Of a stretch of DNA of 64,000 bases, positions 1-64,000 are shown one piece after another; position 1 is the stretch's first letter; each line of letters begins with the position of its first letter. Where the stretch lies: assembly GCA_013239625.1 (NCBI GenBank), contig MU053557.1, forward strand, positions 441,063-505,062. The letters run 5' to 3'. Origin of the DNA: Lama guanicoe. Its lineage: Eukaryota. The translations under genes were made by a program, and so were the position numbers. A model generated the notes under the pieces. The model saw nothing but the letters and a program-made list of their open reading frames with translations, had not been told where the DNA came from and did not search any database.

Positions 1-238
1 CTCAGGAATTACTGCACCGTCTTAGCATCCATGTAGGATAATCCAACTCTAAAACCCAAAGCCACTTTGGCTCTTTGGAACAATCTCATAATCTCTTAAT
101 TTTATGAAATAACTTTAACTCAGATAAAATTGAGGAAGACAACCCCAAGCGGCCCCTTGAAAAGAATCAAGGGAGGGAAGGAAGCACTATTTCCCAGCAG
201 CAAAAGGAACTCAAAAAAGATATTTTAAAACGTTTTCT

Positions 239-785
239 CATAGCAGCACTATTTCAAATAGCCAAGACATGGAAACAGCCTGAATGTCCATCAACAGGTG
301 ACTGGATAAAGAAGGTGTGGTATATTTATACGATGGAATACTACTCAGCCATAAAAACCGACAACATAACGCCATTTGCAGCAACATGGATGCTCCTAGA
401 GAATGTCATTCTAAGTGAAGTAAGCCAGAAAGAGAAAGAAAAATACCATATGAGATCGCTCATATGTGGAATCTAAAAAGCAAAAACAAAAAAAAGCATA
501 AATACAAAACAGAAATAGACTCATAGACATAGAATACAAACTTGTGGTTGCCAAGGGGGTGAAGGGTGGGAAGGGATAGACGGGATTTTAAAATTGTAGA
601 ATAGATAAACAAGATTACACTGTAAAGCACAGGGAAATATACACAAGATCTTATGGTAGCTCACAGAGAAAAAAATGTGACAACGAATATATATATGTTC
701 ATGTATGACTGAAAAATTGTGCTCTACACTGGAATTTGACACAACATTGTAAAACAATTATAAATCAAAAAAAAGTTAAAAAAAA
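239..785 (+). mobile_element. 5'-truncated LINE-1 (ORF2 end, 3' UTR, A-rich tail)
   Basis: Typical L1 3' sequence (atggaatactactcagccataaaa; gccatttgcagcaacatggatg; ctaagtgaagtaagccag) and an A-rich tail at ~766-785. Candidate degraded TSD aaaacgttttct (227-238) / aaaccattttct (783-794) at a TT/AAAA site. Confidence 0.93.
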
Positions 786-1889
786 CCATTTTCTGTCACT
801 AAAGAAATTATGAAGTGAAACAGATGCCCTGATATTACATTCCACAACTCTGCTGTGTCCCCATCACCATCTTTTAATTTTTTTCCCTAAAATGGTTTCT
901 TTCTAGATTGCTGGTTAAGGAATAAAACACTGGGGACAGCCTTTCCTAGCTGCTGAGAAGTTTTGTGCTTCAGAAGAAGGCTAGCTACGTTCTCCACTGC
1001 ACTGATGTATGGCTTTTCCAAATTATTTAGAAGTCATATATGAGTATGCAGAACACACAAGTGGGATTTCAATGATTGTTCAAAATATTTCTGTATCCAG
1101 CCTCTTTCTTCTGGGCTCTTTACAGCCAGGCCCAGGTGAGACAGCCAGCTTCATGAGTAGAGGTTGTCTGAGAATTATGGTGGCTCTGAGCTCAGAGACC
1201 TCACAGCCATCTGGAACACCTTTCAATGTTACAGTGGTTGTTAACATCCGGGGAGTTACGGATTTCTTCATGAAGCCGTGAAGCACCTCCCAGAAACACG
1301 CACATGTGTATAGGCTCACACACAATCTTGAATCGGCTTCCAAGAGGGCTCGCTGAGGCATCTCCAGACTTCTAAGTCATCAAGTCTGCAGGTGAAGATG
1401 TCCTGCTGTGGCCTTGGGCTAGTACCATCCAAAGGCCTGGCAATCAGGGTCCTGCCAGTTCTGAAGTTTATAAAGACCCACTCTGGCTCTTTCCTGGCTT
1501 TCCACAACGAGACGAGGAGTCCACAAAGCACCAGCCATGCAGCCATCTCTAGGCCACTCTCTGGGGGCCTGGGACCCAGCTTTTACAGCCTGTTTTACAG
1601 GTCTCTTTTCAGAGTTTGCCATCACTGGGGTACACCATGTCCCAGAGTGCATTCCTCTGGGAGGCTGTTCTCTTTGTGATGGGTACAGAGCTTGAATGTT
1701 TAGGATGGGTGTCCACACACAGAAGTTAAATCCCCTCCCAGTACAGAAGAGAAGCAAGAAAAAAAAAAAAGGAAGAGGTGTGGACTTTGGGCCTGGGCCC
1801 TCCATCTGCACTCTTGTCCAACATCCAGGGAAGGGCCAGGCCTGGCCTTTGCACGTGCTCTTTCACCCTCTCTTGGCTAATTCCTACTC

Positions 1890-2165
1890 AACCTCTAAGA
1901 CACAGATTAGATGCTCTTTTCTCAGAGAGACATTCCTGGACCCTCAGTTTTAATTCCCTGGTTAATGGTTCACACCCTCTACTTCCTCTTCACAGCACTT
2001 ACCTAAAGGTTCTTTGAGTGACGTGTTGAAGAGTCTGTCTTCCTTAACAATCGTGTGTGGTTGTTTGCGTAAACTCGAGCTTGCTGACTGTGTATCTCCG
2101 CAGCACCTAGTATGGTGCCTGGCACTTGGTTGAGCCTCGGTAAATACTTGCAGAGTGAATGAATA
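1890..2165 (+). mobile_element. L2 LINE 3' end fragment
   Basis: cagcacctagtatggtgcctggcac...taaatacttgcagagtgaatgaat matches the L2 3' terminus. Confidence 0.75.
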
Positions 2166-2809
2166 TCACCTTTGGGACCTATATTCTCCATATTCTAAGA
2201 CATAATCCTGTTCCAGTCTTTGAATAGCAGGTTCCTTCCTCCTTAACCTTGTAGGACCTTCAAGACAAAATGACGATGTAATGGCCCTATGATGCCAGTG
2301 AACTGGGAGGCCATCTGGCCTAGGGGGCTCCTGATCCTGGCCGTGGACTTGGGGAGATGCAGTAGACTGTTGGAAAGTGCTGTAGAGTAGTGCTCACAGG
2401 GCGCAACAAGCCAGTAAGAGCCTAAGAATACCATGTAGCATCGTGTAGCCTTTTCACTCTTGTCATCAGCCAACACCATGATGTAATAATCGTAGGAATC
2501 TGCCATCTGGGTGCAAATAAAGACAGTCCAAATCTGGCACGAAGTGTGAATAACAAGTGGAAACTTCTTACTTCAGTATCACCCTTAAAATGACAGCCTG
2601 CCCCTGATGAAGTGAGTATTGTGATTTCAACCGATCAGCAATTGGATTACCTCCCAATGACTCAGTGCCCCTTGTTCTGATTGGAAAAATAATTGTCCGT
2701 GAGAACAAGTATCGTCAGTGTAAGTAAATATTGCCTGGATGTTGTGGTACAAATTAACTGGCTGAAGTTAAGCTAGATTTTCTAAAGATAGATACATATC
2801 CTTAATTAC

Positions 2810-3572
2810 ATTTCTTTATTCACATTTTCTTTATCCATTTATCCACTGGCAGACACATAGGTTGTTTCCATATCTTCGCTTTCATGAATAATGCTGCCGT
2901 GAACATGGGGGTGCAGGCATCTTGTCAAGATACTAATCTTATTTCCTATGGGTGTACGCCCAGCAGTGGTATTGCAGCATCATGTGGTAGTTCTCTTTTT
3001 AAGAAACCTTCCTGCTGTTTTCCCTGGTGGCTGTGCCAATTCACACTCCTGCCACAGAGTACAAGGATCCCCTGTTCTCCACATCCTTGCCAACACTTGT
3101 TATTGTCTGTCTTTTTGATAATTCCCACTCTAATGGTGTGAGGTGATACCTCACTGCTGTTTTGATTTGCATTTCCCTGATAATTAGTAATCCCGAGCAT
3201 CGTTTCATATAACTGTTGGCCACTTGTATGTGTCCTTTGGAAAAAGTATCTATTCAGATTCTTTGTGCATTTTAAAAATTGGATTTTTTTTTTTTTTTTG
3301 CTGTGGAGTTAACTTATATGTTAACTTGTATGTTTTGTATATTAACCCATTATCAGATGGTTTGGAAATATTTTCTCCCATTCCATAGGTTACCTTTTCA
3401 TTCTGTTGTTTCTTTTTCTGTACATAAATTTTTAAATTTCATGTAGTCCCATTTGTCTATTTTTGCTGTAATTGTCTGTGCTTTTGGTGTCATATCCAAA
3501 AAAATCACTTGCAAGTCCAATGTCAAGGAGCTTTCCCTGTTTTCTTCCAGGAGTCTTAAGGTTTCAGGTCTC
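2810..3572 (-). mobile_element. Older LINE-1 ORF2 3' fragment
   Basis: Minus-strand ORFs carry L1 ORF2 C-terminal motifs (MKRCS..LIIREMQIKT..RYHLTP; NKCWQGCGE; ELPHDAAIPLLGVHP). Confidence 0.92.
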
Positions 3573-3579
3573 ACACAGT

Positions 3580-4027
3580 ATCAGTTAGGGGAGCCGGCTC
3601 TGAGGGACTCACTTCCAAGATGGGTCTTTACTCAACAGTGGAGTCACCGTACTCCCTGGTGTATCTGCCTCTCTTCACAAGTCTCGTGTTTTCCTCTTGT
3701 CCTGAGCTTCTCCAAGTGGCTTTGGCCTCTTACAGCACAGTAGTTTAAGAATAAGTAGATTTCTTACATAATGTCAACTTCTAGAGTGATTGTTCCAAGA
3801 GCAAGAGCTGTAGGAGAGCTGGGAGGAAGCTGTAAGGCTCCACCGACCCTCTCCTTGTTAGTTCCAGTATGTCACTTTTACTGCATTTTGTTTGTTGAAT
3901 AAATCAGTAAGACTAGCTAGGTCTGAAGGGCTTGGGGAGGAAGAGATGTCACCTTTAGATGGTGGAGTGGCATGTGGTATAGGAATGAAGGGGTGGAGGG
4001 TGGCCCTCTTGGAGGCAAGTTACCACA
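3580..4027 (-). mobile_element. MaLR MLT1-type LTR fragment
   Basis: acttccaagatgg, ggaagctgtaaggc, tgtcacttttactgcattttg and the terminal ...taccaca resemble old MLT1 LTRs. Confidence 0.65.
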
Positions 4028-4159
4028 GACTGTCTTCTAAGACCATTCCCATCCTATCAGCTCACACCCAAATAAATATTACGAATCTTTCACATCCTTT
4101 TGAGAGGACAACTTAGAATAAAGGCCTCTTAGTGGGAATCACAGAAGGTAAATAATGTT

Positions 4160-4385
4160 TAATAATCACTTGCTATATGCAAAGCTTATAGACCCTGAGC
4201 AAATTGTTCTACATGTGCTATTTCACTTAATTCTTATAACAATTTCTGAGATAGATCTGATTATTCACAATATTACAGATGAAGATAATGATGCTCAGTG
4301 AAGTTAAACAACTTACTCAATGGCACACAGTAAGTGGAGTCTGAGATTTGAACTCAGGCCTTCTGAACCCCAAAGTTTGTACCCT
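4160..4385 (-). mobile_element. MIR SINE
   Basis: Reverse MIR core: ttacagatgaag...gctcagtgaagttaaacaacttactcaa...gatttgaactcagg. Confidence 0.85.
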
Positions 4386-5094
4386 TAGTACAAAAATCAG
4401 GCAAGAGTTTGTGCAGAAGGTGAGATCATGGTTGGCGTTAGAAAAGCTGGCAGACAAATTTGAGTAAGTGAGCAGGGTGGAGACAAAAAGGCAACAATAT
4501 GGGTACAGGTAGAGAAGTGAGGACTGGCCTGTTGGATCATCAAGGAGTGTGAGGACTAGAATTGGACAGATCTGCAGGGAATGAGTTCTAGTGGCCACGA
4601 AACCCAGAGAGGAGCTCGATCCATTGAGACTGGAGTCAGGCAGCCCGCTCAGTCCCGAGGAAGCCCTTACACCCAACTCAAGACCTCAGTTGACAGCTTT
4701 GTTCTTCTTTTGCTAACAAAGTTTCAGAGTGTGCTTCCACTATGTCAAATCCCAGCTAAAACTCACATTAAGAGTGGAGGAAAAGTTCACAGAAATCAAT
4801 GAGTAGGGTCAAACAGTGGCGCCATTTCCACTCCAGAGAAGGATTCCCTTGTGTGTGTGAAAAACTCTGCTCCTCCTTTTTCTCCGAATTGACAGCAACT
4901 GGGGGAGGAAAGGGAGTTGTTAACTGGGGAGGCAATTTCTAAATCAATACTTCAACCTGGACCCAACTATAAGAACTTGTAAGGCAGTATCTTAGGTAAA
5001 CATTTGGTCAACTGAGCTTTTGTAAAGGTCAAGATGAAGTAGTCTTGATACATGACTTTGCAATAGAAAATTTCACTCCTTTATAAAGTACAGG

Positions 5095-5302
5095 AATGAA
5101 GAACATTGGCTTCAGATCCAGACTGCACTGGATTTGTAGCCAGCTCCACTGCTTCCTAACTTTGGATGAATCACGTTCGTCTTGGAGCCTTACCTGACAT
5201 ATAAAAGCTGGAAGCAGCACAACACCTAGAGGAGGCAGTGGAGACTTAATAAGATGATGCACAGGGTCTGGCTTATAGAAGATGCTCAATGCATGTTAGT
5301 TA
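5095..5302 (+). mobile_element. MIR SINE
   Basis: gaagaacattggcttcagatccagactgcactggatttg...gatgctcaatgcatgttagtta. Confidence 0.7.
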
Positions 5303-5634
5303 CCCATGTTGGGTCTTAGGGTCACAGATACTGGCCTGACCTCAGAGACCAGTGCTTGCTCCACTGCTCATGGCCAGGAATGAGAGTGTTGCAGCAAATG
5401 CTATGACTGTAATCATGGACTCAGAGCTGCCTGAAAACCTAGTCTCCTCATTGACCAGGACTGGGATGCAGGAGGATGTTAAGTCAAACTCTTCCACTGT
5501 ACTGAATTAACACAGTAATTAAGGTAAAATACCTTCCTCATGGGGCTACTTTGAAAGCTAAATTATGTAAAACAGCCGACAATGCTAGGTTAAAGTCATA
5601 TAGTCACATAGCAAACAGTCTCTCTATATTGTCT

Positions 5635-5670
5635 ATGATGACGATGACGATGATGATGATGATGATGATG
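5635..5670. repeat. (GAT/GAC)n microsatellite
   Basis: atgatgacgatgacgatgatgatgatgatgatgatg seen directly. Confidence 0.95.
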
Positions 5671-7049
5671 CATTCAGATATTCATTGAACAGCTTCTGTA
5701 TGGCCAGCACTAACCTTGGAAGCTTCTTCAGGACAGATGCACCCCCGCATAGAAGACTGGCTCCTGGCAGACATGCAAGACTTGCTAACTGCCACGTCAG
5801 CACTTGAATGAAACTATTGACAAGGCGCATGCTGTCTGCAATGTGGTCAGAGCAAACCCAGGCAGTGTGGTGTTCCCGAACGCCTGTCAACCTCTAAGCA
5901 TCCAGAGGCCAAACCAGGGAGAGTGCTTATTATTCAGCCTGTCCAAAACATGGCATGGCCAGGAGGAGGGTCTCATTGAGGCTGAGGGAAAAAGCAAAAA
6001 GGTGAAGCCAGGTAAATAGCGCCAGGTGCCACGTAAAAGAGAGAAGTGAGAAGTGAGGACCTATAGGAAACAAAGCACAAGCTGGGTCAGGTCAGGGTGA
6101 ATGAAGACCGGGGTCAACGTGAATATCCGAGGATGACTTTAGGTGATAATGGCAGCATTGTGCAAGAGTGGGTCTTTTGCCTCAAAGTGATGGGGTTGGA
6201 CCAGACTCAAAATGATATTTACACTTTTCCATAAATTTCGGGCCTCCCATTTTTGGAATGAAGCTCAAGTTCAAATCATGGAGATTGTAAAAACAGAAGT
6301 TGAAAAAGTAATTGATCGCCAAGCCATTTTTAATTTCAGCTGCCTCTGTAAAACAACCAGAGTCTAAACTTGTTGACCTTGAAAGCATATAAGTGATTAG
6401 ACATGATTTATGCTAAGAAGCAAATCATAGGGCACTGGAGGATTTAATTAAGATGCCAGGCACAGGGGTGTGTTTTCATTGGCATGCCTCAAGCGCTTGA
6501 TTTGCTGATAGAGACTGTAAATGGGCTAATAAAGTAGGTATCTTGGATGAAACTGAGGCTGTGTAAGAGCAACACAACTGGTCTGCTTCCCTCCGTCTGG
6601 CTCTGTTGGTTCTCCATATTAAACACTAAATGGAAAAGGTGAAAATGGCTGACTTTGAAATGATCTTGAATTAAATGCTTTTTGTGAGCAAAGAAAGGAG
6701 TCTTACTTCAAAGGCATTACTAATATAATGAAAATGAAGGCTTCACCTTGAGGTGACTGGGGAAAACCAATGCTACATTGTTAGTTACCCAAGAACTGAT
6801 AGGATTAAGTAAGAAGATAAATAACTGTTCAAGCCAATCACTGTAGAGAAAAGAATAAATTCAAACTGGGTGCATGACACTGAACAAGCAAACCTACCAT
6901 TTTGTTGCCAAAGCTTTTGGCTTGCAAATGGATTAAGGTCAGTCCCTTCATATTTCAGAAGATGTGCCAGGACCTAACATGTTCCTCCCTCACATCCTCC
7001 CCAAAAGCCCCTCTTGGCTTCCTTCACCATCTTATTTAGTGCCGATTTC

Positions 7050-9025
7050 ATCATCCTTCATTATAATAACTCCCTTACAAAACCACTTAGCTCCACTGTC
7101 CATCACTTCCTTCCCCATCTTCTGCTAGAAAAACAGCCCAGATGACCATCATCTGCCTTCTTCAGCTGAGCAGATGAACGTTCCCAGATAACTTTACAGA
7201 CAGGGCTATTTTCACTTTAATTCATATTATACCACCATGAGGTACTCAATGCATTCCAGTAATCCCACTGTTTTTTGAGTAGGTTGGATTTCCCATTTTC
7301 TTAGAAAATTTCATGCCTTCTCCCATTCTTTCCTCCACTAATAGTAAGACCCTCTCCTGCTGCACTGAGAAGTTAGAGGTCATCGGGGGAAACTTCCTTG
7401 TCTTTCAACGACCAAAGGACCAAACCAACCTATACTTACAATCTGGAACTCTCTCCTACATCCCTCGCACCACAGTGAGTGTCAAGACCCTCTTCCTCTC
7501 AAAGACAACCCCTCCTCTGTGCTCCACATTTCATCCCCTTCCATCAGTCTCTCTCCTTTGTACTGGGTCATTTCCCTCAGCAAACAAACACGCTCCCTCT
7601 CCCTTTATAAAATCAACAAATAACAAAGCCAAAAATTTCCCTTAACCCCACATATTCTGGACGCAGCCCCATTTCTCTGTTCCCTGTAGTATTAAACTTC
7701 TCTGAACAGTTGCTTGCATATGCTGACCCCGCTGTTTACCCTCCAACTCACTCTCATATATTAACAAGTGGGTTTCTTCCCATTTACTCTACTGAAACTG
7801 CTCTTGTCAAGGTCTCCAGTACCTTCCTTGGCCAAAGCAATGCCCTTATCTTAGTGGCTCTCCAGGCAGCATTCAGTAGAACAGTCTCTCCTTCTGGACA
7901 CTCCATCTCCTCTTCTCTTTCATGATACTGTCATCTCCTGGCTTAACTTCTACTTCATAAGCTAATCCTTCTTCGCATTACTTCTGGTCCTTGCATATCT
8001 AATAAATCTGTATACCTTGTGCTCCTTCTGGGCTCAGTCCTGACTTCCTTTTCTATCCCTCTAGAGTGGGGAGAACGTATGTAAATTCCCATGGATCTAG
8101 ATAGCATGGCTTCTCCAATGATCCCCAATTTTGTATCTCCCATCCAAACCTTTTCTTCTAGGCTCTGCTCATATATTCAGTTTGATGTTATTATTCTTCT
8201 CCACTTGTAGGTCTCCCAGGCATCTCACACTTTATATGAGCAAAAACGCTTGATTTTCCATCCCCAAACTGCTTCCACCCTCACTCTGTCATCCTCGTAT
8301 CAGTAAACTGTAACCATTGTCCACATCATCATTCAAGCAAGAATCCTAATGATCATCTTTCATTTTTGTTTTCTGTCCGCTTCCCATATCAACCCCAGCA
8401 TCAAGTCTTGGCAGTTTCTTCTCTAAGAATCCTCCCATCTTGTCTACCACTGCCATCTCCATCGCTATCTGCTATCTCTCACTTGGATGACTTGGTCCAT
8501 TTGTGATCCTCTTCCAGCCATTCTCCATGTAGCATCAAAACAAAAAAAAAATCTATTTTAAAAATGAAATCAGCTTCCAGTGGCTTCCAATTACACATAA
8601 AATGAATTACCCGGCCCCGAACAGTCTACTCCCTGCTTGCTCCTTCAGTCTCCTCTGACAAAATTCTCCTCCTCCCTCACCTAGCTCGCTATAACTACGC
8701 TGGTGTACTCCAGACACGCTCAGCTCTTTCCAACCATGTGATTTTTGTCCATGCTGTTCCCTGAACTTCTGCATCGCGTGGCCACTTCCCTTCTTCAAGG
8801 TCTCAGTATAAATGCTATCTCCCCAAAGAAGGCTTTCAAGGCCACTCTCCCTAAAGCAGATTTTGCTCTTTCTCTGTTCAGCCCTTTGTTTCTTTCCTTG
8901 ATGAGAATAAGAAAGGGAGAGAAAGCCCTCTGAACGTACTTGTCCCATTCAACATTGTGTAGCCAGCATCCAGCACAAAGTCAAGAACAGAGTAACGGCT
9001 TAATAGTATATTTTTGAAATTAGTG
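7050..9025 (+). mobile_element. Long degenerate L2 LINE (RT remnant to 3' end)
   Basis: ORF 7710-7925 contains SGFLPIYSTETALVKVSS, resembling the L2 RT motif QSGFRPxHSTETALxKVTND. Pyrimidine-rich L2 body; L2 3' end near 8940-9025. The 5' boundary is approximate. Confidence 0.85.
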
Positions 9026-9051
9026 AGGAAGCCTTTCAGGAACCTAACCCC

Positions 9052-10031
9052 TGTCGTATCACCTACAGGAATGGAAATTTCTCCTTGTATCTCCTCATAT
9101 TTAGCACACTACGATCTCTAGGTAACTAGGACTATTTTCCTAAACTTTATTTTAGAAAAATGTTAAGTTGCCGAATTATCTCACTCAGTATTGGCTGGCA
9201 ATGATACTGAGAAATATGCTCATTCATTTATAGGTAGTTATGTGGGTATATTGTAGTCCTACAATTCCATTTCATTCTGACACTAACTACTCAGGCACCA
9301 ACTGCACAGGTTAAGGGCTCAGTCCACAAGATTGCTTTAGACACTGGCCACAAACAGGGCTCCTGTGCTACCTGTATTCTGCCTGGCTGACTACAAATTC
9401 AGGGGTTCCCACAGCCTTCCCAAGGTTTGATAATTCACTAGAATGACTCATAGAACTCAGGAAAACATCTTACTTACATTTACCATTTTACTATAAAGGA
9501 TACAACTCAGAAATAGCCAAATGGAAGAGATCTATAGGGCAAGTGTGGGGCAGAAGGATGAAGTTCAGGATCATCTGGACAGAAGAGATGAGGGTGGGGT
9601 GCAGAGCTTCCACGCCCTCACAAGGCAGGTCACTCTTTTAGCACGGTGATGTTTTCACCAACCCAGAAGCACGCTGAACCTCACCATTCAAGTTTCATTA
9701 TGTAGGCATGGCTTATTAAATCATTAGCCATTGGTGATTGAATTCAATCTCCAGTTTCCTCTTCTCTTTCCTGGAGGTCAAGGTGTAGGGCTGAACAGTC
9801 CATTTAACTACATGCTTGGTCTTTCTAGTGAACGGTTCCCATCTTGCAGCTACCTAAGGGTCCTGCCTTTGGTCACCCCACTAGCATAAATTCAGGTGTG
9901 GTAAGAAAAGGGATTATTATAAATGAATTAAAAAAAAAACTCCTGCCATTCAGGGAATTTCAAGAGTTTTAGGAACTCTGTTCTATCAACCAGGGACAAA
10001 GACCAAATATGTATACTTTTATTATACCACA
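9052..10031 (-). mobile_element. MER21-like solo LTR (ERVL)
   Basis: ttctgacactaactac, agggctcagtccacaaga, cactagaatgactcatagaactcagg and the terminus gaccaaatat...attataccaca match the reverse complement of MER21. The left boundary is uncertain (9052-9250). Confidence 0.85.
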
Positions 10032-12134
10032 GTAGCAAAACACTTTTGGAAAATAGAATGTATTGCTGAAGATTGACAGAAATAGCTTCTATAACAGATG
10101 ATATATGTTAGGAGTTTTGTCCTACAGCCAAGATGAACATATAGATTTTTCTAGGTGTCTTAATGTATGCTATTTGCTAGATTAGGTTTTGATAGTAAAC
10201 AGCATGAAGAAGTGCCTTTTTGGATGTGTCACTAAATTAAAGATAACCAAAGAGGATATATTTTTGAGAGTAAATAAATTCTATAATTAAAACAAACTCT
10301 ATGAAGGAAGTATTTACATATATTTACTGATAGAGGGACTCCTCTGATTAACAATTTTTAAAAAATGTCTAGGCTAATGTACATATAAAATTCTCAAGTT
10401 GAAATTCACTCATCCCATCATTCACAAGCAAGCTAATACAGTCAAAAAGTCAAATCCACAAAAGCTCAAAGGGCTACACTGATGTGATGCATTTCAAAAA
10501 TTAAATTTAAAACCTTAAAAAATCAAGACTTTTAAATTACAGTAGAGGCTATACCCACTTTTGTAAAAGTGGGATTTTAGAAAAGAAAGTCTTGTTTTGG
10601 GTAGAGTATTCGGAAAATTGGTATTTGGAAATATTTCCTTTGTTTCCTGATTTTGTAGCTAAACATGATCCATGTGTCACTTATAAAAACCCTCATATCT
10701 GCATACTGGGAAAAATTAGTGGAGTGTCTTTGTTTTCTGTTGCTGAATAATAAATTACCAGAAATTTAGCAGCTTAAAACAACACACACACACACACACA
10801 CACACACATTATCTCATAGTTTCCCTGGGTCAGGAGTGTGGACACTGTTTGGCATTTACTGCCTAGGGTTCCACAAGCTGCAGTTAAGGTCTCAGCCGGA
10901 CTGTATTTTCATCTGGAGGCTCATCTGGTGGTGGTGGGGGGATCTGCTTTCAAGTTCATTCAGGTTATTTGCAGAATTCATATCCTGACCTGAGCTTTTA
11001 GCTGGCTACTCGCTGAGACTGTCTGTAGGTCCTAGATGCTACCCACAGGTCATAAAGGCCACCACAGTTCCTTGCTATGTGACTTCCTCCAATATGTCCC
11101 CTTATTTTCTCCAGATCTCATGGAGAGTTTCTCAGTCAGCTAAGCCAGAGTCTTACATAATCAAATGTAATGAGAGTGACATCCACCCATTGTTGTCATA
11201 TTCTATTAGTCAGAAGCCAGTCACACGCCAGCCCGTACTCAAAGGAGGGGGATTCCACCCAGGCACGGACTTCAGGAGCGGGAAACCATGAGGGGTCACC
11301 TGAGGACTATCGGACACACAGTATTTTCCAGTCACTTTGCAAAGTTTCATAATACACAGTTTCAGTGGACTTTGACCCCATTTATTAAAAATTCAAGAAT
11401 GCAACTAAAAGAACCATTAACTGACATCAGAGAAGTGAAAACCTACATGCTGAATTATTGCAAAGACTTTTGCATAATTGGTGCATAGGATAAAAAATTA
11501 ATATCATGATTTCAAGCATGACCAATAATGCACTTCTCTAATTTAGATCTGTTTATCTTTGAGAGATACCATTTTTTTCAGCTTTGACAGACATTAAAGC
11601 CAAGAATCGAAACGAACTGATCATAGTGACAGATCTTTGAGTTGCTGAATTAAGTGTTACAAATGTTAAATCAAGATTTTCATATATAATAAAGCTTATT
11701 TTATCACATTGTATTTACTGATAATGATAGTTATGATATTTATGACAGTAGTTATTTAATGATAGTTATGATACTAAGACAAAAATTTTGGAACTACTAA
11801 TAAGTGAAAGATTTTAAGATGTGTCTATTAGGGGAAAAAACGAACATGCATCCATATATATTTGTACATACACACACACACACATACATTATTTATTTCT
11901 CTAGAAAGTGCACATGAGTTATGTTACAAATATTATATACACTCTAAAATATACAAAAATACAAATCAAATGAGACACAAATGAAAAACAATACTAAGAT
12001 GTGCTTTCTAAACATATAGAAAATGTATACAATTTCCAAAGAAATGCACATAATACACATGCATATGTCGAGATGCATATTCACTTTTTTTTTCCTAATA
12101 AGCATGTACCATAAAACAAATTTGGAACTCACTG
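10032..12134 (+). mobile_element. hAT-Charlie DNA transposon relic (Charlie7-like), interrupted by an MLT1 LTR
   Basis: Degenerate transposase-like sequence on both sides of the LTR. 11540-11680 resembles the hAT dimerisation motif YLCExxFSxxxxIKxKxRN. A TIR-like end tttggaactcactg lies at 12121-12134. Confidence 0.75.
10725..11320 (-). mobile_element. MLT1 (E/F-like) MaLR LTR with internal (CA)n
   Basis: aataaattaccagaaatttagcagcttaaaacaacac, ttatctcatagttt...gggtcagga, cagttccttgctatgtg; TG...CA termini; (CA)n at ~10783-10808. Confidence 0.85.
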
Positions 12135-12142
12135 CTCTTATT

Positions 12143-12388
12143 CTGTGCTTCCAACATAGTAGTCACTGGCCACACGTGGCTATTGAGCACTTAAAATGAG
12201 GCCAGTCCAAGATTTCTAAGATTTGGACAAAAAAATATATATATAGAATATCTTATTTGAATTTTTCATCTTCCATATTTAAATGGCAGTATTTTTGATA
12301 TGTTGGATTGCATAAAATATTTGTCACCTGTTTATCTTTTAATATTAAAATTACATATGCAGTTCACATTATCTACTGGATAGCCCTG
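12143..12388. mobile_element. MER33/MER3-like hAT MITE
   Basis: ctgtgcttccaacatagtagtcactggccacacgtggctattgagcactt...ttaaaattacatatg...ggatagccctg. Confidence 0.85.
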
Positions 12389-12628
12389 CCCTAGGGGACT
12401 AACAGACCGTTAGAAAAAAACAGAAGGCTGGTTAGTTGTACTTTGTGAACTAAGCAAAACTGGGACTAACCTACATGACTGACAGGGTAAGTCCTAGCCT
12501 CACCTGAAATGATTTGCTATGCTTCATGCTCTTGTAGCTGGTTTCCTCCCTCACTCATCAGTGATGGCAGTGTGAAATTTTCATATCGTTAATTAATGGT
12601 TGAAAGAGATTCTAAACAAATGAGCTGA

Positions 12629-14006
12629 ACTCAGACCTAAACCCACACACCTGTGGTCAATTACTCTATGGCAAAGGAGGCAAGAAAATACAATGGAGAA
12701 AGGATAGTCTCTTCGGTACGTGATGCTGGGAAAACTGGACAGCTACCTGTAAAGCAATGAGATTAGAACACTACCTCACATTATACACACACATTCAAAC
12801 ACCTCAAAATGGATTAAAGACCTAAATTAAGACCCAAAACCATAAAAGTCCTAGAAGAGAACATAGGCAGAACACTCTTTGACATTAACCGTAGCAATAT
12901 TTTTCCGAACATGTCTCCTAAGGCAAAAGAAATAAAAGCAAAAATAAATGGGACCTAATTAAATTGAAAAGCTTTTGCACAGCAAAGGATATCATGGACA
13001 AAATGAAAAAAACCTATGGAATGGGAGAAGATATTTGCAAGTAACGTGACCGACAAAGGGTTAAAATCCAAAATATACAAATAGCTCATCCAACTCAGTA
13101 TCAAAAAAAACAAATAACCCAATCAATAAATGGGCAGAAAACCTAAATAGACATTTTTCCAAAGAAGACATACAGATGGCTGACAGGCACATGAAGAGAT
13201 GCTCAACGTCGCAAATCATCAGATAAATGCAAATGAAAACAGCAATGAGAAATCACCTCCCACCTGTCAGAATGGCTGTCATCAAAAAGTCTACACATAA
13301 CAAATGTCAGAGAGGATGTAGAGAAAAGGAAACTCTTGTTCACTCTTGTTGGGAATGTTAATCGGTGCAGCCACTACGGAGAACAGTATGGAAGTACAAA
13401 ACTAAAAATAGAATTACCATATGATCCAGCATTTCCACTCCTGGGTATATGTAAGGAAAAAAATTAAAACACTAATTCAAAAAGATACATGCACCCCAAT
13501 GTACATAGCAACACAATTTATAATACCCAAGTTACAAAAGCAATCCAAGAGCCCATCAATAGATGAACAGATAAAGAAGATGTGATATATACACACACAC
13601 ATATATATGAAATCCTGCCATTTGCAGCAACATAGATGGACCTAGAAAATACTATGCTTAGTGAAATAAGTCAGAGAAAGACAAAATTTTTCTAAAATCT
13701 AAAAAAAAAAAATACAAAAATGTATATGCAAAACAGAAGCAGATTCACAGACACAGAAAACAAACTAGTGGTTACCAAAGAGGAAAGGGGAAGAGGGAGG
13801 GGAGAGATGGGATTAAGAGATATAAACTACTATGTATAAAACAGATCAGCAACAAGGATACATTGCACACACGGGGAAATAGAGCCGTTACTTTGTAACA
13901 ACTTTTAATAGAATATAATCTGTGAAAATAATGAATCACAGTGCTATACATCTGAAACTAATGTAATATTGCAAATCAACTATACTTAAATTTAAAAAAA
14001 TAAAGG
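12629..14006 (+). mobile_element. 5'-truncated LINE-1 (~1.4 kb) with TSD
   Basis: Continuous L1 ORF2 3' region, 3' UTR and A-rich tail. TSD aaatgagctga (12618-12628) / aaatgaactga (14007-14017). Confidence 0.95.
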
Positions 14007-14639
14007 AAATGAACTGATTTTTCCCTCTAGACTGTATCCTCTGCTCCGTTTGCCAACACCCATGACCTGATGCTGCTTCCTCTGACAACACAGCCGTGTA
14101 GGCTCGGGTTTTAGGATTAACCCCTGAGTAACCTCATGGAACTTTCCCAATCGCATGTGCGTGTTTACAGAAATACACTTACATCAATGCGGTACAATGA
14201 GTTCTCTTCAGTTACGATTAATAAAACTGCCAAATATAGAGCAAAGGAATAGCTAAACTCTGTCAAGCGCTTGAGATATACTTTCTAAAAACTTGCCTTG
14301 TAATTAGTTCACATTAAGCCACAGTTTTAAACAGGCAAGTCTCAGCTCTGACAATTTCCTTGGCAAAAACCTACTATTCTGTTAAGAAACACACAAATTT
14401 TACTTTTTCTCCCTGAATTTCAGATAGTACCCACTCCCTAGGACCTCTCGCAGTAACCAAGCTTGTGGGGCAAATCTCGCCCTCCACTTTCTTTCTGAAA
14501 AAGCCTGTACTTTGAGCTTTTTGCTAACGTCTCCTCTCACTGGTGTTCTCCCTGCACCTGGACCGCCTCTGATGGGCTAGTAAACTCTAGGAGCCTGTGG
14601 TAATGTTCTCCATGGGGGAATTATAATGAAGTCAAGCTG

Positions 14640-15420
14640 TTGAATGTCTTCCTTATGTGGCTCCAATGCCCATTTTTCTATAACTTCCAATTATTGGTCT
14701 TAAGTCTTCTCTCTAGGGACATACAAAACACATCCTTCTCCTATACTTCATTCTAATTTTTCTTCTAAATCTTCTCCAGGTTACTTGGTTTCTCTAAGTA
14801 TTCCTCCTATTCATTAAATAGGTATTTATCAGATGCTGTATTAGTCTGTTAGGGCCACCATAACAGAACACCGTAGACTGAGAGTCTTAAACAACAGAAT
14901 TCATTTTCTCACAGTTCTAGAGGCCGGAAGTCCAAGACCAAGCCACGCCGGCAGGGCGGGCTTCTCCTGCGGCCTCTCCTCCTGGCTTGCAGACAGATAC
15001 CTTCTGGCTGTGTCCTCACATGGCCTTTCGTTGTGAGTCCATGCTCCTGGTGTCTCTTCCTCTTCTTATAAGGACACCAGTTCTACTGGATTGAGGCCCT
15101 GCCGTTATGACCTCATTTAACCTTAACTGGCTCCTTCAAGGCCCTAGTGCCAAATACAGTCACACCGGGGGTTAGGACTTCAGTATCTAAATGCTGGGGG
15201 AACACCGTTCAGTCTATAATGGATGCTTACACACAAGAGCAGAAAAAAACAAAACCCTGTCACTATGGACAAATGGCACCATTTCACAGCTTTTTAGAAT
15301 GTCTTTAAGGGCTGCGGCAGCTAGAACATAATCCAGTAGTAGATATGGGACCTGATCAACATAGAGTGGAACTATCTCCTCTTTTTGGAATTTTTATTTA
15401 GCCAGGATAGGATTCCCTCC
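14640..15420 (-). mobile_element. L3/CR1 LINE relic split by an MLT1A-type LTR
   Basis: ctagaacataatccagtagtagatatgggacctgatcaacatagagtggaactatc (15320-15377) resembles the reverse of CR1 LYSALVRPHLEYCVQF. Similarity left of the LTR is weaker. Confidence 0.55.
14837..15221 (-). mobile_element. MLT1A/B-type solo LTR with 5-bp TSD
   Basis: tgtattagtctg...cttaaacaacagaa...cttataaggacaccagt...ttcagtctataa; TSD gatgc at 14832-14836 and 15222-15226. Confidence 0.93.
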
Positions 15421-15632
15421 TGTGATCTGCACATCTGTTGTCATAAAAGAGAGCCCAGCTGTAGGTACGCTCTAAACCCATTTTATCTTTGTCTGTGTCC
15501 GGGCAGCTCTTCCATCGCCAAATTAGACTGAAAGCTGGGTGGAATGGAACTGAAGGTAATGTCTTCTAGTTCTTTGAACACGTGTATTGTGCCAAATACC
15601 GTGGCCCGCATACGAGGAGTGGTGTCGGCGGG

Positions 15633-15765
15633 CCAGGGCTGGCATGGTGGGAGTGTGATCTGTGCACTTGGTTTAATGCTGTGCCGCGGCCGTCTTAAAT
15701 TTTTGAACAAGGTGCTTCACGCTTTCATTTTGTGCTGGACCCCACAAAATTGTGCGACTGACTTT
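15633..15765 (+). mobile_element. MER91-like hAT-Tip100 MITE
   Basis: cagggctggc...cttggtttaatgct...gtcttaaatttttgaacaagg...tttcattttgtgctggacccc. Confidence 0.75.
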
Positions 15766-15959
15766 AAAAAGGAAAACATCATTTATGACGGGTCGACTCA
15801 CTAGAAGTCAGAAGACCTGGATTCTGTCCTCGGTTCTGCCACTAACTAGATAAATACAAAGATCAATGCTCATTTAATTTCTCCACCCGAAAGACTCTCT
15901 TTTCTGATTCAAAAATTATGCAAACTTACTTTAGCAAAAGGTTTCTATAGAAGACATCT

Positions 15960-16440
15960 TACTGTTTTTGCCTGCCAAGCATCCAACTCCCCAGTTTTCT
16001 TCCAGAACCTGTTCCTTCTCACATTCTACCCAAGAGGTTACTAGATTCAGGGAGATGACCCCATTTCTCCCCCAAACCCTGCCCCAGAGTGACTTTGTGG
16101 CTCAGGCCTGGCCAATCAGCACGGTTCACCCCCGGAACAGTCTGGAACTTGCCTAGAAATGGGCATATGGTCCAACTAGGCCAGTGGGATTTGATTACAG
16201 GACTTTGGTGGAAGTTTAGGGCAGCGGCTCTCTCCTCTGGCACCCTCGGAAGGACAAGGTAGGCCTGGAAATGCTGGTCATCACCTCACTTCCATGAAGG
16301 AAGCCTGTCTGAGAACAGAGCCAGCCCAGAGGAAGGTCAACCGAGAGATGAAGGGAGACCAAGTCCTAAGGACATGGTGTGGCCCCCGCTGAGCGGCTGT
16401 GCCTACAGCCTGCACGTGCACGTCATGAGAGCCAGTCCAG
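15960..16440 (+). mobile_element. Old MaLR LTR (MLT1K/L-like)
   Basis: tgcctgccaagcatcc, tcaggcctggccaatcagc, gggcatatggtccaa, agcctgtctgagaacagagcc. Confidence 0.7.
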
Positions 16441-18789
16441 GCCCCGAGCCACCTGATCTGGGTATCTGTCCCCTGTAATGATGGGAATTGTTAGCCACTA
16501 GATCCCGGGTCAGTGGATAACAGACGCTAAATTCAAGAATGCAAGAGTACTTTGATGTGGAAGTCACCACAGGATGTAAAGCTAAGTGGTGCAAGATGAA
16601 GAATTTCTGAAAGTATTTCATGGACCCAGAAAGGTCATTATGAAGCGGGAAACATGGCTCACTAGAAAATCACTATGCAAAGAATCACTTTTAATAACTG
16701 CCAGATCATCCTAATTGAGCTAATGAGAGCAGAATCTATGACAAAATTCCAGGAAATAGCTTCTGAGAGTCAAACTTACTTTCAAGTCTGGGAATTTGTC
16801 TTTATGTTTTATTTATTAAACACACCCTTGTGTGATACACAAAGAATGAGGTAGCGTCATTGCTAAATGAACAAACAGAGCTAAAGGAAGCTTGAAACAG
16901 TCTGCCTAAACCCTACCCACTACATAATCATGGATGTTAAAAGGTAATGAAGTAGCTGGATTCAATTATTTATCTTTAAGATTCTGGTCTTTCTTTTATA
17001 TTACAGTTTTTAATTGTCTCTTTGGTCCCAGAAGAGAAGGAGGTCTACAAAGTTTCCTTCGGGGCAAGTGACTACAGCTTTCCCTATTAAGGGACAGAAG
17101 ACAGTGTGAAAGGGGCAGAGAACAGAGTCGGTTCCTGTAAGAAGCCAGGATGATCCCTACAGCCATGTAACAGTGGAAATGGATGCCCCACCAAGTAACT
17201 CTTTGTCCTCAGAAGCATTCAGACTGAGGATGTGCAATCTCTGCACAGAACACTGCAGAAAGATAACAGGTAGGGGATGACTGGTTAGTTCTCTAATTCT
17301 GCAGATCTTGGGAGAAGTCACAGGGAATTCTGATGTCCTAAGTTCAGTTTGCCCTACGCACATCATCCTGGTGGTGAACAGGAGAGAGGAGAAAGCCAAC
17401 ACACCAGCACCTATGAGCCCCTTCCGCAGATTCTAGTGGCTGATCCCAAATCCAGCAACACGTCCGTGTCGCTCACCAATTCCTCACCAGCACCGACCAG
17501 AGCTCCAAACAAAGCAGGCATGCAATAACTATTTGTCAACGATCGAATAAATTAGAAAAATAAATGAACACATCCATCAGAAGTTATGAGCTCAGTTTTT
17601 CCTGCATTTATTTAGCTCCATATCCTCTTCATTTACAAATTAATCGTGTGCCTCCTAGTGACATATCACATTACTCACCTTATTATTATTATTATTAATC
17701 ACTGTATTATTTCACTTCTCAGATGTGTGTGTCCTACCTTCTAAGATGGATTATGAGTCCTCCGAATCAGGCCTTATATTCCTTTTTCAGCCTCTCAGTA
17801 TTCAAACATTCAGAGCAAATTAACAACAATGTTCATGAAAACCACAACTATTTGATGCCAGCACTATCTGCCTCCCCTTTATGACGCTCCCAAAGCCCCA
17901 CGGAGGACACTACATAGTTCCTCCTCTCAAGCCCAGGATAGCAAAGATTCTCAAATTCAATCACCCTCTATCCTGTTTCAGGCACAGGATCATCACCAAT
18001 ACAGTGGACTTTAAAGCCAATACACGTGCAGAGGGTTTAGCAAATCAGTAGAAGTAAAAGCAACGTTGGAGAGTTTAGACAGTCTACGCCAACTCCTAAC
18101 TGCGGCTATGTGTTCCAAGGGCAACCCCCAACTCGAAAAGATTTGCTGAAGGTCACAGAGCAACCTTGGGAACTCAGAGATCCTGACCAGCAACGCTGCT
18201 CCTGGAGCCATTTCAATCCCCCGGAGGAGGGGCAGTGCATCGGTAATGACCTTACTTTTTACTGAGTAGATTTAAAATTGTTAAACATTCCTCTTCCGAT
18301 GCCCCATCAGCAAACACAAAAGAAGAGGGGTCGCTCTGAGCACAGAATTCTCAGGTGATTATGCGTCCCCTTTTCCACCAATCAAAAAGATGAAAGAGTG
18401 AATGTCAAGACTTGCACCACACAAGCCCTTTCTGAAGGAACTGAAAGACCGCATTGTCCTTTATGAACATTAGTGACTGCATTCCAAATGGAAAATAAAA
18501 ATGATGAACACTTCCCCTTGAATTCAAAGATTCCAGCTCAGTTTACCCTTTAATGCTAACCTCCAGGTACCAGACTATATACATTTGGTACAGATAGGAA
18601 CACCGTTTACCAGTTAGGTCCTGGAGGCTCCTAGAGCCATCTGCATACAATCAGTACTCAGCATTTGCAACTCATCCTTCAGTGACTGCCCTGGATCATG
18701 ACTAATGGTGTGGTTTATCAGCTCCTTGAGGGCAGCAGCCGTGCTTTACTCCTACCGGCTTCTCAGACACACACGTCAGTTCACATCTC

Positions 18790-19615
18790 TTTTACTGACA
18801 GCCCTCCAATGACCTGAACGTGATCTTAAAATAAATTCAAGTTCTTTACCACAGCTTACTTCAAGGCACCAAAATAATCCAGCCCTGCCACCCCTTTGGC
18901 TTAACCTTGCATGTTCCCTCCTTACTTACTCAGCTCCCGTCGCCGTGGCCTTCTTCCTTGTCCTCGAACATGTCAGGCTTGCTCAGCGTCCGCCTGCGCC
19001 TCTCCCGTTCTGTGTACGCTGTATGCCTGGAAAGATGTGCGCCAAGATCTTCAATGAATGGTCCCTTCTCACCATCGAGGTCTCAGTTCAAGTATCTCCT
19101 CGAAGAGGTCGAAGCACACTCTGTGATGTACACCCTGTTTCCTTTCTGGTTTTTTTTAAGGACAATTTCCATTTCTTTGCTGATGACTCTGGCTAACTGC
19201 ACTTTAAATGTAGAAGAAGTTAAAGAGTCTGGTAAAGCCATCTCTTGCCAACAATTAAAGGTGGTCTGTGAAGAGGAGCTTGAACACCATCTTTAAGCTG
19301 AGGAGGCTCTGATTCTCACTAAACAGACTTCAAATACAGCAGAAGTGAAGGAGTCTGTCAGGTGAAGCCACTCCTTGCTGATTTCCTAGGGATGGTCTGT
19401 AAAGAGTGACAAACTGCTGGTGGCGGTTTATTTTGTCCACAGCACCTTTCAGGAACTGCAGTTATCTTGCATGTTTCTTTTTTTCCTTGGCTATTGTCTG
19501 CTTTGTTCCTTTGGAATGTAAGCCATTGCAGAAAAGAGATCTCATCTTGTTCACTGCTGTATTTCCAACTCCTAAAAGGGGTCCCAACATAGAGTGGGTG
19601 TTCAGTAAACAGTCA
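18790..19615 (+). mobile_element. L2a 3' region interrupted by a ~270-bp insert
   Basis: L2a-like sequence (aggtctcagttcaagtatctcctc) resumes after 19425 as tttattttgtccacagcac...ggaatgtaagcc...ttgttcactgctgtatttcca. Confidence 0.8.
19150..19424 (-). pseudogene. Short retroposed RNA fragment of unidentified origin
   Basis: Non-L2 sequence with T8 at its left end (A-tail on the minus strand), flanked by ggtttttttt (19148-19157) / ggtttatttt (19425-19434). Confidence 0.5.
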
Positions 19616-20141
19616 TTTAGTGTACCTCCTACGCTGCCTTATCCCGTTAGGCAGAGACGCTGAAATCATATGGGAAAGGGAGAGAGGCTCCCTCTCTAGT
19701 TTATAGTTAAGATTCCAAAAACATGATGGCGGCCAATCCATGGCTGATGGAAAGACAGGTTATTTAGACAGTTACCTGTCCTTAAGTACAGATAACTGTC
19801 TCAAGGACAAATATGTGGTCCTTTAGCACCACTACTGTTTTTAAAATGATGGAAGAAAAAGCATACATAGAGCTTAACGTAGTTCCTTTTTTAAAGATGT
19901 TTTTCCCCTTTACAGTTGGATGTATCAGCGGTGTGGGAAAGAACACTGCACACGTTAGGAATAGCAAATAGGTTTACCTCATGCGGGCCAATCTGAACTG
20001 ACAGATAACATCTGTTTGGAGAACTAAGCTAGAGGAATCCCAGGAATAAATCCAAATTCAGTGTCTGCTCTGCTGTTGGGGAAACGGCTGTGTGAGTGAG
20101 GACGGGTCCAAGGCTTTTGTGTCCTGATGGACTTCCTTCTG

Positions 20142-20142
<1 letters not shown>

Positions 20143-20173
<31 letters not shown>
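20143..20173. repeat. (CA)n microsatellite
   Basis: Uninterrupted CA run. Confidence 0.97.
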
Positions 20174-20176
<3 letters not shown>

Positions 20177-21514
20177 CAAACTGCTGTAGGCTGAGGCTGT
20201 GGGAAAGTGGTTTGACTGAATTATACAACTATCCAGGCTAATTAAATCCAACAGGATTTTCACTTTCTCCTCGCACTAACTAAACCGTAAAGAAACTGAC
20301 GTGACTCCACCCTCTCTAGGATGTGACTTCAGACAGCTCGCCATTTCTCCCAGCTTCAGTTCTCCAAACCAGCTCAAATAATTTCAACTTAACAGAAGCC
20401 ATGAAAGGGGAAAATAAAAAGGAACTCAAAACTTACACAATCATCCTATGTAAATGTTTGGTTCTCTGTGGGAATATGGAAGCCTCCAGACCATACTCGC
20501 TTCCTCTGTGAACAAAACTTTCTTAGCCTTACCCTCTTGCAACTTCGGGGTGCTGCCATGTGATGGGGCCCCTTGTCTCCCCAGCAGTCACCCGTGTCAT
20601 TTCAAAGTGAGCTCTAAGCCTCTACATGCACACAAGACAAAGGCCCTCACATGCCACTCGATACCACCTGGCCTTACTTTGTAAATATCTTGCCTCATCT
20701 AGGAATTTATTTTGGAATATGTTTTGGACTACAAATTATTATCTGGGAAGATGGTAGACTTATCAGCTTGATTAATCTGGGAAAGTAAATGACAGTTTCT
20801 TAGGGGTTAAAGGTCTAGGCTTGAAACTCTATTTTGGGGGGGTGGGATCTGTGTGTGTATTTTTCTGTTCCCAAGTTCGTGTGTCTTTCATGTTCTGGCC
20901 ACTGTTCAAACTTGTTGCCAGTTTTTGATAAAACATTCAAAGGGAAAATGTGAAGGGAGGCACCAGGGAAACAGAAACGGAGCAACGTGGTAAGAAATTC
21001 TTTAGGAAGTCCAGGAGCCAAGAGGGGGAGGGAAGCAGAAGGCTGTGCTGACTGACAAGAGATGGAAAATCACCGAACCATAATAGACCTCACTTGCACT
21101 GACATGCGCTAACTGAAGTGAACAGCTGGGGTAAAGTTACCGCATCTCATTTTGGAGTTTGGCAGTAGATCGGGCCCTATTTACAAAGCCGACAGTCATG
21201 ACAGCATTTCCCAGGTCTAATGCAGAGCAAAAATGAAGTCAGCTCAGCCCAGCGCCTGGAGTATTGCAAAGGGCCTTTACTTTGGTGAGACACTCTGCTC
21301 TTCTGCAAGGGACACCCATAGGTTCTCCTTTGATATCATGGTATTTGAGGCAGCACGAGCCTGCCTCTTGATTCCCTTCGGTGGAATCGGGGTTGTAATT
21401 TAAATCGCAGCGTGTTTGTACAGGTGATAAGCCACATCTGATGCTTTGGCTGCAGAACCCGATCAACAGCACAGAAGAGAAAAATTTGCATAGCAGCGCT
21501 ACTTCTAAAAGCCT

Positions 21515-21740
21515 GCATGAACTGAACACTTACTCTGTGTCAGTCACGGTGCTAAATTCTTTTGTGTGGCTTACCTGACTTAATCCTCCCGGTTACCCTG
21601 TGGGGCTGGTACTATTATTATCTCAGTTTTGCAGGTGGGGACTGAGGCTTGGAGACATGAAGTCATCTGCCCTGAGGCAGAGTTAGTCGGGGGCAGAGCC
21701 AGAGCTGCACTCGAATGTGTCGGCCACGCAAGCCTGGGCT
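21515..21740 (-). mobile_element. MIR SINE
   Basis: ggtactattattatctcagttttgcaggtggggactgaggcttggaga. Confidence 0.85.
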
Positions 21741-23278
21741 GCTCCCCGTGCAATCCTACTGTCACTGTCAACCTCCACGCAGCACCGTGTGGGGACTCGC
21801 CCCGGGTGGGAGTCCCTGGATCTGCTTCTGCTCTGGATGGTTCTCTCTTTGCCTCAGCGTTTAACATTGTATCACGTTCCCATTTGTCTCCAAGTGTTTT
21901 CCTATGATGTGGATGCAGCCCAAGGGTTTTTATAGCTGGTAGCTGGGGTATTAAGTGATGCTCCCCTCCGCGGGAGGGAAGTTTGTTGTGTGGGGAAGAA
22001 AACTGTTGGAAGTAGGGAAAGAGGGAGGGCTGATTGCCATGCCACGTCCTTAGGAGAACTTGTGCCTGGAAGCCCCAAAGAGAGGTGAGTTGATGAGTGT
22101 TCTGTGCCACACTCCAGCTCCCTGAGAAGTCCCGCAGTTTCTGTAGGGAGCATCGAGTGCTCCAAATCTCCAAATTCACTCTTGTGAATGCAGATGGAAA
22201 GTCAGTTATACCTTGTTTCCCCTTGCCTTGCTGAAATTTAGCGTTCCATTCAGTTACAGATGCAGGCGACAAATTCCAGTCGTGGAGGCAGTGCCTATGA
22301 TTCAGTCACCAACAAGAGTTTGGATAATTTCACACTACGTTTCAGATGTTTTAAGTGGAACATCATTTATGCTGAGCGCTTCTTTGAAATTGTTGGTAGC
22401 CACCAGACCTGCTGCTACGTTTTGTTGGTGTATTACTGTATCACAGTTGAAAAAACAGTTTGGTTACTGTATTGAAACCTAATTGACTTCCTTTGAATCC
22501 TTTTTATGACTTTGAATTTCAGACATTTTCTTTCTGAGAAGAGAGATCTGTATAGGCTTTACCCAGTGGCCAAGGGGATGCATGACACACAAGAAAGTGA
22601 CGAACTCCGGCTCCTTGTCACTCACGTAGACGTATGTTACATGTATTACTCATTCAGTCTGCCCTCTGACACTGGAGGTGGGCACTAGATTATACCTCAG
22701 CTTAAGGAAGAGGAAACTGAGGTACCAGGAGGATAAGGAAGTTTTCTGAGATGAGTCCAGTATTTCCCGAGCGCTCATAGTGTGGATTCTTTCCTGCCAG
22801 CTCAGCATCCTTTTCTTCCCTGTCTGTACTCCCTGGATCCCACGGAAAGAGGTCGGGGGCGGGACGAGGTGAAACATTCTCTGAAGTCCCTTAAAAGGAG
22901 GATTCTAGGTGAGAAGCCCTGTGTGAGATTCAGAAAGTGGACGAGCCGGGAAGGTACTGTCTCCTCCTGCAGCAGCTCAGCACTTGTTGGCCGACTTGAG
23001 GTTTGCATCAGCTTCGGGGGCCGCCCCAAGTGATTCTTCCCCTTAGATGCTGCTGGGAGTGTTGGCTACTGTTTTGTGAAATTTCTGAGCATTCTGACCT
23101 TAGCAAAGCCTGCCAGGTTTTTCCTAACCTTCCTTCCCAAGTTCTTCTAAGCTATCTGTAAATCACTATGCTCAGTCCCTTGCAGTTTGAAATACCCAGA
23201 GGAGTTTCTGTCCTGACTAAACCATGCACCTGCTCTGAGCCAGGAGGGAGTGAATTAATAGCAGGAGCTCAACAACAG

Positions 23279-23738
23279 TGTATCAGTCAAGATTCTAATA
23301 GGAAACAGATGGGGTAATTAAAGAGCGTTTAACAAAGGGACTGTTTACAAATGCAGGGGAGAGTTTAAGGAAAAGCAAGAATGGAGCTTGCTAGGCTAGC
23401 AGGAGCAAAAACAGGCTCTTATCCTCTCACACCAGAAGGGGGAAGGGGAGGAGGCAGTTACAGGAGCCCAGAGAGAGGCGCAGCTGCAGTGCAAGCGATG
23501 CTCCTTCCCACGGGCGCTGTGGCCCAGGCCACAGGCGAGAAACCAGAGAACGAAACACTCCAACATTTCTCCATCTCCCAACTCCTTTATCTCCTGCTAA
23601 TACCCACTGTCTTAGCCAACAGCACCTGAGGGCAGGGAAATCTGGCTGCTGCAGTGAACAGAGGTCAATTTTCTGGGGCACAGAGTGGGGAAAGGGTGGA
23701 AGGGGGATGTAGAAGGGAAAGCACAGAAAATCCTGCAA
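23279..23738 (-). mobile_element. LTR33-like ERVL solo LTR
   Basis: tgtatcagtcaag...ggaaacagatgg...tttaacaaagggactgtttacaaa...cacctgagggcagggaa...gggtggaagggg. Confidence 0.8.
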
Positions 23739-25169
23739 AGGGATGGGAACAGACATCACTATAGATGAAGCTTTTTCATGGTTCAGGTTAGAGAAAGGGG
23801 AGAAACTGACTCTGATTACAACATAGTGCCATAAATGTACTTCTCCTAGGGTGACCAAGTGACTCAGCTCCTGGTAATAGTTCAGTTTGTCAGGACAGTC
23901 GTTTTGGTAGTAAGAAATGAAGCAGAAGAGCTTGAAGATTTTGGAACATCTCATGAAACCGTGCTGGTTGATATGTGTAGGTTTTCCCTCGGATGAATTC
24001 TCAGTTCCACCCAATTTGACATTGGGCACGTTGGCTAGATCTTTATTTTACAGATATCCATAAAATAAAGGGTTGTCCAAAGATATTCTCAAAGGATGCT
24101 TCAAACTCAAACATGCCATCACTCTATGTGTTCTAGAGCTGGCTGCCCGTGGCTTTGTGTGAAGCTTATTGTGGTGACCAGTATCTAGTGATTCATGTTT
24201 TCCCGAGGCAATCCAATGCTATATCTGGTGGCTGTCCTGTTAATGACTGAGGTCTACAACATTTGGATTTTCTAAGTAAGACTGAATAGCATTAGACTAG
24301 AGGGGCATGGGAACTAGTGAGTCAGTTACTACATTAAATGAAGTATATATGCATTTTTTTCTTCTCTACCCAGGTTCCTAAATTTTCTTTGTGGGAGTAT
24401 ATTTCCACTGACTTTATCAAGAAAAGAGCATGGAGTTATGACATTTGCAAGTTGTTTTAAAGGAGTCATTGGATGCACTATAACTGACCCTCATCAATTT
24501 TTCCAGTAACAACCCTGCTTACTCTCCCACCCATCAATCTCATCTTTGTTCCCTTCCAAGATCCTTAGTCCTTATTTAATACAAAACTATAAAGAGATAG
24601 AGCAGGAGTGGGACAGAAATGAGGCCAGTGGGGAAGAGAGATGAACATCCAATCTTTATATTATGTTTTAATGGAATAGAAACCTTACTATTTGGCACAC
24701 GTGTGCACACTTGTGTGTATCCACCTGGCGTGCTGGTTTCACATACACATTTGGGAAGTGAAGCCTCTATTTGTTGCAGACACACTCAAAATTCTCTAAT
24801 CACAGAAATATTCTTGGAAACTAGCACAAACAGGAGGAGAAGGAATAGTCAGTTCTGTGATGACTTTTTAACACTCCTTACCACATTTTCTTTATTGTTG
24901 TCATAATGTCATCTTTGGCCCCTTGGACCCTTTGAAGTTAACGAGAGTAGTGGGAAAGTATGAGTAATTATAAAACCATGTACTCCCCTAAACTTCAGAG
25001 ACCCTCTCAGGTCTGATGACGTAAGGGGTTTCTGGGGAGGAATCATATTCAGGGTGAAAGGAACTATCTGTTACTTCCTTCAGCCCTTGGTGCGTGCTGC
25101 TTCCTATCCACAAAAGACACCAGATTCCAGACTTTTTCTTAACCTTTATGTCTCTGCTTTAAAGTCCTT

Positions 25170-25395
25170 TCCCCTTGGGGGACACTTTTGATCAGTCTCT
25201 GAAGTAACCCCCAGGCACTGTCTAGCCCTAACATCGTTCCATTTTCTTTGTAGCACAGTTTTCTTGTATCATTTGAGTATTATTATTTGTCACCCTGTGG
25301 TAGAAAATATACCCTGTAAGAGCGAACATCTCGCTTGACTTGAAGCCCCAGCGCCTAGACCAGTGCCTGGCACAGCTGAGTGGGTAAATAAATGG
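25170..25395 (+). mobile_element. L2 3' end fragment
   Basis: ccccagcgcctagaccagtgcctggcacag...aataaatg. Confidence 0.7.
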
Positions 25396-26049
25396 TGGGG
25401 AGATCAAGTCATGGAAGGGAACGTTGCTAAAATAGCATTGTTTTATTTATCAATCTACTTCTTTTAGAATGATGAGTCTGAGCTCTTTGAGAAGATACCC
25501 TACGTCCAAAGGACATCTTAGGACATGCACATACCTCATTAATTCATGGAGCAACAAAGTTCCCTGGAACACAGCAGCTATTCTGTGTGAAATGAAAATG
25601 CTCAGGTGACGCAGGATTTGAGGTTTAGGTCTCACTCCCTGTTGCACATCTCCAGGAACCAAAGAAAGAAATCAAGCCATTTTCCTTTCTCTAGTGGCAC
25701 CACATCTTTCCCTTCTTATCCTTCTTACTGGCCTTTAAATGTGTAGATGATTTTCAAATAAGCTTACTAAAATAAACTAAAACACTGTCAAATATATTTA
25801 AAGTCCCTTATTCTGAATGCATTTGCCGCCTAACTCATACACTAAGAGTCTGAAGTATTAATGTTTCATTTCTCCCTTTTCTCTTCTACCCTTTCTTCTG
25901 ATTCTTTGGTATGTATCCTGGATACAAAGCTGCAGCACTGAATTTATACAGGCAGGAAGCATGAGGAAGAGAAGGGACGTGATGACAGGTGAGGATGTGA
26001 ATAAATACATCCCCAAGTAAGGAGTGACTACCCCTGAGCACTGTATTGA

Positions 26050-26450
26050 CTTAGCAGTTCTTAAAAGCCCCAATCCTATAGCCCTAGACTTGGAATCCAA
26101 ATCTACCATTACTGGCTGTTCAAATTACTTCATCTTGTTGTGTCTCAAATAACTTGTTGTCAAATGGCAATAATAATGCCTAGCAAAGCTATTGTGAGGA
26201 TGAAATATTACATCAAGCTCTTAGCACAGAGACTGGTATATAATGAATATTTAAAGAATATTCTCACATTTGGAAGTAAGCATGACACAGCCTTTGGGGT
26301 CTCCATTCAGAAAAACATGAGTTTGAATCCTAACTTCACCAATTCCTAGCTGTATGATCTTGGACAAAATATTTATGGTTTCTTCATTTATAAAATGTTA
26401 CCATGTTAACCTTAGTGAGAAAAGAAAATTTGTTTAGGAAACACTTTATA
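26050..26450 (+). mobile_element. Two tandem MIR fragments
   Basis: aaatggcaataataatgcctagcaaagctattgtgaggatgaaat and gagtttgaatcctaacttcaccaattcctagctgtatgatcttggacaa. Confidence 0.75.
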
Positions 26451-27454
26451 AAGGACTAGTTGGCTGTATCTGTAGGGCTGCGTGTAGATTGGTAAGAAAG
26501 AGTGGAACCGAGGGAGACCATGATTGTTCTGAGTGAGGAGAAAACAGGTCAGGATGTCTCAGATTGTCTTTCCTCCTAAGATGGAGGCAGCTTGGAGTCC
26601 AAATTGGTGAAAATGAAGACTATTTTAAGAGAAGCTGCTTATAATAATGTCTACATATTCCACTTCCTGCCTTCCCACCTTTGGCTACACACACAAAAGC
26701 CTTGGAGAATTTTTATGTACATGCATGTGTAAATCCAGACATGAAGTCTAGTTCCATGCCTGGGCTGTCTAGCTGGGGACAGCCCTGTGGGAAAATGAGG
26801 TGATACCTGCTCTGAAGGAACTGAGCACAAGTAGGACCTCAGAGCCAAAGCGGACCATGAACACGTGAGCCCTCTGAGGGGTCAAGGACACACTGAGAAC
26901 TGGGCTGGGACGGAAGGGAGGTTGGGGTCTAGATCTAGATTCTAAATCTTCAAGAGCTCAGTGACATCCCCAAAGATCTCTGTATGACATGCAGACACTA
27001 GGCTGTGTCTGATATGTTCAATAACCCTATGTGGCATTATCATTATTCCCACTTCTTTTTAGAAAGAAAACAAAGATTGCGAAATGTGCTAAAGGTCATA
27101 CAACAAACCAAGACAACAAAAAGTCTTGGATTGAATGAAGCTTTATCTTGTTCTAGAGCCATGTTCTTAACTCCTAAACTCTGCTGCTTCACTTCCAGCC
27201 ACGGTCCCTAAAGTCCTAGTCTTAAATTTTCCTCTTTGAAAGATATGATCCGTTTTAGAAGCCAAAGTCATATGAGATCAAAGCTAACTTACCGACACCT
27301 GAAAGTGTAGAGCCAGTTTATCTAGATGATGTTTTTGACATCTTTGAATTTAAATGAAAAGGGTTATTTGCAAAGAAACCCACCCCAGCACCAAATAAAG
27401 TTTAATATCAAAGCTTTTTTCCTGCACAAAGGAGTGAAGACTCTCATCCTCACT

Positions 27455-27645
27455 CAGGGCCAGCATCATGGGTGTGTGACCTGGCTACTGCACAGGGACC
27501 AGCCTTCAGAAGGACCCACTTGGCTAAAACTCTGCTGTCAGCTTTGAAATTCTTAATAATTTAGTCTTTGAATGTGTGTTTTGTAAGTGGAGACTGATGA
27601 GACGATGGAGTGTCATTGTGCGCACAGGAGATAAGTGTAATATGT
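27455..27645 (+). mobile_element. Zaphod/MER91-like hAT-Tip100 5' end
   Basis: cagggccagcatcatgggtgtgtgacc...cacagggacc...ttgaaattcttaataattt. Confidence 0.7.
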
Positions 27646-28879
27646 GTGTCCACCATTCCACCATTCACTTGGCAACTGGGTCGAATTAGGTGTGTAGCTG
27701 GTTCTACCCTCTCCCACAACGCGAAAGGTAGATTTTAATGCATAACTCGCAATAAACATTCTTCTATCCATCGACCCAATTGATTAAAATGGTTTTCCTC
27801 CAGTCAGGAACCAGAGAGCCCTCTTTCACCAGTATTTGACTTGCTGTGTTTCATTGGATATAATTCAAGTCCCTGTAGCCCATGTTCCAGAGGCTCTTTA
27901 AAATATGGACGATGTATCTTTGGCTCTGAGAAAACATCTTAATTTTTAATATTTGGTACGGTTCAACTCAGTAAATATTTATGGTTTTGGATTCCAAGCC
28001 TCTTGGGGGAAAAAAAAAAGAATTAGATTTGAATAACCCTCAGGCCAGTGGATGCACCTACAAAGCTGCTGGCCCTTCAGACCTCAAGGACAGGAATGGC
28101 CCAGACCACAGGAACCCACGGCTAGTAACAATTTGTACCTTGCTGTGGCCACGTGTGGTTCTTTTCTAGCGCTTGTATCAACATTTGCATTTGTCTACAA
28201 GGGACAGTTTTAACGATCTGGATTGGAATGGATGTCTAAGAGCATGGTTTTTAATTCCTACTATCTTCAATTAAAATGATAATCACTTAAAAGGAGAGAA
28301 AGCTGAGCCCCAGAACTGAACACATGTAGATGTTTGGGCTACGGGGAAATCAATCTCCCATCAGAATGCTAATAAATGCAGACCATCCCCGTCCTTAATT
28401 AATTGGTTAACTGAACAGAAAGGCTAGGGTGGAATAGAAGCATGATTACTTAACACGGAGAATCAAGAAGGTTGGGTGAATAACAATTACCTAATTAACG
28501 AATAATAAAGAACATTTGAGTTTTCAATTAATCCTTATTGGCAGCTCAGTAACATCCACCAGAATCTGCTTCATTTCATTGCGAACTGGGCCTTTCAATT
28601 TGAAACAATTTTAACACTTGGTCTGTAATATAAATCTGCTCATTAAAAATGTCCAAGATCAACATGATTCAAGAGCAAGGCCAATTAGACTAATTTGGTC
28701 AAGCAAAGATGTATTTTCCTCCGTGCTTGGATATAAAGGATTCTGTTGCTTGAATTTAGGATGTTACCTGGTAAAAACACTTACTCTGCTCATGAGTTAT
28801 AATGAAAAAGACAGAAGCAGAAGAGAGTTAGGGAGCCTACAGTACTGGTAAAGGCAGGTAAGATGCTTGATAATGAGAC

Positions 28880-29365
28880 TATATATTACTTAGGTTCTTC
28901 AGAGAAACAGGACCAATAGGATGTATATACACATACATACATACAGAGAGAGTACATGAGCATAGGGTTGTGTATGTATGTACAGTGTGTCTATATATAT
29001 ATATATATATGGAGAGAGAGATTGATTTTAAGGAATTGGATGACATAATCATAGGGGCTGGCAAGCCTGAATTCTGCAGACCAGGCAGCAGTTTGGAGAG
29101 CCAGGGAAGACGTGATGTTGCAGCTGGAATATGAAGTCAGTCTGAAGGTAGGATCCTGTCTTCCTTTTTTTTTTTTTTCCCAAGTCTTCAACTGATGTAA
29201 TAAGGCCCACTGACAAAATGGAGAGTAATCTGTTTTACTCAAAATCTACTGATTTAAATGTTGCTCACCTCTGAAAAACAGCTTCACAACAAGATCTGGA
29301 CTAGTGTTTGACCAAAACCTAGCTATCATGGCCTAGACAGGTTCACACATGAAACTAACCTGGCA
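28880..29365 (-). mobile_element. MLT2 (D-like) ERVL solo LTR with internal (TA)n
   Basis: ggttcttcagagaaacaggaccaatagga, aggaattggatgacataatcataggggctggcaag, ttactcaaaatctactgatttaaatgtt, gactagtgtttgaccaaa. Confidence 0.9.
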
Positions 29366-31289
29366 GCAACCTAAGTGTGTAGAGACTGAATTGAGATCCC
29401 CAAGCCCCAGGGCCCTGATGTGATTGTCCTGGGATCAGAGAGGGCGTCAGAAACCCTCAACCATCCTCCCCACTCTAACCCTACCTGCGATCTTAGTATA
29501 TACCAAAGTTTGAAAACCAAAGGTTAGAAGTCTGACAGATCATAAAATTCGTTTTCCTAAAATTGGGAGAGGGACTGGAAAGGCAATTAGAGCCAAAATA
29601 GAGACTTTTAGAGCAAAACTAAATAAACCAAACAAGAAAACAAGAAATGTCCTACCTAAGCCGGATCTAGAATTTAACTCCAAATCCAATGCTTTTTTCA
29701 TCATCTTCCTAGATCCGGCTACAGTTTTAATTCTAACATGCCCAAACCCCCAAAACTAAATGTCTCTGTTCATCACCCTGGGAGAACTAATTACTAGATT
29801 TAGTAAAATTAAACTTTCAAAACGTCATTTGATTAGATTCCATAATATGGTGATTGAAATCTTATGACCTGTGTGTTGATTCTCCAGGAACTTGGGGTGC
29901 ATGTTGCAGAAGCAATTCTGGAAGTCAACACTTTGGCCAATGTTTTCCAGAGTGGGTTCTCTGGAACACCAGTCCTTGAAGAGCTGCATTTGAAAGGGCT
30001 TTTGTGGCCAATTGTGTTTGAAAACGTGACACATTACAGCCTCCAACCCCTGGAGAATCATAATTTATTTTTGTATAATAAAATCTTTAATAAATCCTAC
30101 CGTAGAGAAACCTGTCCAATTGTGTCTAATTTAGCATTTCTCAAGTCCAGCATGCACCATTTTTCTTCCCACTGCAATGTATATTAACATCCCAAGTAGC
30201 ACAATTTAGAGAATGCATTTGAACAATTAAAGACCAAAACCAAAAGTCTTTACAATCAAGAAAAATAACTGCATGGTTTGCACTGCATTTAGAGAACCAA
30301 ATAAAAGTCATGGTTAGATGCTTCTTTAAAGTAGGCCGGGCATATTCCCAATTTGCTAGGCCACTGAGCTAAATTCCTAGGGCTGAGGTCATTGCTGCTC
30401 CCTTCATCCCACCCCTGAAACGGCACGAAATTTGTAGATGACCCTACAAACCAAAAGACAGATTGTTGGCTGCCTTTGCTAAAGCAGAAATAGTTTTTTA
30501 TAGTAAAACTGACACTGAGAAAAAAATCACTGAGGCGATCACACTTGTACCCATAACCAAAACACTTAACTGGGACTGATTTAAATGTGTTGAAGCACTA
30601 AATTTTCCTAGTGGTCAACTAGATCAACCTTTGAGATCATTTGCACTAGAAACTGGGGTAGAAAGGCCAGTTTGGAAGTCACTGTTTTGGGCTATTTCCA
30701 TGAGACAAGGTGAGTTTTGAACTGGGAGTTCAAGAAATTAGGGGCTGGCTGGCACATGGCCATATGCTAGCATTTTGGGTAGACTTTGTGCAAACTGCAA
30801 AAGTGTATTCCCTCTGGGCACACAAATTACAAAAAAGGCATCCCTTCCTCTGGGTTCTCTGCAGCCTTGTCCCAGAGCTAGGGCCTGAGACTGGATTTCC
30901 ACCCTCGCTGGCCCACCTGGCTGGATGCCTTTGAGTGGAGAAGAGTAATATACCAGTGCATGTGGGGGTAGGGGGTGGGAGTGAGTCCAAGCAGAGAAAG
31001 ATGTTCAAGATAGAAAGAATCTCCATTTTTCCCCTTTTTTTCTCTTTTTCTCCAAAAGAGCTCAAGCTGAGATGTTCAAACTTGTTTCAGGCCTCAAGGT
31101 CTTTTATAGAGTGTGAAATACACATGACTAGGAGCAGGTATGGAAAACTTATGACATGTTTGCTTCAGCTTAAGATAATTCTAGACCTTAGTTTTCCCTG
31201 AAAATGAGAAAATATTTCCATTATTTTATTTTAGTAGCAGAACAACGTAGACCAAAAACCACTGTTTCATGAGCAAATAGATTTTAGGA

Positions 31290-32880
31290 CAGTCATTTAT
31301 TCACTCGTTTATCTGGTGTTAAACAAACTGAGCCACTTCAATGAATAGAACGCTATTCTAATTCCAAGAGATACTCTGGAAAACAAGTGAAGTATTTTTC
31401 TTTCCCTTTCTGAGCTTATACTGTAGCAGAGGAGATGAGACAATTAAGTAATGACCATAAATTTGGGAGTAATGGCAGAGGGCATACCTGGAGGTGAGTA
31501 GGGAGAGCTAGCTCTCTCCGCCCCGATTTGACTTCCTACAGTGAACAAGGAGGTGTCCTGAAGGAACAGACCCTAAGAACCAGTAAGAGGCAAAAAAGGC
31601 AGAGAGAAAAGCAATGGAAAGCTTAGAGAATCCCAGAGCAGGGAGAACTTTAAAGTCATATAATTGTTGAATAGGAGGCATAAGTTAAGGATAGATATTT
31701 GGACAGAGCACAGATATCAAAGGGCCTTATAAAGTTACACTATTGGACTGTAGTGTGATGAATTAGCGAGGAGCAAGACTGGAAGGAGGGAGACTTGCAA
31801 TCCAGAAGAACCGTGACGGTGATAATAAGGACAGAGAAAAGTTGTTCGATTGCTCTGCTATTTACAGGTAGAGACAGCTGGGCCGAATGGACATTTATTA
31901 AGGAGGAAGAAATAGGACAGAAGGAGTCGAGGGAAGAGGTTCCATGGATGATTTCCAGGTTTCTGGATAAGGCAACTTGGCGAGAAATGGTACCTTTCAA
32001 TGAGATACGGGAGCAGCTAGGGAAGAAGAGCTCGTTGGAGAGATAATGAAGTTCAATTTGGTCACCGTGGGTCTGAACAGGCTCTGAGACAGTCTGCTGG
32101 TGGAGACATCTAGGTCTGGAGCCACTGGAATGGATAATGAGGTCACTCAGACAGAGGGGACACAGAGAAAAGAGGTGAAGGGGCCGCAATGGGCTTGAGA
32201 GAAGAAGAGAAGTCTACATAGGCACTAAGAGCCATCAGAGGGAAAAGAGTCAAACCAGGGCTTTAATGGTACAGAACCCAACGAAGGCAGACTTGCAAGA
32301 GGGGATTATGGTTGGAGTCTCAGGTCATAGAGATATGAGCAAGGACTGAAAAATGTCCATCATATTTGGCAACTGGGGGGGTCACTGATGACTTGAGCCA
32401 ATAGTGTGTTCGGTGGACAGTTGGAGTAAAATTCAGAGGTAAGTGAATGGGCACGCGGAACTGGAGAAGTGAGAGGACAACCCAGAAAGAATCTCAGTAA
32501 CAAGAAGAACAGCAGAAAGCTTGGAAGTGTAGCATGGTCGGACCATTTCATGATTGGACAAAGGGGAAAAAAAGTTGGAGAAAATGAATATGTTGGCATT
32601 GAATAGAAAAAAAAAATGGCGGCTAGAGATATAGGAGAATGGAAGCCAGAAGTGATGGGAAAAAGTCTTTGAAGAAACCAGAATGGAACGGACCAAGGAG
32701 TTAGCCTTGAGTAGATGGATAGCATCTCTCCTGATGGAGCAGAGGGGAAAGAACACAGTCTGGGTGCGAGTATGAATTGAGATGTGCCAGTTAGGAAAGC
32801 TAAGGCGGTTCATCCTTGATGGTTGTTATTTCTCCTATCAATAGGCAGTAGGATAATCAGGTAAGAGGGATGGGCTCACT
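31290..32880 (-). mobile_element. Long degenerate L2 LINE
   Basis: Starts with tcatttattcactc. Purine-rich L2 reverse body, including aggactgaaaaatgtccatcatatttggcaactgggggggtcactgatgacttgagc (reverse of the LxKVTxDL region). Confidence 0.85.
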
Positions 32881-34937
32881 TAGAGCCATTCACTGTACTT
32901 ACCCTCTACCCTTTATTCTTCATTACACTGATTCTCATTTGTTGTATTGATTACCACTTGACTGTGTCCTAAAAATTCCTTCCTTACTTTGAACAGTAGA
33001 CATTTCAGCCAAAGTATGTGGCCTTGCTGGTGATTAGAGAAAAGTTTTCTATAGAAAAGAGGTACCTTAGGTGATGTGATGCACTGCTGTGACCAGAGGG
33101 GACTTTTTACCTCATATTATACAGAATAAAGTTTTACAAAAAAAAAAAGATTTTCAAGCATTTCACTAAAAGAACATGAGAAAATTCTACTGCTAAGTGA
33201 CTGAGCTCCCTCCAGCCACCTCCCTACCCCTGTCTTTGTCTCATTCTTTTCAATGCTCCAGCAGTGCCAAGTTTACAATAGTGTCTTTCATTCCTAGCTC
33301 AAAAGGTTTTTCTGTTTTTTTCTCCCTTTTCTCCTCCAAACACACTTATACAGCAAAACTTTTTTTTCAAGATGTCCTAGGAAGTTGACAAAATGCCAAC
33401 CTTTTCTCTAACTATGCAAAAATGTCTTTTAAAACATGGTTTAAGATAGCAGTTTCTTTCTGCTTACCTTTACCTCTTCTTCCTCCAGTTGGGTTTATGG
33501 ATGGTGCCCAGTATTTGGGCCGGAGTGAGAGATTCCATCTCACCCCGAGGGAAAGCTGTTAAGCTTTCTGAAGCTCTACAGGGCAGTTAGAAACATCGGT
33601 GAGGGAGAGGCTGCTAGCTTACCTCTGAACTGTGCTCTTCGGAGCCGTACCTCACTAAGAGCGCGTGTCAGGGCTGTCACAATAATGCAAAACCAGCTTA
33701 GATTAGAGTTCCCAAAACCCTGCTTGACATGACCAGTCAATACAGAGAAATCTACAGGCAGCACAAGTGCAGCTTGCAAGATGAATCTGTCAGTGGAAGG
33801 AGCTGATTATACATCAGGTCCTATGTGCTCTGTTCAGCGTGCTCTTCCTTCTTACCTGTCAGTGGAAAGGACTTTGGAGATGAGCTATGGTGGTGGTATG
33901 GGAAAATCTGAGTCAAATGTGAATAATTTAAAAAAATTGTTTTCACTTTGTCTCCTTTCTTTTTTGGCCACAAAATCTTGTGTAAAACACCCATACTAAC
34001 CAGATAAACTTCTCGGAAGTAGAATTTATAGTTGCTGACTTTACTTTTTCACTTCTCATTCATCCTTTGATTTGGATTTTTTTAAATGATAAAAATAATA
34101 CAAGGTCAAATAATAAACGAGTTTTTTTTTTAAGTTAATAATCTCTGATGGCTTTCTCTCCAATACTCCCCTCCCCACCCCAAGGGAACCGGTCATAATA
34201 CTTTGGGGTGTTTCTTTCTCTTTCTCTATTCTCTCATCTAATCGCTCTTCTTGGTCACCAAAATCAAACATCCATTTCTTTTCAGTCCTTGTATTATTTG
34301 ACCTCAAAAGAACATTGGACTCTGTGGATTAATCTTTCCTTCACAAGATCTTCTCTTTTCTTGCTTTTTCCTACACCTTTTTCACTTCTTTCCTGCCTTT
34401 TTGATCATTCCTGCCCAGTGTTTGTTGCTAGCTCTCATACCTCTGCCTGCTTGTCAACGTTAGTGCTCCGTCCACTGCAGGCAGACCATACCTCCAGAAA
34501 CTCCGCCCATAGAATTAAAGAAACTTTGGACGAAAGTCAGAGTTCGTCCAGTGTTTTCATTTTATTGATAAGGAACCCGAGGCAGAGAGAGTGAAGAAGT
34601 AACATATCTGAGGTCATTTCAGAGCCTGAACCTCAAACAATAGCTTCCTGACTTAAAATCCAGATCTGGATACAGGGCAGCGATCTACCGATTTCCTGGT
34701 ATATTTCTTTCATTTAGTCTTCTCCCCTCTACCCCCTTTTTGGCTTGGGAAGAGCAGAATTACAAGGTAAATCTAATCTTCAACGATGGCTTTTTAATAT
34801 GGCAGTAATAACACACTACATAGGAATTCATCTGGGGACGCCGACAGGAAAAACTAAAGAGAACAGTGTGATTTGTTTCATTTATCCTGAGAGGAAAAGG
34901 GGGTAAACAGGCTCCCCTGAAGATTGGGATAAATTAT

Positions 34938-35670
34938 TTTATTTTATTTTTCATTTTTAAATTTATTTAACTTTTAATGGAAGTACAGTCAGTTACAATG
35001 TGCCAATTTCCAGTGTACAGCACAATGTTCCAGTCATGCATATACATACATATATTCATTTTCATATTCTTTATCATTAAAGGTCATTACAAGATGTTGA
35101 ATATAGTTCCCTGTGTTATACAGAAGAAACTTGGGTTTTTGAAATCGATTTATATATAAATAGTAGCTAACATTTGTAAATCTCAAACTCCCAAATGTAT
35201 CCCTTCCCACCGCCTTTCCCCTGGTGACCATATGATTGTTTACAATGTTTGTAAGTCTGTTTCTGCTTTGTGGATGAGTTCATCAGTGTCCTCTTTGTTT
35301 CCTTTTTTTTAGATTCCACATATGAGTGATATCATATGGTATTTTTCTTTCTCCTTCTGGCAGCCCTTATGGAAAACACTATGAAGATTCCTCAAAAAAC
35401 TAAAAATAGACTCATGATCCAGCAATCCCACTCCTGGGCATGTATCCAGAGGAAACCTTAATTCAAAAAGACACCTGCCCCGCAATGGTCATTAGCAGCA
35501 CTATATACAACAGCCAAGACATGAAAACAACCTATGTGTCCATCGACAGATGACTGGATAAAGAAGCTGTGATATATTTATACAATGGAATACTACTCAG
35601 CCATAAAAAAGAATAAAATAATGCCATTTGCAGCAACATGGATGGACCTGGAGATCATCATTCTAAGTGA
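34938..35670 (-). mobile_element. LINE-1 insertion with 5' inversion (twin priming)
   Basis: Poly(T) and L1 3' UTR on the minus strand (34938-35361) joined to plus-strand L1 ORF2 sequence (35362-35670). TSD agattgggataaattat (34921-34937) / agatcgggataaattat (35671-35687). Confidence 0.95.
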
Positions 35671-36099
35671 AGATCGGGATAAATTATAATCGGCACAGAG
35701 AGAGAGCTGAAGTTACCCGGGATGAGGCTCCTCTCAGAAGCACTTAGGAAGCTAAAGGCCCTGGGAGCAGCCGGAAGTCAAACTGACAGAGTGGCTCAAT
35801 TACAGCTTCTCAGGGAAAAGCCACTGAGTCAGAACCACAGATATGGGGGCACCCTTTATGTGCCTGGACTTATGCTAATCTCTTTGTACATGTAACTATA
35901 TTTTCCAAACTCCAAACCAGGGCATATCAAGTGATCACAGAAAAGACCGCTTGAGATTTGGGGGTTTCATAACTGCTCTGACATGGAGCATTACAGGAAT
36001 ACAAGTCATGGTCTCCAACATCCAATTATCAGAATCCATTTATCGTTACAAGGTACTGTGTGTAGCACATTAGTGAGAAATTGTAAAACTGGCTCTGAT

Positions 36100-36480
36100 A
36101 GCCTTAGTGATCCTCTCAGAAAGCAGCTGAACTAGGAGAGACTGGGGGAAGGAGAGAGAATTTCTTTGAGTTTGTGTCAGCCTCAGACAGCTACCCTAGC
36201 CAAGGTCACATCCGCTCCTGGGGCCCTCATCTGTGGCTGACTCAGGTTGGGGTACGAAGGACGGGCCATCTTTGGACAACTCTGAGGGCTGACAGAGCTC
36301 AGAGCTCCTGGAAGGCAGGGCTGAGGCTGCCACTGGGCCCCAGAGCTGGTCCACTCCCCGCCGTGCACCTGCCTTCATCTCTTCCCTCCCACAGGGATTG
36401 ATCCCAAAGGCACTTCTTAGGAATCCACCTACACATTAAATTCTGTCTCAGAGTCAACTTCCAGGAAATCTAGCCTGGAC
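36100..36480 (+). mobile_element. LTR16-like ERVL solo LTR
   Basis: agccaaggtcaca, ggacaactctgagggc, cacagggattgatcccaaaggcac, tctgtctcagagtcaacttccaggaaatctagcctggaca. The 5' boundary is approximate. Confidence 0.8.
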
Positions 36481-37199
36481 AGGAGTGGGTGTGTGCTTTC
36501 CTCTCACCTTCAGCCAAGCCAGCGGGTACCCGAGAGAACCAGTGGAGAACGCGATACACATCTCCCGGACTTGGGAAACATAATGGACTCAGGACCCTCA
36601 TGCCAGAGAAAGCGAGGAACCAGAGGCAGCCATGCTGAGAGGGAGGAAAAGGGAAAGAAAGGGAGAGAGACTGCGCTGCACTGGAAATGCGTGCCTTATG
36701 CTGGGGATACACTGAGTACACGAGGAAGCAGACATCAGATGGTGTAGAGAACGGTGAGGCCCTGCAGGCAATAGGCCAGGGGTGGAGGACACGACTCAAG
36801 TCCACGCCAACTCCACGCAGTTGACAGTGAACTCTTGAATATGGTGGTTGAAAGAAGAGTTCTGGTCTGTCTCTGACTCTGGGAAGAAAGATGTTTAAAC
36901 TAATTAGCAACATCTCTCCTGGCTGCAGAAAGAGGGGGCCTGAAGCATATATTCACCATCTCTGGAGTAGACTCACAAAGAAGAGAAGCTGTATAAATGA
37001 CGAATCATTTGACATGGAAAGTAAGTACAATGTGACTTGCCGTCTGCCACTCTAGAGCCAGGAGTTAATTTTCAGAAGGACAGACCTGATCAAATGACCG
37101 CTCTGGTGGGAAGCCTTTCACGACTCCACACTTCAGAATGACTCAGAGGCCTTGAGTGTTTGACTCCCATCAAGTCTGCCACCTGCTCCCTCTCCCAGG

Positions 37200-37555
37200 C
37201 CCCCTCCAGCTCATTAGACTTCCCTTTTCACACTTCTTTTGCAGCTCAATGACTTTGCCCTTCTGCCTGGAATTCCCGGCCCTCGCCTTTCCTACTTGTT
37301 CCTCAATCCCCAGGCTCAGGTATCTTCTCGGAAGCCTTCCTGAGGCACAGCTCCTGGTCCAAAGTTGGTCCCGTTCCCCTTTTTGGCTATTACTCCATCC
37401 TGATTCACAGAGCGTTGTCGCCCTGTGTTGTAAGACTTGCTCTTCATTTAGGCTGCAAGCCCCTTGAAGGCAGATACTCTTATTCATCTTTGTCTCCTCG
37501 GCTCTCAATACTGTGGCTGGCATACAACAAGCACCTGGTATTTTTGAATAAACGA
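37200..37555 (+). mobile_element. L2 3' fragment
   Basis: ccttctgcctggaattccc, ggaagccttcctga, ggctgcaagccccttgaaggcag, tggctggcata...tttttgaataaa. Confidence 0.75.
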
Positions 37556-38022
37556 AAGATGCCTAGAGCCATTAAGGGAGCCTTCACTGAGTGGGTCAGG
37601 ATTAAATATGATGCTGAAACTCTTGGGCCAGGTGGCTCAGAGAGGAACGTCCATTGTTTCCCATGAAAACCCGGAATCCAAATACCCAGAGGATGCTGGG
37701 GAGATGTCACTACAACTCAGCTTTAGCATAACCGAGAACTCGTAGAGCACAGACGCTAAGCCCCTGCACTTGGAATTCTTGCTATTTGAAGAAGGAAGGC
37801 GCACGTGAGAGACGGATTAATGTTCAGGCAAACTGTATTTGCACAGCTGCAGGGTCTTTCTCAAACAAGATGTTTCAGCACTCCTCTCTTTGTGCAGGAA
37901 ATTTGATGACCAGGTAGGAATATTAGATCACTAGACAGAGCCTGGAGAACTGTGGGAAGCACCACGTCCATTAAAGAACATCATTTATTAAAGTTCCTTG
38001 AAAGATTTCCCTGTCCTTTATG

Positions 38023-38023
<1 letters not shown>

Positions 38024-38060
<37 letters not shown>

Positions 38061-38069
38061 ATGTGTGTG
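38024..38069. repeat. (GT)n microsatellite
   Basis: GT run seen directly. Confidence 0.97.
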
Positions 38070-39319
38070 AAAGTTTCTTTGGGTTATAAATAAAGACCTT
38101 CAGAATCCACCATGAGTCAGAGAAAAATGGCAGCCTGGATGGCCAGGTGTCGGGACAACCCATCAGAAGCCTGACCACACGATGGGTCCCCTGGCAGCTC
38201 GTAAGCTGCCCAGACACTGTCTTGTGGGGTTTGTCCTGGAGTTAGTCCTTCAGTTCAGCTTCTCTTTGCTTTACAGCCACGTTACTGAGTGAAGAACTGC
38301 AATGATGCAATTCAGGAGAAATGAAGTTTGGCCACAACCACCTAGAAGGTTAATTCGACACAGTGCTCATAGAGGAACTGGATTCAGGTGTGTAAGTCAG
38401 CCAGGGCCACGTGTGACCACAGGACAGACATCAGAAGTCTCTCCTCATGCTGACAGGAGCTGCACAATTTATAGAAGGTATCACGTAACCAAGTGAGGTT
38501 TCCGGGGGCAGCTCTACTGGTTAAACCCATTGCTTTGGGCTCTTGGGGCTGTAGACTCCTCCCTTTGTAGATTCACATAGGCAGGGTCCTTGGCCATTTC
38601 AATTACTAAATCTGAACTCCTTGAGGCTTAGGATATTGGGAAAGAAGGTCTTTAGGACTTGATGGCACATTAAATCCATACCATCGAACATGCAAGGAGA
38701 GTGGACGTATGGCAAGAGTTGAGGGGCTCCAGCCTAGGGGCTGAGCCTATTTTAAATAACAATTATAGCGGAAGGGCACGTGGGGGAAAAGGTTATGATG
38801 TGCTATGTATAGTTCCACTTTCTTGGGCTTTCCATGATTCCAGCGCCCTTCTTTGGCACAGGCGAGCTGGTTGCAGGATCCAAATCAACTGTTAACAAAT
38901 AAAGTAAAAAGAGGAAAAGGTTGGGCACATGGAGAAAAGCCGAAAAAATGTCCAAATATTCTGTCTTTTTCAAAAGGACAAAAAGTCAATGTGTCCCAGG
39001 ATCTCTGGGTCTGGCTGAGGAAAAGGAAACATGCTTTGCTTCTGTGTAAACACACCTTCACATCTGTATTCAACGGCAGAGAGAGGGAGGGAGAGAGTGA
39101 GAGAGGGAGGGAGAGATACACATCAAACTCCAGGTCAGGGACACCAGCGCTCCCCATTTGAATAATCCACTGCTTAGCACGCTTCAGTAGGGACACCCCG
39201 GGAGGTGCAAACTGTGGCCGTTTTAAGAACCAAAAGCAATACAATACACTGACAAGTCCAAACCACACACGGCCTCTGCTATTCCAGGTACAGAGGGGGA
39301 AGGGTGGGCACATGGCTGT

Positions 39320-39455
39320 CTAGTCTGAGGCCCTAGATCTGCCTTAAACTGCAAATGTCCTTGGATTTCCAGTTAAATGAGACAATTAATTCCTTTGGCT
39401 GAATGTGGTTTAAGTAGGGTTCTGTCACTTGCCAAAAAAAAGTCTTACCTAATAC
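39320..39455 (+). mobile_element. MLT1 LTR 3' end fragment
   Basis: ccttggatttccagttaaatgagacaattaattcc...gggttctgtcacttgc...cctaataca. Confidence 0.7.
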
Positions 39456-40189
39456 AGAAATGCAGAGCAGAGCTGGAAGTTCTTAGCTTGGAACCCAGAC
39501 AACCTTAGCTAAGTTGAATTGCAGAAAACAAGGATTACCTGGGACCCTGCAGCTGGAGTTGACAAAAGGGAAGGACACATTGTCTACAATCTTACCGAAG
39601 CTTCTTCCGAGCAACCCCCACATGCTGTACAGTGCTGTCTTTCAGGTTTGCAGGCATCTGGGTTCTTTTAAGACAGCACAGACGCTTAGGGGATCCATAA
39701 CCAGCATTTTGACCTAGTTTTCTCCTTTGCCACCCCTGAGTCTCATGCCACTCCCCCGGGTACAGGCCACCGCACCCATCTTTCTACTCGGCTTCTCCTT
39801 ACTCTTTGCCTTTCTGTAGTGTAATACCCAGCACGCTGTCCTAGTTAGATGCCTCCTAACCCATCTATCCTGCCACATAGCCTGCTCCCCCAGACAGCTG
39901 AGACTGTGCTCGCTCGTGTGTAAATTCCTGGAGCCCAATATGGAGCCTGCCACGCTAAAGTTCATGCTGAATTTAATATGAGGCTCAACTCACTCAGACT
40001 CGCTCTCTGACCGTCACTCAGCATCCAGCCTCCACCTCCTTGGGACCCTCAGAGACTTGTCTGCCTCTGACCTCAGTCTGCTGCTGTTTCCTGCTTGCCC
40101 TTATCAAGTGTAAATAAAGACTCTTGTCTATACACACGCTTGCTTATTTATTGAATACTTACCAAATAAGTACTTAGTTATTTTAACCT

Positions 40190-40860
40190 ATCCAACCCTC
40201 ATGACAGCCTCTCCATCTTACAGATGAGAGGGTGTGACTTGCCCGAGGTCACCCACATGGTAAGTGGAGTGGCTGAGGGGTTCAAAGCAAACAGCAGGTT
40301 TTGAACTGGTGTATTATCTGCTCCTTGTGGGCCAAACATGCTTCATTTATAGTGTCACATTACTTCTGCAACAACCCTACTTGCTGTAATTATTAGCCCC
40401 ATTTTCCAGATAAGAAAATTGAAATTCAGTAAGCTTAAGTTATCTCTGCCCGAGGTCACCTGGCTGCTAAGTAGAAAAGCTGAGTTTACATCCCAGGATG
40501 TTTGAACCCAGAGCCCACATCCGTTAAGCACGTCTATGACCTGACTGTTGCTTATACCAGAGGACGCCACCAGGTCATCTGAGCTTTAATTACCATTTGA
40601 TGTTCTTTTTATTATGAATGGCTATCACAGCATCTACTTCACAGGATTGTCATAAGCTCTTCCGTCTATGTTTGTAAAGTTCCGAGACTGTTTGGCATAT
40701 AGAAAGCACTCAACAAATGTCAGTTATCATTGTTTACTGAGTGCTTCCTGGGCCAGATGCTGCACTGAGCATTTTGCTTGCATTTCTGCATTTACTTCTC
40801 ACATCAACCTCCTGAGGGAGGTACCAACAGGATGCTCATTTTGTAGATATGGAAACCCAA
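40190..40860. mobile_element. Cluster of MIR fragments in both orientations
   Basis: ttacagatgagag...gacttgcccgaggtcac; cccattttccagataagaaaattga; acaggattgt...agcactcaacaaatgtcagttat; cattttgtagatatggaaac. Confidence 0.8.
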
Positions 40861-41455
40861 GTGGAAACTTCATGTGTTTTCTTCACACTCAGCACAGGGA
40901 TCCCTAGATAAATAGGCCTATTGCTCTAACCTTCACTTTAGAAAAATGTCAAGTTGCCAAATGACCTCCCTCAGTATCAGCTGACAATGATGCTGCAGGA
41001 CGTGTTCATCCACTCACAGGGAACTACCTAGGTACGTGGTAGTCCTGCAATTGAACTTAATTCCGGTACTAACCGCTCAGAATTAGCACAGACCCCACAG
41101 GTAGAGGGCTCAGTCCACAAGACTGCTCTAGACTCCAGCCACAAATAGGGTGGCCAGGCTATTTGCACTCTGCTTGGCTGATGACAGTTTTGAAGGTTCC
41201 CATGTCCACCCACCTCAGGTTTAATAATTCACTAGAATGACTTATAGAACTCAGAAAAACACTGGACTCACACTTACCATTTTATTATAAAGGATACAGC
41301 TCAGAAACAGCCAAATGGAAGAGATGCACAAGGGGAGGATGGGGTGGGAGGACATGGCTCAGGATTAGCCACGTGGAAGAGCCGGGGCAGGGGGCAGAGC
41401 CCCCACGCCCTTCCAGGGCAGCACGTGGCTGTGTTCCCCAGCACGGAAGCTCTCG
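40861..41455 (-). mobile_element. Second MER21-like LTR (partial)
   Basis: Colinear with 9070-9675 (ttagaaaaatgt.aagttgcc; agggctcagtccacaaga; ataattcactagaatgact; aaaggataca.ctcagaaa.agccaaatggaagagat). Confidence 0.85.
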
Positions 41456-43634
41456 GCTGGCTGGTGCCCACAGCTGTCCAGTTAGTTAGCTGTTTGACAG
41501 CAGCGTGGTACCAGCTGTGACACTTTTACTTAGAAACTTGCGATGGTGGAGAGAACAAGAGCCCACTGATCCTTGGATGGGACTGTTCTCTTCTTGGGTT
41601 CTGTTGACTCCCCGTCTTTTGGCGGTTCCTGGGCCATGGGCCTCAGCTCTGTAGATGAAAGGACTTGCACCTCCACAACTCTGTGGGGTCAAACTGGGGA
41701 AGCAGAAGCTGCTGAGAGGAGGAAGGAATCACATGCTTACTGAGCTCCCACGGTGTGTGAGCACCAAGCGCTGGACACATGAAGTTAACCCGACTGGAAA
41801 TCACCCTGCACCTGGTCAGCTGGAGCGCTCACCAGCTAAAGATGCAAACTCTTTCCCTGTGCCTGTGCAGCCTGAGGCTGCTCACCAGGGTGAACTGGCA
41901 CAACATGAGGAAAAGAGCTGGAAATTCTCTAGTTAATTTCAGCCTTGTACATTATTCAGGTTGCCAAAAAAAAAAAAATCCATCATTGGGTCTGAAAAAA
42001 TATGGACCAGTGTCTGGATAGATTAAATAATCCAGATGGCTGAGTGAGTTACTACAGCAGAAAATAAAGTGTTTTCACCACCAATTGAGCCAATCCAGAA
42101 AGTTTGGGGATAACAGATTTCTTTACCTCGAATGACCCGATCTTTTCTCTTCTTGGTCTGGCTGGCTTAATTTCACTGTGCTATCGCCAAATCTTACTTC
42201 ACTTGGGCCGTTTAAATAGTCACAATGTTGCCTTATTATATAAAAGATGAAAAGAAATGAACAACCAAAATTTGTCGGCGGAGAACAAACAAACTTTGGA
42301 ATAAAGGATTAATCAGTTCTGTCACTCTCCCTTGGGCAGCAAAAATCAAGCCTCTTGTTTGGGGAAATCCTGCTGGATGGGACAATTTCCACATTGCCAG
42401 GCTGTTTTTCTTTTTAATATCACAGCTGATTTGCTGTGGTGGAGGCTGCTACAAGCTGCTGGCACCATCACCGGTTACAAAATGTGTCTGCCAAACCGCT
42501 CAGGGTCGAGGGAGCCATACTGTATTCTTCGATGGTGGGCTTCGTTGCCAGGGAAAAGACCTGCATAGAAAGAGGCCCATTCATCTTCTCCCCTGCACCT
42601 CCTCGTGACCTGAACAGAGTGAATGTACCAGTTGTCCTTGTGGAAAACAGAGGCACCAATTCTTGTGCTCTTCTCCATCCAATCCTGCTGTTGGAGACTT
42701 TCAGCGGACGTTTTGGCCGTCGACTTCCTCCCATCCTCGTCCCTCGGTGCACATGGCAGTAGAACCCCAGGTAAATGCAGATGGCTCACCCCTGCCACCT
42801 ACGTGTCTGAGAGACACAAACGACCGCGGCTGCCAAAAGCTTTTGAATCCATCATTACCTGTCAAACACTCCTGCCAGTATTCTTCTAAGAAGGAAAACT
42901 GTAAAATCAGAAAGACACAGACAAAGTTACAAAATGTAATCAAAATGTAATTGTATCTCTCTCCTGAAAAATCTCAGATCCGTGCACTGTATTCCACGGG
43001 TGATGATTATTACTGTCTTTTTTTTCTTTTTTTTCCTGTCTCCATTCGCAGATGTCAATACATGGTGAACGGTTTCCAGAAACTGACTTCATTTGCAACT
43101 GAGAGCAGAAGGGGAAGGGAGCCCAAGCCACACGGGCATGCTGACAGCGCGGCATTCTCCACTCAGAGCACAGCCCCATGCTGGTCAACTCCTGATGCCA
43201 AGGCAAGAGAGCAAGGGCCCATTATTTAAGGACACGTTTTAAAACAAGAATTCAACTGTCACAGTGCCTACCTCCTCCTCTCTCCTTCTAAATCCCACTT
43301 CAAAGAACCAACGTCTCCCATCAGGGGAAATAGACAGCAATTCGGAGTTAAAGGTGAATGAAAATGAGATATTTTAATTCGCTTCAGAGTTGTTTGTGGG
43401 GAGTGATAGTTTGTCGAGTGTAAACAAAGAAGAATTTCCTTCTCAAACTTGGCTACTGACATCAGTGAATAACCAGACCAGAAGGGAGGAACTAGGAATG
43501 AGATGAGCGCTGCAGCCATCACACGTTTTCACGCAGTTCTGCAAGTGACTTGTCTCCACTTTTCATTTATTTGCCCGTGCATTCCTTCAATGCAGAGAAT
43601 TCACAATGGCTTCAGGAATTAAAATTCTAGGTAA

Positions 43635-43850
43635 TTTTTATTGCGCTCTTATCAAGAACCAGACGCTGGTCGAAATGCTTTACTTACATTAACGCATTAA
43701 ATCCTCACTAAATGTTATGATGCAGATCCTATTCTTATCCCCATTTTACAGGGAGAAAAGGGAAACACTGAGAGGTCAAGAAATTTGCCCAAGGCAACAC
43801 AGTTGGCGCATGCAGAGCAAGGGTGTAAACTGAGGCAGTCTGATTCTCTA
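43635..43850 (-). mobile_element. MIR SINE
   Basis: ttatccccattttacag...aaacactgagaggtcaagaaatttgcccaagg. Confidence 0.8.
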
Positions 43851-46137
43851 CTCAGTGGCTTGCTGGCGGGGTAGCGTTAGAACACGGCCTGAGGGCAGCC
43901 AGGTAGCTGCCCAGTGAGCCTTTTCTGCTTCTGGTGGGTCTATTTTTATCCCCTGCTGCCTTCTTCACAGGAGAGTTTGGGGAACGAACACGGGAAGTGA
44001 CCTACTGGCGAGGAGAAACCGATGAATCACGTTGAACAGGGAGGAGGGGAGAAAACCCTTTCGAGCCACAAAGATATCATTTTCCTCACCGGGAGGAGGT
44101 CACCGAATGCATCACAGGAGAGAAAGGGATTTTGAGAGGTCACGTGGATAATAGTCCCGCCTTTGAGGAGGACACCCACTGCCTGAAAAAATGATCTAAA
44201 AGAATTCTTGCTGCAGCCGGGGGATTGGGCTACTTCTGTTGACCTGTGCCCAAGAGTGTATGCTTGATTAAGGTTCCTGGATGTCCTGTTTGGTCTGGCC
44301 TTTCCAGGCACTTTAATGGCCTTGAAGAGTATCCGACAAGTCACCTGGAGCAGGCAGATGTGGTCCTAGGTCCCCTGTTGACAAGCTGTAAAGGGCTTCA
44401 GGTCACTTTGTGTGGCGCCAGTCTGTGACTGTTCGGGATGCCAAAAAAGTCAGAGGGCTTGACAGCCTGGCAGCAACGCAAAGCTCTGTATTCCTCTTCT
44501 GTTGTATATTTATTTACTCCAACAATTTTTCCTGAGTGTTCCTTTGAGCCAGTCACCAAGGATACACAGACACACAAGGCTTGATCGCCAGCCCCCACGC
44601 TGAGGGAGCCGAAGCCTCGTGAACTCTGGGAGAGGTTCTCGCCAATCAGGCTGTGCAGGATGTGATGCGAACAGTTTTTCGTTTTTCTCTCTTCTCTTAT
44701 GCTTTGTCCTCCAGGCCCCATCTCTGTCTCCTACTTGACTGGCTGATGACTTTATGCTGACCCAGTGTTAGATAACTTCCAAATACTAACTAAAACTAAT
44801 AACAGCCCACACTACAGAAGCTCTGCGTAGGGCGGCCGTTCCATCCTGAAGCAACCCTTCAAGGGCTGCTTTTGTTATCGGCCTTATTTCCTACGGAAGG
44901 GAACTGAGGCACAAAAAGGGGAAAAATGAGCCCAAAGTTAAAATGTTCATCAGCAGTAGAACCAGGCGTTTGGCTTCAAGGCACATTGGAACAACCACTG
45001 CTGTACGTTGCCTGCTGGAGAATGCTGCTGTTCAAAAGGATCTTTTCGGAAGAGATAAGGAAGACACTGATGGGGAAAGACTCCAAGCGATAAATCATAG
45101 CAAGAGTCAGCATTCGGTGGGGGAATTAGAAGTGATCTCAGATCCTCAGAGCCTCGCCGCTGGGTGGGTATTATTTACACAGCAGGAGGCGGATAGGACA
45201 GAATCAGGGTCTGCATCCAGGCCCTCTTGCCCATCTTGTGCCCCTGTTGCTGCATCACCCTGCTTCCTGGTGACACGCAGGATCGCACGGGCACGAAGAC
45301 AAACTCTGCCTCAAAATGAAAGGGACCATCATTGAGATGGATCGGAAGAAACGACAATGGAATGAAGAATATCAGAATTAGATCATCTGAGAGATCTCTC
45401 AGTATAACCATTAGCCTCATGATTTAACCTCCGGCAACGTTCCCAGGAAAAAGGTGGAGGCAGATCTGGGAATTCAAGTGACTGATGCCCTCTGGGCCCT
45501 CCCGAGAAAACACGGCTAGAGGAGAATTTGCCTGAACGCCTAGATGCTGAGCCAAGCACTGGAAAGAATGTGGAGTATAGAGATGTCATACGCTTCTTCC
45601 TTCAGTGAAGTCATTGTCTAGGAAATCACTCTGCTGGCTCGACACTGGCATTTTGCATTGTTTGCCCATGTCAATCAGATCATAATTTGCTCCATCAAGG
45701 GAACCTTCTCAGCGCTTAAGAGTTGGAAACGGCTCTGGGACCACAGAACTAGTATAGCTGGAGTCTTGCTGCCTCCTTGGTGATGCAAGCCTGTCGAAGT
45801 TGTCATTTGCACTCAGAAAGCTAGCTGTGGTTAATAGAAAATAACTTCGCTGGTAACGCAGACACACACAGAGACGCAAACGCACATGCTGTGTGGGAAA
45901 CCACAGCCTCTGTTCTTGTTGTGAGAATGTTCCATCTGTTCTAAATCCTGCGCAGACCTGCCACCTTACATATCATTCTTTGAGTTGCTCAGTGTAGCCT
46001 TTCACTTGTCAGTGAGATTTTTTCATCCATAATTTTCTTCCATTTCTTTTTTTTTGAAAAGATTCTTGCCTTAAGAGGAGCTGAATTTCCCCTGCCCATT
46101 CTTTAAAGACAAGGAAACAAAGGAATAAAAATAGATC

Positions 46138-46340
46138 ATAATAATGATTGAGTGCACACTCTCTGGCATACGCTGAGCTAAATGCTTCGCATGTATTAGC
46201 TCATTTAATCCACACAAAGCCCCTAATGAGATAGGTACTATTATTAACCCCTTATTATAGGTGATAAAAGACCTAAGTGATGCAGCTTGCCCAGAGTGCA
46301 GGGACCCAGCTGCGACCCAACTCTGGTCTGATGGACCTCA
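46138..46340 (-). mobile_element. MIR SINE
   Basis: tgtattagctcatttaatcc...gagataggtactattattaacccc. Confidence 0.85.
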
Positions 46341-48651
46341 GCTCACCTCACTGACCCTGCAGCTCCCTACCTCCCTCTGCTTCTTCAAAGGATGCCAGGC
46401 TCTGTTTAGCAGAGGGTAAATGTTTGCAATTCCGAGTTATGTTGGAATGGATAAAGGAGGGAATTTTTGGTACAACCCTTATTTCCCTGTAATTCTAGCA
46501 TGAGGATTCTGAGATAGGATTTCATTTTCCCAGTTACTTAAATACCAAGTTTATAACCTGCCACTTCCATTGCTTTGTGTGCTTAATCGGAATATTTTCT
46601 TTAGAAAAAATGTATGTGTCAAAAGAAATGTAGGTTCTGTGAGAAAGGAGTATTAACTAAGGTATCCTCAGAACCAAGAATATGTGTCTGCTCCATGGTA
46701 AGTGAGCCGTAAGTATTTATTGATTAAATGGATGAACAAGAGGTTTAAGGAGTCACAAAGATGGCTGTCTCCCTGAAAAGATCACAATAAACTCCTGGAG
46801 GTCACCACCAAATGCTGACCCCTAATTGCCCAGAGGCCGATCATTCTGAAATCTGGGGCTAGCGTTACATTTATTGAAAGGTCCCCTTACTCCTGGCTGA
46901 GAAAACAAAGTCACGTGTGTTTGTGCTTCTGTGCTAAGTATCTATGTCTCTTTGGAAATAATCACAGGGTCTGACAGAGAGGAAAGGAGGGCTGGACAGT
47001 CATTGTCACTTATAGTTGTCACCCTATTAAAGCCATGGGCTACGTGGTTCAGTCCATGAGAAACTGGAAATTCAAAGTGGTATCACTCAAATAGGAGTTC
47101 TAACAAGTTGTAGCATCTTTCCAGCAACATAAGTGGGACCATTATTAATATTATAAAAACTACTGATTTTTATATTTTTATATGTTATTTATATTAATAA
47201 AATCATCAGTAACCCTCAGTTCTCTCCTACGGACTGAGAAGTCTCCAGAACAGCTCTTCCTCCTCTCTAGAACCATCTCTCTCATCACCTGCTCTGCTCA
47301 GCCCCCGTAATCCCTCTTAAATAACTCCTCCTCGTCTCCACGCTCTGCCTTCCCACACAAAGGACTCTCAGGAGGTTATTTCCTTACTGCTTAGGGTTCT
47401 CTAGAGAGCGAAGTTTCCTCTGTGCTTTCTGTCTTTTTCCTTCATCTGGTCTCCTAATTCAGCATCGCCAACGGAAGAGCTCTCTGTGGAGGATGAGGAC
47501 GGAACAGAGCAGGTAACTTCTGAACTCCTTTTGCACAGAGAGGGGGGGAAAGGCTGTGCAAATACACAGACTGAAACTTTCTTCCTTTCACTCATAAAAT
47601 AACTGTTGTGCCTAACCGGAGTATTTCTCCCAACTCTACAGCAGTGTTAAGAATCCATTCAAATCCTGTTGCTCAAATAGCATATATCTATCTACCAAAG
47701 AACTCTTACTCTCCAGAGAGAAATGACATTTATAAATCCCTGGGCCAAGCGCAGAACAATGTTGCGTCACAGCTCTTAGCTTTCTACATTACTCTGCAGC
47801 TTATTTGCTACTTCAAACCGGCCTTCAGTCATTTTGTGCAAAATACGCTGAGGATCTAAATCCCTGCCCACAAGTAGGTTTAGGATCTGCAAACCTTCTC
47901 CTTTTCCAGCACAGCCCACTTGGTGGGCACGGAGCTCGCTTGCTGTCGCCACCCTCCTTGTGCACGTCAAAACTTCTCATGGTCACATTTCTGCCCAGAT
48001 ATTAATAAACGCGAGTGGGAAGGAGACAAAATGCATGAAGTCTGCTCAGCCTTTCTAAGCCTGTGGAGCTTCCCCTTGTGCTTCGGCTGAAGATGGGGTG
48101 AAGATTAGGCATGCCGGGAGCCCAGCTGTCTTAGGGAAAAACCCTGAAGCAAGGACCTGCCAATTAAAACGAGTTTCTGGAGGCCAAGATGGAAACCTAG
48201 CTGGAACCAATTTTCATGCTACAGCACCGCCATCAGGCCTGGGTGCACCAGGATAACAAGAGGCAGATGGCTTTCAGCAAAATGAAAACTTCGAGGGCAC
48301 CACACATATGGTCCCAGTTCCCAAACTTTGAATGCGTTTGGCCCCTGAACGTGTTTCTATTTAATCTCTCCCTAGTAAAAAGGCAATGAACCCTCAAGGG
48401 CACCATTTTTTAAAAATAAAAAGTTGGTCCTCGCACCTTTGTAGATGCAAACATTTATCAGTCTTGGGGGCTGGGGAGTGGAAATTTGCCCCTGGGAAGA
48501 GAGAGTTCTAGGAATGGTGCTCCTTATGGAAGGAAGCAGGAGATGTAGATCTCAGAAATGACAGACCTGCAAATAACTGTTTGCAGAGATGGCCTAAGGA
48601 GACACGGGAGCTCCGGCAGTCCGAGGGCTGAGGGCACGAGGGCTATCTAGA

Positions 48652-48960
48652 TCAGTGGTAGCATCCGGAAAGGCTGGGACCAACCACCCTCAGCCTGCAG
48701 GTCACTGGGTACTCGAAATGTTTAAAGAAACTCATTTGAAATAAACTGACGCTGATCTTTTACAATTAGGAGATTTCACATGAAAAATACTCAGATTATT
48801 GATTTGAAAAAAAATTAGAAGACCTGGGCACATGCTTCTGCACGGCCCCAAAATGGTAGAACTGAGTCCCTGCATGTGCTCTGGCGTTTGCCGTGGCCCC
48901 TTCATGCCTGTTTTACTCATTTGTGTTACCTTCCTTGCCTACAAAACCATGAACCCCTTC
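48652..48960. mobile_element. MER102-like hAT-Charlie element
   Basis: aattaggagatttcacatgaaaaat...aaattagaagacctgg...ttactcatttgtgttaccttcc. Confidence 0.65.
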
Positions 48961-48964
48961 GTCC

Positions 48965-49770
48965 TGGCCCAGTCCTGGTTTGGCCACTTATAGTGGGTGA
49001 GTCCCTGGACACATCACTTAAGGCTTCTGAATCTTTATCTACTTATCTTTATAGTGGAGATAACACCTTACTATCATGTTGGGAGAGTTAAATAAGATAT
49101 TGCATGTAAAGGGCTTTGCTCGTGGCCTGGCACTTAATAGGTACTTACTATTTATTGACCATATATATTAACCACTGTTATCATTAATGTCATTCTTACT
49201 GAACAAGCTTGTCCTAATCCTTTTATCACTTCCCTTTTTAATAAAAATGAGGAGATATGAAAGTCATGGCCACAGATACAAGCCTCCTGTTGCCCAAATC
49301 TCCTGGGTCACTCGATGTACCTTGGAAAAATTAGATTATGTACTTTGCCTAAAGCCATATATAAACTGGGCAACTGTCTGTTTCAACTAACCATCACAGG
49401 GGACAGAGCTGAAACGGGGGGTCCATGGAGACATGCCGCGGTGAGGGGCAGGCCAGAAGTGATGCAGAGGTCCACGGCCCCACCTGGTTAGTCAGGTAAG
49501 GACACCCACTACTCACTACTGAGAGTGCAGGACAGTGAAAAGACATCACTGCTGGGGGACATCTGGGTTCAAAACTCCATCCATCCTCATCACCTCTAGG
49601 CCACTTTGGTCCTAGAACTCCTCTGAGTTTTGAATTCCATTTCATAATTTGTAAAATAGAGATGGTGCCAGCCTATCTTGCAGAGTCATTGTGAATGTTA
49701 ATTAAAATAATACGCATTTAAATGCTTAGCCCCCAGTAAGTGCCCAATACATAGTGATTACAAATAGGAG
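48965..49770 (+). mobile_element. Two MIR SINEs (~48965-49160 and ~49555-49765)
   Basis: gttgggagagttaaataagatattgcatgtaaagggc...tggcacttaatagg; tgtaaaatagagatgg...gtaagtgcccaatacatag. Confidence 0.8.
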
Positions 49771-51409
49771 TCAGAATAAATTATAATAAGTCATCTATTG
49801 AAAAGGGTTAAAATCTTAACTGAAAAAATAATAATCCCTATGAGAGTAAGAAAATTAAGTGTTGAGCTATTGCAAAATGTAATACACACCACGTCAAATG
49901 GGTGTCACGCACTTTCTGAGCTGACTGTAATTACCATTATTTACTGATCACTATTTCCGTTAATGCCTCATTACTCTCAATGACATTGCTGATAAGGCTT
50001 CAGGGGGTTTCTTTGTTTGATCTGTATTTAAAATTGGCGATGCGTGTTCTACTCCTAATATGTGCGGTATTATGCCTCCTTTTCACTTTAATTTGCATAT
50101 AGAAATTCTGCTTTTGCCTGCATTTCTACTTCAGTCTAGTCTTAGCTGATTAGAACTGAGAGTGACAAATTACATGTGTGCAGTCTGTTAAAAACACTCT
50201 GGCACCCTGACGTTCTAAAATTATTGGGTATGAGTGTGTCTTGGTTCTCAAAGTGGCCAGAGTGTGTGCTCAATCCAGTCTCTTTTCTCTTGAGCAGCCT
50301 TACTTCTCAAGCCTTTCTCTCTTTTTCACTTTTGCTACAATGGAGGCTGAGGACAGCATTTTATCCACCTAGAAAACAACCTGTAGTGGTAAAACCAGAG
50401 AGAGACTGTCCAGCACCACTGCATCACGACGGCAGGGAGAAGGTGAATGAATTAATTATGCAGGGCTGACACTTATAAATTTGTATAATGAAGGTGATGG
50501 GGCCAAATTGCAAGCGGGATGCATATAACCAATTAACCCGTGATGAAAACATCTTCCTCTAGTGGTCTGTGTCCTGAATGAGTTTGCTTCATCCTGGGAG
50601 GCTGGGTTGACTATGTCTCTTCTCCTCAGAAAACAGCTCTGAGCATCTTGCTTGTGAGGCTGAAGACCAGTGTCAGCTTTGTGTACAAATGCTCAGCTTT
50701 TCCTTTCCTGTGTCCGCATCCCAGTGTGACTAAGAACATTGTTTCAATGCTGATGATACATTAAGACAAAGACAAAACTGCCTTGACATTGGGGAAAAAA
50801 ATTGGAAGTCTTTAAAGTGAAAAGCAAAACTCAAGATGGCAAAAGTAAACCTTAGACAGAAAATAATCATGATGATGATTATTATTAATCATGATTTCAT
50901 GAACTGCTTGCTTTGTTTTGTTTTTTTTCTTTTTTAAAGGTTAGTCAAAGCTTAATAACAAGGGAAAAACATTAACGTACTCCTCTCCTGCCTTTCTGAG
51001 CACTTGCAATTTTTATTAGTTTCCTAAAGGATTGAAGAGAATATATTTTAACTGCTTGTTAAAGCTGAAGTCTCTCTGACTTTTCTTCCTATATCCATAA
51101 AGTTTTATGAGATTCCTCATTGTGAAGCCCTGCAAAGTAAGAAAACTTGTCTCCAAACAAGGCGTAGCTTTTTATTGCTCCTCTGCAGAGCAAGAACTCC
51201 CCAAGGACACTGCTCTACAGACCTCAGGCTTACTCCTCCAGTTTCCTCCAGACCAAAGCTGCTGATTGGTCAAACAGCCCTGGGTCCCTTTCCACTGCCT
51301 TCTCTCAATATCCTTCATTTATTCATTCTCTCCTTTTTCCTTGCTCTTGGCGATGTCCCCGACCCCTTCGTCTTCAGGGGTAATGATATTCACAGCTGGC
51401 GTGGGCATC

Positions 51410-51920
51410 TGCTGATTTTGCTTGTCAATCATCTCTGTGCTCTGGTAGCAGAACCTCCCTTTCCCACTAGGTAATCCATCCAAGTGATTTTGGTAAAGTC
51501 ATTAATATAAATGGAAGTGGAGACACGACCCAATCAGGATACCTATGACTCAGACCCAACCCAGCTGTTCCAAAAGTGGGCACTGATGGATGCAGCACCA
51601 ACAGGGCCCTGGGGAGAGAGTTTCATTCTCTTGATTTGGAATCGCTCGCTATAAAGTTTCCTGTGGTTGCTGGGGAAACAGCTCACCTCTTTCGCTGGGA
51701 ACTCGCTGTGACGATGGTAATACCAACACTGCTGTGACCATATGTATCATCAGAGCCAAAGCCGAGAGAGGGAAGCCTCACGTGATTTCAGTTCTTGGAT
51801 TCAGCCACGTCTGGGGCCCGCCGCTCATCTCAACTTCTGCGTTCTGAGAACCAACAAAATATCCGAGTCTAAGCTAGTTTGTGTTGAGTTTCTATTATTT
51901 ACAACTAGAAGAGCCCGAAT
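51410..51920 (+). mobile_element. Old MaLR LTR (MLT1-type)
   Basis: gacacgacccaatcagga...gttcttggattcagcc...ctaagctagtttgtgttgagtttctattatttacaactagaagag. Confidence 0.6.
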
Positions 51921-52599
51921 TCTTTTACTGCTTTAAGAATTCTTCCATCCAGTGAGGAAATGCATCTTTATTGAGGAAGGCAGACTGTGGTACCTGCATG
52001 AGAAGTACCTGCAGAAATCACTCAGGGGGCAGAAAACAAAGATCATCATTCCGAATGAGGACACGGAGGAAAGCTGCAGTGAAGGAAGAGGTGGCATTGG
52101 AGCTGGGCTTTGCAGAGGAAGTAGAATTTCCAACAGTGACGAGGAGGAGAGCATGGGAGGAAGTGGTACAAGAAAAGCCATCACCCTCAGAAGGGACAGT
52201 GTGAGGGAAGACAGGGCACGTTCAAGGACTGGTGAGTGGGTCAATGCGGCAGGACCTAAAGGATGCGGCTGTATCTGGAGCAGGTAGTCAGTGGGCTGGA
52301 GTCAGATTTTGGTGACATTTGGAAACCATTCTAAGGAGTAAAGCTATTTATTCTGTAGGGAGGGGGGAACTGCTACTGTTTTTCACAACAGGATTAACAT
52401 GACTAGGATCTATGTTTCAAGAAGAAAACCCTGCCTCTCACCCTGGCCTCCCTGATTCAATGCACTGCCTCTCTTATCTGCTCCTGGCATCTCATCCCAC
52501 TCATGCAGAAGGCGCAAAACCTGAGCAATGGATTTCTGAAACAATCCCGAGACGAGACGTAATCAGAGGATAAGGTTAGAGAAGGTGACGCATCGTGGC

Positions 52600-52861
52600 C
52601 AGCAAGTTTAAGGGCCCTGGCCCCAGCCAAGCGACTTAGGCGCATCCCTTGATGTCGTGGACCCCGTGAATGCCTGCAGCCAATGACTGACGATGGAGGG
52701 TATAAACACCCAGCCCCCAGGCCTCCCATCTGTTCCACCTGTGGTCTTACTCGTGCACCAAGATTCTCACAAGATTCCTCGCTTCTCTCCCTCCCTCAGG
52801 AAATCACTTGCACAAGAAGACCTGTCTCAGGCTCTCTGTCTAAGGAACCTGACCTAAGACA
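52600..52861 (+). mobile_element. LTR16C-like LTR fragment
   Basis: ccaatgactgacgatggagggtataaacacccagc...cacttgcac...tgtctcaggctctctgtctaaggaacctgacctaagaca. Confidence 0.7.
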
Positions 52862-55399
52862 TTTGACCTAATTTATAAAATGGAGTCATTGTAAGGCTTA
52901 AGTGTGAATGTAAGTAACAAATAAGTAAAAGTCAGTTGATATCATTAAGTAAAACTGAATGTATGTTAACATAAGTGAAACTGAACAGTGCCTGGCACAT
53001 AGCGGGTATTAAAGAAGTATTTGTTCTCATTAATGTTATAATATTACTTCTTCAGGGTCAAAAGAATCTCTCTGCTCCTCTTCGATCTCATCACAGTTGC
53101 TCTGGGCTAGACTTTCCTCTCTTGTGATTTTGATGACAATAAAGGTCTTGCCTGATTTTTTCCTCCCTCCCTCCCTTTTTTTTCCCCCTTCTGTAAATAT
53201 TGGAGTGCTCATTGTATACCAAGCACTGTTCTAGGGGTCAATTTAGGCAAGTTATTGAACTGAGCCTCAGTTTACTCATTTGTGAAACAGGGACACTGGA
53301 AATCTACTAGCAGTGGTGGAACTGAATGAGAAAAGGCTCATAAAGCACTCAGCTCTTGTGTAGTAAGCACTCTCTATAACCGTTCCCTTTTGTGCTTTCT
53401 CCGGGAATCATTTTCTGGCGCATAGACAGCAGAGACACTCGGAGGATAATGATTTACTGCTCCCGGGCTCCATTTGACAGAGCGGTTATTCTTCGATTTA
53501 AAGGGCCAGTGACAGAGCTTCTCTAATAAGGACAACCTTGCTTTTCCCAATTAAAGTGCTGTGATCCCTGCATACATTACTGTAACTTGCATGCTGCAGC
53601 ACACATCTTATCAAACCGCGAACCAATGTCAAGTGCTATGCCATGAATTGCCATCGAGGAGGCACCTTGAGCAGGTTAGTGGTCTCCTTTATGTCAAAGG
53701 TCCACACTCAGCTCTCAGGGTAATGAGAACGTGGCCATGATGACAGCTTGCATGCTGCAAGCAAGCCCCGGCAGCAGGGATGAACACGAGAAGAAAGCAG
53801 AATTTGAACCCTGTTATATAAATGGTTCTTTTGGTTTCCTGAATCTTTGTGGAAAAAAAAAAAGTTTTTTCATTCTGCCTCTTTCAGTGCAAGTTCAGGT
53901 TTGGAGTTTCCTGGGTTCCTTTTGAGGTCTGCCATGGCTTATGTGAATAAAACAGAAAAAGAGCAGAGTTTCTCCCAGATTCCAGCCAAAAGCAGACAGA
54001 ACTTAGCACAGCTCCTGGTGAATGTGATGTGTTGAGGTTTGGGATCAGATCTTATCCACGGTGAGAGGAGGGTGTGTGTGTGTGTGAACTCACACTGAAT
54101 CACTTCTATACTTTCATTTTATTTTTGCATTTTCCCCTCTCCAACTTTAGTTCATTTTTTACTCTTCACTTTGGAAAATGACTGTATAGGAATTATGCCC
54201 AGTCAAGAACTTTTTTTTTAATGTCAAATACAAGATAGTTGATGGAGTCTAAAACGCACTTTTTAAGCCATGACTTTTCACAATGATTTAAGACAGCCCA
54301 TATTTCTTTTGATTTATACAATCCCATGTAAATGCTGTCTATCATCACAGTTATTATGGTGTTTAAAGACGTGGGACATAAATATGTTTTAACCTGAGTT
54401 TCTTAATATTTGAGCTTCTACGGGTTTTTGATTCTTTCACATCATTAGGTGGCTTAGTTGAGAATGGAATGCCACTAACTGAATCAAAAAATAAACATGA
54501 ATACAAGTAGGAATGATTAGAAATCAGTAAGAAATTGTCTTGAAATTGTAATAATTTTTGAAATTTATATTCAATGTACTTACAGTATTTGCTCTAAGAA
54601 CTTATATTCAAGGAGAGTTGAAAGCAAAATAAAAATATTCACAATAACCATATTTTAAAATATTGTCCCTTTCTGCCCAAGCAGTAAAAGTGCTTCAGAA
54701 ACATTGTAGCTGAATCAATAAGAGGAAGACAGTGGGTCTGTTTAATGCCTGACTTGAAAGGGAGAAGGTTAACAGGTTAGTAACGGAGACCCAAAAACGT
54801 GAGTAGTGCAGGGCCAAGAGGATGAATTGCTATTCAGAGTCCTCACAGGGTACAGAAAAACAACCGCTTGTGTATTTTATTACATATTCACTAAACATTT
54901 TTATGCATCTGCTGTGTGCAAATCTCTGAGCTAAGTGCAGTGGAGGAAAAAAATCAGAATCTTGCATAGTCTGTGGTGTCGGGGAGATGAGGATTTCCAG
55001 AAGGGTGCTCACCATCAGACACAGCTGAGGGTGTGGGTGGGCTCCGTGAAAAGATCTCTGAGAGTGGTCTGAACATGAAATTGCCCACTGCCAGGATCCA
55101 CCTAGGACTACCGCATCATGACGCAAACTTGGTCCAGTAACCAAGTCCATGGAAGAGAGTCCTACCTGCCGAGTCTGGACCAGGGAGAGCAGACAGAGGC
55201 TCCTCTCAGGACACACCGTTCATTCTCCCAAGCCTTCAGTAACTCAAACATCCACTTAGAAATTCTCGTCGAGCATAGGGAGAAGCTGTGCGCACGTGCT
55301 GGGTGTTGAACCAAATCGGAGTTGTGCTAAGAGCTGAGAACAAAGAGGTAAACCAGAAATGGTCGCGGTGCTTACATTCTGGTGCAGCAAATGGACATT

Positions 55400-55930
55400 T
55401 AGCAAATCACATGCCTCAGTAATTGCACCTGTGATAAGAACTTCAAAGAAGAAATAGAGATTGCAAAGTGGTGGGCAGGGGGACACGGAATCTGGTCTGG
55501 GAGTCCATCTTGAGAACATTTAAAGGAAGCAAAAACGACCAAATTGAGGCCTGTAGGCGGCGCTAGCGAGGAGTAAGTTGAGGCGCAGGAAACTAGAGAG
55601 ACTAGGCTGTTGAGCGCCCTGAGTCGGGATGAGGGCGGAAAAGTTGGGCAGTGCGCCTGCGCGACGCGGAGGCATGGGGACCAGGCTCTGCAGCGGGAAG
55701 GCTTCGGGTGAGGAAGGGTCTGCGGGGTCACTTACAGGAGTCTGAACTTAATCCTTAGAGTAATAGGAACCCCCTGAGGGGTTTTAAGCAGGGAAATGAC
55801 CGGATAATATTTGCATTTGAAATGCTCTCATAGACTGCAGTGCAGGGAATAGACAGAGGGGCCTGGATCCGGGAGGTGGCGGAGTTGGAGGGAAGAGGCC
55901 GTGGGATACACACGTGGGAGAGATTTAAAA
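55400..55930 (-). mobile_element. L2 fragment hosting a CpG-rich block
   Basis: aggagtctgaacttaatcc...gaggggttttaagcagggaaatgaccggataatatttgcatttgaaa matches reverse L2. Confidence 0.7.
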
Positions 55931-56290
55931 AGCAAGGCTGGGGGCGGCACTGCGCGCTGTGTCCCCTTCCCTTCGCCCGCTTTTAGGACAGAATTCCTGT
56001 GCTGCTCTCAGGAAGCACTGGCTCTAAGAGGGGGGCAGGGGAGGAAGCCGTAGTGCGTGTGTCCATCCAGCAACAAGGGTACCCAAATCCCTGGACCAGT
56101 TCTGGGGAGGCGGAAGCTGGTGTTATCTTACCCAGGTTTCCACGTAGTGTGCGACCCAGCCGTTCAACTGACTTCCTCCCAGATACCCAAGCAGAGCAGA
56201 GAGGCAGGAATAAGTTCATGCATTACATCGTGCAGTTAACAGCCCATGATGTCCTCAGGTATGCGTGCGTTTTGATGGCGGTTTGATACA
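55540..56290. promoter_or_regulatory. CpG-enriched promoter/insulator-like motif cluster
   Basis: CTCF-like ggcctgtaggcggcgcta (55548-55565), NRF1-like tgcgcctgcgcg (55652-55663), GC boxes (gagggcgg, ggggcgg) and ETS-like gcggaag. CpG density is visibly above the rest of the window. Confidence 0.5.
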
Positions 56291-56383
56291 GACCACAGAA
56301 TTGATATACCCCATGGAATCTGAGAGTGTAATATAAACCCAGTGTGTTTTAAATACTCAGACTCGGCTGTCACAGGTAGAGGC

Positions 56384-56670
56384 AGAAAATATGCGTTTCT
56401 ACTTCAGGTATCAGATTGAAAAAAAAAAGTGGTCTTTTTCAGTTTAGCCTCCTGGAGGATGGCTGAGACTAAGTTTATTGTTTAAGTTCAGTTCCTAATT
56501 TGGTTTGGAAGTGAACTTACCACTTGAGAAAATATGCGTTTCTACTTCAGGTATCAGATTGAAAAAAAAAAAGTGGTCTTTTTCAGTTTAGCCTCCTGGA
56601 GGATGGCTGAGACTAAGTTTATTGTTTAAGTTCAGTTCCTAATTTGGTTTGGAAGTGAACTTACCACTTG
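56384..56670 (+). repeat. Two-copy direct tandem duplication (143/144 bp)
   Basis: 56384-56526 and 56527-56670 read identically except for A10 versus A11. Confidence 0.97.
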
Positions 56671-57769
56671 ATCAAACTCACCAGGGCGAGCAGCTCGGTT
56701 GGGGCTACACTGACACAAGCTCTCTAACGCACTTAAAGACTCCTGGGTTTTCTTCGTTTAAATGACTGAAGGCATGATTCAAAATGGTACCGCGTAGAAG
56801 GGAAAAGGCCCGGCAAGTGATTAACTGGCTGATTTGGTGACCTGGAAATGGGCCTTTGGATCAGGGAAATGCATCCCATATTCTGGACCTAAGAAGATTT
56901 TGGAATGTTTGGAGTACCTGGCGTAATAAAAGTAAAAGGCCCTGTGTACTGAATATAGACACTATGTTATGTCCTCCATAAGAACCAACTTATTCAATCT
57001 TGATATAAACTTTATACCATAAATGCTTTTCTTACACTCATTTTACCAATATAAAATGAGACCAAGAAAGAATAATTAATTAGCTTAAGATTATAGCCAA
57101 TAATTGGCAGGGTCAGGATGTGGCCTCAGATCTAAGTGCAGGGTCTGCATCTAAACCACTCCCTTTGCCCCGTGTATCTGTGAACGGAAAAACAGAATCC
57201 CACAAACGATTCCTCAGTATTACCACCAGAAATTCTCCTCATTAGGAAAGTGTAAAGTGGGATCAGTTACAGGTTGCAGCTAATATTACTATTTAATGTT
57301 TTCCTTTCTTATACCAGTGAATTTCTTAATGATTTTTTAATTTAAACATTCTTCTCTTTTGTAGTTTGTACATTTATCTCAGGTTAACTGAAAGATATCT
57401 AAATGCACTTGGCTTATAGTAGGATTAATATGTTCTTATAACCACTATTGTTTCCACATGATGACAAACAAAGAAGAAATGTGGAAATAACCTTAGCACA
57501 AACCAAAGCCTCTGACAACCACTAATGTGTATCATATTAGTAGAAGAAATAGGAAGAATTAAAGATTCTGGAGAAATATGTCAATTTAGAGGATGCTCTT
57601 AAGAGCTCAATTTTCCACTGAAGATTTCAACATATTATTATTTTACCCCAAATGTTTCTATTATGCCTGAAAAACAAAATGTGACAGAGTGAAAGGAAGA
57701 GGAAGCTGATTGACAAGTTTCCTGGAAACGAGTAGAAGTGGGCTGAGGAGAGAGGGGTCGGCATGTTGG

Positions 57770-58336
57770 GAAAGGCATAGACTTTGGAGGCAACTTAGAC
57801 CCCGGATCACATCTCAGCTCAGCCAATTCAGAACCTTGATCTTGGGCAAGTTTCCTACACTCCCGAAGCTTTAATTTTCTCATTTATAAAACTGGAAAAC
57901 TATACCTAGTAAGTAGGATTCATGTGAAGACTTAACGAGACAGCAATAATATTATTGCAGTTTGGTGACGTTATTATGTACCAGTTATTACTTAGTCATA
58001 AAATAAAATGAGAACTGTGAAGTACCATTAGCCCCATTGTACAGATGTGTGAACTGAGGCTCAGAGAGGCTATGCTATCTGTCCAAGGTCACAGAGCCAC
58101 TGAGGAAGGGAGGTGTGATTTACCTGCGCCTGTGTTACACATCAAGGGCAACTGCCCTTACCGGGTCACTACAGAGTGGAAGATGTGTTGGACTGAGAGA
58201 GTGGAGACTTGAGTCTTAGTCCCAGTTTGTCTCTGACCAGCTGTGGGACCCGGGACAAATCACTTGCCCTCCTCGGGCCTCAGTTTTGCCGATTTCAAAA
58301 TGAAGCGCCAACCCAGATGACTTCCAAAGTCACTTC
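57770..58336. mobile_element. Three MIR fragments (+, -, +)
   Basis: gatcttgggcaagtttcct...; cccattgtacagatgtgtgaactgaggctcagagagg; ctgtgggacccgggacaaatcacttgccctcctcgggcctcagtttt. Confidence 0.85.
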
Positions 58337-58359
58337 AAAATTAATAGGAAAAGCTTAAG

Positions 58360-59127
58360 ATGGGGAGAAGTTTCCCCACCAGAACAGAAAGAGCAACAGA
58401 AGTGCCAAAATTTCTGCTCAAAGAAATAATCCCAAGATTTGGGCTGCCAGAAAGCTTACAGAGCGATAATGGACCCTTATTCAGCGCCAAGGTGACTCAG
58501 CAGGTGTCCTCAGCTCTGGGTATTAACTACCGCCCCCACTCTTCCTGGAGGCCCCAATCCTCAGGCAAGGTAGAGGCAAATCACGTTCTAAAGAGAACAC
58601 TTGCTGAGCTGTGCCAGGAGACTTCAGAAACCTGGGTCCCCCTCCTGCCTATAGCCCTTCTAAGAATAAGAACGGCCTCTAAGGGAATTTTAAAACTCAG
58701 CCCATTCGAAATGATGTATGGGAGGCCCTTTTTAACGTCAGATTCCCTGTTTGATGAGAAAACTCACAGATTACTTTCCCACATTGTTAGTTTAAGTCAA
58801 GTTCAAAAGGCTCTCCAAGGATATGGAAATAAAGTGTTGCCCTTTCCCACAGAGGAAAAGGTTGAAGTCCCTGTCCGGTTAGGGGACTGTGTCTTACTGA
58901 AAACTTGGAAGGAGGGGTCCCCTGAAGACCAGCTGCAGCCAGAATGGAAGGGACCATACCAGGTCCTACTGAGCACCCCAACCGCCGTTAAGCTGTGAGG
59001 AATCGCTATCTGGCTACATCTGTCCAGAATAAAACCTGTAACTTATAAGCTCCAACAGGAACCAGGAGAGACCTACGCTTGTGAGGCAATACAAGACCTC
59101 AGGTACCTGTTTAAGAAAAACAAATGA
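58360..59127 (+). pseudogene. pol: Gammaretrovirus-like integrase fragment (pol C-terminus)
   Basis: EIIPRFGLPESLQSDNGP, RPQSSGKVE (35 residues between D and E), SPFEMMYGRP and WKGPYQVLLSTPTAVKL (GPY/F module). After the in-frame TGA at 58996-58998 the frame continues GIAIWLHLSRIKP...DLRYLFKKNK to a stop at 59125-59127. The N-terminal HHCC and first catalytic D are missing. Confidence 0.95.
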
Positions 59128-59747
59128 TATCATGTAGCGGTGATTAAAACAGTTCATAATTGCTTGAATATATCCAATTGAAGCTCCTAAAAAATATATA
59201 TTTCAATACACAGTAGAAAAGTAAAAAGTTTCATGCTTAATCAGTATTCTAAGTATTTAACAAATTCTAAAGGTTCTTAGTAGCTCCAGCTGCCTTTGAG
59301 ATGCCTGGAAGGAAACCTGGGGCGTCTTAGATATTAAGTTAACTAGGATTCTTTAATATGTTAAGTTAAATGTAATCAATCGTGACTTTAATAATTGTAA
59401 GGAGATCTCTGTCAATTGCAGGTATTTAACCATGTCTTTTAAGTCTTTTGTCGTTATAGAGAGTTAAACTGCTGTTCCAAAGGTGCTCCATCATCAAGAA
59501 GGTTATGAAAGCGGTTACAACAGTTTCACATCAAGGTAAGGCTCTGTGAGGATTCCAGCCTGTCCCGCACTGGGGCGCAGAAACAAAAGGCTATCCTGCC
59601 CCTGGGGCCCCTAGGTTAGGCATTCAGAGGTTTTTACTCCTGATAGGCAGGGTCAACGCCCCTACTCAGCCTGGAAGCAGTTTCAGAAGATGGACCTTCA
59701 CCCCTCTGCAACCTCGTAAGATTAAGGGAGTAAAATCTGAGGGGGAT

Positions 59748-60220
59748 TGAGACAGGAGGGAAGGGGGCAGGGCACAGCCACTCAAGGAATGACAGCAACC
59801 AGAATGGTGGAAGGTTCACCTCCTAGTTGGCCTTGAGGATTAAGAGGTTTGACTTCTAGCAGAACTTGAGCTTCATTATATGCTTATTGCAACAGCGTGA
59901 TCAAATAACATGCCCGCAGGTGCCATGACAGTCCCAAGGCTAACCGCAAAAAGCCAAAGAATGGGCGGTGGCCCAGTTCCTGGGAATCCCAGCCCCTTCC
60001 CCAGGGCAGTTGGAATGGTCCCACCTGTAGGCGTGTGAAGCTACTGAGCCCATAAAAAGTGGCACGCCTAGCGGCCCTTTTCGCTCCCTCCTCTTGGGAG
60101 ACGGCCCGCACTCTGTCTGTGGAGTGTGTACCTACTTTTACTTTACCCTGAGCACCCTTTCCTTGCTTTTCTCTTGCCTTACACTCTATGCAGTGTGTAT
60201 CTCTCTAAATAAATCTACTC
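59748..60220 (+). mobile_element. MER41-like 3' LTR, U3-R only
   Basis: Follows the polypurine tract gagggggat and starts with TG. Shares MER41 hallmarks cattatatgct, gccatgacagt, cagttcc.gggaat, ccataaaaa and ctctgtct.tggagt. Confidence 0.75.
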
Positions 60221-61485
60221 AAAAAAAAAAAACTAATAATAAATGTGAACTTGCTCTTTTCTTCTGTGAGAGGCTCCTCCTGCCACTGGTGGGAAGCTGG
60301 ATCCCTGCAGTGAACTGACAGTGGAAATGTTGACATGACGTGAGTCTCCTGGTTCTTCCCTCCCACCCAAGCACACCCTCAGTCACTGTCGGCGCCAGCG
60401 TCGGTGTGAGACTCTGTCTGAAGCACTTAGTCATGCGGACAGCCCGCTTCAAAAGCAAAGTGTATTTGCCTGAATTCAAATTTACCGGAAATGACATTCA
60501 TCCTCTTTCTCACATGATAAGAGTTATCACTTGCCTGTGACAGGCAGCAGTTGCACACAGAAGGGAATTTAAAAAGAGAATCAAAGTGGAAAGAAGAAAG
60601 GTAAAATAAGGAAGCTATTTTGTCTTATCTCTCAAATGAAGTTGAACTTTTAGAGGTGAGGTAACACAAGCTAATTTAAAATATTACTCTGATAGAACAG
60701 GGTGTGCAAGGAAAACCAAAAGCAGAATAAGAAGTTCTCGGGCATTCGGAATAACCAAGCTCTAAGCTGGGGAGACAAAAACCGTTCAACACTTTTAAAA
60801 GAAACGTTAAAAACAGTCTTTTATCACTGAAAAATCTTTTCTGTAACTCAAAATAATTTTACTTTGTCTGTTTTGACCAATTATTGCCCAAAATGATGAT
60901 TTTGATGATCAGCGTCTAATAGATGGAGGTTCACCGCTGACCCGGCTCTTTGCCCGGCTCTCGGACCTACAGTTCCTTCCATACAATGGTCCCTGTGCTT
61001 AATCATTATTTCTCAAGGACTAGTCTACCAAGAGGTCAGAATCCCAGCACAAGGGCTCATTTCATTCCCCATCTTTCCCAGCAGTGGCTTCTGGGTTGTG
61101 AAATTGTGCCATTTCAGCCCAGAGAGGTTCTACAAGCAGTCTACGAGCGGACTTTGATTCGGCCAGCCCACTTAATCGAGAGCATCTTAATAGTCGCTGA
61201 TGACCAGGGGCTTCGAAAGATTTGGTAATGGATGGGCTGATCATACCACGTGAAAGTTAGTTCAAATTGCCCTCGATAAGAGTCTACCACCAATTCAACT
61301 GACTGAGAGATGTTTAGCGGATCCTGGTGGGTGATCTAGTACTGATTCTGCCTATTTGCAAATGATTTGTAGAGTCCACATGCTGTTTAAAAAGCCTATA
61401 AGACACTGTATTGTAAGATGTCATCAATACTACTGCAATCAGAGAGTAAGATAAAACACGATTTGGAGATTCTAAAGAAGCTAAG

Positions 61486-61629
61486 AAATTGGGAGTTCGA
61501 GATTTGCAGGTACTAACTACTACACATAAAATAGATAGACAACAAGTTTACGCTGTACAGCACAGGGAACTACATTCAATATCTTGTAGTAAGCTATGAT
61601 GGAAAAGAACATGAAAACAAGCAAACAAA
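61486..61629 (+). mobile_element. Short L1 3' UTR insertion with 12-bp TSD
   Basis: gggagttcgagatttgcagg...ctgtacagcacagggaactacattcaatatcttgtag; TSD aaagaagctaag (61474-61485) / aaagaggctaag (61630-61641). Confidence 0.85.
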
Positions 61630-62021
61630 AAAGAGGCTAAGTTTCACCATAGAAAGAAAAGCTCATAAGCTTGTGGGTAAGAATCATGAACATAAATATT
61701 ACATTTGGAAAAGCTGAGATTCACTAGTTTTAATACTATTGTTTGGGGAATATGAGAAGGGTGAATTAAATATAGATGGTTGATGCTCCAGGCAACTGAG
61801 AAGGAAAAGAGGGGTCTTTTGGTGAGACCAGCAAGAGAAACATATTACTACAGCAAAGACCTTTTTCACACTTGTCTGCCTTTAACTGCTAGTCACAATC
61901 AAATGTGGCATTTGCAAATAAATGCCTTTACACTGGAGGTCTCTGTCCTCTTTGAGGATTACTTTTTGAAACATAATTGAGCTTGGAAAGTACTGCCTAG
62001 AAAGAATCCTAGATCCAATAC

Positions 62022-62051
62022 TGTGTGTGTGTGAGAGTGTGTGTGTGTGTG
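62022..62051. repeat. Interrupted (TG)n microsatellite
   Basis: tgtgtgtgtgtgagagtgtgtgtgtgtgtg. Confidence 0.9.
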
Positions 62052-62579
62052 GTCTAACAGAGTGGGTTCTAAACGTTAAGAGCGTATGTTAACATAGCGT
62101 TTCCTAACGCCTAGATCCAAAGTGAGATGAGCGATTAAAACAATTTCTCTTCCACTTGATCAACTAAGTTCAGTACAACCACGTGCAGTCAACAGAGTAG
62201 ACAAAATCTATCCTGAATCGCATACCAGTGCAGGGAGAACTTCATTATTTCAGATGAAAACAGTAATCATTTAGATTAAAAACTTTCCTTTACTGTGACG
62301 AAAGACTCATTTAAATGCAAATATTTTCCTAGTTATCTTGTAAGGTAGATTTAATTTCTTCTTTAAGAAGTAAATTTCTAATTCATATGTAGTTCTTTAC
62401 TCCCCAAGCATTTGTTTTAATCATGCACATCATCCATGATTATATCCACTAGGAGAAGTTAGCAGGAGAACCCAAACCATCGAGACCACAGGAGAAGGAG
62501 TGGAGTGTCCAGGGCCTTTCATAAATATTCATCGAGCACTCAGCTGTGCATGAGGCCCGCGTTCACGGTTAACACCGAT

Positions 62580-63160
62580 GTGAGGATGAGGTGGGTGATA
62601 ATGCTGCTGTACTCTGCATTAGTCAAATCACATCTTGAGAAATGTGTGCAGTTTTATGTTTCTTGCTTTATGTGTCTGACCTGGAGGCAAGAGATAAATG
62701 TTACCTGGGGGAAATGAAAGGAATCAGGGATGCTAAGCATCGAAAAGAGGCTTGGATTGAAATAAGGCAGTAACCTCAAACCTCATGAGGTCAAGGACCA
62801 CCTGTTTTATGCTCCCAGCTCCTTGCATCCTGGCATAAAATAAATATTCAGTAATTATCTGTGGAAAGGGTTTTTGAGGGGAAATCAGATTAAAGAGGGA
62901 TTATATATATTTAGTCCAGCTCAGAGAGGCAGAGGGAAGAGTCAGGACAGAATTGTTTAGCCACAAATTCTACCTTAATGTAAGGATGACCTTTCTGACA
63001 CTGGCTCATAAGAGTAGAGGCTGCTTATAAAGTGTCGAGTTTATTAGAAATAGAAATAAATGTTCAACTAAATGCTGGGTAGTTATTATAGAGGTCATTT
63101 CTGTTCTGATCTGGATGTAAGATTTAGGTTAAAAAGTGCCAACATTCTATAATAGTATCA
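62580..63160 (+). mobile_element. L3/CR1 LINE 3' relic
   Basis: ORF 62505-62717 contains VIMLLYSALVKSHLEKCVQF, resembling the CR1 ORF2 motif [20 protein letters not shown]. CR1-like 3' sequence follows. Confidence 0.8.
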
Positions 63161-63332
63161 TTTAGCTACTTGACAAGTTTTACCTCAATTATCTTGATGG
63201 TTTATGAGGAAATGTATCTACACATTTCTTTCAAATTTCCCTTACAATATATCTGTGAGAATCAACCCTGATCACATACATTAAGCATCGTGACTAGAAC
63301 ACTTGGTTTGTGTTTCAGCTGGTTCTCATTCT

Positions 63333-63982
63333 GTTTTTGTTTTTATTTTTCTTTTATTGAAGTGTAATCGATTTACAGTGTTAGTTTCAGATGCACAGCA
63401 AAGTGATTCAGTTATATGCATACATACGTATATACTTTCTCAGTTTTTTTTTCCAGTACAGCTCATTACAAGGTATTGAATATAGTTCCCTGTGCTATAC
63501 AGTAGGTCCTTGTTGTTTATCTATTTTATATATAGTAACATGTATCTATTAATCCCAAACTCCTACCCTACCCTTCCCCTGTCTCTTTCCCCTCTGGTAA
63601 GCACAGTTTGTTTTCTGTGTCTGTGAGTCTATTTCTGGTTTGTAAATAAAATTGGGGGGTTTTTTTAGATTCCAAATATAAACGACATCATATGATATTT
63701 GGCTTTGTCTGACTTACTTCACTTAATATGATAATCTGTAGGTCCACCCATGTTGCTGCAAATGGCATTATTTCATTCTTTTTATGGCTGAGTAGTATTC
63801 CATTGTGTGTATATACCACATCCTTTTTACCCATTCATCTGTCAATGGACATTGAGGTTGCTTCCATGTCTTGGCTATTGTAAACAGTGCTGCTGTAAAC
63901 ACTGGGGTGCATGTGTCTCTTTAAATTTGAGTTTTCTCCAGATAAACGCCCAGGAGTGGGATTGCCAGATCATATGGTAACC
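63333..63982 (-). mobile_element. LINE-1 3' end (poly(T), 3' UTR, ORF2 end)
   Basis: T-rich tail at 63333-63358; gaatatagttccctgtgctatacagtagg; ttttatggctgagtagtattccattgtg; cccaggagtgggattgc. Confidence 0.95.
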
Positions 63983-64000
63983 AATTCTTAATGGTAAAAA

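Follow-up and report, generated by a model that had tools for sequence, protein, structure and literature searches.

An ERV fragment of 1.9 kb at positions 58337–60238 of a 64,000-nt stretch of Lama guanicoe DNA (the window, analysed over its whole length) raises the question of whether it was left by retroviral integration or was copied from RNA and inserted by the L1 machinery. The unit consists, in this order, of a 10-bp repeat, a 5'-truncated integrase, an env-less spacer, a purine tract, an LTR, AATAAA, A12 and a second copy of the repeat (Table 1). A sequence-only reading had described these features, and all of them were located in the sequence at the positions that it gave. The hallmarks of a provirus are two LTRs, TG...CA termini and a duplication of 4–6 bp, whereas this locus shows a single LTR, a TG start only and a 10-bp duplication. 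A second LTR copy was not found in the 64,000-nt window, and Rfam gave no match anywhere in it. The fragment is dead, with no promoter upstream of it and a broken integrase, and no function is indicated for this copy.

Table 1. Features of the inserted unit and its left flank (window positions).
Feature	Position	Strand	Remarks
Host flank, old interspersed-repeat fragment whose end took the insertion	58190–58336	+	direct sequence; about single-copy depth
Left target-site duplication (TSD) copy	58337–58346	+	10 bp, TC directly before (TC/AAAA)
Unassigned 5'-junction nucleotides, ~11–14 nt, likely extra	58347–58357/60	+	no match to either side
Integrase fragment, class I (gamma-like), dead	58358–59127	+	Pfam rve E 6e-5, MLVIN_C E 1e-13
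Env-less spacer, ~620 nt	59128–59738	+	multi-copy depth, joints in other family copies
SPRE-like core	59666–59683	+	agrees with the published core at 15/17 letters, with one additional base; C-rich stretches on either side
Polypurine tract	59739–59746	+	immediately before the LTR; direct sequence
3' LTR, U3 and R only, 473 nt	59748–60220	+	TG start; U3 and R labels putative
Remnant poly(A) tail, 8 A	60221–60228	+	A12 minus 4 A of the right repeat
Right TSD copy	60229–60238	+	9/10 identical to the left copy; single-copy host DNA beyond

The 5' end of the element lies in the integrase, for which the Pfam E-values were obtained with the translation read with X at the stop. The N-terminal domain is missing from the fragment, as is the beginning of the core; its reading frame shifts close to the 5' end and is interrupted by a stop codon at 58996–58998. 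A total of 485 homologues were found, the best 120 of which showed 42–72% identity. MLVIN_C and the mammalian ERV homologues indicate a class I pol, a feature common to all ERV1 and not specific to MER41. The sole close homologue named by cluster look-up came from horse, and the proteins gave no family name. A PDB search with the integrase returned distant integrases only. At least 19 residues upstream of the match were present in 53 of the 120 best homologues; in 35 of these 53 the similarity stopped at 58369, and it reached ~58358–58361 across the frame shift when the other frames were scored. In no frame did the nucleotides in front of this point resemble the residues that lie upstream in 59 anchored homologues, and the ~11 nt at 58347–58357 are likely junction additions. 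Such extra 5' nucleotides occur in 12–15% of truncated L1/Alu insertions (PMC2912911; here and below, statements on cited articles refer to their accessible parts). Five longer relatives, including one of 1030 aa, gave no significant match anywhere else in the window, and thus no other ERV pol match upstream. Since upstream pol and a second LTR are absent and the similarity ends at ~58358–58361, the element was cut inside the integrase. The earlier description of an integrase fragment without a 5' LTR was thus borne out by the Pfam domains and by the single LTR.

Pfam gave no match in the spacer, and thus no env remnant, when its three forward frames were read with X at stops. The element contains one match to the SPRE core, the motif being taken from PMC8579622, while 100 shuffles contained none. 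The SPRE-bearing entries in the table of that article include HERV17, MER41-int and four alpaca families. SPRE-like elements are listed there in 378 families and are therefore insufficient alone to explain uptake by L1. As a separate observation, the A/T-rich part of the spacer at 59147–59580 is skipped by other family copies in pieces of 124–347 nt; it could be captured non-viral sequence, or the missing pieces could reflect splice or deletion variants.

The structure of the 3' end was followed in the LTR itself and in related sequences. A TATA-like hexamer lies at 60051–60057 and AATAAA at 60208–60213, which is followed by 7 nt and by A12 at 60221–60232. The earlier account, in which the LTR ran into A12 at 7 nt past AATAAA, was correct in its positions; the right repeat, however, accounts for four of these 12 A, which leaves a tail of 8 A. 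As a control, 14 other A/T runs of at least 10 in the window were inspected, and one of them shares an AATAAA at 7-nt spacing. This control run (33125–33148: AATAAA, 7 nt, A11) has no recognised element upstream. AATAAA plus an A-run alone is not diagnostic of a retrocopy.

At least half of the element's words were carried by 14 of 24 listed sequencing runs (four organisms). Contigs from four of these 14 were aligned to 57950–60650 at 80% likeness, namely from the DNA runs X1, X2 and X4 (organisms A, B and C) and from X15, which as a guess was treated as RNA. The LTR start is fixed at 59748 by 249–277 contigs in each DNA run with unrelated loose ends before that base. The LTR depth in the DNA runs was ~2,000 times that of the flank, a summed contig depth and not a copy number. 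Consequently, the LTR is that of a high-copy family. The summed family depth at 80% likeness was 30,000–136,000 over 59748–60224 and 42–104 in the following bin; from bin 60134–60224 to bin 60225–60315 it fell 668-, 709- and 749-fold in the three DNA runs, and from 60316 onward it was at single-copy level in all three. The ~700-fold fall and the single-copy DNA beyond it show that the family LTRs do not run into 60233 onward. The converse, family LTRs that contain the A-run and continue past 60233, had been named beforehand as the result that would speak against an L1-made copy, and it was checked with these depths: they collapse after 60224. As judged from this collapse the 3' LTR ends after R, without U5. 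No family U5 was seen among the loose ends and joints listed for the three DNA runs and X15, and no terminal CA with a 4–6 bp duplication was recognised past the A-run.

Two further observations concern the LTR. At 59977–59986 in U3 a TTC-N4-GAA motif resembles the STAT sites reported for MER41-like LTRs (a bovine family; PMC9435751). At 60090–60160 many family contigs diverge from the window, with loose ends at 60090, 60145 and 60157; the family comprises LTR subfamilies that differ in this C/T-rich segment, which probably belongs to R.

The two copies of the 10-bp repeat were the longest and best flanking match when both element edges were searched; they differ by one mismatch and are A/T-rich. 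At one mismatch or fewer the right copy occurs at 8 other sites in 128,000 positions (both window strands), and the chance that such a match falls 15 positions or fewer from a given edge is ~0.001. TC/AAAA at 58335–58340 is one base away from the TT/AAAA motif of L1. The left flank (58190–58336), which we take to be MIR-like, showed a weak nhmmer similarity (E 0.03) to the neighbouring repeat at 58032–58102 on the opposite strand. The TT/AAAA-type insertion motif of L1 is described in PMC5016936 and PMC2912911. The earlier claim of a near-identical 10-bp repeat bracketing the unit at TC/AAAA is confirmed at both edges, with 9 of 10 letters matching.

The U3-R-like end, the tail, the 10-bp repeat, TC/AAAA and the 5' truncation match the signature of an L1 insertion and not that of retroviral integration. 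These features and the extra 5' nucleotides fit the earlier reading of an L1-made ERV copy, and L1 target-primed reverse transcription very likely made the unit at 58337–60238. Points that speak against it include the tail of only 8 A, the A/T-rich repeat with its mismatch, the short gap between AATAAA and the tail, and the control A-run with the same spacing. In the proposed course of events transcription of an env-less provirus would have yielded an RNA that was cut and polyadenylated past the AATAAA of the LTR; with such cleavage U5 would never have been part of the template. The L1 endonuclease would have nicked the TC/AAAA site, and the free T-rich end would have primed on the poly(A) tail, with L1 ORF2p as the reverse transcriptase. 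Reverse transcription would then have stopped inside the integrase after ~1.87 kb, and during joining ~11 extra bases would have been added and 10 bp of target duplicated. We infer the nicking, the tail priming and the premature stop from the structure of the unit, and the germ-line or early-embryo timing because the insertion was inherited.

As to the template, L1 probably acted in the germ line of an ancestral camelid and copied in trans an RNA of this ERV family that had started in the LTR. Orphan transductions are a known phenomenon, and the same L1 chemistry could have acted on another RNA, either an L1 read-through RNA (an orphan 3' transduction in cis) or a host read-through transcript that used the poly(A) signal of the LTR. 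If this were true, the ERV promoter need not have been active. The copy is truncated in the integrase and its 5' end is therefore uninformative on where the RNA began, which leaves room for such a template. Apart from the ~11 nt at the junction, however, the unit contains neither L1 nor unique host sequence. Past the TATA-like hexamer at 60051, the 3' half of the LTR had 2.9 times the depth of the 5' half in X15, compared with 0.72–0.90 in the DNA runs, a profile that hints weakly at LTR-started family RNA. X15 covered neither the right flank nor much of the internal region, and such holes prove nothing. On this evidence a read-through template appears unlikely.

The unit could also be an ordinary provirus whose 5' part and U5 were lost by later deletion or recombination, with the A-run and the 10-mer present by chance or through a slipped A-tract. 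The age of the element, whose long paralogous pieces are 12–18% different, would allow for such decay; A/T runs of at least 10 are common in the window (n=15), and the short distance from AATAAA to the tail suggests a local loss. Two independent deletions would nevertheless be required, one of them ending right past the poly(A) signal, and in addition a 9/10 repeat at both edges (~0.001) at an L1-type site. No provirus remnant exists on either side. Decay of a provirus is thus an improbable origin. Finally, the LTR might be whole, with an internal A-run and a diverged U5 from 60233 onward, where the pyrimidine-rich stretch at ~60244–60270 may be somewhat like the U5 of MER41-like LTRs. Family contigs should, however, also have covered a U5 as old as the rest of the LTR, whereas the depth is low in the next bin and at flank level after it, and no terminal CA with a 4–6 bp duplication was recognised. 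This reading is very improbable.

For a copy made by L1 from RNA, the junction of LTR and tail would indicate where the RNA ended. The usual distance from AATAAA to the tail is 10–30 nt; the gap of 7 nt is shorter, and a few bases may have been lost in this copy. In X15 the excess depth in the A-run bin was 1.2% of that in the last LTR bin, compared with 0.1% in the DNA runs (~12x). One X15 contig of another subfamily contains AATAAA and six further letters; its match to the window resumes at 60214, shortly ahead of the A-run. This one contig weakly suggests that the family RNA ends ~13 nt past AATAAA and that a few bases are missing in the copy at 58337–60238. The X15 depth and the single contig thus hint only weakly at the poly(A) site of the family being recorded by the copy, as stated earlier, and relative to AATAAA the recorded site is perhaps off by a few bases.

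Possible sibling copies were sought in the same alignments. If the excess in the A-run bin of the DNA runs lay entirely on the eight A positions, it would correspond to 21–24 single-copy equivalents. In X1 the internal region was covered 7–33-fold, which is of the same order. The excess could alternatively arise from alignments that overrun the LTR end by a few letters. These data are weak hints of more A-tailed copies of the family and of an RNA end at this site. A tentative suggestion, which we consider rather doubtful, is that L1 made tens of copies of this family, the present element among them; a second, non-primate family, camelid and MER41-like, would then have expanded its internal sequence mainly through L1, as HERV-W did. 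The LTR-start motif had no match in the viral, metagenome or genome collections searched, and a search of plasmids for other copies was likewise negative. The integrase alignment search yielded 3 viral and 52 metagenome-contig candidates and no confirmed locus. Five loci from a scan with a spacer motif were rejected as bacterial chance matches of 17–26 letters; the pattern used was one letter shorter than the spacing in the window, which made the scan a poor test.

The insertion is common to three close relatives (organisms A, B and C). In each of X1, X2 and X4 one contig at single-copy depth crosses the left junction (57950–58435, 0–2 differences), and one contig, likewise at single-copy depth, crosses the right junction (60189/60190–60650). 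The contigs across the right junction contain 31–32 letters of the LTR side and 1–2 gaps at or near the tail. No empty allele was seen in X1, X2 or X4. Between the window and the longest paralogous pieces of the internal region 12–18% of the letters differ, in a sample that favours diverged copies. Together with the short tail and the mismatch between the two repeat copies, this divergence points to an old insertion, whose age is bounded by that of its source from above only.

The signature of an L1-processed ERV copy has been described as a 3' LTR cut to U3-R, a poly(A) tail, TT/AAAA and a TSD of 5–15 bp (PMC5016936, PMC5537654). Processed copies were found at 135 of 213 HERV-W loci (PMC5016936, PMC5537654, PMC5775608), and HERV-W has been described as the only HERV group that L1 mobilises specifically, with determinants that are unknown (PMC5537654, PMC5775608). 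For its close relatives, the ERV-W of Platyrrhini, the accessible part of PMC6995185 reports no L1-processed copies. A 2024 review mentions the L1 route for HERV-W (PMC11359688). The camelid copy resembles the processed pseudogenes of catarrhine HERV-W/ERV-W in its class I origin, its U3-R end, its poly(A) tail, a TT/AAAA-type site and a duplication within 5–15 bp; HERV17 is likewise listed with an SPRE-like element (PMC8579622). It differs from them in the camelid host, the other family, the env-less interior and the loss of the 5' end, and thus of any R-U5. A 5' LTR beginning at R (R-U5) is a feature that lies outside this copy, whose 5' end was lost inside the integrase. Moreover, the HERV-W fraction given above compares with one copy shown in the camelid family.

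Outside HERV-W, L1 has retrotransposed rec mRNA of HERV-K(HML-2) at the loci 2q32.1 and 5q15 (PMC4351823). The camelid copy is like these a sporadic L1-made copy of ERV RNA, and the copy at 5q15 is also 5'-truncated and has a 10-bp duplication and a tail (PMC4351823). The HML-2 loci are, however, betaretrovirus-like, derive from spliced env-region RNA and belong to the human lineage, whereas the camelid copy is gamma-like and contiguous from integrase to LTR.

With regard to the family, 1,715 MER41_Vpa elements were extracted from alpaca, 1,227 of them with candidate orthologues in the wild Bactrian camel, and none are given for the non-camelid species listed in the accessible part of PMC9435751. 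The camelid families MER41_Vpa/B/C comprise 1,000–1,700 elements each in alpaca (PMC9435751). L1-processed copies find no mention in the accessible part of that article, and the LTR motifs were not found in those of its supplements that were searched. Primate MER41-int, which has been grouped with HERV-W and HERV9 (PMC4724089, PMC5753468), is listed with an SPRE-like element (PMC8579622), as found in the camelid copy. The present LTR is like MER41_Vpa/B/C a high-copy camelid ERV1 LTR, a likeness of traits and not of aligned sequence; its depth of ~2,000 times the flank, again a summed depth and not a copy number, is in line with the counts for MER41_Vpa. The MER41 label is plausible for this element.

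The ERV segment of SVA ends at the poly(A) signal of the LTR. The camelid element is like SVA/SINE-R in that an ERV-derived segment (there a HERV-K10 fragment, PMC2912911) stands at the 3' end of an RNA mobilised by L1. SVA is composite and highly amplified, whereas the camelid element is a plain ERV fragment without VNTR or Alu part.

No L1-processed ERV of a camelid or other non-primate was found in the open-licence PMC and bioRxiv literature. The words MER41 and pseudogene are absent from the main text of two camelid TE surveys (PMC8605555, PMC6675863), and PMC2584115 and PMC6675863 contained nothing relevant. The L1-processed ERV is a known type, represented by HERV-W and the two HML-2 copies; the camelid host is new within the literature searched. 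A case from a camelid class I ERV means that the L1 route is not limited to primates, and the copy marks the likely end of the family's RNA. As a single copy it is a modest finding, since L1 occasionally copies any polyadenylated RNA. A family-wide pattern, if true, would turn the question raised by HERV-W into a comparative and testable one: HERV-W and the camelid family could be compared for RNA features such as the SPRE-like element, in order to ask why L1 takes only some ERV RNAs.

The substitutions in the element were counted over 58347–60220 as places where the window letter stands against an alternative present in at least 10% of the aligned depth. In the DNA runs, 90–94 places with G in the window and A in other copies were opposed by 49–57 C/T places, G and C being equally common (p 0.0002–0.001; the runs are not independent and the direction is not resolved). 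A/G and T/C places were balanced in these runs. Among the listed places with a high-share alternative, 12 were G/A and 5 C/T (p 0.12; 35 of 40 listed, five driven by a single contig being set aside), and a pairwise tally at the protein level gave 3 versus 2. ADAR disfavours G as the 5' neighbour of its target, and a 5' G depletion would be expected if the template had been edited. A 5' G was present at 4 of the 12 listed G/A sites against a background of 115/539. ADAR editing of 58347–60220, which had been considered as a candidate for the strand asymmetry, is thus not supported.

Other parts of the window contain additional repeats. A tandem duplication of 144 bp at 56384–56671 includes a 16-bp inverted repeat, and its two copies, 99% identical, have internal A-runs of unequal length; either it arose very recently or it is an artefact of the assembly. 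Several 3'-end fragments of L1 that vary in age and are 67–86% alike lie at 242–786, 2820–3571, 12830–14004, 34954–35672, 61489–61617 and 63334–63980. For the L1 ORF2 tail at 237–473, which falls in the first of them, the only named matches among the best 120 were two Camelus dromedarius L1 proteins with 85–86% identity, in agreement with a camelid host. Two copies of another interspersed repeat of ~520 bp, 73% identical to each other, are found at 9113–9628 and 40899–41421.
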